Shown: positions 1 through 31,437 of the stretch, piece after piece
Layout: each line of letters begins with the position of its first letter
Position numbering within the stretch: the stretch's first letter is position 1
Source: a virus
Virus record (IMG/VR): IMGVR_UViG_3300045988_029552
Coordinates: 1-31,437 of that record
DNA: 31,437 nucleotides
Strand: one strand, 5' to 3'
Made by a program: the position numbers and the translations under genes
Notes under the pieces: model-generated
What the model saw: the letters and a program-made list of their open reading frames with translations, nothing else
Databases searched by the model: none
Told to the model about the DNA's origin: nothing

Positions 1-55
1 AGAAACATCTAGGAAGCTGACATGGACATGTGTGTTGCTATGGTGCTGCTGGCCC
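1..55. repeat. terminal direct repeat, copy 1 (exact copy of 31383..31437); contig-closure overlap of a circular assembly
   Basis: 55/55 identity read by eye: AGAAACATCTAGGAAGCTGACATGGACATGTGTGTTGCTATGGTGCTGCTGGCCC at both window ends. Confidence 0.95.
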
Positions 56-102
56 TAGCACTAGGCCTGGTTATCGGGTACTTCCTCAATGAACGGTGGT
101 AG
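22..102 (+). CDS. small hydrophobic peptide, 26 aa (MDMCVAMVLLALALGLVIGYFLNERW), one predicted TM helix
   Basis: ATG follows the TGA of ORF 31232..31402 (GCTGACATGG). It is the last plus-strand ORF before the terminator and is below the ORF-track size cutoff. Confidence 0.3.
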   Translation: MDMCVAMVLLALALGLVIGYFLNERW

Positions 103-120
103 CCTATGACCTTAGAAAAC

Positions 121-156
121 AATTAACCCCCTGCCTGTTTAGGCAGGGGGTTAATT
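121..156. terminator. bidirectional intrinsic terminator at the convergence of the early and late arms
   Basis: Perfect 16-bp stem AATTAACCCCCTGCCT / AGGCAGGGGGTTAATT with GTTT loop (137-140). TTT follows on the plus strand and GTTTTC follows on the minus strand. It sits between the last plus ORF (ends 102) and the holin stop (168). Confidence 0.8.
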
Positions 157-167
157 TATGCCTTAGA

Positions 168-473
168 TCAGGCAGTCACTTCAGGAGCCTCAGCACGCCG
201 AGGGACAGTGGTGTCCAACGTGTTCTTCTGCTCCACGGTAGGGGATGCAATCTTAGCTGCATCGTAGAGGCCACACGCACCCAGTCCCATCAGCAGGTAC
301 TTAGCGGCAGCCTGGTAGACAGGATCACCTCCAAGGAAAGTCTGGGCCAGGCCCAGAGCAACGGACAGGACCACAGTCACCGGCATAGCGGCCTTAGCTG
401 GCAGTCCGAGGCGCTTCAGCAGCTCGACGATAGCGAGCATAGCCGGCACAGTGGCGAGCGTAGTAATATCCAT
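168..473 (-). CDS. putative holin
   Basis: 101 aa with hydrophobic helices (LATVPAMLAIVELL; AMPVTVVLSVALGLAQTFL; YLLMGLGACGLY) and a charged C-terminal tail. AGGAG lies 5 nt upstream of the ATG. It is the last gene of the lysis cassette. Confidence 0.6.
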   Translation of the reverse strand: MDITTLATVPAMLAIVELLKRLGLPAKAAMPVTVVLSVALGLAQTFLGGDPVYQAAAKYLLMGLGACGLYDAAKIASPTVEQKNTLDTTVPRRAEAPEVTA

Positions 474-484
474 GTGTCTCCTAA

Positions 485-1192
485 CTACAGTATCCCCGGG
501 GCTCTCTCAGGGATGATGTACATGTTCTCTTCCCAGGCGATGTCCTTGTGCCACATCACCCCGAAGTTCTGATTCACGCCACACTGCACAGCGAAGTGCA
601 GCTTGGTGTTGTAAGGTGAGAACTCTGTGTCTAGGTGTCTCACCATCTTGCCGTCCACGAACCATCGTATACAGTCGGGGTAGATACGTACCCCGTACTT
701 GTGCCACTGGCGTGTATCGAGGTCGATGACCTGAGGCCAGTGCTGTGGAGAGCGGTCCTTAGGTGAGGGCCAGTGGAGATTCAGCTGAGTCTTGGTCTTG
801 TCAGACTGGGTCTCCATGAAGTTGATCTCGCCCTCAGGCCACCTGGAGTCTTCCTCGGGCCACAGCATGGCTACCATTTCAGTCGTCCACGACGGAGGGT
901 TCTTGACCCACATGGACCAGTAGCCCTCACCCTTGACGTTGTATAGGCTTGCCCATGAACCACACCTCAGCGCGTTATTGAGAGCTTTCTCGTGTGTGGC
1001 TCCTGCCTCGATGTACATGAGGTAGGCCGGCCTGTCGAACTGCATCTTGAGTTCGAAGGTGCGGCCGTCAGGCAGTAGCTTAGTCATGGCCGGGTCGAAG
1101 CGACCTAGAGTACCGTGCTCAGGACGCTGTATACCCCACCCACCGTATGACCTGTAATCATATAGTGGTTTCTTTTTCAAGTAGTCTTTCAT
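485..1192 (-). CDS. GH16-like (ConA-fold) glycoside hydrolase, lysis-cassette accessory enzyme
   Basis: 235 aa. WPEGEINFME resembles the GH16 E-x-D-x-x-E catalytic strand (N in place of D). WHKYGVRIYPDCIRWFVDGKMV resembles the conserved GH16 W-H-x-Y-x-x-x-W-x-P-D-x-I-x-W-Y-V-D-G strand. Confidence 0.6.
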   Translation of the reverse strand: MKDYLKKKPLYDYRSYGGWGIQRPEHGTLGRFDPAMTKLLPDGRTFELKMQFDRPAYLMYIEAGATHEKALNNALRCGSWASLYNVKGEGYWSMWVKNPPSWTTEMVAMLWPEEDSRWPEGEINFMETQSDKTKTQLNLHWPSPKDRSPQHWPQVIDLDTRQWHKYGVRIYPDCIRWFVDGKMVRHLDTEFSPYNTKLHFAVQCGVNQNFGVMWHKDIAWEENMYIIPERAPGIL

Positions 1193-1255
1193 TGGGGGAG
1201 AGTCCCCTGATACTATCTACCAGGGGACCACACCTCCTTTCAGGCTATCGCGCTA

Positions 1256-2110
1256 TCAGGCGTTGACACCAGGATCCCTAGGAGCCAGGCCCCTCACCAG
1301 ATCAGCCAGAACTGCGATAGAGTTACGCAGTTCCTCCATCTGAGCCTGCACCGCGGTGATGCGGGTCTTAGCGTCAGCGATCTCCTGGCGGATCACAACC
1401 TGCCCATTAGAGTCAGCCGACGGGTCACCCGGCCGGGTGACAGACGCAGTCTGGGTGGCAGCCTGATGCGCGTAGTACGCAGCAGTCTGGCAAGCAGCCT
1501 GCATGCGGCCGAGGTAAGCCCCGAACTTCTCGTCTCCCCAGTTCAGGCCCCCAACGCCCTCGCGTACAGCCTGAATCAAATCAGCTTTGTTCAACTCTGG
1601 TCCTTCCGTACTTGATTGAAATCCTGCCAATGTAGCCTCCATCAGGCCAATACCCTGAGCACAAGTCACCCACCTGGCAGGGGCTGGGTGATTATCAGAG
1701 GCCTTACGGCCGCGGTAGCCTAGGCCGTTGTAGCCCGCGTGGGCTGCAACAACCTGGTACTGGCAAGCTGTGTCACTTGACCCGCCAGAGTCACAGGCTA
1801 CGTGTATATGGGGCTCGAAACCCTGGCTACGGTACCTAGCCCAGGCCACACCTCCATAGCGTCTGGCACAAGCTACTAGCCGCTCTATCTGGGAACTACT
1901 CAGGTGCCAGTCCTGGAAGTCAAACGCCCAGCCGTCAGAGTGAGTCCCGGCACTAGCCTTAGCCCCTCCTAAGGCCTGCACTAGGATAACGCTGATATCG
2001 GGGTTATCCCTGGCCATGACGCGCTTGAATAGTCGGTACCACTTAGCCGGTATCTCAGCAGCGTAGGCTTCCTGTCCATTGTATTTAGGGCCCACAGATA
2101 CGTATCCCAT
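1256..2110 (-). CDS. endolysin, LAS/M15-type zinc peptidase with coiled-coil C-terminal region
   Basis: 284 aa. H-x6-D (GTHSDGWAFD) plus H-x-H (EPHIHVA) zinc-ligand pattern of LAS metallopeptidases. TAATG coupling to the upstream gene. Lies adjacent to the holin block. Confidence 0.7.
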   Translation of the reverse strand: MGYVSVGPKYNGQEAYAAEIPAKWYRLFKRVMARDNPDISVILVQALGGAKASAGTHSDGWAFDFQDWHLSSSQIERLVACARRYGGVAWARYRSQGFEPHIHVACDSGGSSDTACQYQVVAAHAGYNGLGYRGRKASDNHPAPARWVTCAQGIGLMEATLAGFQSSTEGPELNKADLIQAVREGVGGLNWGDEKFGAYLGRMQAACQTAAYYAHQAATQTASVTRPGDPSADSNGQVVIRQEIADAKTRITAVQAQMEELRNSIAVLADLVRGLAPRDPGVNA

Positions 2111-2547
2111 TAACCCTCCTTCCTTGTCTCCACAGCCAGCAGACGCTGGCCATGTTCTTCTAACCTAGAAGTCAACATGCGCTCGGTATTGGACACACGA
2201 TCATTAATCTGGGTGATATTGTCATTAAACCGGCCGATCTCCTTATCGTGCCGGTTTAGTACCCCCTTAATTTCCGCCGTAGTCGACGACAGAATTTCTA
2301 AATCCGTGTTAGTCTTATCAGCTTGCTTAAGTAGAATATTCAACTTATCCTGAACAGTGTTACCTTCAGCATCAGTTTTGTCAAAAACCAGCGCTTCGGT
2401 ATCATTTTTCAGGTCAGCAGTGAGGTCCTTTATCTTCTTAAGCGACCCAGACATGGCCTTATATACTTTTACACCGCTGTAACCAACCGCTAAAATACCC
2501 GCCAGGATAGCCCCAATAAGGCTACCCATAGTCTCAGGGCTCAACAT
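2110..2547 (-). CDS. membrane-anchored coiled-coil protein (function unknown; possible lysis or tail accessory)
   Basis: 145 aa. N-terminal TM helix (GSLIGAILAGILAVGYSGV) followed by heptad-like K/D/E/N/T-rich sequence. Visibly more AT-rich than its neighbours. Confidence 0.5.
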   Translation of the reverse strand: MLSPETMGSLIGAILAGILAVGYSGVKVYKAMSGSLKKIKDLTADLKNDTEALVFDKTDAEGNTVQDKLNILLKQADKTNTDLEILSSTTAEIKGVLNRHDKEIGRFNDNITQINDRVSNTERMLTSRLEEHGQRLLAVETRKEG

Positions 2548-2548
2548 A

Positions 2549-3166
2549 TCACCTCAACCACAGTACAACAGCGGACACGAAACAGCGTCCGCCTCTATTA
2601 GAACTACCGCTGTAAAGCTTAGCCTGGCAATTAACCTCAATCCCCCCTTCACGTGGATCAGGCACAGTGAAGAATGGCCACGAAATATTCGACGGGATAG
2701 CCGATGAGCCTAGGAACGACAGGAAGTCAGGGCTGTATTGCCCCCTGCACTCGACCCTACCCCAGCACGCAGGGGTGCCAGCGTTAGCGTCATAGTTAGG
2801 CATGATGGAACCGCCCGCTATGACCAGTGCTTTAGTCGCCCATGAAGGGGCCACAACGAACGTAGACACCCCTGTGGTCCAGCTAGTCACCGGAGACCAG
2901 TCAAGATTACGGGAATTACCAGAATCAACAGCGATCTGAGACTTAAGTGCCCTGTCACCAATCAGTCCTTCGGCGATCTCTAGGGTCCCGTCGAACTTCG
3001 CATGACCTTTCACGTGGAACAGAGAGCGGTTATACACCGCCCCTTCCCCACCAATAGTGGCCGTGAGCTCATTAATGCGACTCTCGAGACCCTCTAGGCG
3101 GTTAACAACCTCACGAATACCCTGGTCATTAGACGGCCTATCGACCGTAGTAGGGTCGAAACTCAT
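2549..3166 (-). CDS. minor tail / fibre-like protein
   Basis: ORF-track ORF 2549..3169. ATG at 3166 overlaps the upstream TGA (TGATG). N-terminal coiled coil (VVNRLEGLESRINELT). Position in the tail module. Confidence 0.5.
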   Translation of the reverse strand: MSFDPTTVDRPSNDQGIREVVNRLEGLESRINELTATIGGEGAVYNRSLFHVKGHAKFDGTLEIAEGLIGDRALKSQIAVDSGNSRNLDWSPVTSWTTGVSTFVVAPSWATKALVIAGGSIMPNYDANAGTPACWGRVECRGQYSPDFLSFLGSSAIPSNISWPFFTVPDPREGGIEVNCQAKLYSGSSNRGGRCFVSAVVLWLR

Positions 3167-4230
3167 CAATCCTCCAATGAAAGCATCGGTTTAATCTTAG
3201 TGATCTCACCAGATACAGGGTCAGGGTCACATACCCACCCGATAACCCTAGCTTTACCTTTGAATTGCAGCTCAGGGTTACTAAGATTAGTCATATCAAC
3301 ATCAACATAGTCACCTAGAACGAAGTCACGACCTGGCATGAAGTGGTCCAACGTAGTCTCCACGCTGATAGACGTCAGCCCGTAAGACTGACTCTCCTTA
3401 GCTGCATACATATACTGCTGCAAAACAGCATCATTCACTGACCCCGTGTCAGGAGTCCACCGTCTCTCAAGCTCAAGCCACCCATATTGCAGTACCTGTC
3501 CGTTAGACGTGGCGAATTCCTTGCGCTCGTCACCTGATCTATTCGAGACCACACGCCAGATAGTGGCTCCTTTACCGTCAGAGCAGTCCTCAACCTGCTG
3601 CCAGCTACCTTGAGATAGCACAGCAGCCCCGGCAGTTTCCTTACCCACACCACCAAGCCTGTATGCTGTGTGGACCACAATACCGAGGTGACCGTTCTCG
3701 TGCAGTTCCCAGCTAGTAGCGAACTCTGCACCATGCTTAGTCTTCATCAAATTCTGAAGACCCGCCAAGCACGTCATATCCTGGTCAGCACGGTACGTCC
3801 TGTCACCCCAATCAAGGGTAGGATCCTCGTCCAGACGTCCGTTAAACTGGGCCACAAGCCTGTCAAGACCTATACCCCGCGCAATAGTGGTGTAGCGCTG
3901 ATCCCTGAAAACCAGTTCAGGGATATAATTCCTTTTCAGCCACTCCTCAGCAGGCTGGAGTGTGAGCTCCATAGCCTCGTCTGACCCGTATGAGCGTTTC
4001 TCTACCCAGCCAGCCCACAGAACGAGGTTATCCTCGATGGCTGCAAGGACAGCACGCATGGGCTGGGTGCCATCACGCCAGTTAGCAGGCCACCTATCAC
4101 AGACGGGGAGACTCACAGTCACAGAGTCTCCCCGCCCAATGATGGATGACAGGCTTGATTTGACAGCTAGGCCGGGTAGCTCAGTCAGAGGCCTACCGTC
4201 TAGAGCTGCAAACGACTGCCATTTGATCAT
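3166..4230 (-). CDS. minor tail protein
   Basis: ORF 3166..4266 trimmed to the ATG at 4230, which overlaps the upstream stop (TAATG). 354 aa, in the distal tail gene block. Confidence 0.6.
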   Translation of the reverse strand: MIKWQSFAALDGRPLTELPGLAVKSSLSSIIGRGDSVTVSLPVCDRWPANWRDGTQPMRAVLAAIEDNLVLWAGWVEKRSYGSDEAMELTLQPAEEWLKRNYIPELVFRDQRYTTIARGIGLDRLVAQFNGRLDEDPTLDWGDRTYRADQDMTCLAGLQNLMKTKHGAEFATSWELHENGHLGIVVHTAYRLGGVGKETAGAAVLSQGSWQQVEDCSDGKGATIWRVVSNRSGDERKEFATSNGQVLQYGWLELERRWTPDTGSVNDAVLQQYMYAAKESQSYGLTSISVETTLDHFMPGRDFVLGDYVDVDMTNLSNPELQFKGKARVIGWVCDPDPVSGEITKIKPMLSLED

Positions 4231-5120
4231 TAGCCGTTCTCTACTGCTATCCAGTCGAAGTCGCAACCCCGACCATTCTTAACGAACATCTGAAACTGTG
4301 TCGCAGTGACATTATATGGCTTAGGGGTGTCCCACGTGAAGTCACCCGAAGCAGACCTAACCGAGGCCACAACACGAGGAGCGCTCGAGAAACGCCCTGG
4401 GGGGAACTGGATAGTAAACACCGCAGGCCCCGCAGAGCTAGCCGTCACCGTACCCGACGCAATAGCAGGGATACGGGGCAGCTGAACCTGAGGAATTACC
4501 GTATCCTCACGCCATGCTGACCCAGTCCACAGCATAACCTTGTTGGTGTCCAGCTCATAGATGCGCTGGCCCTTCTGAAGGAACCACGTTGTGGGCCTGC
4601 TATTAGAATAACACGGGATAGTGCCGCCCACAGCGCACGTGTACTGCCTAGAATCATAAATCGTGGGGCTACCCGTAGTCGATACGATAACACGGGCTAT
4701 AAGCAGAGCACCAGACGGCGTAGCCGGCGTAGGGAAGCTAGCCGACGCCGTACCCTTAATCATTTCGAATGAGGCCTGGTACTTGTTAGAGCCATCCACA
4801 GTACCGTCATACACTTTCAGCACCAGAATATCAGTGCGCGGGTATGACGTGTCCTTAGCGTACAGAGGCAAGCTAACGTCGTCGACATTAGCCACACGGT
4901 AGCTGCCGTTATTCGATGCCACAGGCGTAACAATAGCCGTACCAGAACTGACCCTGATCTGGCTACCATTCAAGCTAGGAGTCATACCTGACGTCACTCC
5001 TGGCCGACACGCCAGAGGGTGGGTATCGTGGACCATAGTAGAGCCCACATCGAGCCGCCTGAATTCAGCGGCATTCACTGAAACGTTACCACCAATAGGT
5101 AGCACATTATCGAGAGCCAT
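4230..5120 (-). CDS. minor tail protein (possible receptor-binding component)
   Basis: 296 aa, Ser/Thr/Gly/Val-rich beta-type sequence. TAATG coupling to the upstream gene. Position after the Dit-like gene. Confidence 0.6.
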   Translation of the reverse strand: MALDNVLPIGGNVSVNAAEFRRLDVGSTMVHDTHPLACRPGVTSGMTPSLNGSQIRVSSGTAIVTPVASNNGSYRVANVDDVSLPLYAKDTSYPRTDILVLKVYDGTVDGSNKYQASFEMIKGTASASFPTPATPSGALLIARVIVSTTGSPTIYDSRQYTCAVGGTIPCYSNSRPTTWFLQKGQRIYELDTNKVMLWTGSAWREDTVIPQVQLPRIPAIASGTVTASSAGPAVFTIQFPPGRFSSAPRVVASVRSASGDFTWDTPKPYNVTATQFQMFVKNGRGCDFDWIAVENG

Positions 5121-5962
5121 TATATAGTCACCTGTCTCACAATTACATCAAGATAAGCTGTGGGGGAATACACATCAGACCTGAAACCAATAGTCAATTC
5201 GCCTCTACCTAACTCAGGCCATTCCCTGATAGTAGGGGCAGCAGAAGATTGCCCCTGCCTAAGTGACGTGCGGTTAGTCAAATCAATATCTAGCCACTCG
5301 TCTTGCTGTAGGGTGAAGTCCCACCTCAAGCGTCCAGCCCCACCTGGACCAGAAAAGATAACAGACGGTATCTGCACATACCCGTAAAGCTTAAGACTAA
5401 CCCTGTTATGGTAGCCAGAGCTTACCGTGACGGACCCGTAGTTACCCGACTCCAAGAAAGAGATAGGGTACTTGATCGGGAACTTAATACCTCCCGTAAG
5501 GTTGGGTAGATACAGCCTATGCTTAGCTGTATACTGATCATCGATCTGGCCATCCGGAGTCTGACCTCCACGCCACCACACAGGGTCAGGAGCTATCAGA
5601 GTAGCTCCCCATTCAAACGCTGACCCATTAGCCAGGAACGTTATATCCAGAGCGCTATCCCGGGCCACATACATAGTCTTCGGTCCACGAGGCGTATTAA
5701 CAGTCAGTGGCGAGGTATTAATATCCGCGATACTCAGGAGAGTCTCCATGGCCTCCTCAGCATCCTCCAGAGACTGCCCTACGTAATACCCTTTAATAGC
5801 ACCAGACTTAGCTCCATGAAAGGCCTTAGTACGCCATATACCGTCATAGCCCACACGCTGGCCACTCTGCGCAACGGCAGGGGCTGAGCCGAAGAGTTTG
5901 CACTCACTCACAACCCAGTCCCCACCGTTGATCACGTGGCCATTCCACGTGACTTCTTTCAC
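5120..5962 (-). CDS. distal tail protein (Dit)-like minor tail protein
   Basis: 280 aa, immediately downstream of the tape measure with GTGA start/stop overlap. Assigned by synteny. Confidence 0.55.
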   Translation of the reverse strand: MKEVTWNGHVINGGDWVVSECKLFGSAPAVAQSGQRVGYDGIWRTKAFHGAKSGAIKGYYVGQSLEDAEEAMETLLSIADINTSPLTVNTPRGPKTMYVARDSALDITFLANGSAFEWGATLIAPDPVWWRGGQTPDGQIDDQYTAKHRLYLPNLTGGIKFPIKYPISFLESGNYGSVTVSSGYHNRVSLKLYGYVQIPSVIFSGPGGAGRLRWDFTLQQDEWLDIDLTNRTSLRQGQSSAAPTIREWPELGRGELTIGFRSDVYSPTAYLDVIVRQVTI

Positions 5963-8313
5963 ATTAGTCTCCTAAGCTGCCTTGCGACCTCTTCGGCAGT
6001 GGCATAGGGGTCACTGCTGTATGCATTGACATTGACCCTACTGGTATTACCTCCAGCATTAGCTCCGGCATAAGCAGGTTGAACACCGTTCAGGTTAGTG
6101 CTGAAGTTGTCACGGAAGTCACCCATGACACTCTTAGCAGAATCAAGCAGGTAAGGTTGTTCATTCTTGAGGCTATCAGCGAAGTCCCTAATGATGGCCT
6201 TACCAGAATGAGTCACGTAGCCCTTGCCTGAGAAAGGCCCCCACTTAGCCGGAGAGAAAGGCCACAGACCACGCAGCCAGTCCATACCCTGCTTAACCCA
6301 GCCAACCAGACTATTCCACGCTCCTTGGATACCCCGCAAGAAGCCGTCCACAAGAGCACCACCAGACCGGACCAGTAGGCTGCCTAGATCACCAAGAGCT
6401 CCAGTGATCTTGCCTGGCAGTGAGCGAGCGAATTCAGCAACCTGACCACCTAGCTCCTGAGCCTTACGCAAGAATCCGTTCCACGCCTCCGAGGCTTTCT
6501 GAGGAAGGCTCGACGCCAGCGACGCTATACCACCTATGATCTTGCCAGGTAGTTGCTTAACCCACTCAATTATCTCTCCGCCCTTACGGACCATGCTCTG
6601 GAAGAAACCGCCAAACCACTCAGCGGCTTTACCAGCTAGCTGACCAAGACCAGCGAGCCATTCAAGTACCTTGCCGGGAAGAGACATCAGCCACTCGCCC
6701 ACAGACGCCAGCCATCCAGGAATGTATCCAAGGAATTGTACGAATCCCACAATCAGGCCAGCGAAGATACCTATAGAGAACCCCACAATCATCAAAGTAA
6801 CCTCGCCTAACGCAGCTAGACCATCGAGGATCATCTGTGGTAGACCAGCAAAGAACTCAGCGATCTGCTGCCCCGCAGCAGATAAGCCGTCCATAAACCA
6901 CTGACCGATACCTGTAGCGAACTCCGTCAAGCCCCTGACGAAGTCTTCCCACAGGCGTCCAGCGCCTTCAACTACGGCGTTCCACACACCACCGATGAAA
7001 TCAGATACCGCCTGCCAGTTAGCAATCAGGTACACCAGGCCAGCAGCGAGGGCAGCTATAGCTAGCACAATCCAAGTGATAGGGCTGGCTAGAAGAGCTG
7101 CCGTAGACGCCCATATACCGGCCACCCACGTAAGGAATGCCGGTATCAAGATACCGGCAATAGCTGCACCCAGAGCTCCGAATGCCCAACTGTTGTCTTT
7201 CAGCCAGTTACCTATAGCCTCCAGCGTAGGGGCCATATTTGTCAGAGTATCAGCGAGAGCACTAAACACCGCAGAACCTAGGGGTTCTAGAGCAAGCTGA
7301 GCATTGTTCTGGACAATCTGCCACTTCTCTGCGAAGTCAGACGTCTCATCAGCCACACCAAGGATAGTGTCGTCTGTAGCCCCGATAGACGTCATCATGT
7401 CCTCAGCGCCGATCTTACCTTGCTTCAGTGCCTCCACAAACTGAGGTGCGCCCTTAGTCCCGAACAATTTGGAAGCTAGGTCAAGAGCAGCAGCGTCATT
7501 ACCAGACTGGATAAAACCACCAATCTCGCCAGTAACCCGCTGGAATGCTTCCTTAGGATCCTCCCCCGCCTTAGCCAGAGTAACCAGACCCTTAGACATA
7601 GAGGCCATGAGCTGACTTGAATTAAGACCGGCCTTATCAAAGCCACCGATCATAGCTGCCGTATCCTGGAAACTAAATCCAAGAGTCTTCATTGAGGGTG
7701 CAGCTTGCGCGGTTTTCTGGGCCAGATCATTGAAACCTAAACCAGTAGCCTGGCTGACCCTAAACAGGTCATCCATAGCCCCAGGAATTTGCTGAGCCTC
7801 AAGCCCGAAAGCGTTAAACGCCGCTGTGGTCTTGCTGATGTCTACATCCTGACCCAGCAACCGGCCAGCCTCGAGTACCTGCCTAGAAACGGTCTCAAGG
7901 TCATCCCCAGTCAGGCCTAACCTAGTATTCAGGTCAGCGACGACTGGTCCGATCTTACTGAACTCAGCTGGTGTAGTAGCGCCCACACGCTTAGCAACAT
8001 CGACTAGTCCGTCGAGAGCCTCACCTGTGGCGCCCGTACCAGTGCGGATAGTGTCAGTGACCTCATCGAAAGTCTCGCCGACTTTGTAGAGAGCCGCACC
8101 GATACCGGCAGCCATACCAGCCCCGAGGGTAGCAAGCGAGCTTCCCTTAAGCCCCTCAGCTAGTCTGGTAGTCAGCCTGGCGCCGCCTTCTTTACCAGCC
8201 TTGTCTGTGCCCTCGTTTACAGCTCCTGTAATCTCTCCAACAATAGCTTCTTTATTGCCCTTCATCGAAGGCACTAGCTGATAGTAACCTGTAGCTAGCT
8301 CAACAGAAGCCAT
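5959..8313 (-). CDS. tape measure protein
   Basis: About 784 aa (the ORF track extends to a TTG at 8328; the ATG at 8313 overlaps the chaperone stop as TAATG). Ala/Gly/Leu-rich helical repeats, central hydrophobic block (WAFGALGAAIAGILIPAFLTWVAGIW...). Position after the G/T chaperones. Confidence 0.9.
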   Translation of the reverse strand: MASVELATGYYQLVPSMKGNKEAIVGEITGAVNEGTDKAGKEGGARLTTRLAEGLKGSSLATLGAGMAAGIGAALYKVGETFDEVTDTIRTGTGATGEALDGLVDVAKRVGATTPAEFSKIGPVVADLNTRLGLTGDDLETVSRQVLEAGRLLGQDVDISKTTAAFNAFGLEAQQIPGAMDDLFRVSQATGLGFNDLAQKTAQAAPSMKTLGFSFQDTAAMIGGFDKAGLNSSQLMASMSKGLVTLAKAGEDPKEAFQRVTGEIGGFIQSGNDAAALDLASKLFGTKGAPQFVEALKQGKIGAEDMMTSIGATDDTILGVADETSDFAEKWQIVQNNAQLALEPLGSAVFSALADTLTNMAPTLEAIGNWLKDNSWAFGALGAAIAGILIPAFLTWVAGIWASTAALLASPITWIVLAIAALAAGLVYLIANWQAVSDFIGGVWNAVVEGAGRLWEDFVRGLTEFATGIGQWFMDGLSAAGQQIAEFFAGLPQMILDGLAALGEVTLMIVGFSIGIFAGLIVGFVQFLGYIPGWLASVGEWLMSLPGKVLEWLAGLGQLAGKAAEWFGGFFQSMVRKGGEIIEWVKQLPGKIIGGIASLASSLPQKASEAWNGFLRKAQELGGQVAEFARSLPGKITGALGDLGSLLVRSGGALVDGFLRGIQGAWNSLVGWVKQGMDWLRGLWPFSPAKWGPFSGKGYVTHSGKAIIRDFADSLKNEQPYLLDSAKSVMGDFRDNFSTNLNGVQPAYAGANAGGNTSRVNVNAYSSDPYATAEEVARQLRRLM

Positions 8314-9007
8314 TAGGCATCCCACCAATCATTGAATTCGCTCAGAGGGATGGGGTCATACCCGAAAGCACGCTCATCATCCCTAATCTCATTTGGCCTC
8401 CGCATAGGCTTAGGTGGAGGCTCACTTGACTTGCCAGCACGCTGCCAGTTGGCCCCAGCAAGGACGTCGTAGATGTTAGCTAGCATGTAGCCGTCTGTGG
8501 TCCACACGTAGCCTAGATCCTTAGCCAGCGGCCCTCCTGGCTCAGCATGGCTGACTATAGCCTGAAGGTCCCGCCAGGTAAGCTCATCCGAACCTATCTG
8601 GCGGGACCTCAAACCTAGCCCAATGAGCTCACGCTCTAGGGCTAGTGGGTGATTATGCCACACCCCCACTAGCCCTATTATTCCCCCATGCTGATCTCAG
8701 AGTGCTCTTTCCACGCCTCCATGAGCGCCATAAACATATCGTCATCTAGCTGGCTAGTGATCCCTGGCACATAGTGCTCAAGCAGATCAAGCTGGAAATC
8801 AAGCAACTCGGAAGTCTGCTTGGACGTGGGCTTCTTACCACGCTCCTGCTGAGCCTGAATAGCCCCGGCCAGATCACCCATCCTCTTACGGATACCCACA
8901 GGCAGCTTCTGAAGCGACGGCAATTCGTGAGTAACTTTAGACCCAGGCATACGGAATTTGAAGTTATCCGTAGCCTTAGGGCCGTCAAGCTGAAAGACCT
9001 TGCTCAC
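8313..9007 (-). CDS. tail assembly chaperone, predicted -1 programmed-frameshift fusion (G-T-like)
   Basis: ORF 8313..8669 lies in the -1 frame relative to 8678..9007. That frame is open only from 8696 downward (TGA at 8697-8699), so a shift must occur within 8681..8696, which contains GGGGGAA. Confidence 0.55.
8678..9007 (-). CDS. tail assembly chaperone (G-like, frame-0 product)
   Basis: 109 aa acidic protein between the major tail and tape measure genes. GTGA overlap with the major tail stop. Confidence 0.75.
   Translation of the reverse strand: MSKVFQLDGPKATDNFKFRMPGSKVTHELPSLQKLPVGIRKRMGDLAGAIQAQQERGKKPTSKQTSELLDFQLDLLEHYVPGITSQLDDDMFMALMEAWKEHSEISMGE
8681..8687 (-). promoter_or_regulatory. 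candidate -1 slippery heptamer G GGG GAA at the last two codons of the G chaperone
   Basis: Minus-strand sequence ATG GGG GAA TAA. This is the only homopolymeric run inside the 16-nt window in which both frames are open. Confidence 0.45.
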
Positions 9008-9594
9008 GCTCCGGTCACCCCATCATCGGTGGCGATGTACAGCGAGTTACCCTGGGCATCCGGGTAGCAGGTCAGGGTCACAGGCAGCTTAATCGCGTCA
9101 CTAGCAGCGAACGTGATGTCGTCAGCCTCAGTGATCTGGCCATCAGGAACCCAGATGATGATCTTAGCGTCGCCATCCTTCATGCGGAAGCACCAGGTCT
9201 TGTGAGGCAGCTCATCCGCGCGGAGCTTCATCAGCAGACGAGTACCCTGCGAAGACGTCTTCGGGGTAACAGTAACATTGTTCTCGCCGAAGAAGTTCTT
9301 CGCCGATCCCTCAGAAACCTCAAGGTGAGACCACTTAATGGTACCCGAGAATTCACTCAAGATCTTCTTAACCACAGACTGAGACCAGTCTTTGATGTCG
9401 TTAGTTGAACGCTTAACTGACAGAGTAAGGCCAGCGTCACTGACATACCCCGAGTCAGTCAGCTTAAGCGTACTCAGATCAAGATTGTACAGATCAGTAG
9501 GCAGCGTAGTCACCAGAGTAGTAGTGGACAGGATAGCTCCAGTCACTGCCTGATCCGGACGGCCTGCCAGCACATTACGGTTATTTACAGCCAT
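9004..9594 (-). CDS. major tail protein
   Basis: 196 aa, directly upstream of the chaperone pair and downstream of the head-tail joining genes. Assigned by synteny. Confidence 0.7.
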   Translation of the reverse strand: MAVNNRNVLAGRPDQAVTGAILSTTTLVTTLPTDLYNLDLSTLKLTDSGYVSDAGLTLSVKRSTNDIKDWSQSVVKKILSEFSGTIKWSHLEVSEGSAKNFFGENNVTVTPKTSSQGTRLLMKLRADELPHKTWCFRMKDGDAKIIIWVPDGQITEADDITFAASDAIKLPVTLTCYPDAQGNSLYIATDDGVTGA

Positions 9595-10014
9595 TTAGTT
9601 CACTCCTGCTAGAATCATACGAAACGTAAAAGAATATCGAGCGATCCCTGAACCGCCAGATGATTGGCTACTGTCAGGATCATAATAAGGGTAAGAAACT
9701 ATATCTACTTTATGGCAAGGGTATTTACCCATATGCCCATAATAGGGCCTCTCTTCAACCCAGTTAAGACATTTAGCCGCCAAGTTAAATGCTTCTGTGC
9801 TATCAGTGTTGTCCTTACCCCAGCATGTGACGGTAAGCTGGACCCTCACTCTGCGAGGATCAAGGCGAGTACCAGAGCTAGTCAGCTTGACCACACACTG
9901 TCGAGTTCCTAGCTTGTCTGCTTGCTGCCTTACAGGGACTCCCTGTAGGTGCGCCCTCAAGCCCATGATGCAGGCAGCCTCAGCGTCAGGGAACTCAGAA
10001 ACATACTTACCCAT
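9595..10014 (-). CDS. head-tail joining protein (tail terminator-like)
   Basis: ORF 9595..10035 trimmed to the ATG at 10014 (ATGGGTAA overlap with the upstream stop). Assigned by position. Confidence 0.5.
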   Translation of the reverse strand: MGKYVSEFPDAEAACIMGLRAHLQGVPVRQQADKLGTRQCVVKLTSSGTRLDPRRVRVQLTVTCWGKDNTDSTEAFNLAAKCLNWVEERPYYGHMGKYPCHKVDIVSYPYYDPDSSQSSGGSGIARYSFTFRMILAGVN

Positions 10015-10273
10015 GAGTGTAACTCCCAAACGCACTAGTCAACGTCTTGTTGTCAGCCTCAGACTTAGCCCCATAAAAGCTAGCCGGCCTCACGGTAGCC
10101 CTAGCTCGAGTCTGACCCACATACCCCGACCACTCAAAAGCATCGTCACGGCCAGCATTGTCATTAGCCTGATCACATATCTTCTGGGCCATATCGTTTA
10201 GAACTGAAGCAACCTCAGATGACTTAAGCATTTCCTGGAATCCCTCATCGTGGAATTCAAGTCGCTCAAGCAT
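10007..10273 (-). CDS. head-tail joining protein (neck / tail-completion-like)
   Basis: 88 aa, tightly packed in the connector block. Position only. Confidence 0.45.
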   Translation of the reverse strand: MLERLEFHDEGFQEMLKSSEVASVLNDMAQKICDQANDNAGRDDAFEWSGYVGQTRARATVRPASFYGAKSEADNKTLTSAFGSYTHG

Positions 10274-10653
10274 CAGTCCACCGCCACAAGCTTAATCACC
10301 TGGTGACTAAGGCCGAGGTAATCATAAGACCACACACCGGGGACACCTGACACTCTGTACACAGGTGTGGTCTTGTTAAACCATTCCCCCGGCGTACCTT
10401 TGTGGTCCCAACTAAGAATGACCAAATCCTTAGCCTGCACAGAAGCAGTCAGTGGCGCGTACACCGTGTACGTCCACTGACCGTCACCCTGCCTATCCCC
10501 AGCTAGCTCAGTAGCAGAGGGCTGCTGAATAGAGCAGCCCTGGATAGTGAACTCCTTAGCTACCTGATCTTGAATCAGGTTACCTCGGTCGTCGTACCTA
10601 TCTTGAAGTCGAGCCACCCAGATATAGCCATTAGTAAGAAAGGGAAAGCTCAA
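10273..10653 (-). CDS. head-closure / head-tail adaptor protein
   Basis: 126 aa. Overlapping start/stop with both neighbours. Position after the gp6-like connector. Confidence 0.5.
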   Translation of the reverse strand: MSFPFLTNGYIWVARLQDRYDDRGNLIQDQVAKEFTIQGCSIQQPSATELAGDRQGDGQWTYTVYAPLTASVQAKDLVILSWDHKGTPGEWFNKTTPVYRVSGVPGVWSYDYLGLSHQVIKLVAVD

Positions 10654-11180
10654 GGACGATACACCAACCTAAAACCATCGAGTGCCCGCTTAGCATAAGT
10701 GCTCAATCGAATACCCCCACCAGGAACTTCAAACGTACTCGATACTGAGCCCACGGCAGCTTGATTAATTCCGACCGGTGCAGTCCTGGAAGCTACTATA
10801 ATAGATGCCATAACTACCTCCACAGTAGCTGGCAGCTCACTATATCCGTGAGTCATAGTAGCCTGGATAGCCCCCATAGCAGCAGGCAGAGGGTCACTTA
10901 GCCTACACATACCTGCCTCAGACCATTCCTGAACCACACGCTCGTGACCTAGATACTCGATCGTAGGTTCACCCTGAAGCATCAACGTCGGCAGCTTAAT
11001 AAAGCGTCCACCCTTATGATCTACCCTCTTAGTCTCCGTGATCAAAGGGTAGATATGCCACTCGCAGAATTCCCTAATCAATCCGGAAGCCTGCCTAATA
11101 AGAATAGGGGTAAGGGGGTCATCCTTTTTGATGACCCCCTTACTTAGGGCTTCCAGAGTATCAGCCCCAATAAGGTCCAC
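10650..11180 (-). CDS. head-tail connector (gp6-like adaptor)
   Basis: 176 aa, immediately downstream of the major capsid gene. Typical size and position. Confidence 0.55.
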   Translation of the reverse strand: MDLIGADTLEALSKGVIKKDDPLTPILIRQASGLIREFCEWHIYPLITETKRVDHKGGRFIKLPTLMLQGEPTIEYLGHERVVQEWSEAGMCRLSDPLPAAMGAIQATMTHGYSELPATVEVVMASIIVASRTAPVGINQAAVGSVSSTFEVPGGGIRLSTYAKRALDGFRLVYRP

Positions 11181-11182
11181 GA

Positions 11183-12367
11183 TCAGACCTTGCGAGAAAC
11201 CTTGCAGAAAGCTTTCGGCTGAGTCACGGTCAGCAGCTCACGGATCTCCATACGGACCACAGTCACGTCAGACACGAACAGGTCAGCGTGAGAATTCGTC
11301 GCCTCAATCCTGACACCGCCCTTCCGGACCAACATGCCGCCAGCCTTGAACGCACCAACCAGAGCAGTGCCCGCAGCGATACGCGGGGAGATCACAGTGT
11401 TCAGGCCCCACAGCGAAGGCACAATCTGAACCTGGCCGTTGCCGTACGCACCAGTGAACGCACCGCCACCGAAGTACTGGCCGTTGCTGTCCTTAGCCAG
11501 ACGCTGAGCAGCGTAGTCCTGGGGGTTGATCACGATAGCGTCAGCCGGGAAGCCGCTCTCCTGGAGGACGTCCATAGCTCCGCCCAGAATAGCCTCACCG
11601 AACTCAGCAGTAGTAGCAGTCTTCTCAACCTCACGGGCCAGGATACCGCTCTTGGTCAGGACACCCTGGAGCTGGCCGTTCTGACCAGAGCCGTTCAGGA
11701 TCTGGTTCTCTTCAGCAACAGCAATACGGTACACGCCACGCTGATTAACATGCGAGGCCAGCCAGGCGTGATCCTCAAGCATTTCGTCAGAGAAGGCCAG
11801 AATGCCGGTGATCTTCTTCAGCGCCTCGATGTTCGTCTTCGGGTTAACAAAGTGAATGTTGTTCTTCTTGGCACCCTGAGCAGTCGGGCCGGCATCGCCC
11901 TCAACAGCGCTGTCCTCAAGCCAGGCCACAGCAGCACTGTCGGTGTTACCCTGAGCGAAGAGGTCCCCAACATACAGCGGAGGCTGAGCGTAATGAGCAC
12001 CCTTGTCATAGTCGGCGTCAAAACCGATCAGGCTGTCCCAAGTCAGGTGCCAATCCTCAGCACCTTTGAACTCGGGACCGTTCACCGAGAAATTGTCACG
12101 GCCCTTAACCCGAGCAAGCTCAGGACCGAAGTGCTTAACAAAGTGCGCACCCAGAGACTTAGCCTCACCAGCAACCGCCACAGAATTTCCTTTCAGTTCA
12201 TTAACCGCGCCTTCATTCGACTCGAAGGACTTGATCTTAGCAATAGTTGACTTATACTCTTCGACCAGAGATTCGGTATCTTTACCCACAACCCCTGACT
12301 CTTCAACTGCCTTAAGGCGACCCTTGATCTCAGCAGCCTTAACTTTCAGTGCCTCAATCCCGCTCAC
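11183..12367 (-). CDS. major capsid protein, HK97-like with N-terminal delta-type coiled coil
   Basis: 394 aa. GTG start overlapping the protease stop (GTGA). N-terminal coiled coil (IEALKVKAAEIKGRLKAVEE). Follows the S78 protease as in HK97-type modules. Confidence 0.85.
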   Translation of the reverse strand: MSGIEALKVKAAEIKGRLKAVEESGVVGKDTESLVEEYKSTIAKIKSFESNEGAVNELKGNSVAVAGEAKSLGAHFVKHFGPELARVKGRDNFSVNGPEFKGAEDWHLTWDSLIGFDADYDKGAHYAQPPLYVGDLFAQGNTDSAAVAWLEDSAVEGDAGPTAQGAKKNNIHFVNPKTNIEALKKITGILAFSDEMLEDHAWLASHVNQRGVYRIAVAEENQILNGSGQNGQLQGVLTKSGILAREVEKTATTAEFGEAILGGAMDVLQESGFPADAIVINPQDYAAQRLAKDSNGQYFGGGAFTGAYGNGQVQIVPSLWGLNTVISPRIAAGTALVGAFKAGGMLVRKGGVRIEATNSHADLFVSDVTVVRMEIRELLTVTQPKAFCKVSRKV

Positions 12368-13059
12368 GCAAACAACCCCTTAATCTCAGCTAGAATAGAC
12401 TTAGCCTGATCATCAGCTGGCTTATCCTCAGGCTTATCAGCTGGCTTGTCTTCAGCCGGCTTAGCCTCAGTCTTGTCTTCCTCATCGAAATACTCATCGA
12501 GCTTGGACTCAAGCGCTTCGATAATCGGCTTGACCACAAGCTCAGCAATCTCTTCAGGCGTCATTCCTTCTGCCTCTTTCTTAGATTTGACATCAGTAAT
12601 AGCTGCCTCAGGATTAGCTGGGGCAGGGACCACAGACACCTCAAGAAGCGACACACTCTTAATATAAGTCTTGCCATCCTTGTGATCTGCGTCATTAACA
12701 TAGAAGCCGAACGACATACGGTCAATTCGGCCTTCCTTCAAAAGCTTATATACGACAGGCCCGTTACCCGGACCCTCAGTGTCGACCACACACCTGACAA
12801 GCAGTCCGGTGTCGTCTTCCTCGGCACTCTCGACGTAGCCAATATTATTCATCGGATCAGTGAGATCGTGTCCATAGAAGACCGGGATCTTCCGACCTTC
12901 CCATTCTTTCAGGGTGTCAGCGAACGCACCCTGCACCATGACGTCGCCATATGAGTCGACGTTACCGAACACCGACGCATACCCAGTGAATACCCCTACG
13001 CTGGACTCGGACTCTTCTGCTTTAACCTTAAACGACTTAGTCTTAATCGCTACTCCCAA
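12364..13059 (-). CDS. prohead protease, HK97/S78 family
   Basis: FTGYASVFGNVDSYGDVMVQGAF and PVFYGHD are characteristic of HK97-type prohead proteases. TTG start. C-terminal KP(A/E)D low-complexity tail. Confidence 0.85.
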   Translation of the reverse strand: MGVAIKTKSFKVKAEESESSVGVFTGYASVFGNVDSYGDVMVQGAFADTLKEWEGRKIPVFYGHDLTDPMNNIGYVESAEEDDTGLLVRCVVDTEGPGNGPVVYKLLKEGRIDRMSFGFYVNDADHKDGKTYIKSVSLLEVSVVPAPANPEAAITDVKSKKEAEGMTPEEIAELVVKPIIEALESKLDEYFDEEDKTEAKPAEDKPADKPEDKPADDQAKSILAEIKGLFA

Positions 13060-14921
13060 TCTATGCTAGTCGTGCAATTACAGTGAGCAACCTCAGCAGG
13101 ATCATCGTCATCACCCGGATACTTCATGCCATTGCTGAACTCTTCGTCCAGGCCCACACGCTCACCGTCCATAGCAGCGTGCGAGTCCCTCGCATTAGGT
13201 CCCGTATGCCATGTCTTGGTAGCAGCACCAGACTGCCTGCCAGCCTCCTGTGTGGCCCAGCCCATAGCCCACGTAACCATAGACCCCGCCATACCTAGTG
13301 CAGCTTCTTTCAGCCAGTGCTCAACAGGTTCCACAGTATCCGGAGGATCATCACCCTCCATCGCCTGCTCCCACTCGTCCTGCTCATCCTCAAGCTCATC
13401 CAGGCTATCGACTATACCCTGAGAGATTCGCTTAGCCCGCTTCTTAAGGTACGACCGAGTAGACCCTTTGTCATAGTCCTCGTCACGCCCCTCAAGCAGC
13501 TTGTTGCCTACCTCGCTGGTCAGCCCTAGATCAAGGTCAAGCAGGTCCTCAGCAAGACTCTCATCAGCTGAAGCTTTAACCTTCAACCGCCCTGACTTAT
13601 ACAACCTCTTACGGGCATGAGCTTCCAGCACCGTCGTGTACCTCTTGACCCACGACTTACGGTCCACACGCAGCGGTCTACTCTTGACCCTAACCTCACC
13701 TGAATTCTGAGAATACCCTCCAGGGTCCACACTCACGTTCAGTGGTGTGATCAGATCATCGCCACCATCGATAGCTGGCAGGTTCAGCCTGGCCCGAGCT
13801 TCATTACGAGTCATGTAAGCAGAGCCCACAGCTGACTGGAACCACTGAGCCTGTTGCTCAAAGTCAGCTTGGAGTTTCTCAGCTACGTTGAATTCAATGT
13901 AGCTGCCTTTAGCCCCACCCATAATAGGAATAAGGAATGCATTAAGCGTAGACTCTATTTCCGCAATAAGCGGGCCCAGAGTATCCCCATAAAGCATTTT
14001 ACGGAATTCCCGAACGTTGCTGTAATTAGCATTATCGAGAATACCGACCATTGTGGGGTTAACGTGGAACGCGTTAGCTACAGTCGAATAAGCTAGCTTA
14101 ACGCCCTCAATGTACTGCTGATCAGTAGCACTGAAGTCCACACGATTAAGAGTCATCCCATCCTCAAGGATGGGAGTGCCCCCAGCGCGCTTACCCGAAC
14201 CGGTATATTTCTCATACCAGTCTTCCCGGAAGGTCTCACGTTGAGCGTCAGTCCAGCGAGGCGCGTCAACAGGGCGCTGAAGCACAGCTGAGACCTTGCC
14301 ACCGCGAGCCCACAACTGCTGCCTGTATTTGCTGGCTTGAATCTGCTCAGCCAGCACTTCTTTCAAGCTGACAATCGTAGCGCTGCATCCGCCAGGATCA
14401 GTCGGGTGGTACCCACCGAAGTAGACCACACGTGAACTGTCCAGAGTCAACTTCTTATCTGACTCGAAGCTAACCTCATGTGTGACCTTACCGAAATTGT
14501 CAGACTTAGTCTGAACCCAGCTAGGGGGCAGGCGGTAGACTTCCCAGTTACCGTTCTGGTTCACTACTGGCCACCAATAAGCGCGGTCGTACAACGCCTT
14601 GTCCACAACCAGAGCGTAGATCAGTTGATACAAGGTCATCGATTCATTAGCTTTGGCGCCAGAGAGAAACCCGCCAACAGGGGACGAGGTATCCCTCAGC
14701 CTGCCCCCATCACTTTGCTTAACATAAGAATGTACGCCTAGATGAGCGATATTCCTGGCGAGGAAGGTAACCACAGTCCGAAGATGTGGTTGAGTCTTGA
14801 ATAGCTTAGCGGCTGAAACACCGGAAAGGTCAACCAGTTCAGTAGGGCCGACCTTATACTGCCGAGGCTCATATGTGGTAATACCCTGAAGCCGGTTAAA
14901 GATACCAGACCAGAAACCCAC
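13050..14921 (-). CDS. portal protein fused to a MuF/SPP1 gp7-like head-morphogenesis domain
   Basis: 623 aa. The N-terminal ~400 aa are portal-like in size and position after TerL. The C-terminus carries the MuF-type motif RDSHAAMDGERV...FSNGMKYPGDDDDPAEVAHCNC. Confidence 0.8.
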   Translation of the reverse strand: MGFWSGIFNRLQGITTYEPRQYKVGPTELVDLSGVSAAKLFKTQPHLRTVVTFLARNIAHLGVHSYVKQSDGGRLRDTSSPVGGFLSGAKANESMTLYQLIYALVVDKALYDRAYWWPVVNQNGNWEVYRLPPSWVQTKSDNFGKVTHEVSFESDKKLTLDSSRVVYFGGYHPTDPGGCSATIVSLKEVLAEQIQASKYRQQLWARGGKVSAVLQRPVDAPRWTDAQRETFREDWYEKYTGSGKRAGGTPILEDGMTLNRVDFSATDQQYIEGVKLAYSTVANAFHVNPTMVGILDNANYSNVREFRKMLYGDTLGPLIAEIESTLNAFLIPIMGGAKGSYIEFNVAEKLQADFEQQAQWFQSAVGSAYMTRNEARARLNLPAIDGGDDLITPLNVSVDPGGYSQNSGEVRVKSRPLRVDRKSWVKRYTTVLEAHARKRLYKSGRLKVKASADESLAEDLLDLDLGLTSEVGNKLLEGRDEDYDKGSTRSYLKKRAKRISQGIVDSLDELEDEQDEWEQAMEGDDPPDTVEPVEHWLKEAALGMAGSMVTWAMGWATQEAGRQSGAATKTWHTGPNARDSHAAMDGERVGLDEEFSNGMKYPGDDDDPAEVAHCNCTTSIDWE

Positions 14922-14963
14922 TATTACACCTCCAATTCAATCCTGTAAACAGTATAACACATT

Positions 14964-16637
14964 TCAAATAGATTCCAGCCCCGACACGCCGTAAGCCGAG
15001 ACTTTTGTTTTGTGGAATTGCCACACGTTCATTGCTGTGACTAGTGCAGCAACGCCATCGATCTTATCTCGCTTCTTTTGCTTAGCAGGTTTAATGTTAC
15101 CAGCGGGATCCATAGCTGGGCGAATATTATCTATTTGCCATGCCATAAGAGGATTGCCATCGTGCTTAATAGCACCCCCCTGCATAACCAGTCTCTGAAT
15201 CTCTTTCATAGGTCCTGACATAGAGACAAACCCCTGACGGACTTTCTCAAGTCTGTACCCATCAGCTTGAAGATCATTAGATACCTGAGTAGCATTCCAC
15301 GGGTCGAACCCTATGCACTGAACATCGTAATGCTTAGCATCCTCATCAATCTGAGCTTTAACAAAATCATAATCAGTGACATTACCTGGAGTCAGCTTAA
15401 TTAGTCCTCGGCTAGCCCACACCGATGCATTACGGTACGTGGCCCTGTCAAGCTCAGCTAGCGCAGCCTCAGGCAAGAAGAAGCGAGGCAGAATCTGGTA
15501 TGTACCGTCCTCTGCTGGGAACAACCACACCAGTGCTGTGAGGTCAGATACCGCTGCAAGGTCCAGGCCGCCATAGCACTGTCTGCCCTCGATGTCCAGC
15601 TGAGCCACAGCCCCCTTCATCCAGTCAGACCTGCTGATCCACGACTCGTCCAGCCTGCCCCTGATGCCTAGATGCAGTCTCAGGAAGCTGGCCTTAGCCA
15701 CAGGGTCAGTCTTAGCCTTATCAGCAGCAGACTGCATGAATGCCCGTGACGGAGTTACGGGGTACAGCGGGTTAGCTTTAGCCCACGTCTCTTCTGACCA
15801 GGGGTCATCTTCAGGGGAAGCAGACCACACCACACAGAATGATCGAGGGGCTTCTACAACCCCCTTACATATGTTGTCAACTAGCTCTCTGCGCTGGTCA
15901 TAGGGTGTACCCACACTGCCGTCATCAGCTGTGGTGATCACCATCGTTAGGGGCTGTTCACGAGCACCTGTACCCGTCTCCATAGCCTCCAGTAGACTCA
16001 ATGACTTATGCACGTGCAACTCATCACAGATAGCACCGTGCAGGTTAGCACCATGTGCCAGATCACCCTTACTTGACACTACCTTGATGACGGAGCTTGT
16101 CCTATCCTGCTTGATCGAGTTATGCAGTGATCGGATGCCGGCCTGCTTCAATAGTGGGCTGTTGTCGACAAGTTGCTTTAGAGGCGTGAAGCACGCCCCA
16201 GCCTGGTCTCTAGACGCCGCACCAATAATAACCTCAGCACCGCCCTCGTGATCACCGAAAGCGAGGACCATAGCTAGTGCAGATGCCAGCGTTGACTTAG
16301 CCCCTTTACGGGGCATTTCAATATAGGCATCCCTATACAGCCTCAGCCAACGCCCTAAAGAATCATCGTAGACTTGCCAGCCAAACAGTGGGGCCACAAT
16401 GTAGGCTATCTGGACATTAGTTAGCTTAAGGGGCTTACCTGCCCACCTGCCTTTAGTGTGCCTTAATGCAGAAATAACCCGAAGAGCATGATCTACGCTC
16501 TTCGGGTTAAATCGCACTTGCATACCATGGACCACACCCCCAGGATCGGGGCACTTGAGGTGTGGTCCCCTTTCAGGTATGTCTAGCTTCCTACTGATTA
16601 AATACTCTTTAATCTCATTAGGGATTACATTATTCAT
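14964..16637 (-). CDS. terL: terminase large subunit
   Basis: 557 aa. Walker A-like MPRKGAKST, Walker B-like AICDELH, C-terminal nuclease-type acidic motifs (GGLDLA, GFDPWN, DGVAAL). Confidence 0.9.
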   Translation of the reverse strand: MNNVIPNEIKEYLISRKLDIPERGPHLKCPDPGGVVHGMQVRFNPKSVDHALRVISALRHTKGRWAGKPLKLTNVQIAYIVAPLFGWQVYDDSLGRWLRLYRDAYIEMPRKGAKSTLASALAMVLAFGDHEGGAEVIIGAASRDQAGACFTPLKQLVDNSPLLKQAGIRSLHNSIKQDRTSSVIKVVSSKGDLAHGANLHGAICDELHVHKSLSLLEAMETGTGAREQPLTMVITTADDGSVGTPYDQRRELVDNICKGVVEAPRSFCVVWSASPEDDPWSEETWAKANPLYPVTPSRAFMQSAADKAKTDPVAKASFLRLHLGIRGRLDESWISRSDWMKGAVAQLDIEGRQCYGGLDLAAVSDLTALVWLFPAEDGTYQILPRFFLPEAALAELDRATYRNASVWASRGLIKLTPGNVTDYDFVKAQIDEDAKHYDVQCIGFDPWNATQVSNDLQADGYRLEKVRQGFVSMSGPMKEIQRLVMQGGAIKHDGNPLMAWQIDNIRPAMDPAGNIKPAKQKKRDKIDGVAALVTAMNVWQFHKTKVSAYGVSGLESI

Positions 16638-16647
16638 TGTGTTGTAT

Positions 16648-17052
16648 TCACATGAGGAATGGATTATCAGTGTCTTTGTTCTTACCCGAATTCCTTGCTT
16701 TAGGCGTCCACCCGGCCTCTTTCATATAAGCAAGAAAGGCCTGAGATTGTGACCGGAAAATAACCTCCGCAGGATGCTTTTGCATTCGGTGATTGGGGTT
16801 ATCAGTAACCAATACCGAATCAGCTGAAATAACCTCATTCGAGGCTTTTCGTGCAATAGCATAATGCCTACACATAGCCTCGATAAACAGGCCATCCATT
16901 TCATCAAGGTTGTCAAGAACTTCCTTAGGCATCATACCAACAAGCTCGGACCACACTCCTCGAAGAACCTCATTATTGGCGATTCCAGGAGGAATCTCAC
17001 TAAAACGCTCTTCTTCGGTCAAAATAACACCTTCTTTCCAAACAGTGAACAC
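16648..17052 (-). CDS. terS: terminase small subunit (P27-like)
   Basis: 134 aa. Pattern W..L...D...L...C..Y and C-terminal EAGWTPKAR typical of the P27-family small terminase. GTG start. Directly upstream of terL. Confidence 0.7.
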   Translation of the reverse strand: MFTVWKEGVILTEEERFSEIPPGIANNEVLRGVWSELVGMMPKEVLDNLDEMDGLFIEAMCRHYAIARKASNEVISADSVLVTDNPNHRMQKHPAEVIFRSQSQAFLAYMKEAGWTPKARNSGKNKDTDNPFLM

Positions 17053-17083
17053 TGTTCACTTTAACGATCAACTAACCTGTATT

Positions 17084-17467
17084 TCACGGAGAGTTACCCC
17101 GGCGCAGCTTTTTAATTGAATTTCGTGATTTTCTTGACGCTTCCCTTGTTTTCTTGGAATGACATTCATGGCATAATGATTGCAATTGATTTTCGTCTAG
17201 AATTGTTAATTCATTCTCAATTGCTTTAATTCCATCAATGTGATCGACTTCTGTTGCAATCATTCCGCACAAATTACAGTAAGGATTCTCTCTAATGAAT
17301 CTGTTACGAAGTTTCTTCCATTTACGGTAAATCTTTCCGTCGACATTCTTCCAAGCAGTTGGTCGCAATTCCCAACCGGATTTTGTCGGTGTGTGGGCCA
17401 GGCACGACGCTGTGCCTGGCAAACCTAACTCTCCGCACCAGCATCGCTCAGGGGCTGAATACGGCAT
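17084..17467 (-). CDS. HNH endonuclease (terminase-associated)
   Basis: CNLCG...EVDHIDG...NQLQSLCHECHSKKT is an HNH/zinc-finger motif. Sits just upstream of terS as in HK97-type cos phages. Confidence 0.9.
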   Translation of the reverse strand: MPYSAPERCWCGELGLPGTASCLAHTPTKSGWELRPTAWKNVDGKIYRKWKKLRNRFIRENPYCNLCGMIATEVDHIDGIKAIENELTILDENQLQSLCHECHSKKTREASRKSRNSIKKLRRGNSP

Positions 17468-17493
17468 GGGATAAGTCCTATCGAGGTATACCG

Positions 17494-17526
17494 GGGGTAC
17501 CTTCCGGGGTACCTTAGGGGGTACCT
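17494..17526. repeat. three tandem 12-bp-phased GGGGTACCT repeats (17494, 17506, 17518); a fourth copy lies at 17603..17611
   Basis: ccGGGGGTACCTTCCGGGGTACCTTAGGGGGTACCTatg read directly. Each unit contains the GGTACC palindrome. Confidence 0.85.
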
Positions 17527-17533
17527 ATGCGAG

Positions 17534-17570
17534 ATACCCTAGGGGGCTATTCCTGCACCCCCTAGGGTAT
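17534..17570. repeat. perfect 13-bp inverted repeat ATACCCTAGGGGG / CCCCCTAGGGTAT with an 11-nt spacer
   Basis: Arms at 17534-17546 and 17558-17570. Each arm contains the CCCTAGGG palindrome. Confidence 0.85.
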
Positions 17571-17630
17571 TTCAAAATTAGCACCCCCGGGGTTCCAATC
17601 CAGGGGTACCTACAAACCAGTACCCGTAAT

Positions 17631-17656
17631 GGTTAACATTACCCCCATAGGTTAAC
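17631..17656. repeat. pair of GGTTAAC sites 19 bp apart (17631-17637, 17650-17656)
   Basis: aatGGTTAACattacccccataGGTTAACctc. The same hexamer forms the dyads upstream of the early promoters. Confidence 0.7.
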
Positions 17657-17694
17657 CTCATCCCCCTAGCCTTGTCAAGCCGACACGCCGGTAG

Positions 17695-17982
17695 TCACCA
17701 TGCCACCGCCACATCGACCATCAGGTACTTGCCCTCGACCTTAGACGTCAGCGAGACCACACGCTCGCCGTAGCCCACCAGGGCCTGCCAACACGCCTTT
17801 GCCTCGTATGACTCCACCGGGTAATCCTCAAGCTTCGCCCTGAACTTCATGAGTGTGGTCTTGTTCCGGTCATCGTGCTGCATACCCAAGCTCTCCAGCC
17901 GGTACCCCACTGGCAGAGCAGGCACCTCATGCCCACCCGGCACCAGCACACATCGCTTAACAATCTCTCGCGGAATCTCCAT
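17695..17982 (-). CDS. hypothetical protein, apparently leaderless
   Basis: 95 aa. The ATG lies 6 nt downstream of a TGcTAAGCT extended -10. No recognisable motif. Confidence 0.55.
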   Translation of the reverse strand: MEIPREIVKRCVLVPGGHEVPALPVGYRLESLGMQHDDRNKTTLMKFRAKLEDYPVESYEAKACWQALVGYGERVVSLTSKVEGKYLMVDVAVAW

Positions 17983-17988
17983 GCCCCG

Positions 17989-18018
17989 AGCTTAGCACAT
18001 CTCCCTGCCACCCTGCAA
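17989..18018 (-). promoter_or_regulatory. leftward promoter, TTGCAG-N18-TGcTAAGCT, with the ATG at the predicted +1
   Basis: Minus strand reads ggtgTTGCAGggtggcagggagatGTGCTAAGCTcggggcATG, near-identical to the rightward promoter at 18715. Confidence 0.65.
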
Positions 18019-18046
18019 CACCTCCTGAGAGCTCCACCGTCGCGCC

Positions 18047-18111
18047 TTAGACGGCCTCAAATCGTCTGGGGGTACTCCAGTGCCACCCTGACCCTGTTAG
18101 GCCCTCAGAAT
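18047..18111 (+). repeat. 65-bp conserved element, copy 1 (most diverged)
   Basis: TTAGACGGCCTCAAA ...46 nt... CTGTTAGGCCCTCAGAAT, alignable with 19165..19230 and 19545..19614. Confidence 0.6.
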
Positions 18112-18260
18112 CCAACCTCTGGCTTCTCAGCGGCATCCTAGCCTTTCTCACCCCTAGCGCTAGACCACACACCCCCTGGCGAGCCGCGAGACGGCGAGCC
18201 CAGCTCCCTCAGCTCAGTCTCCCCACCCCCACCGTCCCCGTCGTGCCCTGGCACGGGGCT

Positions 18261-18304
18261 GGGCCCCGGGGCCCGGCGTTTACGCCTGGGGCCCCGGGAG
18301 GCCC
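18261..18304. repeat. GC hairpin A: 18 bp in three helices (4+10+4) with two 2-nt bulges, apex GGCG-TTTA-CGCC
   Basis: GGGCCCCGGGGCCCGGCG tta CGCC tg GGGCCCCGGG ag GCCC, paired by hand. Confidence 0.75.
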
Positions 18305-18433
18305 AGAGCCCCGTGCGGGGAGGGCCGCGAGACGGCCCGACCGAGGAAGCCTCAAGCTGTACCACACACCAGCAAAGAGAGAAAGGTCTCCCCCATACCC
18401 CCTCTAAAGAGAGAAATATATATAAACTTACCT

Positions 18434-18487
18434 CCCTGAGAGGGTCTCTCTCTCAGGCGTAAACGCCAGAGAGAGACCCTCTCAGGG
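18434..18487. repeat. hairpin B: 20-bp perfect stem, 2-nt bulge, then 4-bp apex GGCG-TAAA-CGCC
   Basis: CCCTGAGAGGGTCTCTCTCT (18434-18453) pairs with AGAGAGAGACCCTCTCAGGG (18468-18487). The apex 18456-18467 is the reverse complement of the hairpin A apex. Confidence 0.85.
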
Positions 18488-18690
18488 GTAGGGGTGGATA
18501 GGGGGGTTTGGGGGGAAGGCGGGGAAGGGCCGCCAGCCTCGTACGTGCGTGCGTGCACACGCGTAGCGCTACCCGCCCGCGCCACATACCCGCCACATAC
18601 GCCAGCGCGCCACCTGCGCGCGCCACGCCTGAGCGCTACGCGGAGGGCAGGAGGGGGTCTGGGGGAGGAGGGGTGCCGGGAAGTGGCTGA

Positions 18691-18706
18691 GTTAACCTCG
18701 GTTAAC
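18691..18706. promoter_or_regulatory. GTTAAC-N4-GTTAAC dyad (10-bp phase) upstream of promoter P1
   Basis: gaGTTAACctcgGTTAACtc, ending 8 nt upstream of the -35. Confidence 0.55.
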
Positions 18707-18714
18707 TCTTGGGG

Positions 18715-18744
18715 TTGCAGGGGTGTGTGGTCCTGTGCTAAGGT
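18715..18744 (+). promoter_or_regulatory. promoter P1, TTGCAG-N18-TGcTAAGGT, leaderless (ATG 6 nt after the -10)
   Basis: ggggTTGCAGgggtgtgtggtcctGTGCTAAGGTggatccATG. Confidence 0.65.
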
Positions 18745-18750
18745 GGATCC

Positions 18751-19131
18751 ATGATCACGAGACGAGAGATCTTTGCAACCATCAACGCGACCACATGTGA
18801 GACCGGCTACGAGCGCGTCCTGGCAGGTAACTTCCTGGTCGCCATCCAGACAGACGACGTCGAGAGGCTCGATGAGGCGCTGCGCGCCCTGGCATATGTG
18901 GCCCTGACCTCCTGGACATTCACGCTAGCTGTCCACGCCGTCTGCGGCACGATGATCAAGCGCCACACCGTAGGGTCCAAGGCAGCCTGGTCCCGCGTCC
19001 CGGGGTGGGCACGCAGCCACAAGTCCCACCCGCTGGCCGCGCTAGTCCTCGCGTGCTACCTGGTGCGCGAGGGCAGGTTTGATCACGAGGGGGTGGAGGA
19101 CCTACTGGTGCGCTCTGGTTGGTGGTCCTGA
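18751..19131 (+). CDS. hypothetical protein, paralog A of 19716..20135
   Basis: 126 aa. Shares SWTFTLAVHAVCGTMIKRHTVGSKAAWSRV / RSGWW with SPWTFAIGVSAEAGQLCKKLTIGSKASWGRV / ESGW in the 139-aa ORF. Confidence 0.6.
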   Translation: MITRREIFATINATTCETGYERVLAGNFLVAIQTDDVERLDEALRALAYVALTSWTFTLAVHAVCGTMIKRHTVGSKAAWSRVPGWARSHKSHPLAALVLACYLVREGRFDHEGVEDLLVRSGWWS

Positions 19132-19164
19132 CCTAGATTGATCCTGATCCTGCTGGGAGTGCCC

Positions 19165-19230
19165 CTAAACGGCCTCAAACAGGCCAGGGGGTAGCCTAGG
19201 TAGGGTCAGGTGCTGTTAGGCCGTAAATCG
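19165..19230 (+). repeat. 65-bp conserved element, copy 2, with long-range stem (possible U-tract-less terminator)
   Basis: ACGGCCT..AACAG (19169-19182) pairs with CTGTTAGGCCGT (19213-19224), 12 bp. Located just after gene A. Confidence 0.55.
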
Positions 19231-19245
19231 AGGATGCCTACACGC

Positions 19246-19274
19246 TTTACGAGGTGTCTGGGTAGTGCTAGGGT
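19246..19274 (+). promoter_or_regulatory. promoter P4, TTTACG-N17-TGcTAGGGT, leaderless (ATG 7 nt after the -10)
   Basis: cTTTACGaggtgtctgggtaGTGCTAGGGTagttaccATG. Confidence 0.5.
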
Positions 19275-19281
19275 AGTTACC

Positions 19282-19542
19282 ATGACTTGGACATGCAGAG
19301 ACTGCAAGAAGACCATCGTCGGCTACAAGACCGAGCACTGCCCTGAGTGCCACGAGACGTTCACCCGCACCAAGGCAGGCGACAAGCACCGTACGGGCCG
19401 GCACGGGGTGACTGAGGGCCCAGACCGACGTAGGTGTCTGACCCCAGCTGAGTTGGCCGCTAAGGGTATGACCCAGAACTCGAAGGGTTACTGGACCACC
19501 GGGGAGACATTCGAGAATGCCTCTGAAAGCTTCCACCGGTAG
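19282..19542 (+). CDS. zinc-ribbon protein of the FDxHR type
   Basis: ORF 19210..19542 trimmed to MTWTCRDCKK. The C-x2-C ... H-C-x2-C-H-x-T-F ... D-K-H-R pattern matches the actinobacterial/actinophage FDxHR zinc-binding family as I recall it. Confidence 0.65.
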   Translation: MTWTCRDCKKTIVGYKTEHCPECHETFTRTKAGDKHRTGRHGVTEGPDRRRCLTPAELAAKGMTQNSKGYWTTGETFENASESFHR

Positions 19543-19544
19543 CA

Positions 19545-19614
19545 TTAGACGGCCTAGCAGCCCCTACCTGGTAGTCTAGCTAGGGTAGGGTGCTGCTAGG
19601 GCCTCAGATTCGAG
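19545..19614 (+). repeat. 65-bp conserved element, copy 3, folding into an 18-bp bulged hairpin (19551..19603)
   Basis: GGCCTAGCAGCCCCTACC ... GGTAGGG t GCTGCTAGG g CC, paired by hand (7+9+2 bp). Overlaps the stop of the zinc-ribbon gene. Confidence 0.6.
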
Positions 19615-19624
19615 ATACTCAGGG

Positions 19625-19640
19625 GTTAACTTCGGTTAAT
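19625..19640. promoter_or_regulatory. GTTAAC-N4-GTTAAT dyad upstream of promoter P2
   Basis: ggGTTAACttcgGTTAATaa, ending 16 nt upstream of the -35. Confidence 0.55.
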
Positions 19641-19656
19641 AATTTCAGATTTTGGG

Positions 19657-19685
19657 TTGTAGCAGGCCAGAAGGGGTGCTAAGCT
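19657..19685 (+). promoter_or_regulatory. promoter P2, TTGTAG-N17-TGcTAAGCT
   Basis: tgggTTGTAGcaggccagaagggGTGCTAAGCTagatcc. About 24-nt leader with a GAAAGG SD before the ATG at 19716. Confidence 0.65.
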
Positions 19686-19715
19686 AGATCCAACGAGACA
19701 CAGAAAGGCCCAAAA

Positions 19716-20135
19716 ATGAACGCTGAGTGGCGAAATATCCACACCACAATTGTTATGACCACTCAGTACGAGTCTGACCAGGCCACCCTCACTAGTGTGC
19801 TGGTGGAGGCATTAAGGTCAGAGGGCCCTGATGAGCTAAGGAACGCTCTGGAGTGGTGGGTAGCTATAGCTCACTCACCGTGGACATTCGCTATTGGGGT
19901 GTCTGCTGAGGCAGGTCAGCTCTGTAAGAAGCTCACTATTGGCAGCAAGGCCTCATGGGGACGTGTATTGTCCCGTGTGCGCAGCTACGGTGAGGGCCTG
20001 GGGGGTATCGCTAAGGCCATGCGGTGTGAGCCCCCACTGTTCGCTATTGCGTACCTCACTGCACGCATGCGGGATGACCTCATCGACCCGTCAGAGGTAG
20101 AACTCATTCTGCACGAGTCAGGGTGGGTTAACTAA
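19716..20135 (+). CDS. hypothetical protein, paralog B of 18751..19131
   Basis: 139 aa. Conserved WTF...GSKA(A/S)W(S/G)RV...SGW blocks shared with paralog A. GAAAGG SD. Confidence 0.65.
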   Translation: MNAEWRNIHTTIVMTTQYESDQATLTSVLVEALRSEGPDELRNALEWWVAIAHSPWTFAIGVSAEAGQLCKKLTIGSKASWGRVLSRVRSYGEGLGGIAKAMRCEPPLFAIAYLTARMRDDLIDPSEVELILHESGWVN

Positions 20136-20142
20136 GGTTAAC
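20127..20142. promoter_or_regulatory. GTTAAC-N4-GTTAAC dyad upstream of promoter P3 (overlaps the stop of paralog B)
   Basis: ggGTTAACtaagGTTAACag, ending 16 nt upstream of the -35. Confidence 0.55.
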
Positions 20143-20158
20143 AGTTTAGGATCAGGGG

Positions 20159-20187
20159 TTGCATAGGCCCACAGAGTGTGCTAAGCT
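20159..20187 (+). promoter_or_regulatory. promoter P3, TTGCAT-N17-TGcTAAGCT
   Basis: ggggTTGCATaggcccacagagtGTGCTAAGCTaaagac. About 31-nt leader with a GAAAGG SD before the ATG at 20225. Confidence 0.65.
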
Positions 20188-20224
20188 AAAGACATCAAGA
20201 AAACAACACGAAAGGTTCAAAACA

Positions 20225-20431
20225 ATGCTTAAGTTCGTCGGTTACATGGTTGCTATTGTTGCTGCTGTTGCTGCTGCACTAGGTGTCGGCGTCCTGGTCA
20301 CCTGGATGATCTTCTACGGTCTGTGGTATGTGGCCCTCATCCTGATGGCCATCGTTGGTGTGTGGTTGGGGTTCAAGTACGAGGCTAAGTACGGCTACAA
20401 GGACGAGTTCGGTGATTGGGGTGAATTCTGA
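20225..20431 (+). CDS. small membrane protein (two TM helices)
   Basis: ORF 20159..20431 trimmed to MLKFVGYMVAIVAAVAAALGVGVLV...YVALILMAIVGVWLGF. GAAAGG lies 9 nt upstream. The upstream part of the ORF overlaps the promoter. Confidence 0.6.
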   Translation: MLKFVGYMVAIVAAVAAALGVGVLVTWMIFYGLWYVALILMAIVGVWLGFKYEAKYGYKDEFGDWGEF

Positions 20432-20724
20432 TGTATGAGTTCGGTGACCTGCCTCGGATGATCCAGAACATTAAGCCCGAGCGGAGCTGTATGTCGTCTG
20501 TGGTCTACCGTAACCCTGATGGGCTATGGTGGGTGGCCGGTAAGTATTACCCGGAGCCTGGTGGGGCGTATATACACCCTGTCATGAGGCTGCTGAATGA
20601 GATTGGGGGGTCACGACCGGGTATTGCATATGTAATTGATCGTATTTGCCCCACCTGTGAGGCTATTCTGAAGACTTTTCCACAGTTCGACAAGGTTATT
20701 GTTAGGAGCTATAGTGATCAATGA
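20431..20724 (+). CDS. hypothetical protein (97 aa) with an H-P-V ... C-P-T-C pattern
   Basis: TGATG coupling to the upstream gene. No confident family assignment. Confidence 0.55.
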   Translation: MYEFGDLPRMIQNIKPERSCMSSVVYRNPDGLWWVAGKYYPEPGGAYIHPVMRLLNEIGGSRPGIAYVIDRICPTCEAILKTFPQFDKVIVRSYSDQ

Positions 20725-21469
20725 GATTGAGCTAGCCTATGAGATTGCCCAGCAATCCTCCCACCCTGAATGCAAGGTAGGTTGCTATTTCGTAAACACC
20801 TCTGGGGATTACCAGATATCCACACATAACGTTGAGCTTGGCCCTAAATGCCACGACGTTGCACCTGACGGGCAGTGCCTTGAGTACATCCACGCGGAGG
20901 TGTGGGCCTCTCAACAGCTTATGGAGCTGCCCTATCGTCTTAGGGAGGGACATATAGCTATGACCTACGAACCTTGCGCACCTTGTGCTAGAGCACTGCT
21001 TCTGGCGGGGTTCAGGGGGTCTCTGGAGTATGACAGGCCGTGGCTCGATCCAGCTCTGAAAACATCAGACTGGCGAGAGCATAAGCAGGGTATAACCGTA
21101 CTGCGTAATTCCTGTGTTGAGGTCATTAGATCTCGTCCCGAGTACGGCGCAAGGCACTATAACGACCTTAATTTCGGTGACTGGTATCCACAATGTATGG
21201 AAGTGCTTAAATGGGGCGAAATCAGGTATAGGGACCTTAATAAAAAGGCCTGTATGGATATTCTTAATACCTTCAACAGGTATTTGGGTATGGGGTTCAG
21301 TGTTAGTCAAGAGGTTATTTATGGGGTTACTAATTACACCCTGGCTAAGAATTTCAATAAGGCAGTTAAAGACTTTACGCACTGGGCTAATTACGGTAGC
21401 TCATGGGTTAAGGAACCGGGTTACATAATTGTCAAATGTGTATCGGAGGTGCATCGTCGTGCTGTGTGA
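20714..21469 (+). CDS. dCMP/cytidine deaminase-fold domain fused to a ~140-aa C-terminal domain of unknown function
   Basis: YIHAEVWA ... YEPCAPCARALLLAGF is the H-A-E / P-C-x2-C zinc motif. Start placed at the GTG at 20714, 5 nt after AGGAG (the ORF track starts at a TTG at 20699). Confidence 0.75.
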   Translation: MINEIELAYEIAQQSSHPECKVGCYFVNTSGDYQISTHNVELGPKCHDVAPDGQCLEYIHAEVWASQQLMELPYRLREGHIAMTYEPCAPCARALLLAGFRGSLEYDRPWLDPALKTSDWREHKQGITVLRNSCVEVIRSRPEYGARHYNDLNFGDWYPQCMEVLKWGEIRYRDLNKKACMDILNTFNRYLGMGFSVSQEVIYGVTNYTLAKNFNKAVKDFTHWANYGSSWVKEPGYIIVKCVSEVHRRAV

Positions 21470-22265
21470 GTATGATCGAGCTATACACAACCTGTCTAGA
21501 CAGGCTGCTGAGTTAGTCACAGAAGGACAGGAGCACCCGTACTGGTGCTACGGGTCATGGAGTGTGGTATACACTCATGCCCCATTGTCCCAGACCCGTA
21601 GGGTGTCTGTGGACATGGCTCAGAGAGAGCTGTACTGGATGCTGAGCGGGTCAGGGGCCACACAGCACGACAGGTGCGCTAGAATCACCCCCGACGTGGC
21701 GCGCATGTGGTCTCCGTGGGCTGAGGATGAGCTAGGGCCTATGTACGGTGTCCAGTGGCGCTATGGTGGTCCTGACGGGTTGTATGATGCTATCCAGGAC
21801 GTTGTAGACAGACTTGTAGACAACCCTACAACCAAGCGCGCTGTGTGGACTGCCTGGCAGGGGTATGAGGTCGGGGCTATGCGTATCCCACCATGCCCTG
21901 TTACTTGGGCATGGAATGTTATAGGCGGCAAGGTCAATCTCGATATCTTCGCCAGGTCCACAGACGTCGTGTGCGGTATGCCCTACGATACTCTTGAAGG
22001 GTGGATGCTTATCCATCTTATGACTAACACACTGAAATTTCACGGGCATGATGTTAGGCCAGGTAAGCTTCGATTTACCACTGCAAATGCTCACGTGTAT
22101 TGCCAGAACCTGGACGTTTGGCATAGGATGTTGATGCCTGCTAGGGTAGAGAAGGAGGTTGAGTTCATACCGTCTAAGCAAGGTGTGCTAGAGTTCAAAG
22201 GTAAAGGTTTTAAGGCGGTCAATTATAAGGCGCCTATTTATTCAGCGAAAGTGGTGGTTGTTTAA
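21456..22265 (+). CDS. thymidylate-synthase-fold pyrimidine C5 (hydroxy)methylase; Asp at the ThyA Asn177 position suggests a dCMP substrate
   Basis: ELYWML, GPMYGVQWR, NPTTKRAVWTAW, IPPC, ARSTDVVCGMPYD and ANAHVY align with E. coli ThyA blocks with identical C-(20)-R-(11)-N/D spacing. Start placed at the GTG at 21456, 6 nt after GGAGG (the ORF track starts at a TTG at 21429). Confidence 0.75.
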   Translation, partial: VVLCEYDRAIHNLSRQAAELVTEGQEHPYWCYGSWSVVYTHAPLSQTRRVSVDMAQRELYWMLSGSGATQHDRCARITPDVARMWSPWAEDELGPMYGVQWRYGGPDGLYDAIQDVVDRLVDNPTTKRAVWTAWQGYEVGAMRIPPCPVTWAWNVIGGKVNLDIFARSTDVVCGMPYDTLEGWMLIHLMTNTLKFHGHDVRPGKLRFTTANAHVYCQNLDVWHRMLMPARVEKEVEFIPSKQGVLEFKGKGFKAVNYKAPIYSAKVVVV

Positions 22266-22525
22266 TGTTGAAGTTGTTTTTCCTCGGTGCTTCGTGGTGC
22301 TCACAGTGCCCACAATCTAAGGCTAATTTTGAAAGGGCTATGCAAAAGTTCCCTTATCTTGGTTGGGACTATGTTGATGTTGAGGTCAATCCTGACCTAG
22401 GGCGTAAATTCAATGTCATGTCTGTCCCAACTGTGATAGCCTTGCGCGAGGGTGTGGAGGTTGCTAGGATGGGTACGGGGACCACACTCCAGTACAAGAA
22501 GATGATCGAAGGAGCACTAAACTAA
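22265..22525 (+). CDS. thioredoxin/glutaredoxin-like redox protein
   Basis: 86 aa. FFLGASWCSQCPQ is a W-C-x-x-C active site. VPTV cis-Pro-type motif. TAATG coupling to the ThyA-fold gene. Confidence 0.8.
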   Translation: MLKLFFLGASWCSQCPQSKANFERAMQKFPYLGWDYVDVEVNPDLGRKFNVMSVPTVIALREGVEVARMGTGTTLQYKKMIEGALN

Positions 22526-23889
22526 TGTTTGAGCCAGTCACTAAGCCTCGAGACTATCAGCTGGCCGCGGTTAAGTGGCTGGCTAAAAAAGAGCACGGTA
22601 TGCTCCTTATGGACACACGTACGGGTAAGACTAAGACAACCATCGACTGGCTGTCGTGGCTTATGCACAACCGCGACGTTAGGTATATCGTTGTGGTCTG
22701 CCCTAAGATCGCTATCGATGTGTGGGTCAGGGAACTACAGCAGCATTACTGGGGACCTGAGGCTGACATAGTCTACGACGGGGCCTATGAGGCCACAGCA
22801 CTGCCTAAGATCGTGCTAATCAACTACGATAAGTTCTCTAGGGGTTACCCTAAAGGACTATTCAAGGGTGCCGAGTACCACGCCTCGGCTATCGTGCTGG
22901 ATGAATCCCACCTCATCAAGACACCTGCGAGTAAACGGTCTAGGCGTATTGTTGGTATGGCTAAATCGGCCCGGTACAGGGTATGTCTGACAGCCACCCC
23001 TGTGGGTAAGCGCAATATGGTGGGGGAGATTTATCCACAGCTGGTGTTCTCTGACCCGTCTATTAGGTCGGAATTCCCGTCAGCCAAATCATTCCGAGAG
23101 TACTTCGGGGAATGGTCGAATTTTGGGGGCTTCCCTAAGTATCTCGGTCCCCGTAATACCGAGGAATACCAAGCACTTATTAAAGCGCACTCCATAAGTA
23201 TTAGCCGTGAGGACGCCATCGGTACCAAGGCTATTGATGAAGAGGCAGTGCCTGTATTCCTTGGGGAGTCTCGTAAGGCCATCTATCAGGCTATGGTGAG
23301 GGATGAGCTAGACATCCTGGAGGCTCAAGGCGAGTCTGGGGCTGACTCAGTGCTGGCCCTGTTCGCTAAGTGCCGTAGGCTAGCTGAGGGGCTCTCTACA
23401 GGTGAGGGCAGGCTAGTGTACAGCGGCCATAAGCTTGTAGCCCTGGATGCCCTCAGGGAGGCCTACAGAGGGCGTATAGTGGTAGCTAGCGAGCTACTTG
23501 ACTCCCTCACCGCAATAGAGCGACATCTAGACCACACCTACAGGCTGGATGGTAATGTCGAGGACAAGACATCGGTCTTGGACGCCTGGAAAGTTTCTAA
23601 GGACGGCGTGCTGGTAGTCAACCCACAGGTTGCTGCTACTGCTGTGGACATGAGGGAGGCCGAAGTGCTGGTGTGGTACGGGCTACCTACCTCGGCGTTG
23701 ACCTATCGCCAGATGAGTGATAGAGTAGCTCTAGCGGATGACCCAAAGGTCATTGTGATGGTGACCCAGGACACCGTAGAGGACTCCCTGTGGGCCTCTC
23801 TTCAGGAGGCCACTGAGTTCCGCAAGGAAATTATGAATAACACTCGCAACTACCTACTAGGAGAGACTTATGCTAGTGAATCCGTCTGA
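22525..23889 (+). CDS. SNF2/DEAD-like superfamily-2 helicase
   Basis: 454 aa. Motif I MDTRTGKTKT, motif II VLDESHLIK, motif III-like LTATP, C-terminal helicase-like region. Confidence 0.8.
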   Translation: MFEPVTKPRDYQLAAVKWLAKKEHGMLLMDTRTGKTKTTIDWLSWLMHNRDVRYIVVVCPKIAIDVWVRELQQHYWGPEADIVYDGAYEATALPKIVLINYDKFSRGYPKGLFKGAEYHASAIVLDESHLIKTPASKRSRRIVGMAKSARYRVCLTATPVGKRNMVGEIYPQLVFSDPSIRSEFPSAKSFREYFGEWSNFGGFPKYLGPRNTEEYQALIKAHSISISREDAIGTKAIDEEAVPVFLGESRKAIYQAMVRDELDILEAQGESGADSVLALFAKCRRLAEGLSTGEGRLVYSGHKLVALDALREAYRGRIVVASELLDSLTAIERHLDHTYRLDGNVEDKTSVLDAWKVSKDGVLVVNPQVAATAVDMREAEVLVWYGLPTSALTYRQMSDRVALADDPKVIVMVTQDTVEDSLWASLQEATEFRKEIMNNTRNYLLGETYASESV

Positions 23890-24385
23890 CCGATTGGTCA
23901 TCGCAGCCACGCCTGGCGTGACTCCTGAGGTATTCGCCCGAGGGCTGGGGTACGCCCCTAGTGAGTTGGTTATGGACCCCCACAACAGTCATGGGGTTAT
24001 GACTCGTTCCTGGGTAGATGGAGATATCCACGACTACACGGGCATTAGTTCGGATATCCGGGAGGCAGCCAAGCCTAACGTACCTCGAGCTAAGGGGTTC
24101 AACCTTGCAGTGATTGCGTTCAATCTTGACGACCTGTTTTCTGACTGGGGTAAACAGCTGTGGGCCGGTGCAGACACAGGTTATTCTTGGGCCGAATTCC
24201 TTGTCCTGAGCATAGGGTACCGTTCGTGGGTGACTGAGTGCTCAAGGACCGCTAGTTGGAAACTGAATAAGTTCAGGACTGCCACTACTTTCACTATCGG
24301 TGAGGATAAGATAGAGTACAAGTCGACCACAGACGTGCGTACTGCGCATAAGCTTGCAAAAGAACTAACGAAATGCTATTTCTAG
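23870..24385 (+). CDS. hypothetical protein
   Basis: 171 aa. AGGAG upstream of the ATG. Same strand and tight packing. No motif recognised. Confidence 0.55.
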   Translation: MLVNPSDRLVIAATPGVTPEVFARGLGYAPSELVMDPHNSHGVMTRSWVDGDIHDYTGISSDIREAAKPNVPRAKGFNLAVIAFNLDDLFSDWGKQLWAGADTGYSWAEFLVLSIGYRSWVTECSRTASWKLNKFRTATTFTIGEDKIEYKSTTDVRTAHKLAKELTKCYF

Positions 24386-26097
24386 ACATCGAGACCACAG
24401 GGCTTAATCCCCGATCAAAGGGTGCCACAGTGCTTATGGTGGGTATTCTCGGGGATATGCCTGAGGATGAGCCCAGGGTTTTCCACATGGCCTCCAAGCA
24501 CCCTGAGACTTGGGTCGAGAGGCTGCGGAGGTTGTGTGGGAAACTACCCCCCGTGGTGGGACACAACATTAAATTCGATATAGTCTATGCTAAGCGTTTC
24601 GGCGCTCATATTGAGGCAGCCGGTGACACTATGCTGGGTGCCCATATGGTGGACGAGAACCGCCCCTTAGGTCTCAAATCGTTGATGGCTGACTATATGG
24701 GAGGTGACTGGTCTTATGGCGGTGTGTGGGATGACTCTGATCCAGAGGCTATGGCGGCCTACCTGAAGAAGGACCTCCTGGCCACACGTGAGCTATATAG
24801 GGTTAACAGTCGTAAACTCACCTCTAACCAGAAGAAGTTACTCAAGAAGGTTGTGGTCCCGGCTATCAATATGCTAGCTGAGTCTGAGGACTACGGCATC
24901 CCTATTAGCCGGTATAAGCTTGACATAGCCGAGAGTAAATACACTTCGGAGTTAGCTAAGATTGACGCCGAATTGCAGTCGGAAATACCTTCAGAAATAC
25001 CCGAAGGTATGCAGGTCAAATGGGGTACTACTAACTTTCAGCGGTGGTTCCTGTATGATTATCTGGGTATTCCCAAAAAGGAGGTCGGAAAGCCAACTAA
25101 AGCATTCCCTAATGGGGCTCCTAGCCTTTCCAAAAAGGCACTTGCATATATGGATCACCCTATAGCTAAAACACTACTGGAAAGGTCACGACTAAAGAAG
25201 AATATAGATGGGTTTATCACCCCATATAAGGAACAAATAGACGATAGGGGACGGTTATACACCTCGTTTAAGCTTCATGGCACGGTGACAGGTAGGCTGT
25301 CGTCGGGCAAGGTGTGTGACGGTGTTGGAGTTAACCTACAGCAGGTTCCGAAGGACCCCTACATAAGGGGCCTGGTAGCCGCTCCTGATGGATACAAGAT
25401 CATTGAGGCCGACTATAGCCAGCTGGAGCTACGTGTTGCAGCTGTGGTCTCGCGTGACAGAAACATGCTCCAGCTGTATCGAGACGGAGGTGACATTCAC
25501 TCACAGACCACAAGTGCTATCGGGCTGGACCCTGACAATAGCTTTGACCGTAGGAAAGCTAAGATTGTTAACTTTGGTTTCCTGTACGGGATGTCGGCCA
25601 AGTCATTCGTGCAGTTTGCTAAGGTTAGCTATGGCACGGACATCACACTCGACGAGGCTGAGTCCTTTAGGGAGTCCTTCTTTCAACACTGGTCAGGGCT
25701 GCGCCCATGGCACACCAGGGCTAAAGCTAAGGCACACCAGCTGGGGTATAGCTCAACTATGTTCGGCCGTAGGCGTCACCTGCCAGGCCTGTACAGCGAC
25801 GATGAGTACGAGGTAGCAGCGGCTGAGCGCCAGGCTGTCAATAGCCAGGTTCAGGGGACAGGTAGTGACATAATGCTTAGAGCTGCCACACGTGTGTGGT
25901 CTAGCCTAGAGGGAGACAGTCACATACTAGGTCTCATCCACGATGCCGTGCTCGTGCTGGTGCCTGATGATCTAGCCAAAGTCACAGCTAGCATGATTAA
26001 GGAGACAATGGAGCAGCCCCTGCCTCACTTTGACTGCCCTCTGGTAGCCGATGTTGAGGTAGGCACTTGCTGGGGACCTGAGATTGATGTAAGGTAG
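24373..26097 (+). CDS. family-A DNA polymerase with 3'-5' exonuclease domain
   Basis: Exo I LFLDIETTGL. Motif A DYSQLELRVAA. Motif B RRKAKIVNFGFLYGMS. Motif C LIHDAVLV. Confidence 0.92.
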   Translation: MLFLDIETTGLNPRSKGATVLMVGILGDMPEDEPRVFHMASKHPETWVERLRRLCGKLPPVVGHNIKFDIVYAKRFGAHIEAAGDTMLGAHMVDENRPLGLKSLMADYMGGDWSYGGVWDDSDPEAMAAYLKKDLLATRELYRVNSRKLTSNQKKLLKKVVVPAINMLAESEDYGIPISRYKLDIAESKYTSELAKIDAELQSEIPSEIPEGMQVKWGTTNFQRWFLYDYLGIPKKEVGKPTKAFPNGAPSLSKKALAYMDHPIAKTLLERSRLKKNIDGFITPYKEQIDDRGRLYTSFKLHGTVTGRLSSGKVCDGVGVNLQQVPKDPYIRGLVAAPDGYKIIEADYSQLELRVAAVVSRDRNMLQLYRDGGDIHSQTTSAIGLDPDNSFDRRKAKIVNFGFLYGMSAKSFVQFAKVSYGTDITLDEAESFRESFFQHWSGLRPWHTRAKAKAHQLGYSSTMFGRRRHLPGLYSDDEYEVAAAERQAVNSQVQGTGSDIMLRAATRVWSSLEGDSHILGLIHDAVLVLVPDDLAKVTASMIKETMEQPLPHFDCPLVADVEVGTCWGPEIDVR

Positions 26098-26102
26098 AAG
26101 CC

Positions 26103-27050
26103 ATGCAGATAACCACAAGCCTGATCAAGTCTTGGCTTAACTGCCCCCTGGAGGCCTACTATGACCTACAGGGGATCACATCTAAGCCACATCCAGGTAC
26201 GGCCCTAGACAGGGGTACCTACCTACACGCCTGGCTCGAGACAGGTACTCCACCAGAGCGCCCAGAGGACCTTATGGAGGAGGAGCACCAGATCTACGAT
26301 GACCTCGATCGTGTGTACCGTGCCTACGAGTACCGCTACCGCGATGAGCCCCTCAACGTGCTGGCGTGCGAGCTGGACTTGTCACGAGGTATCCCCGGGT
26401 GTAATCATACCTACAGGGGCAAGGTGGACAAGGTAGTTGAGCTTGGTGGACGTCTGTGGGTACTAGACCACAAGACACACCAGACACTACCTACCGCAGA
26501 GTACAGGCAGCTCGATATCCAGTCTCACGCATACCTGTGGCTGCTGGAGGGTAACAAGCGGAGGCTTGGCTGGGACCTCCCCCTCGGAGGTATGATCTGG
26601 GACTACATCCAGCCGCAGAAGGTGGTGTGGCCACAGCTGACCAAGACGGGCAAGCTTAAGCTCACTAAGGGCTGTTCAGGTAGCACGTGCTACCGATCTA
26701 TGGTAGACTGGATGCATGAGAACAGGACAAAGATCTCCAGTAGTGACTGCGAGATCCTGGTCAAGGAGGCTGAGTTGTTGAAGCGTCAACATTGCCCAGC
26801 TTTCACACGTGTGCTGGTGCCCTTCAATAAGCAGGTGCACGAGAGGCAGACCAAGAGTATACTGAGGTGGGCTAGGCAGGTTGGTGAGTATGACTGGTCT
26901 AAGCCCCCAGAGGACCGTAATCCTAACGTGTGTGGTAATTCGTACCTATGCCGTATGGGCAAGCTCGCAGCGGCTAGGGTAGAGTTCGGCACAGAAGAGC
27001 AGTTCCTTCAATTCTATGACAAGAGAGACCCTATGGAAAGGTACAAATGA
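26103..27050 (+). CDS. PD-(D/E)XK exonuclease, RecB/Cas4-like
   Basis: 315 aa. GKVDKV...LWVLDHKT is a D...(D/E)xK core. QSHAY is a Q-x3-Y motif. N-terminal Cys (WLNCP) and C-terminal C-x5-C (CGNSYLC). Confidence 0.7.
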   Translation: MQITTSLIKSWLNCPLEAYYDLQGITSKPHPGTALDRGTYLHAWLETGTPPERPEDLMEEEHQIYDDLDRVYRAYEYRYRDEPLNVLACELDLSRGIPGCNHTYRGKVDKVVELGGRLWVLDHKTHQTLPTAEYRQLDIQSHAYLWLLEGNKRRLGWDLPLGGMIWDYIQPQKVVWPQLTKTGKLKLTKGCSGSTCYRSMVDWMHENRTKISSSDCEILVKEAELLKRQHCPAFTRVLVPFNKQVHERQTKSILRWARQVGEYDWSKPPEDRNPNVCGNSYLCRMGKLAAARVEFGTEEQFLQFYDKRDPMERYK

Positions 27051-27709
27051 TCACACTAGTATACGGTCAGCCTAAGACAGGCAAGACGACGTTCGCAGCT
27101 ACGGTTCCTGGGGTCAAGATTATTGACCTCGAAGGTGGCACACGAGCAGTACAGGCCGAGATCACACAGGTGGACACGTGGGAAGCCCTGGCTAAAGAGG
27201 TTCAGTCCATCGTAGCCAAGCCTCCCACAGCTGTGGCCCTGGACAGTATTACGGTAGCCCATGAGCTTGCGTTGAACTTCGTCTCTGGGCGTAAGCGCGG
27301 CGACCTTCTAACGGTGTCTAAGCCCGTCAGTCTGCCCCAGTATGGTCAGGCCAACGAACTGATTAAGTCACTCATCCTTACTCTGAGGGGTCTTGACATC
27401 CCTGTGGTACTCACGGGGCAAGCTAAGGTCACCTACGTAGATGAAGCTGACCCTGAGGATGCTGATGTGGCCCAGACTAAGGAGGTCACGCTGGCTCTAC
27501 CCGGCCAGGCACGACAGTTTGCACTCATGTATGCCGATGTGATAGGCTATACAGAGTCAGTTAAGAGAGACTCCAGCACCGGGTACCGAATGTGGCTCAA
27601 GCCCACACAAGGTATCGTGGCAGGGTGCAGGGCAGACATAGCTGCCCGTAAGCCATGGCTGGGGTCTCCCACCTGGGAACGACTTGAAAGGTACCTCACA
27701 CATGATTGA
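27047..27709 (+). CDS. Sak4-like / AAA_24 RecA-fold ATPase (recombination)
   Basis: 220 aa. N-terminal Walker A LVYGQPKTGKTTFA at residues ~5-18, Walker B-like VALDSI. Typical partner of a DUF669-type SSB. Confidence 0.7.
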   Translation: MITLVYGQPKTGKTTFAATVPGVKIIDLEGGTRAVQAEITQVDTWEALAKEVQSIVAKPPTAVALDSITVAHELALNFVSGRKRGDLLTVSKPVSLPQYGQANELIKSLILTLRGLDIPVVLTGQAKVTYVDEADPEDADVAQTKEVTLALPGQARQFALMYADVIGYTESVKRDSSTGYRMWLKPTQGIVAGCRADIAARKPWLGSPTWERLERYLTHD

Positions 27710-27977
27710 TTTTTCAAAGGTCGCCAGTAACGCCCTCGTACGTCTCTGTGACCAGATGGATGCCCTGCCATGGCGCTTTGAGCACCATGACCTGGCCGTC
27801 ATCGACGTGCCCAACCCAATAACTGTGGCCTACCAAGTAGGCCAGTACGAGGTGCGCTACAACGATCATGTCAATCGTAATATGTTCACCATCACGGTTT
27901 GCTTCTTTACCACAACGTCCGCTACAATCGATTACATCCGACAGGTACTCAAAGAGAGGAACTCCAACAATGGCTAA
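27702..27977 (+). CDS. hypothetical protein
   Basis: ORF 27684..27977 trimmed to the ATG at 27702 (ATGATTGA overlap with the upstream stop). About 91 aa. Confidence 0.5.
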   Translation: MIDFSKVASNALVRLCDQMDALPWRFEHHDLAVIDVPNPITVAYQVGQYEVRYNDHVNRNMFTITVCFFTTTSATIDYIRQVLKERNSNNG

Positions 27978-28416
27978 GATCTCGATCGACTTCTCCGACG
28001 TCAAGGCGCCGTCCTTCAGCACCGTGCACCAGGAACCAGGTGTGTACAACGCTGAGATCGCTGGTGTGGAGATGACCAAGACCAAGTCAGATAACACCGA
28101 CATGCTGGTGTTTGCTATCGTGGCAGGTCCTGGACGCTACCCCTACTACTGCAAGATCGTCCCGAATCAGCTGTGGAAGCTCCGTGAACTGATCGAAGCT
28201 TCCGGTACTAAGGTTCCTAACAAGGTTGTCCAGATTGATCCTGCCAAGTACGTTGGGGCTAAGATCAACGTAGAGCTTGAGGACGACACCTACAATGGCA
28301 AGCTGCGCAGCCGTGTCGCACGTGTGGCCCAGTTCTCTGAGGTCGAGTCCAAGGTTAAGGAGGAAGTCCAGCAGGACGTTGAGGATGACTTCGGCGAGTT
28401 CGACGACATCCTCTGA
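27970..28416 (+). CDS. DUF669-like single-stranded DNA-binding protein
   Basis: ORF 27868..28416 trimmed to MAKISIDFSDV (ATGGCTAA overlap). EPGVYNAEIAGVEMTKTKSDNTDMLVFAI pattern. Acidic SSB-type tail DDFGEFDDIL. Confidence 0.65.
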   Translation: MAKISIDFSDVKAPSFSTVHQEPGVYNAEIAGVEMTKTKSDNTDMLVFAIVAGPGRYPYYCKIVPNQLWKLRELIEASGTKVPNKVVQIDPAKYVGAKINVELEDDTYNGKLRSRVARVAQFSEVESKVKEEVQQDVEDDFGEFDDIL

Positions 28417-28425
28417 CATAGTCTG

Positions 28426-28448
28426 GGGCAGGGACAGGAGCCCTGCCC
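28426..28448 (+). other. 8-bp GC stem-loop downstream of the SSB gene (GGGCAGGG acaggag CCCTGCCC)
   Basis: Read directly. No U-tract, so the role (attenuator or mRNA stabiliser) is uncertain. Confidence 0.3.
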
Positions 28449-28453
28449 TGGGC

Positions 28454-28759
28454 ATGCTAGAGAGTACGTTCTCACGCCAAGTGCAAAAGTATGTAGAGTC
28501 ACGTGGTTGGTGGGTGGTCAAATACCACGCCAGCCAGTACACTAAGAAGGGCATCCCAGATCTCATAGCTTGTTTCAGAGGCAGGTTCGTAGGTCTGGAG
28601 CTTAAAACAGGCTCATCTTTGAGCCAGTGGCAAATTCGAGTTGGGGCTGATATCATGTCAGCCGGAGGGTATTGGGCATGCGTAACCCCCGATACCTACA
28701 AGGAAGAGATAGCTAGGGTTGAAGATGAGGTTCTTCGAGACAATCTGGGAGGGTTGTGA
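28454..28759 (+). CDS. VRR-NUC-type PD-(D/E)XK nuclease
   Basis: ORF 28277..28759 trimmed to MLESTFSRQVQKYVESRGWWV. GIPDLIA...VGLELK is a D...ExK core in a ~100-aa protein. Confidence 0.7.
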   Translation: MLESTFSRQVQKYVESRGWWVVKYHASQYTKKGIPDLIACFRGRFVGLELKTGSSLSQWQIRVGADIMSAGGYWACVTPDTYKEEIARVEDEVLRDNLGGL

Positions 28760-30326
28760 TGGGTATTTTTTCATCTGTGGGATCACGTGGCCGGGTCAGG
28801 CTTTCAACCCGGGCAAAGCCTTTCGGGTTGTGGACCAACTTGACGAAGCGAAGCACTACGTGCGGGATCTCGTTAAAGCTGGGCAGGATGTATATTTCAC
28901 TCCCGGTCTTTTCTCTCGGCCGGAAAGGAAGGCGGAATACCTCAAAGCGGGCCCGCTAATCTGGTCTGACGTAGATGACGGCCACACGGAAGGTACTAAC
29001 CCACTCGCTGTGTGGTCTAGCAGCCCGGGCCACACTCAGGCTATCTGGCGACTGACTGAAACTGTACCTCAGCCTGACCAGGACAGCCTGTCTAGGGCCG
29101 TCAGCCACGTACTAGGCTGCGACCCTGGGGGCTGGGACGCTACTCAGCTACTCAGGGTACCTGGCACTCCCTCGCATAAGAGGGGCTGCGCGGTAGGCAG
29201 GCCCGTATACGGGCCCACACAGACCCCTGGTGAGCTGGCCTCAGCAGTGTACCGTACCCTGGACGGTAGCTCTTCGTCTATAGCTGGGCAGCTTCGTGCT
29301 AGTAAAGCCCTTGGTGACAGGTCGAGCCAGTTGTACGCGGCTATAGCTAGCATGCTGGAGTGCGGGGTGGAGCCGGAATTTATACCCGGCCTGATTCGCC
29401 ACACGCCTCTTAATAAATGGGGTTCAGTAGACAAGCTGAAGTCTGAGGTTCAGAGGGTAGCTAGTAAACTAGACCTTGCAGGGTCTAAAACTATTGAGGC
29501 TATCGAGATAGTTGAAGATTCACCTAAAGAGCCTCTGCTCCAGATCAGGCAACTATCTGAGCTAGTCAACATGCCCCCTCCGCGGTGGCGTATAGACGGC
29601 CTGGTAGAGGAGGGTGGCTGTGGCTTCATAGCTGCACCGCCTAAGCACTACAAGTCGTGGATAATGCTCGATATGGCTATCAGCCTGTCTCTGGGGCAGC
29701 CCGTGCTAGGGTATGCTAGATCACACCAGGCACCCTGCCTCATCATCGAAGCGGAGGACAGCCTATCGCGCGTGTGGTCTCGCGTACAGACTATCCTCCA
29801 GTGTCGCTTCCCACACCATGACCCTCGAGGCTACATCACCTACAAGTCAGGCGTGCTGGAGCTACATCCCCCTGACGGGGATATCCCCCTCTATATAGCA
29901 GGTAGGCCCACACAGGGGCTGTCACCTGAGCTAGCCGAGGAGATAGGCGAGACCATAGACTCGATGGGTATAGGCCTGGTGTGCTACGACACACTGTCTA
30001 TGCTCACCACAGAGAGCATCAATGACAGCCAGGCCATGTACGGGCAGATCTTGCAGCCCATCAAGGCTGTAGCTCAGGCCACAGGGTGCGCTCAGCTCAT
30101 AGTGCACCACACGCGCAAGGCCAGCAAGGACATGCCCTCCACTGGAGGCGCAGCTCTGGCTGGGTCAGTGGCCCTGCATGCGTGGTCAGACAATAGTCTG
30201 TACATATCTCGACAGGCAGAGTCGTTGAGTATTCAAGTAGAAACTAAGTCAGGGTCACAGGACCTAGTCGTCACCGGGCTAGACACTCCGGGAGAGTGGC
30301 AGCCTGAAGTTGTGCAATCACTTTAG
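28719..30326 (+). CDS. bifunctional primase-polymerase / RepA-DnaB-like (AAA_25) helicase
   Basis: 535 aa. The N-terminal region has DVYFTPGLF, WSDVDDG (DxD) and LLRVPGTPSHK. The C-terminal region has Walker A-like AAPPKHYKS, LIIEAED, VHHTRK. Confidence 0.75.
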   Translation: MKMRFFETIWEGCDGYFFICGITWPGQAFNPGKAFRVVDQLDEAKHYVRDLVKAGQDVYFTPGLFSRPERKAEYLKAGPLIWSDVDDGHTEGTNPLAVWSSSPGHTQAIWRLTETVPQPDQDSLSRAVSHVLGCDPGGWDATQLLRVPGTPSHKRGCAVGRPVYGPTQTPGELASAVYRTLDGSSSSIAGQLRASKALGDRSSQLYAAIASMLECGVEPEFIPGLIRHTPLNKWGSVDKLKSEVQRVASKLDLAGSKTIEAIEIVEDSPKEPLLQIRQLSELVNMPPPRWRIDGLVEEGGCGFIAAPPKHYKSWIMLDMAISLSLGQPVLGYARSHQAPCLIIEAEDSLSRVWSRVQTILQCRFPHHDPRGYITYKSGVLELHPPDGDIPLYIAGRPTQGLSPELAEEIGETIDSMGIGLVCYDTLSMLTTESINDSQAMYGQILQPIKAVAQATGCAQLIVHHTRKASKDMPSTGGAALAGSVALHAWSDNSLYISRQAESLSIQVETKSGSQDLVVTGLDTPGEWQPEVVQSL

Positions 30327-30345
30327 AGTGTGTTAAGGTATATCC

Positions 30346-30519
30346 ATGATCGAAACACAGGGAACAATCAAGGTAGAGACAGTCGAGAACTTCTACGGGG
30401 CTAGCATTGAAGCACTCCTTGAGTGTGGCTATCTCTACACCAGTGAGCTGGGAGACATCTACTGGGATGCCAGCCAGCACACTCCAGTCGAAGCAACCTT
30501 CCTCGTAGTGGAGCGGTGA
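30346..30519 (+). CDS. small hypothetical protein (57 aa, MIETQGTIKVETVENFYG...)
   Basis: Found by hand and below the ORF-track cutoff. It fills the gap between the primase and the next gene on the coding strand, with AAGG upstream. Preferred over the antisense ORF 30271..30480. Confidence 0.45.
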   Translation: MIETQGTIKVETVENFYGASIEALLECGYLYTSELGDIYWDASQHTPVEATFLVVER

Positions 30520-30522
30520 ACA

Positions 30523-30978
30523 ATGTATACTATTGATGAGCTTCGTAAAGTATCAGCCACACCAGGTCACCTGAAGGTCCTCGACAAGCTGACCGAGTGG
30601 GGCTATGATGAGCTGATAGATGACTTCATGTGGGAGTGGGACCTGTGGGTATGCCCCCGCTACTGGGCAGTGCAGTACTGCCAGAGGGCCACAGACAGGT
30701 ACCTGCCCTGTGGTGAGGAGATCTACGACCATATGGGCGAGGGCATCGACGACAGCCTGGCAGGAGACCTGCTCACCGACCCCGTGCCTGCACTCATGAA
30801 GCGAGCTGAGTGGGTGCTAGACACTCACTTCAAAACTGTGCTAGAGTCAGAAGCGTTCAGGGCAATACCCCTCGACCTAGACCTGAAAGAAACAATCACA
30901 AGACTGAGGGCTATACCAGGAGTTGAACGCTCACCGCTGGTATACCTGCTAGACGACATGGAGGCAACCCAATGCTAG
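30523..30978 (+). CDS. hypothetical acidic protein
   Basis: 151 aa, same strand, tightly packed, no motif recognised. Confidence 0.55.
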   Translation: MYTIDELRKVSATPGHLKVLDKLTEWGYDELIDDFMWEWDLWVCPRYWAVQYCQRATDRYLPCGEEIYDHMGEGIDDSLAGDLLTDPVPALMKRAEWVLDTHFKTVLESEAFRAIPLDLDLKETITRLRAIPGVERSPLVYLLDDMEATQC

Positions 30979-31238
30979 GATTCAAGCGAGACCCCGAGTA
31001 CGTAGCCGAGCACGGTATTGACCTTGCTGAGCTTCACGATCACGTCCTCAACGTGTACGGAGAGGACCTCAGCGAGGCCATCCTCGTCAACCTCAAGATT
31101 GACATTGACCACACTGCTGAAGGTAGGGTAACCTGGGACGGTGTGGACCTGCCTGATTACCTGGCCGCATACTGCTACTACTGTGAACTAGACAACCTCA
31201 TGGACGAAATCGACTCGATTGGAGACGCACTATGGTGA
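30972..31238 (+). CDS. hypothetical acidic protein
   Basis: 88 aa. ATGCTAG overlap with the upstream stop. Confidence 0.55.
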   Translation: MLGFKRDPEYVAEHGIDLAELHDHVLNVYGEDLSEAILVNLKIDIDHTAEGRVTWDGVDLPDYLAAYCYYCELDNLMDEIDSIGDALW

Positions 31239-31402
31239 TCGACCCGGAAGCAATGGCAGCACAGCTGCGCTACTACTACCCTCACACTAGTCAGGAGCAA
31301 CGACTGGCGTGTGGTCAAGAGATTGCTCAGGTATCAGGCCTGTACTGCTGGCCACCTGAGAAGATCATCAAGCGCATCATCAAGAAACATCTAGGAAGCT
31401 GA
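31232..31402 (+). CDS. small hypothetical protein (56 aa, MVIDPEAMAAQLRYYYPHTSQEQ...)
   Basis: Found by hand. ATGGTGA overlap with the upstream stop. Runs into the terminal repeat. Confidence 0.4.
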   Translation: MVIDPEAMAAQLRYYYPHTSQEQRLACGQEIAQVSGLYCWPPEKIIKRIIKKHLGS

Positions 31403-31437
31403 CATGGACATGTGTGTTGCTATGGTGCTGCTGGCCC
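31383..31437. repeat. terminal direct repeat, copy 2 (exact copy of 1..55)
   Basis: Same 55-mer as 1..55; ORFs read through the junction without disruption. Confidence 0.95.

Follow-up and report, generated by a model that had tools for sequence, protein, structure and literature searches.

A conserved non-coding region with twin hairpins between the divergent gene arms of an actinophage-like genome as a candidate origin of replication

The intergenic region and its borders

The window analysed here comprises positions 1-31,437 of the viral record IMGVR_UViG_3300045988_029552, a circularly assembled actinophage-like genome of ~31.4 kb. Its two gene arms diverge from a gap of 768 bp (17983-18750, delimited by the open reading frame list and the alignment), which is a conserved non-coding control region flanked by two predicted outward-facing promoters. 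The gene order across the locus is ORF126, the gap, ORF95, an HNH gene and TerS, and no gene in the list points into the gap. The G+C content reached 68.4 % in the interval 18138-18690 versus 53.3 % across the window. The hand counts of G+C in the first-pass annotation of this DNA were all reproduced (49 of 60 nucleotides in 18241-18300, 37 of 60 in 11341-11400 and 23 of 60 in 17101-17160). A switch from a C-rich left side to a G-rich right side of the plus strand had also been described and is real, the GC skew changing from -0.19 (18138-18410) to +0.15 (18431-18690). As evidence for an origin, however, the switch did not hold: it falls where the genes change their orientation, and the skew flips again at the convergent end of the genome, thus it is uninformative in this respect.

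In most of the 12 relatives aligned, the four mechanical ORFs of the interval (60-86 aa) were disrupted, either through frameshifting indels or through stop codons; none was kept as a protein family-wide. The initial view that no credible ORF exists here is therefore correct, and a protein-coding reading was rejected. A search for tRNA and tmRNA genes found none. Rfam 15 returned zero matches at the gathering score in the whole window, and the reading as a known structured RNA was rejected; below the threshold only microRNA-precursor hairpin noise appeared, on hairpin B described below. Intrinsic terminators, i.e. a GC-rich hairpin with a T-run, were absent from 17400-19300, and no sigma-70-type promoter pairs were detected inside the region.

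Both borders carry elements which, judged from their consensus, probably act as promoters. The left one (17983-18018, minus strand) would transcribe ORF95 and comprises a -35 hexamer TTGCAG (18013-18018), an 18-nt spacer ending in TGTGC and a -10 hexamer TAAGCT (17989-17994), followed after 6 nt by the ATG at 17982. In the alignment of 13 relatives (A1), invariance was confined to the three fixed letters of TAnnnT, to the TG ahead of it and to the letters TTG of the -35 element. The right one (18715-18750, plus strand), also with invariant columns in A1, precedes ORF126 in the order TTGCAG (18715-18720), TGTGC, TAAGGT (18739-18744), 6 nt and the ATG at 18751. Both promoters are predicted to be leaderless, so that the 730 bp between them would not represent a 5' UTR.

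The spacer of the right promoter contains the motif GGTGTGTGGTC (18722-18732, plus strand), the mirror copy of a left copy on the minus strand (18163-18173; inverted repeats I3 and I10). The two full copies were invariant in the 13 relatives, and a partial copy of 10 nt is located at 18361-18370. Upstream of the left promoter, a non-coding block on the minus strand (18020-18160) was highly conserved in A1 and holds the 19-nt motif CTCAAATCGTCTGGGGGTA at 18056-18074. This block can be aligned to the sister-clade contigs L101, L106, L140 and L141, there on the opposite side of the region. The MPLR mini-ORF (~18147-18058) was rejected as a gene; it is not kept in L101, where it stops early although the nucleotide similarity runs on. 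An RNA structure in the left block was not convincing, with a weak consensus fold of -15 kcal/mol and little covariation. Near the right border a small hairpin, GAGTTAAC-CTCG-GTTAACTC (18689-18708), was present in nine of 13 relatives. Further GTTAAC pairs are located at 17632 and 17651.

Twin hairpins, centre, G-quadruplex motifs and short repeats

No hairpins elsewhere in the window are as long as two that are located within this region. Hairpin A (18251-18316) forms 28 pairs with a 2-nt bulge beside the apex, hairpin B (18434-18487; inverted repeats I2 and I5) forms 24 pairs, and both palindromes are predicted to fold on either strand. On the plus strand the apex of hairpin A reads GGCG-TTTA-CGCC, with TAAA on the minus strand, and the apex of hairpin B reads CA-GGCG-TAAA-CGCC, the reverse complement of the former. 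A and B thus have in common a 14-nt apex, CAGGCGTAAACGCC (repeat I5), in inverted orientation on complementary strands; the apex is in itself near-palindromic (GGCGT-N2-ACGCC). A TAAA or TTTA loop on a stem of at least nine pairs was found in the window only in these two hairpins. As DNA folds, hairpin A reached z = -4.0 on the plus and -3.3 on the minus strand, hairpin B -7.9 and -8.8. Small stem-loops of the type GCCG-CGAGA-CGGC flank hairpin A at 18183-18195 and 18324-18336.

The stems vary among the relatives and retain their pairing. Hairpin A occurs in four stem types, every one of which folds, with compensatory double changes in 11 of 29 pairs; its module is duplicated in the contigs L014 and L025. 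The stem variants of hairpin B show compensatory changes and paired deletions. In a chimeric-arm control, arms of the same variant reached -41 and -27 kcal/mol versus -33 and -19 kcal/mol for the mixed arms, a test weakened by the GC-rich arms. An assignment of the functional strand from G·T wobbles was attempted and given up: the individual stem variants are fully Watson-Crick, thus the strand read in hairpins A and B cannot be deduced from them.

Between the hairpins lies a nearly invariant centre of 53 nt, CAAAGAGAGAAAGGTCTCCCCCATACCCCCTCTAAAGAGAGAAATATATATAA (18373-18425), conserved across the 13 relatives with slight differences in one subgroup, though the flanking proteins are only 55-88 % identical. 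It overlaps an AT island, GAGAAATATATATAAACTTA (18411-18430), already recognized in the first-pass annotation; the 20-mers richest in AT within the intergenic region lie in this island. A regular-expression scan of the whole window yielded three canonical G-quadruplex (G4) motifs, all within 18221-18680 and arranged strand-symmetrically about the centre. The left motif (18221-18248) is on the minus strand and appears as C-runs on the plus strand; the two others are on the plus strand, one directly 3' of hairpin B (18485-18529) and one at 18645-18680.

All short repeats listed previously were found at their positions: the direct repeats GCCGCGAGACGGC (18183, 18324), ACCACACACC (18164, 18361), AAAGAGAGAAA (18374, 18406) and GCGCGCCAC (18605, 18618), the tandem repeat CGCCACATAC (18580, 18591) and the palindrome GTAGCGCTAC (18563). 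The palindrome was the inverted repeat reported at the time, the dominant long hairpins having been missed. Repeats are strongly enriched in the region: nine repeated direct 10-mers were observed versus 0.6 in shuffled sequences and 45 inverted 10-mers versus 2.6, values reached by none of 300 dinucleotide-preserving shuffles. The iteron-type origin layout suggested from these repeats stands in part. Repeats and AT island are real, but some of the repeats are fragments of larger conserved elements, namely of the invariant centre, of the GGTGTGTGGTC motif or of the sequences flanking hairpin A. With 10-13 nt and irregular spacing (11, 17 and 13 nt), the repeats are shorter than the 20-22-bp iterons of the RSF1010 type, none of which was found in the region. 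The longest alternating purine-pyrimidine run of the window (18540-18565, 26 nt) is followed, within 18540-18640, by a short-repeat tract with CGCCAC at 18580, 18591, 18608 and 18621. These tandem repeats are a hypervariable, slippage-prone tract, present among the relatives in three sequence classes with variable copy number. A protein co-varying with the repeat class was sought, and no clean association emerged; ORF182 separates only one class from the other two.

Conservation in relatives and the replication module

The region is conserved and non-coding in ~25 related contigs; of the homologous regions found, twelve were complete and more than 10 partial. Centre and apexes are conserved, while the stems vary by compensatory change. 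In a sister clade (L101 and L140) with proteins ~40-49 % identical, hairpins with TTTA and TAAA tetraloops are placed on opposite strands around an AT-rich palindrome. C-runs precede and G-runs follow this palindrome, and the strand symmetry of the G4 motifs was seen by eye in L101. The contigs L109 and L139 encode a Terminase_6-type TerL and have no HNH match, yet they carry AGTCGC-TAC-GGCGTAAACGCC-TAC-GCGACT in the divergent gap. The 12-nt apex of the distant L109 is identical to that of the window and located in the equivalent gap; the same 12-mer was absent from the other ~1.5 Mb of fetched loci. The apex is associated with the replication/early module and, as far as these sequences indicate, appears to travel with it and not with the packaging module. 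At the same position in L103, which shares the replication module, there are five iterons of ~25 bp together with an AT-rich palindrome. A general partnership of twin hairpins with the whole primase-helicase family was rejected: the cultured phages CaptainRex and FF47 (primase-helicase ~30 % identical) have no hairpin pairs, so that the link is confined to the closer clades.

The candidate for a trans-acting partner is a protein of 535 aa (28719-30326, plus strand), predicted to be a fusion of a RepB'-like AEP primase, with catalytic and helical domain, and a RepA-like AAA_25 helicase. Pfam assigned AAA_25 (1.5e-27) and, below the family cut-off, RepB_primase (4.8e-4); PF16793 is recorded for homologues at 42-46 % identity and is weak in the window protein. 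Sequence matches in the PDB were obtained only to RepA and RepB' of RSF1010, the best being RepA (1G8Y). An AF2 model of residues 1-275 had a pLDDT of 88, and its top matches in a Foldseek search of the PDB were 3H20 (1.3e-8) and 3H25_A (8.3e-7). By sequence and modelled fold, the phage seems to encode two of the trans-acting components of an IncQ-type system, a RepB'-type AEP primase and, fused to it, a RepA-type hexameric helicase. The combination of RepC with three to four 20-22-bp iterons was not found, and none of the scanned ORFs had a Pfam match to a RepC-like initiator.

Interpretation and comparison with known systems

The region had been proposed to be a replication origin and/or a cos site. 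The origin half is the best-supported reading on comparative, circumstantial evidence, namely the conserved non-coding state among relatives, the occurrence of the apex with the replication/early module beside an unrelated terminase, the iterons of L103 and the correspondence to the Pahexavirus layout; the cos half found no support. We regard the core (~18221-18530) as most likely the origin of replication, a reading held with about even confidence; the hairpins are proposed as priming sites, and the region is not considered to be the cos site. The near-invariant centre and the AT island (18373-18430), a candidate unwinding and loading site, would be the place of melting and loading. Unwinding would spread outward, and hairpins A and B would fold on the exposed single strands. 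With their TAAA tetraloop, the 2-nt bulge and the same 14-nt apex, the folded hairpins could act as single-strand initiation signals for the RepB'-like primase/RepA-like helicase, as ssiA and ssiB serve RepB' in the IncQ plasmid RSF1010. The presence of a RepB'-like primase and a RepA-like helicase in one phage protein is the ground on which IncQ-like priming hairpins are proposed. The G4 motifs would be on the strands displaced by the outward-moving forks and could help to hold the region open. A more specific version is offered tentatively and is rather doubtful in its entirety: an uncultured human-associated phage family may initiate like an IncQ plasmid, its fused primase/helicase recognizing the two long TAAA hairpins extruded on complementary strands on each side of the invariant AT-rich centre, with both strands primed site-specifically, possibly in a leading-strand-only mode, and the G4 structures holding the origin open.

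An unlikely alternative, compatible with the origin reading, is a transcriptional control hub devoid of origin function. It would be an early/late switch of the two outward promoters, with the apexes and GGTGTGTGGTC as operators, or a source of divergent non-coding RNAs from the AT island acting in antitermination, processing or as R-loop primers. The two conserved edge promoters and the position of GGTGTGTGGTC inside the right promoter spacer are consistent with such a hub. The near-palindromic apex resembles an operator and could serve a dimeric regulator in its double-stranded form, and the AT island has on its minus strand an invariant -10-like hexamer of the TAnnnT type, TATATT. On either side, too, the G-rich strand would be the non-template strand of outward transcription. 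However, the lack of internal sigma-70-type promoter pairs and of any Rfam family argues against it, as do the predicted leaderless edge promoters, with which the 730 bp between them would not be a 5' UTR, and an operator function leaves unexplained the 20-45-bp stems kept by compensatory change. In the variant with divergent transcripts, G-rich RNAs and UAAA-loop hairpins would be the active parts.

A recombination or cruciform hotspot is improbable. The palindromes would be substrates of a Hjc-like resolvase and a Cas4-like/Sak4-like module and start recombination-dependent replication or module exchange. The phage indeed encodes a Hjc-like resolvase, a PD-(D/E)XK exonuclease and a Sak4-like ATPase, both the stem types of the two hairpins and the repeat classes are found reassorted among the relatives, and the doubling of the hairpin A module in two contigs fits as well. 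Such a function leaves the invariant apex, the loops on complementary strands and the invariant centre unexplained, and the mosaicism may result from an origin without being its purpose.

Very improbable is a cos or packaging site, i.e. the physical ends of the virion DNA within the region. The first-pass annotation had expected the ends here, and at least 15 related contigs, as well as contigs of the sister clade, do end inside the region, which is located ~1.1 kb upstream of HNH-TerS-TerL. These ends are scattered over ~500 bp (18221-18709) and define no discrete terminus. Contigs with both ends here miss 130-420 bp, mainly from the part rich in G4 motifs and CG, and in others the ends overlap, by 47 or ~115 nt. 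Several contigs of relatives break at 18490-18547, in the area of the G4 motif 18485-18529. The window and several relatives assemble straight through. Scattered positions and missing sequence indicate assembly failure instead of a terminus, thus the contig ends were rejected as termini. In the syntenic Pahexavirus MrAK, gp44, a 2,018-bp gap, gp45 and the HNH gene gp46 are followed 62 nt on by the genome end, adjoining TerS. In the window, by comparison, the interval does not adjoin terS downstream of HNH; it is at least 1.1 kb from TerS, with ORF95 and HNH in between. The identical apex beside an unrelated terminase in L109, with no HNH match, also speaks against a packaging function. The closest cultured TerL relative, Shambre1, was of no help in placing cos. 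The genome ends are predicted to lie between HNH and TerS (~17024-17083) or within 17468-17694. Assemblies of this phage group break here, and 'linear' 31-kb contigs ending in the region should not be read as having true termini. A hairpin telomere resolved by a protelomerase was rejected by reasoning only, as the apexes are imperfect palindromes and several contigs assemble across the region; no protelomerase domain was present among the Pfam-scanned ORFs.

To our knowledge, experimentally mapped origins are rare among phages and nearly absent among actinobacteriophages. In the region described here, a compact and conserved architecture that lends itself to testing comes together with a candidate enzyme that can be identified. 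Should the hairpins be priming signals, vectors for oral Actinobacteria could be built on a minimal origin, and a simple assay in vitro would become available.

The closest arrangement is that of Pahexavirus, the phages of Cutibacterium (Propionibacterium) acnes, for which a large non-coding region was proposed as origin (Marinelli et al. 2012, PMC3448167). In both, a genome of ~30 kb is divided into two divergent arms, and the non-coding region separates the early arm from a small gene that precedes HNH and TerS/TerL; the window follows the Pahexavirus order of early arm, non-coding region, gp45, HNH, cos and TerS in the position of its gap. Both regions stand out by their base composition and contain a skew switch as well as low-complexity runs that are conserved (PMC3448167); the two groups also have in common a homologous early gene and the 19-nt motif CTCAAATCNTCTGGGGGTA, present in MrAK. 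Among 2.9 million viral contigs this motif was confined to the family of the window and Pahexavirus-sized contigs. The Pahexavirus region differs in its size of ~2 kb and in being AT-rich (47 % GC overall), and it has three direct copies of a short GAGCCC-loop-GGGCTC hairpin in place of two long inverted hairpins. BLAST of the two non-coding regions revealed no similarity beyond the 19-nt motif. According to Marinelli et al. 2012 (PMC3448167), DNA primases and a DnaB helicase are among the annotated genes of Pahexavirus, whose origin, too, has only been inferred.

Iteron-type origins of phages and plasmids, such as lambda ori, resemble the region in adjoining the start of the early/replication arm and in the combination of an AT-rich element with short direct repeats. 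The related contig L103 has its iterons and AT-rich palindrome in the equivalent place. The window repeats differ in being short, irregular and hypervariable and are tied to no identified initiator.

With oriV of RSF1010 the differences are several. The phage hairpins have no similarity to ssiA or ssiB in a reading of the sequences by eye; they comprise 24-28 pairs with a TAAA tetraloop versus a 21-nt hairpin, and the AT island is between the hairpins and not beside them. The phage has neither RepC nor 22-bp iterons, whereas the IncQ1 plasmid has four 22-bp repeats, its primase and helicase are fused in one protein, and the replicon is a phage and not a plasmid. The likeness lies in the layout. 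In RSF1010, ssiA and ssiB are hairpin-forming inverted repeats of 40 nt on complementary strands (PMC8567376), and in the IncQ1 plasmid sequence the left ssi is on the minus and the right ssi on the plus strand, ~75 nt apart. Likewise, the phage region has two hairpin-forming elements with a common sequence on complementary strands, the left one taken as minus and the right one as plus, AT-rich and G/C-rich elements and short direct repeats nearby, and the phage has its own putative RepB'-like primase and RepA-like helicase. Were the hairpins to serve as priming signals, site-specific priming of the ssi type would reach beyond IncQ plasmids into phages, and the region would be the first phage example of such structure-specific priming at an origin.

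Anatomy and conservation of the divergent intergenic region

The first 55 nt of the window (1-55) are identical to the last (31383-31437); it is therefore a circular assembly of ~31,382 bp (~31.4 kb) and not a genome with known termini. The minus-strand arm carries ORF95, HNH, TerS, TerL and the structural genes in this order. The plus-strand arm starts with ORF126, followed by a Zn-binding protein, a dCMP-deaminase-like and a ThyA-like protein, thioredoxin, SNF2 helicase, PolA, a PD-(D/E)XK exonuclease, a Sak4-like ATPase, a DUF669 protein, an Hjc-like resolvase and a 535-aa primase-helicase. Among cultured phages, actinobacteriophages are the nearest relatives, with identities of at most 48 % for TerL and ~30 % for the primase-helicase; one early-arm gene is similar to a C. 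acnes phage gene. At the convergence of the two arms, a perfect 16-bp hairpin (121-156, AATTAACCCCCTGCC-TGTTT-AGGCAGGGGGTTAATT) is probably a bidirectional terminator. The cluster of dCMP-deaminase-like (256 aa), ThyA-like (278 aa) and thioredoxin genes (20699-22525), joined by a dUTPase/DCD in sister clades, may serve nucleotide-pool remodelling or a modified base. ORF139 (19716-20135) occurs as two strongly divergent alleles among otherwise close relatives, ~85-90 % identical in some and ~30-36 % in others, indicating local mosaicism in the early arm.

A first-pass annotation had described 18138-18690, within the 768-bp gap between ORF95 and ORF126 (17983-18750), as an ORF-free, GC-rich block with a skew switch and iteron-like repeats. 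Its hand counts were exact (49 of 60 G+C at 18241-18300 versus 37 and 23 of 60 in two comparison blocks), and the interval has 68 % GC versus 53 % for the window. All listed direct repeats and the palindrome lie where they had been placed, yet inverted repeats, which had been missed, dominate the interval: 45 inverted repeated 10-mers versus 2.6 in 300 dinucleotide shuffles, and 9 direct ones versus 0.6. The strand-composition switch is likewise real (GC skew -0.19 left and +0.15 right of the AT island), but it loses its value as a sign of an origin, since the skew changes sign at ~18.3 kb and once more where the arms converge, and simply tracks gene orientation. Four mechanically called ORFs of 60-86 aa are interrupted in most of 12 aligned relatives, through frameshifting indels or stop codons, and none encodes a protein conserved across the interval in these, so that the interval is genuinely non-coding.

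When 13 homologous regions are aligned, one conserved promoter-like element is seen at both edges of the gap (TTGCAG, 18 nt ending in TGTGC, TAnnnT, 6 nt, ATG), whose invariant columns coincide exactly with the promoter consensus positions. From this consensus, leaderless transcripts are predicted for ORF95 (leftward) and ORF126 (rightward), and the ~730 bp in between would then not be a 5' UTR of either gene. A conserved block of ~140 nt (18020-18160), without a convincing ORF or RNA fold, is followed by the motif GGTGTGTGGTC on the minus strand (18163-18173), with a mirror copy on the plus strand in the right promoter spacer (18722-18732), and by a minus-strand G4 motif (18221-18248). Hairpin A (18251-18316; 28 pairs, apex GGCG-TTTA-CGCC) and hairpin B (18434-18487; 24 pairs, apex GGCG-TAAA-CGCC) flank a 53-nt centre that is nearly invariant and ends in the AT island (18373-18430). 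Beyond hairpin B lie a plus-strand G4 motif (18485-18529), a 26-nt alternating purine-pyrimidine run, the longest of the window, with a hypervariable CGCCAC repeat tract (18540-18640), a second plus-strand G4 motif (18645-18680) and a small TTAAC hairpin (18689-18708). The window has no other G4 motifs than these three. Hairpins A and B are its two longest hairpins and the only ones with a TAAA/TTTA tetraloop on at least 9 pairs. They have 14 nt, CAGGCGTAAACGCC, in common, a 2-nt bulge included, in inverted orientation, so that an identical hairpin tip lies on complementary strands. The same genome encodes an enzyme of the cruciform-cutting type, the Hjc-type Holliday-junction resolvase-domain ORF (28277-28759), which overlaps the DUF669 gene and the primase-helicase start.

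The region is present in ~25 IMG/VR contigs of ~31 kb with 70-91 % nucleotide identity. Centre and both apexes are conserved, whereas the flanking ORF95 and ORF126 proteins are only 55-88 % identical. Four stem types for hairpin A and at least three for hairpin B occur among the relatives, and all fold into long hairpins that retain the apex in its position. Of the 29 pairs of hairpin A, 11 have compensatory double changes, as have 5 of the 21 pairs of hairpin B, e.g., CT/AG to AC/GT between relatives L002 and L003, or G·C to T·A between the window and L028. Relatives combine the stem types and repeat classes in different ways, and L014 and L025 carry a duplication of the hairpin A module. The described feature is real and non-coding, and its conservation is strong.

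Origin, operator or cohesive end

Of the proposed functions, origin and/or cos, the replication origin is the reading best supported by the sequence comparisons, and we give it about even chances. Sister-clade contigs (L101, L140, L106, L141; proteins ~40-49 % identical) have an equivalent gap of 717 bp that cannot be aligned with the window's, except for a homologue of the left block. It contains a TTTA-loop GC hairpin, C-runs, alternating CG, an AT-rich palindrome, a TAAA-loop hairpin, alternating CG and G-runs, and shows the same design. The block 18020-18160 is found there too, but across the region, facing the other arm. The TerL of a more distant phage (L109/L139) is of the Terminase_6 type, 74 % identical to that of contig L103 and unrelated to the window's, and the phage has no HNH match; its divergent gap still contains AGTCGC-TAC-GGCGTAAACGCC-TAC-GCGACT, of which the 12-mer GGCGTAAACGCC is absent elsewhere in ~1.5 Mb of fetched loci. 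L103 shares the replication module; at the equivalent position it has five ~25-bp iterons together with an AT-rich palindrome. The apex beside an unrelated TerL and the L103 features indicate that the element moves together with the early/replication module rather than with the packaging module. The gap features are clearly origin-like in both: CAGG(G)AAGTGTAA five times with a period of ~25 bp in L103 (6920-7060), whose terminase differs from the window's, and three to four CCGGAGGG repeats with TAAA- and TTAC-loop hairpins in L109 (4300-4480). The adjacent first early-arm gene, homologous in L103, L108 and L109 (~35 % identity), is a candidate initiator in that group.

As a near-palindrome, the apex could also be a double-stranded operator, and the region may serve both as an origin and in regulation.

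A location of cos, the virion DNA ends, in this region is very improbable: at least 15 related contigs terminate inside, but their ends are scattered (18221-18709), contigs with both ends here miss 130-420 bp (largely in the G4 and CG-rich segment) or have overlaps of 47 or ~115 nt, the apex also adjoins a different terminase (L109/L139), the window and several relatives assemble cleanly through the region, and Pahexavirus synteny puts cos after HNH. The scattered ends with missing or overlapping sequence reflect an assembly-refractory stretch and not a terminus. In this phage group, assemblies from many samples break in 18221-18709 (L012, L015, L016, L024, L026, L029, L032, L111, L121-L128, L140, L106, L107), often without the stretch around 18500-18650; 'linear' ~31-kb IMG/VR contigs ending here are therefore incomplete, not terminated.

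Two sites outside the interval are better cos or terminase-site candidates. The C. acnes phage MrAK shares the layout, with early arm, 2-kb non-coding region, gp45, HNH gp46, genome end 62 nt on, and TerS; by synteny, cohesive ends would be expected about the HNH-TerS spacer (17024-17083), which contains a 17-bp palindrome, AGTGAACACTGTTCACT (17044-17060). The second is a gene-free 227-bp gap between ORF95 and HNH (17468-17694) with four copies of GGGGTACC (17494, 17506, 17518, 17603), a 37-nt palindrome (17534-17570) and GTTAAC sites (17632, 17651), a candidate late-promoter, activator or terminase-binding site. Upstream of an uncalled HNH in L101, a similar stretch is rich in GGTACCCC (5540-5660).

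Comparison with IncQ plasmids and Pahexavirus

For the origin reading, the replication protein suggests a mechanism. The N-terminal domain of the 535-aa protein has its closest solved relatives, in sequence and fold, in the RSF1010 primase RepB' (3H20, 3H25), the C-terminal domain in the RSF1010 helicase RepA. The only sites at which RepB' initiates are ssiA and ssiB, two 40-nt inverted repeats that lie on complementary strands and form hairpins (PMC8567376). In the IncQ1 plasmid oriV, as read here, the minus strand carries the left ssi and the plus strand the right one; hairpins A and B have this geometry provided the TAAA strand is read. Based on this geometry and the primase likeness, we tentatively propose a series of steps for ssi-like priming, a possible but rather doubtful model. 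The AT-rich centre would melt, helicases would travel outward, and the displaced strands, which would also carry the G4 motifs, would expose the folded hairpins A and B, recruiting primase; each primer would be extended across the centre. Alternatively, the TTTA strand would be read and synthesis would proceed outward; the fully Watson-Crick stems allow both assignments. Hairpins A and B differ from ssiA and ssiB in lacking sequence similarity. No RepC-like initiator was among the window ORFs scanned with Pfam, the window has no 22-bp iterons, and hairpins of this kind are absent from CaptainRex and FF47 (primase-helicase ~30 % identical). Oligonucleotides and one purified protein would suffice for a direct test of the model.

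In C. acnes phages, an origin has been proposed in the non-coding region on grounds of composition, conserved low-complexity runs and a skew switch (Marinelli et al. 2012, PMC3448167). A search of 2.9 million viral contigs found the 19-nt motif CTCAAATCNTCTGGGGGTA of the left block (18056-18074) only in the window's family and in contigs of Pahexavirus size. Apart from this motif the Pahexavirus non-coding region is dissimilar, with three short direct hairpins instead of the inverted long pair. The region can be classed as an origin-like intergenic region of a phage, Pahexavirus-like in type and with twin hairpins in an IncQ-like design.

Follow-up and report, generated by a model that had tools for sequence, protein, structure and literature searches.

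The window, i.e., the whole stretch of 31,437 nucleotides of the IMG/VR virus record IMGVR_UViG_3300045988_029552 that was analysed, encodes on its plus strand a ThyA-fold enzyme (hereafter the TS homolog, after thymidylate synthase, TS), directly preceded by a gene of the dCMP deaminase family and followed by a thioredoxin-like gene. The genes and the features associated with them are listed below.

20714..21469, + strand: dCMP-deaminase-family protein, 251 aa (PF00383, 3.6e-10), with an 11-nt overlap with the TS homolog
21149..21466, + strand: C-terminal extension of the deaminase, ~105 aa (predicted helical, low confidence)
21445..21449, + strand: GGAGG ribosome-binding site, 9 nt before the GTG at 21459 and within the last part of the deaminase gene (read from the sequence)
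21459..22265, + strand: ThyA-fold enzyme gene, 268 aa, GTG start and TAA stop (PF00303, AF2, Foldseek)
22265..22525, + strand: thioredoxin-like protein, 86 aa, with WCSQC (PF00085, 2.1e-07), its start overlapping the stop of the TS homolog (TAATG)

The original prediction had placed the start of the TS homolog at 21456, where an in-frame GTC lies; the real start is the GTG at 21459, which stands behind the GGAGG motif and yields a protein of 268 aa, the length found in all 7 close homologs. Given this start, the residue numbers are exactly those of E. coli TS. The ThyA fold itself, proposed from the letters alone, was borne out by the Pfam match to PF00303 (1.4e-32, 113 bits vs. a cut-off of 24.3), by phmmer matches to E. 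coli TS structures at ~1e-22, and by the AF2 model (pLDDT 94.6), for which the best structural match in Foldseek was E. coli TS (TM 0.84). When this model was compared with both TS and the gp42 type, as had been proposed earlier, it proved nearer to TS (TM 0.79–0.85 to true TS, TMq 0.59 to a gp42-type model), and a Foldseek search of it against BFVD brought no added functional discrimination.

Active-site residues of the TS homolog

Residues were placed using a HMMER alignment to E. coli TS together with two MAFFT alignments, and the following features were located on the DNA.

21885..21899, + strand: codons of Ile143-Pro144-Pro145-Cys146-Pro147, i.e., the catalytic Cys, a hydrophobic residue at 143 (methyl-type) and His147 changed to Pro (alignments; rules from PMC13326640 and PMC6400193)
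21987..21989, + strand: GAT codon of Asp177, at the position that sets pyrimidine specificity and is occupied by Asn in dUMP enzymes (HMMER against E. coli TS, MAFFT, DNA read)
22227..22262, + strand: TS-type C-terminal tail, 12 residues past Tyr256, ending KVVVV (alignments)

All three alignments agreed with the earlier placement by eye of Cys146 (TGC, 21894–21896), Arg166 (AGG, 21954–21956) and the 177-equivalent, which is indeed Asp and not Asn, and the Pro at position 147 (CCT, 21897–21899) was also recovered. The TS homolog and its close homologs retain Glu58, Tyr94, Cys146, Arg166, Ser167, Asp169, His207, and Tyr209; the folate contacts Asp169, Trp80, and Trp83 are kept in the TS homolog as well, and with Arg127 these are the residues that it has in common with E. 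coli ThyA (EC 2.1.1.45), an enzyme of the same length, numbering and tail length. The uracil-reading trio of true TS, on the other hand, is changed in all its members (Asn177 to Asp, His147 to Pro, Gln165 to Ala), and so is Asp205 (to Asn). The DRTGTGT phosphate loop had been reported as not recognisable and is missing, its Arg21 being aligned with a Gln that the query shares with all 7 close homologs; since Arg126 is in addition replaced by Lys, with Arg127 kept, the phosphate site is weaker than usual, which counts against the assignment favoured below. One departure from TS did not survive alignment, namely a C-terminus running about 6 aa too far, as the "KAP" motif had been matched too early by eye: after a nearly invariant Tyr (Y256 in the query, Y252 in E. 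coli) both tails have 12 residues, and both end aliphatic (..AKVVVV vs. ..KAPVAI), with VVV or VIV endings throughout the clade of the TS homolog.

Asp177 is invariant in 37/37 close sequences, and in a set of 156 library relatives Asp177 and a non-His residue at position 147 coincide almost perfectly; the nearest outgroup sequence (P0009) combines Asn177 with Pro147, another point against the favoured assignment, and a subset of the close relatives carries Thr147, as gp42 does. Positions 147 and 177 are also those by which C-modified and unmodified viral contigs were told apart in MetaGPA (PMC8670742), and the N177D change is described as turning TS into a dCMP methylase (Liu and Santi 1992, Hardy and Nalivaika 1992, both as cited in PMC8670742). 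At the level of family models, the TS homolog fails every NCBIfam TS equivalog cut-off (NF002497, TIGR03284 and others; 103.7 vs. 327 and 85.1 vs. 108.35), as do the Xp12 dCMP methylase and T4 gp42. The replaced trio, the invariant Asp177, the reported effect of N177D and scores far under the equivalog cut-offs all argue against an ordinary TS that would be fed by the upstream deaminase (dCMP to dUMP to dTMP) and would supply more thymidine to a phage with canonical DNA. Such an enzyme, for which the TS-like fold, folate site and C-terminal tail as well as the Asn177 of the nearest outgroup would speak, is in our view improbable.

Upstream deaminase and neighbouring genes

The deaminase gene directly before the TS homolog, overlooked in the original prediction, bears directly on the interpretation of the locus. 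The HAE and PCxxC zinc-site motifs of its product are invariant in 28 homologs, and its top structural matches in Foldseek were the dCMP deaminases of S. mutans, PBCV-1 (bi-DCD), S-TIM5, human and T4. It is predicted to be a partner of the TS homolog that would convert either 5-methyl-dC nucleotides to thymidine nucleotides or dCMP to dUMP. The latter activity would suit an ordinary TS, and dTMP-making pairs of deaminase and TS are common in phages (e.g., cd/td of T4, S-TIM5). Nevertheless, 85% of the deaminase-adjacent TS homologs on modified contigs are of the cytosine type (bioRxiv 10.1101/2024.12.05.627091); in the same work 70% of the deaminases on modified contigs, vs. 6% of those on unmodified contigs, were found within 3 kb of a TS homolog, and 5/7 of the TS homologs assayed made 5mdCMP. 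The combination of an Asp177 TS homolog with a neighbouring deaminase has been published as a signature of phages whose cytosine is C5-modified (Xp12, PaMx74, MetaGPA contigs). For 5mC-selective deamination (mSCD), a polyphyletic trait, no sequence signature has been published.

Across 66 homologous deaminase clusters, all but two are 251 aa long (249–252), plus one 156-aa fragment. The C-terminal extension is confined to this phage group, where it occurs in 30/30 close IMG/VR loci, and the 155-aa deaminase of a relative (L005) does without it. No Pfam match was obtained for the extension at E < 0.05, and its AF2 model (pLDDT 36–76) was too weak for a structure search. An origin by fusion of the 139-aa and 134-aa genes or of the dUTPase-like genes present in L005 and L006 was rejected, as BLASTP found no similarity between them and the extension. 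MazG-type pyrophosphatases need several clustered acidic residues to bind metal; this reading of the extension was dropped too, because only one Asp and one Glu are acidic among its invariant residues.

In close relatives (L002, L003 and 30/30 close IMG/VR loci) the TS homolog is invariably followed by the thioredoxin-like gene. The earlier remark that no dCTPase, kinase or glycosyltransferase is visible was upheld for the window by Pfam, PHROGs, tblastn, and a P-loop scan, with neither T4 gp56 dCTPase homologs nor small P-loop kinases found, and no DHFR, dNMP kinase or NTP pyrophosphatase was recognised in it. In more distant relatives a dUTPase/DCD-like or T4 gp56-like pyrophosphatase gene adjoins the Asp177 homolog, which counts in favour of a dCMP methyltransferase, and pyrophosphatase-type genes occur in L005 and L006.

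Distribution and phylogeny

In IMG/VR, a deaminase within 5 kb accompanies the Asp177 homolog at 32/32 loci of the clade, compared to 2/47 canonical Asn177 loci. The group comprises ~30 near-complete IMG/VR genomes of ~31-kb tailed phages, in addition to the 66 deaminase clusters. No cultured relative lends evidence to the assignment, since none of 50,697 phage records was matched in a megablast search with 12 kb of the window, and tblastn with the protein of the TS homolog reached at most ~30% identity; the Xp12 and PaMx74 methylases are only 29–32% identical to it, and this over part of the length. The phylogeny that had been called for was computed as a neighbor-joining tree of 132 ThyA-family sequences, in which Asp177 is polyphyletic and the clade of the query forms a deep lineage of its own, separate from both Xp12 and gp42; the tree is star-like, so that the TS lineage from which the clade originated is not readable from its branching. 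Given this position and the low identity to the Xp12 and PaMx74 methylases, the residue rules applied below are extrapolated. The TS homolog is a divergent new representative of a type whose Asn-to-Asp switch and pairing of TS with deaminase are already documented, the pairing in other phages.

Predicted product and comparison with known enzymes

The original prediction of a candidate dCMP C5-(hydroxy)methylase is supported computationally by the residue switch, the NCBIfam scores and the adjoining deaminase, and had left undecided whether a methyl or a hydroxymethyl group would be added. According to published rules, the two are distinguished by a hydrophobic vs. an acidic residue at position 143, and D169N marks 5-hydroxylation (PMC13326640); the rule for position 143 is a correlation only, Xp12 and PaMx74 having Asn143. 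Hydroxymethylases have lost the TS tail and Trp83, as exemplified by gp42, which has no C-terminal tail, Val85 at the equivalent of Trp83 and Asp145 at the equivalent of 143 (PMC6400193). The TS homolog carries the methyl-type features (Ile143, Asp169, Trp83 and a tail of E. coli length), and because of these residues 5-methyl-dCMP is the product to be expected under the rules. We thus favour methyl over hydroxymethyl, and predict from the residues and the model that the TS homolog is a folate-dependent dCMP C5-methyltransferase (5-methyl-dCMP synthase), an assignment that we regard as reasonably likely.

Among characterised systems, the enzymes of Xp12 and PaMx74, phages in whose virion DNA 5mC replaces C, are alike in the ThyA fold, Asp177, Pro147, a residue other than Gln at 165, Asp169, the "AHxY" context of His207/Tyr209 and the aliphatic end of the tail, and their genes likewise directly adjoin a deaminase-family gene within a replication module that also contains a family-A polymerase. 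They differ in having, besides Asn143, a DRTG/ERTG-type Arg21 loop, whereas the query has Ile143 and lacks the loop; in gene order (TS then deaminase, vs. deaminase then TS in the query); and in being flanked by a PRA-PH/MazG-type pyrophosphatase and DHFR, neither of which accompanies the query. The query deaminase, in turn, has the extra ~105-aa domain, and the thioredoxin-like gene follows the TS homolog. The TS homologs of the MetaGPA class (Yang et al. 2021 eLife; 2024 bioRxiv) share the diagnostic residues (147 and 177) with the query and are likewise paired with PF00383 deaminases, DNA_pol_A is one of the commonest neighbours there, and the same rule predicts 5mdCMP for them; the lineage-specific C-terminal domain of the query deaminase is unmentioned in the MetaGPA and mSCD work.

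T4 gp42 shares with the query Asp at the 177-equivalent (Asp179), the catalytic Cys, Glu and Tyr, and the Arg-Ser-x-Asp motif. A dCMP hydroxymethylase of this kind would make 5-hydroxymethyl-dCMP and lead to DNA with 5hmC, further decorated or not, a reading with which the common Asp177, the gp42-like Thr147 in part of the close relatives and the missing DHFR, as expected for a reaction that regenerates THF, would be compatible, as would the finding that deaminases beside such genes act on 5hmdC nucleotides too (bioRxiv 10.1101/2024.12.05.627091). We nonetheless hold it to be unlikely: position 143 is Ile or Leu and not Asp/Glu, Trp83 and the full TS-type tail are in place, so that none of the gp42-type traits (acidic 143, small residue at 83, tail missing) is found, the similarity to gp42 amounts to only 25 bits vs. 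96 bits to E. coli TS, and the gp56, gp1 and glucosyltransferase context of gp42 is missing around the query, with no glycosyltransferase, dCTPase or kinase found in the window. Still more remote is another C5 product, either 5-hydroxy-dCMP made via flavin as by RB69 gp48 or an undescribed one, or else a substrate other than the 5'-monophosphate. Unexpected chemistry was recently shown for the ThyA fold (PMC13326640), the clade is deep and has no characterised members, its phosphate site is unusual (Arg21 = Gln, Arg126 = Lys) and the window has no dCTPase as a source of dCMP; against this, Asp169 is invariant and the diagnostic D169N is accordingly missing, while Arg166, Ser167 and Arg127 still make a monophosphate site and gp42 itself has Lys at the position of Arg21.

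Proposed pathway, restriction sites and significance

If the TS homolog is a 5-methyl-dCMP synthase, Cys146 would attack C6 of dCMP, with Asp177 protonating and orienting N3/N4 of the cytosine, and the methylene group of CH2-THF would be added at C5. In the closed hydrophobic site formed by Ile143, Trp83, and the tail, hydride transfer from THF rather than addition of water would then give the methyl group and DHF, with Glu58 and Tyr94 as the proton relay. Host kinases would convert 5mdCMP to 5mdCTP, which the family-A polymerase of the phage would incorporate as virion 5mC. As has been proposed for phages of the Xp12 type, the translationally coupled deaminase would most likely channel part of the 5-methyl-dC nucleotide pool into thymidine nucleotides, so that a single methylase would be the source of both 5mC and T. 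Based on the cytosine-switched base-reading residues and the adjoining cytidylate deaminase, the phage probably puts 5-methylcytosine in its own DNA; complete replacement of C appears doubtful, as the window contains no NTP pyrophosphatase, DHFR or recognised dNMP kinase. A bolder version, to which we would give little credence, is a minimal pathway in which the divergent ThyA-fold methylase and the deaminase would supply modified C and T without dCTPase, dNMP kinase or DHFR, and in which the helical deaminase domain would have a function unseen in Xp12-type systems (e.g., tethering or regulation of the methylase, or replacing dCTP exclusion); alternatively, an undescribed C5 product could be made.

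Restriction-site statistics were considered as well. No 4-mer palindrome is avoided in the window, which is weak and not decisive evidence in line with globally modified DNA. Neither the window nor 268 kb of close relatives contains CTGCAG, hence any modification gives no protection from at least one C-containing restriction specificity; this avoidance, as a sign of a phage still exposed to restriction, counts in favour of an ordinary TS with canonical DNA.

Should the preferred reading of a 5-methyl-dCMP synthase be true, 5-methylcytosine would occur in an abundant group of tailed phages (~31 kb) that need no more than two small genes to make it at nucleotide level, with consequences for the sequencing of these phages and for restriction evasion. 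The group would offer compact enzymes as well, namely a dCMP methylase and possibly a 5mC-selective deaminase of the kind used for methylome sequencing. Because the principle is already established, the value would lie in annotation and enzyme mining, and not in new biology. Judging by their IMG sample ids, several contigs of the relatives appear to come from human-associated datasets.

Genome and operon context

The window is an essentially complete genome of a tailed phage (~31 kb); contigs carrying its close relatives measured 30–32 kb, and no cultured phage was similar to it at the DNA level. Its left half encodes structural proteins on the minus strand (terminase, portal, major head protein, tape measure), while the plus-strand right half constitutes the replication module (SNF2 helicase, family-A DNA polymerase, PD-(D/E)XK exonuclease, Sak4-like ATPase, resolvase-like endonuclease, and primase-helicase). 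At the start of this module, the thymidylate synthase (TS) homolog is part of an operon of overlapping genes, in which the deaminase gene directly upstream had been overlooked in the original prediction:

20431..20724 (+), unknown protein, 97 aa
20714..21469 (+), dCMP-deaminase-family protein (PF00383 match)
21459..22265 (+), ThyA-fold protein (PF00303 match)
22265..22525 (+), thioredoxin-like protein
22525..23889 (+), SNF2 helicase

The most likely product of the TS-homolog gene is a dCMP C5-methyltransferase with the deaminase as its partner, an arrangement known from Xp12-type and MetaGPA-type phages, and the homolog is a new, divergent one of an already known kind. The cytosine-specific C5 enzyme proposed in the original prediction is supported and can be sharpened to a methylating one, on evidence that is computational throughout. 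Upstream of the nucleotide-metabolism genes, a small protein (19210-19542, +) carries a phage FDXHR zinc-binding domain (PF24071, 6.8e-13).

Identity and active-site residues of the ThyA-fold protein

PF00303 matched the ORF at 1.4e-32 (Pfam), and E. coli TS structures were matched at ~1e-22 (phmmer) and were also the best structural matches (TM 0.83–0.84) of the AlphaFold2 model (mean pLDDT 94.6). The start was moved from the previously proposed 21456 to the GTG at 21459, which lies 9 nt past a GGAGG motif and yields 268 aa, the length of 7/7 close homologs; counted from this GTG, residues bear the same numbers as in E. coli ThyA. Key positions were read from a HMMER alignment and from independent MAFFT alignments, which agreed, so that the central observation of the original prediction (Asp at position 177 with Cys146 and Arg166 kept) and most of its side observations, including His147 replaced by Pro and the absent DRTGTGT loop, proved correct. 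Retained residues are Glu58, Trp80, Trp83, Tyr94, Arg127, Cys146, Arg166, Ser167, Asp169, His207, and Tyr209, while Asn177 is replaced by Asp, His147 by Pro, Gln165 by Ala, Asp205 by Asn, and Arg126 by Lys. Gln occupies the position of Arg21, and, judged from these residues (Arg21 to Gln, Arg126 to Lys), the phosphate-binding site is predicted to be weakened. A C-terminal extension, also proposed earlier, was not found: both proteins continue for 12 residues past a nearly invariant Tyr (Y256 in the query, Y252 in E. coli) and have aliphatic ends, the apparent extension having arisen from a 'KAP' motif matched by eye.

Meaning of Asp177

A search against 1.84 billion representative proteins returned 4,695 relatives, only five of them below 1e-30, which places the query in a small, deep lineage. 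Among the best 150 representatives of these 4,695 together with the close homologs, position 177 was Asn in 112 and Asp in 42, and non-His residues at 147 paired almost perfectly with Asp177 (143/147/177: Leu/His/Asn, 108; Leu/Pro/Asp, 17; Ile/Pro/Asp, Leu/Thr/Asp, and Asn/Pro/Asp, 4 each). In a published genome-phenome association study, exactly positions 147 and 177 set viral contigs with modified cytosine apart from unmodified ones (PMC8670742), and classical Asn-to-Asp mutants convert TS into a dCMP methylase (as cited in PMC8670742). The query also scored far below all curated NCBIfam thymidylate-synthase cut-offs (103.7 vs. 327; 85.1 vs. 108.35), which the Xp12 enzyme and T4 gp42 likewise failed to reach.

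Two active-site variants occurred among close relatives, namely Ile143/Pro147 (the window type) and Leu143/Thr147 (proteins P0002, P0004, P0006, and P0007; loci L032-L036), the latter having the Thr147 of T4 gp42; Asp177 and Ala165 were common to both. The nearest outgroup of the clade, protein P0009 from a 950-bp contig (L004), shares 36% identity with the query (BLASTP; 42% over the HMMER-matched stretch) and was alone among 156 sequences in combining Pro147 with Asn177, which may reflect natural reversion or else an error.

Predicted reaction product

A methyl product correlates with a bulky hydrophobic side chain at position 143, a hydroxymethyl one with Asp or Glu there (PMC13326640); in the T4 ternary-complex structure, water activation was assigned to the equivalent Asp145, and the hydroxymethylase has Val85 in place of Trp83 and has lost the C-terminal tail (PMC6400193). 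The query combines Ile143 (Leu in a sister sub-group) with Trp83 and a complete tail of the TS type, which ends in VVV or VIV throughout the clade. A hydroxyl product is marked by D169N in flavin-dependent 5-hydroxy-dCMP synthases (PMC13326640), whereas the query retains Asp169. The model resembled true TS (TM 0.79–0.85) more than it did a gp42-type model (TMq 0.59), and BLASTP gave 96 bits to E. coli ThyA vs. 25 to gp42. Position 143 and the tail, position 169, and the overall structure thus point to hydride transfer, i.e., 5-methyl-dCMP, although these discriminators are correlations from lineages other than the query's, and Asn occupies position 143 in the enzymes of Xp12 and PaMx74, two phages with reported 5mC in their DNA.

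Pairing with a deaminase

On cytosine-modified viral contigs, 70% of dCMP-deaminase-family genes have a TS homolog within 3 kb vs. 6% on unmodified ones, 85% of such neighbouring TS homologs have cytosine-type residues, 5/7 tested made 5mdCMP, and one partner deaminase converted 5mdCTP to dTTP, which suggests the 5mC pool as the source of T in these phages (bioRxiv 10.1101/2024.12.05.627091). The window fits this published pattern. In Xp12 the module order is PRA-PH pyrophosphatase, TS homolog, dCMP deaminase, and DHFR, and it is identical in PaMx74.

We repeated the association on IMG/VR loci. In all 30 close relatives the deaminase, TS-homolog, and thioredoxin-like genes followed one another as in the window, and the signature at 143/147/165/169/177 was IPADD or LTADD; two more distant relatives combined D177 with a deaminase and a dUTPase/DCD-like gene. 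The same scan recovered 47 TS loci of the canonical LHQDN type, 2 of them with a detectable deaminase homolog within 5 kb. The positive loci, 32 in all, come from two lineages only and are therefore corroboration rather than independent statistics. In L005 and L006, two remoter relatives belonging to this phage type, whose D177 homologs are 35–38% identical, a nucleotide pyrophosphatase gene adjoins the TS homolog:

L005, 7589-8014, nucleotide pyrophosphatase beside the D177 TS homolog
L006, 9243-9875, nucleotide pyrophosphatase beside the D177 TS homolog

One of these is trimeric dUTPase/DCD-like and the other a dUTPase_2 protein resembling the T4 gp56 dCTPase (pairwise BLASTP E 9e-8), which places the enzyme in a pathway editing the dC nucleotide pool; the window phage carries neither type.

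The deaminase model was closest to dCMP deaminases, including the bifunctional dCMP/dCTP deaminase of PBCV-1, and its HAE/PCxxC zinc site is intact and invariant in 28 homologs. Its C-terminal domain (~105 aa; 21149-21466, +), with a conserved YGVTNxTLAKNFN motif, is confined to this phage group (66 clusters, 69–89% identity), had no Pfam or PHROG match, and was modelled by AF2 as helical with low confidence. The TS-fold model also matched BFVD entry A0A8S5MQL3, a 408-aa viral protein annotated with a CMP/dCMP-type deaminase domain, so natural deaminase-TS fusions may exist.

CTGCAG absence and unusual features

The PstI-type site CTGCAG was absent from the 31.4-kb window (~10 copies expected under a Markov model; 61 half-sites present), from 268 kb of the 30 close relatives (L010-L039), and from the L005-type relatives (L005, L040, L041), while L006 had 7 copies in 16.8 kb; no 4-mer palindrome was avoided in the window. 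The absence points to strong selection from a host restriction system specific for CTGCAG, one that the presumed cytosine modification leaves unneutralised, and argues against complete protection by that modification. TCGA and TTAA were mildly over-represented in the window (O/E 1.28 and 1.32, z ~2.8).

No dCTPase, dNMP kinase, DHFR, glycosyltransferase, or ribonucleotide reductase was recognisable in the window. The thioredoxin-like gene directly followed the TS homolog in 30/30 close relatives; its product might, as one idea by analogy with T7, serve the family-A polymerase as processivity factor. The missing pathway genes, the deaminase domain, the thioredoxin-like gene, the weak phosphate site, and P0009 leave the main reading uncontradicted but preclude an estimate of how much of the cytosine would be replaced. 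The thioredoxin-like protein has 86 aa and the active-site motif WCSQC; its gene, flanked by those for the TS homolog and the SNF2 helicase, is translationally coupled.

A 235-aa product of the close relative L002 (14763-15155, -) carries a glycoside hydrolase family 16 domain. A possible equivalent in the window is the minus-strand ORF at 485-1192, likewise of 235 aa; if the two correspond, the enzyme might serve in lysis or as a depolymerase and hint at the host.
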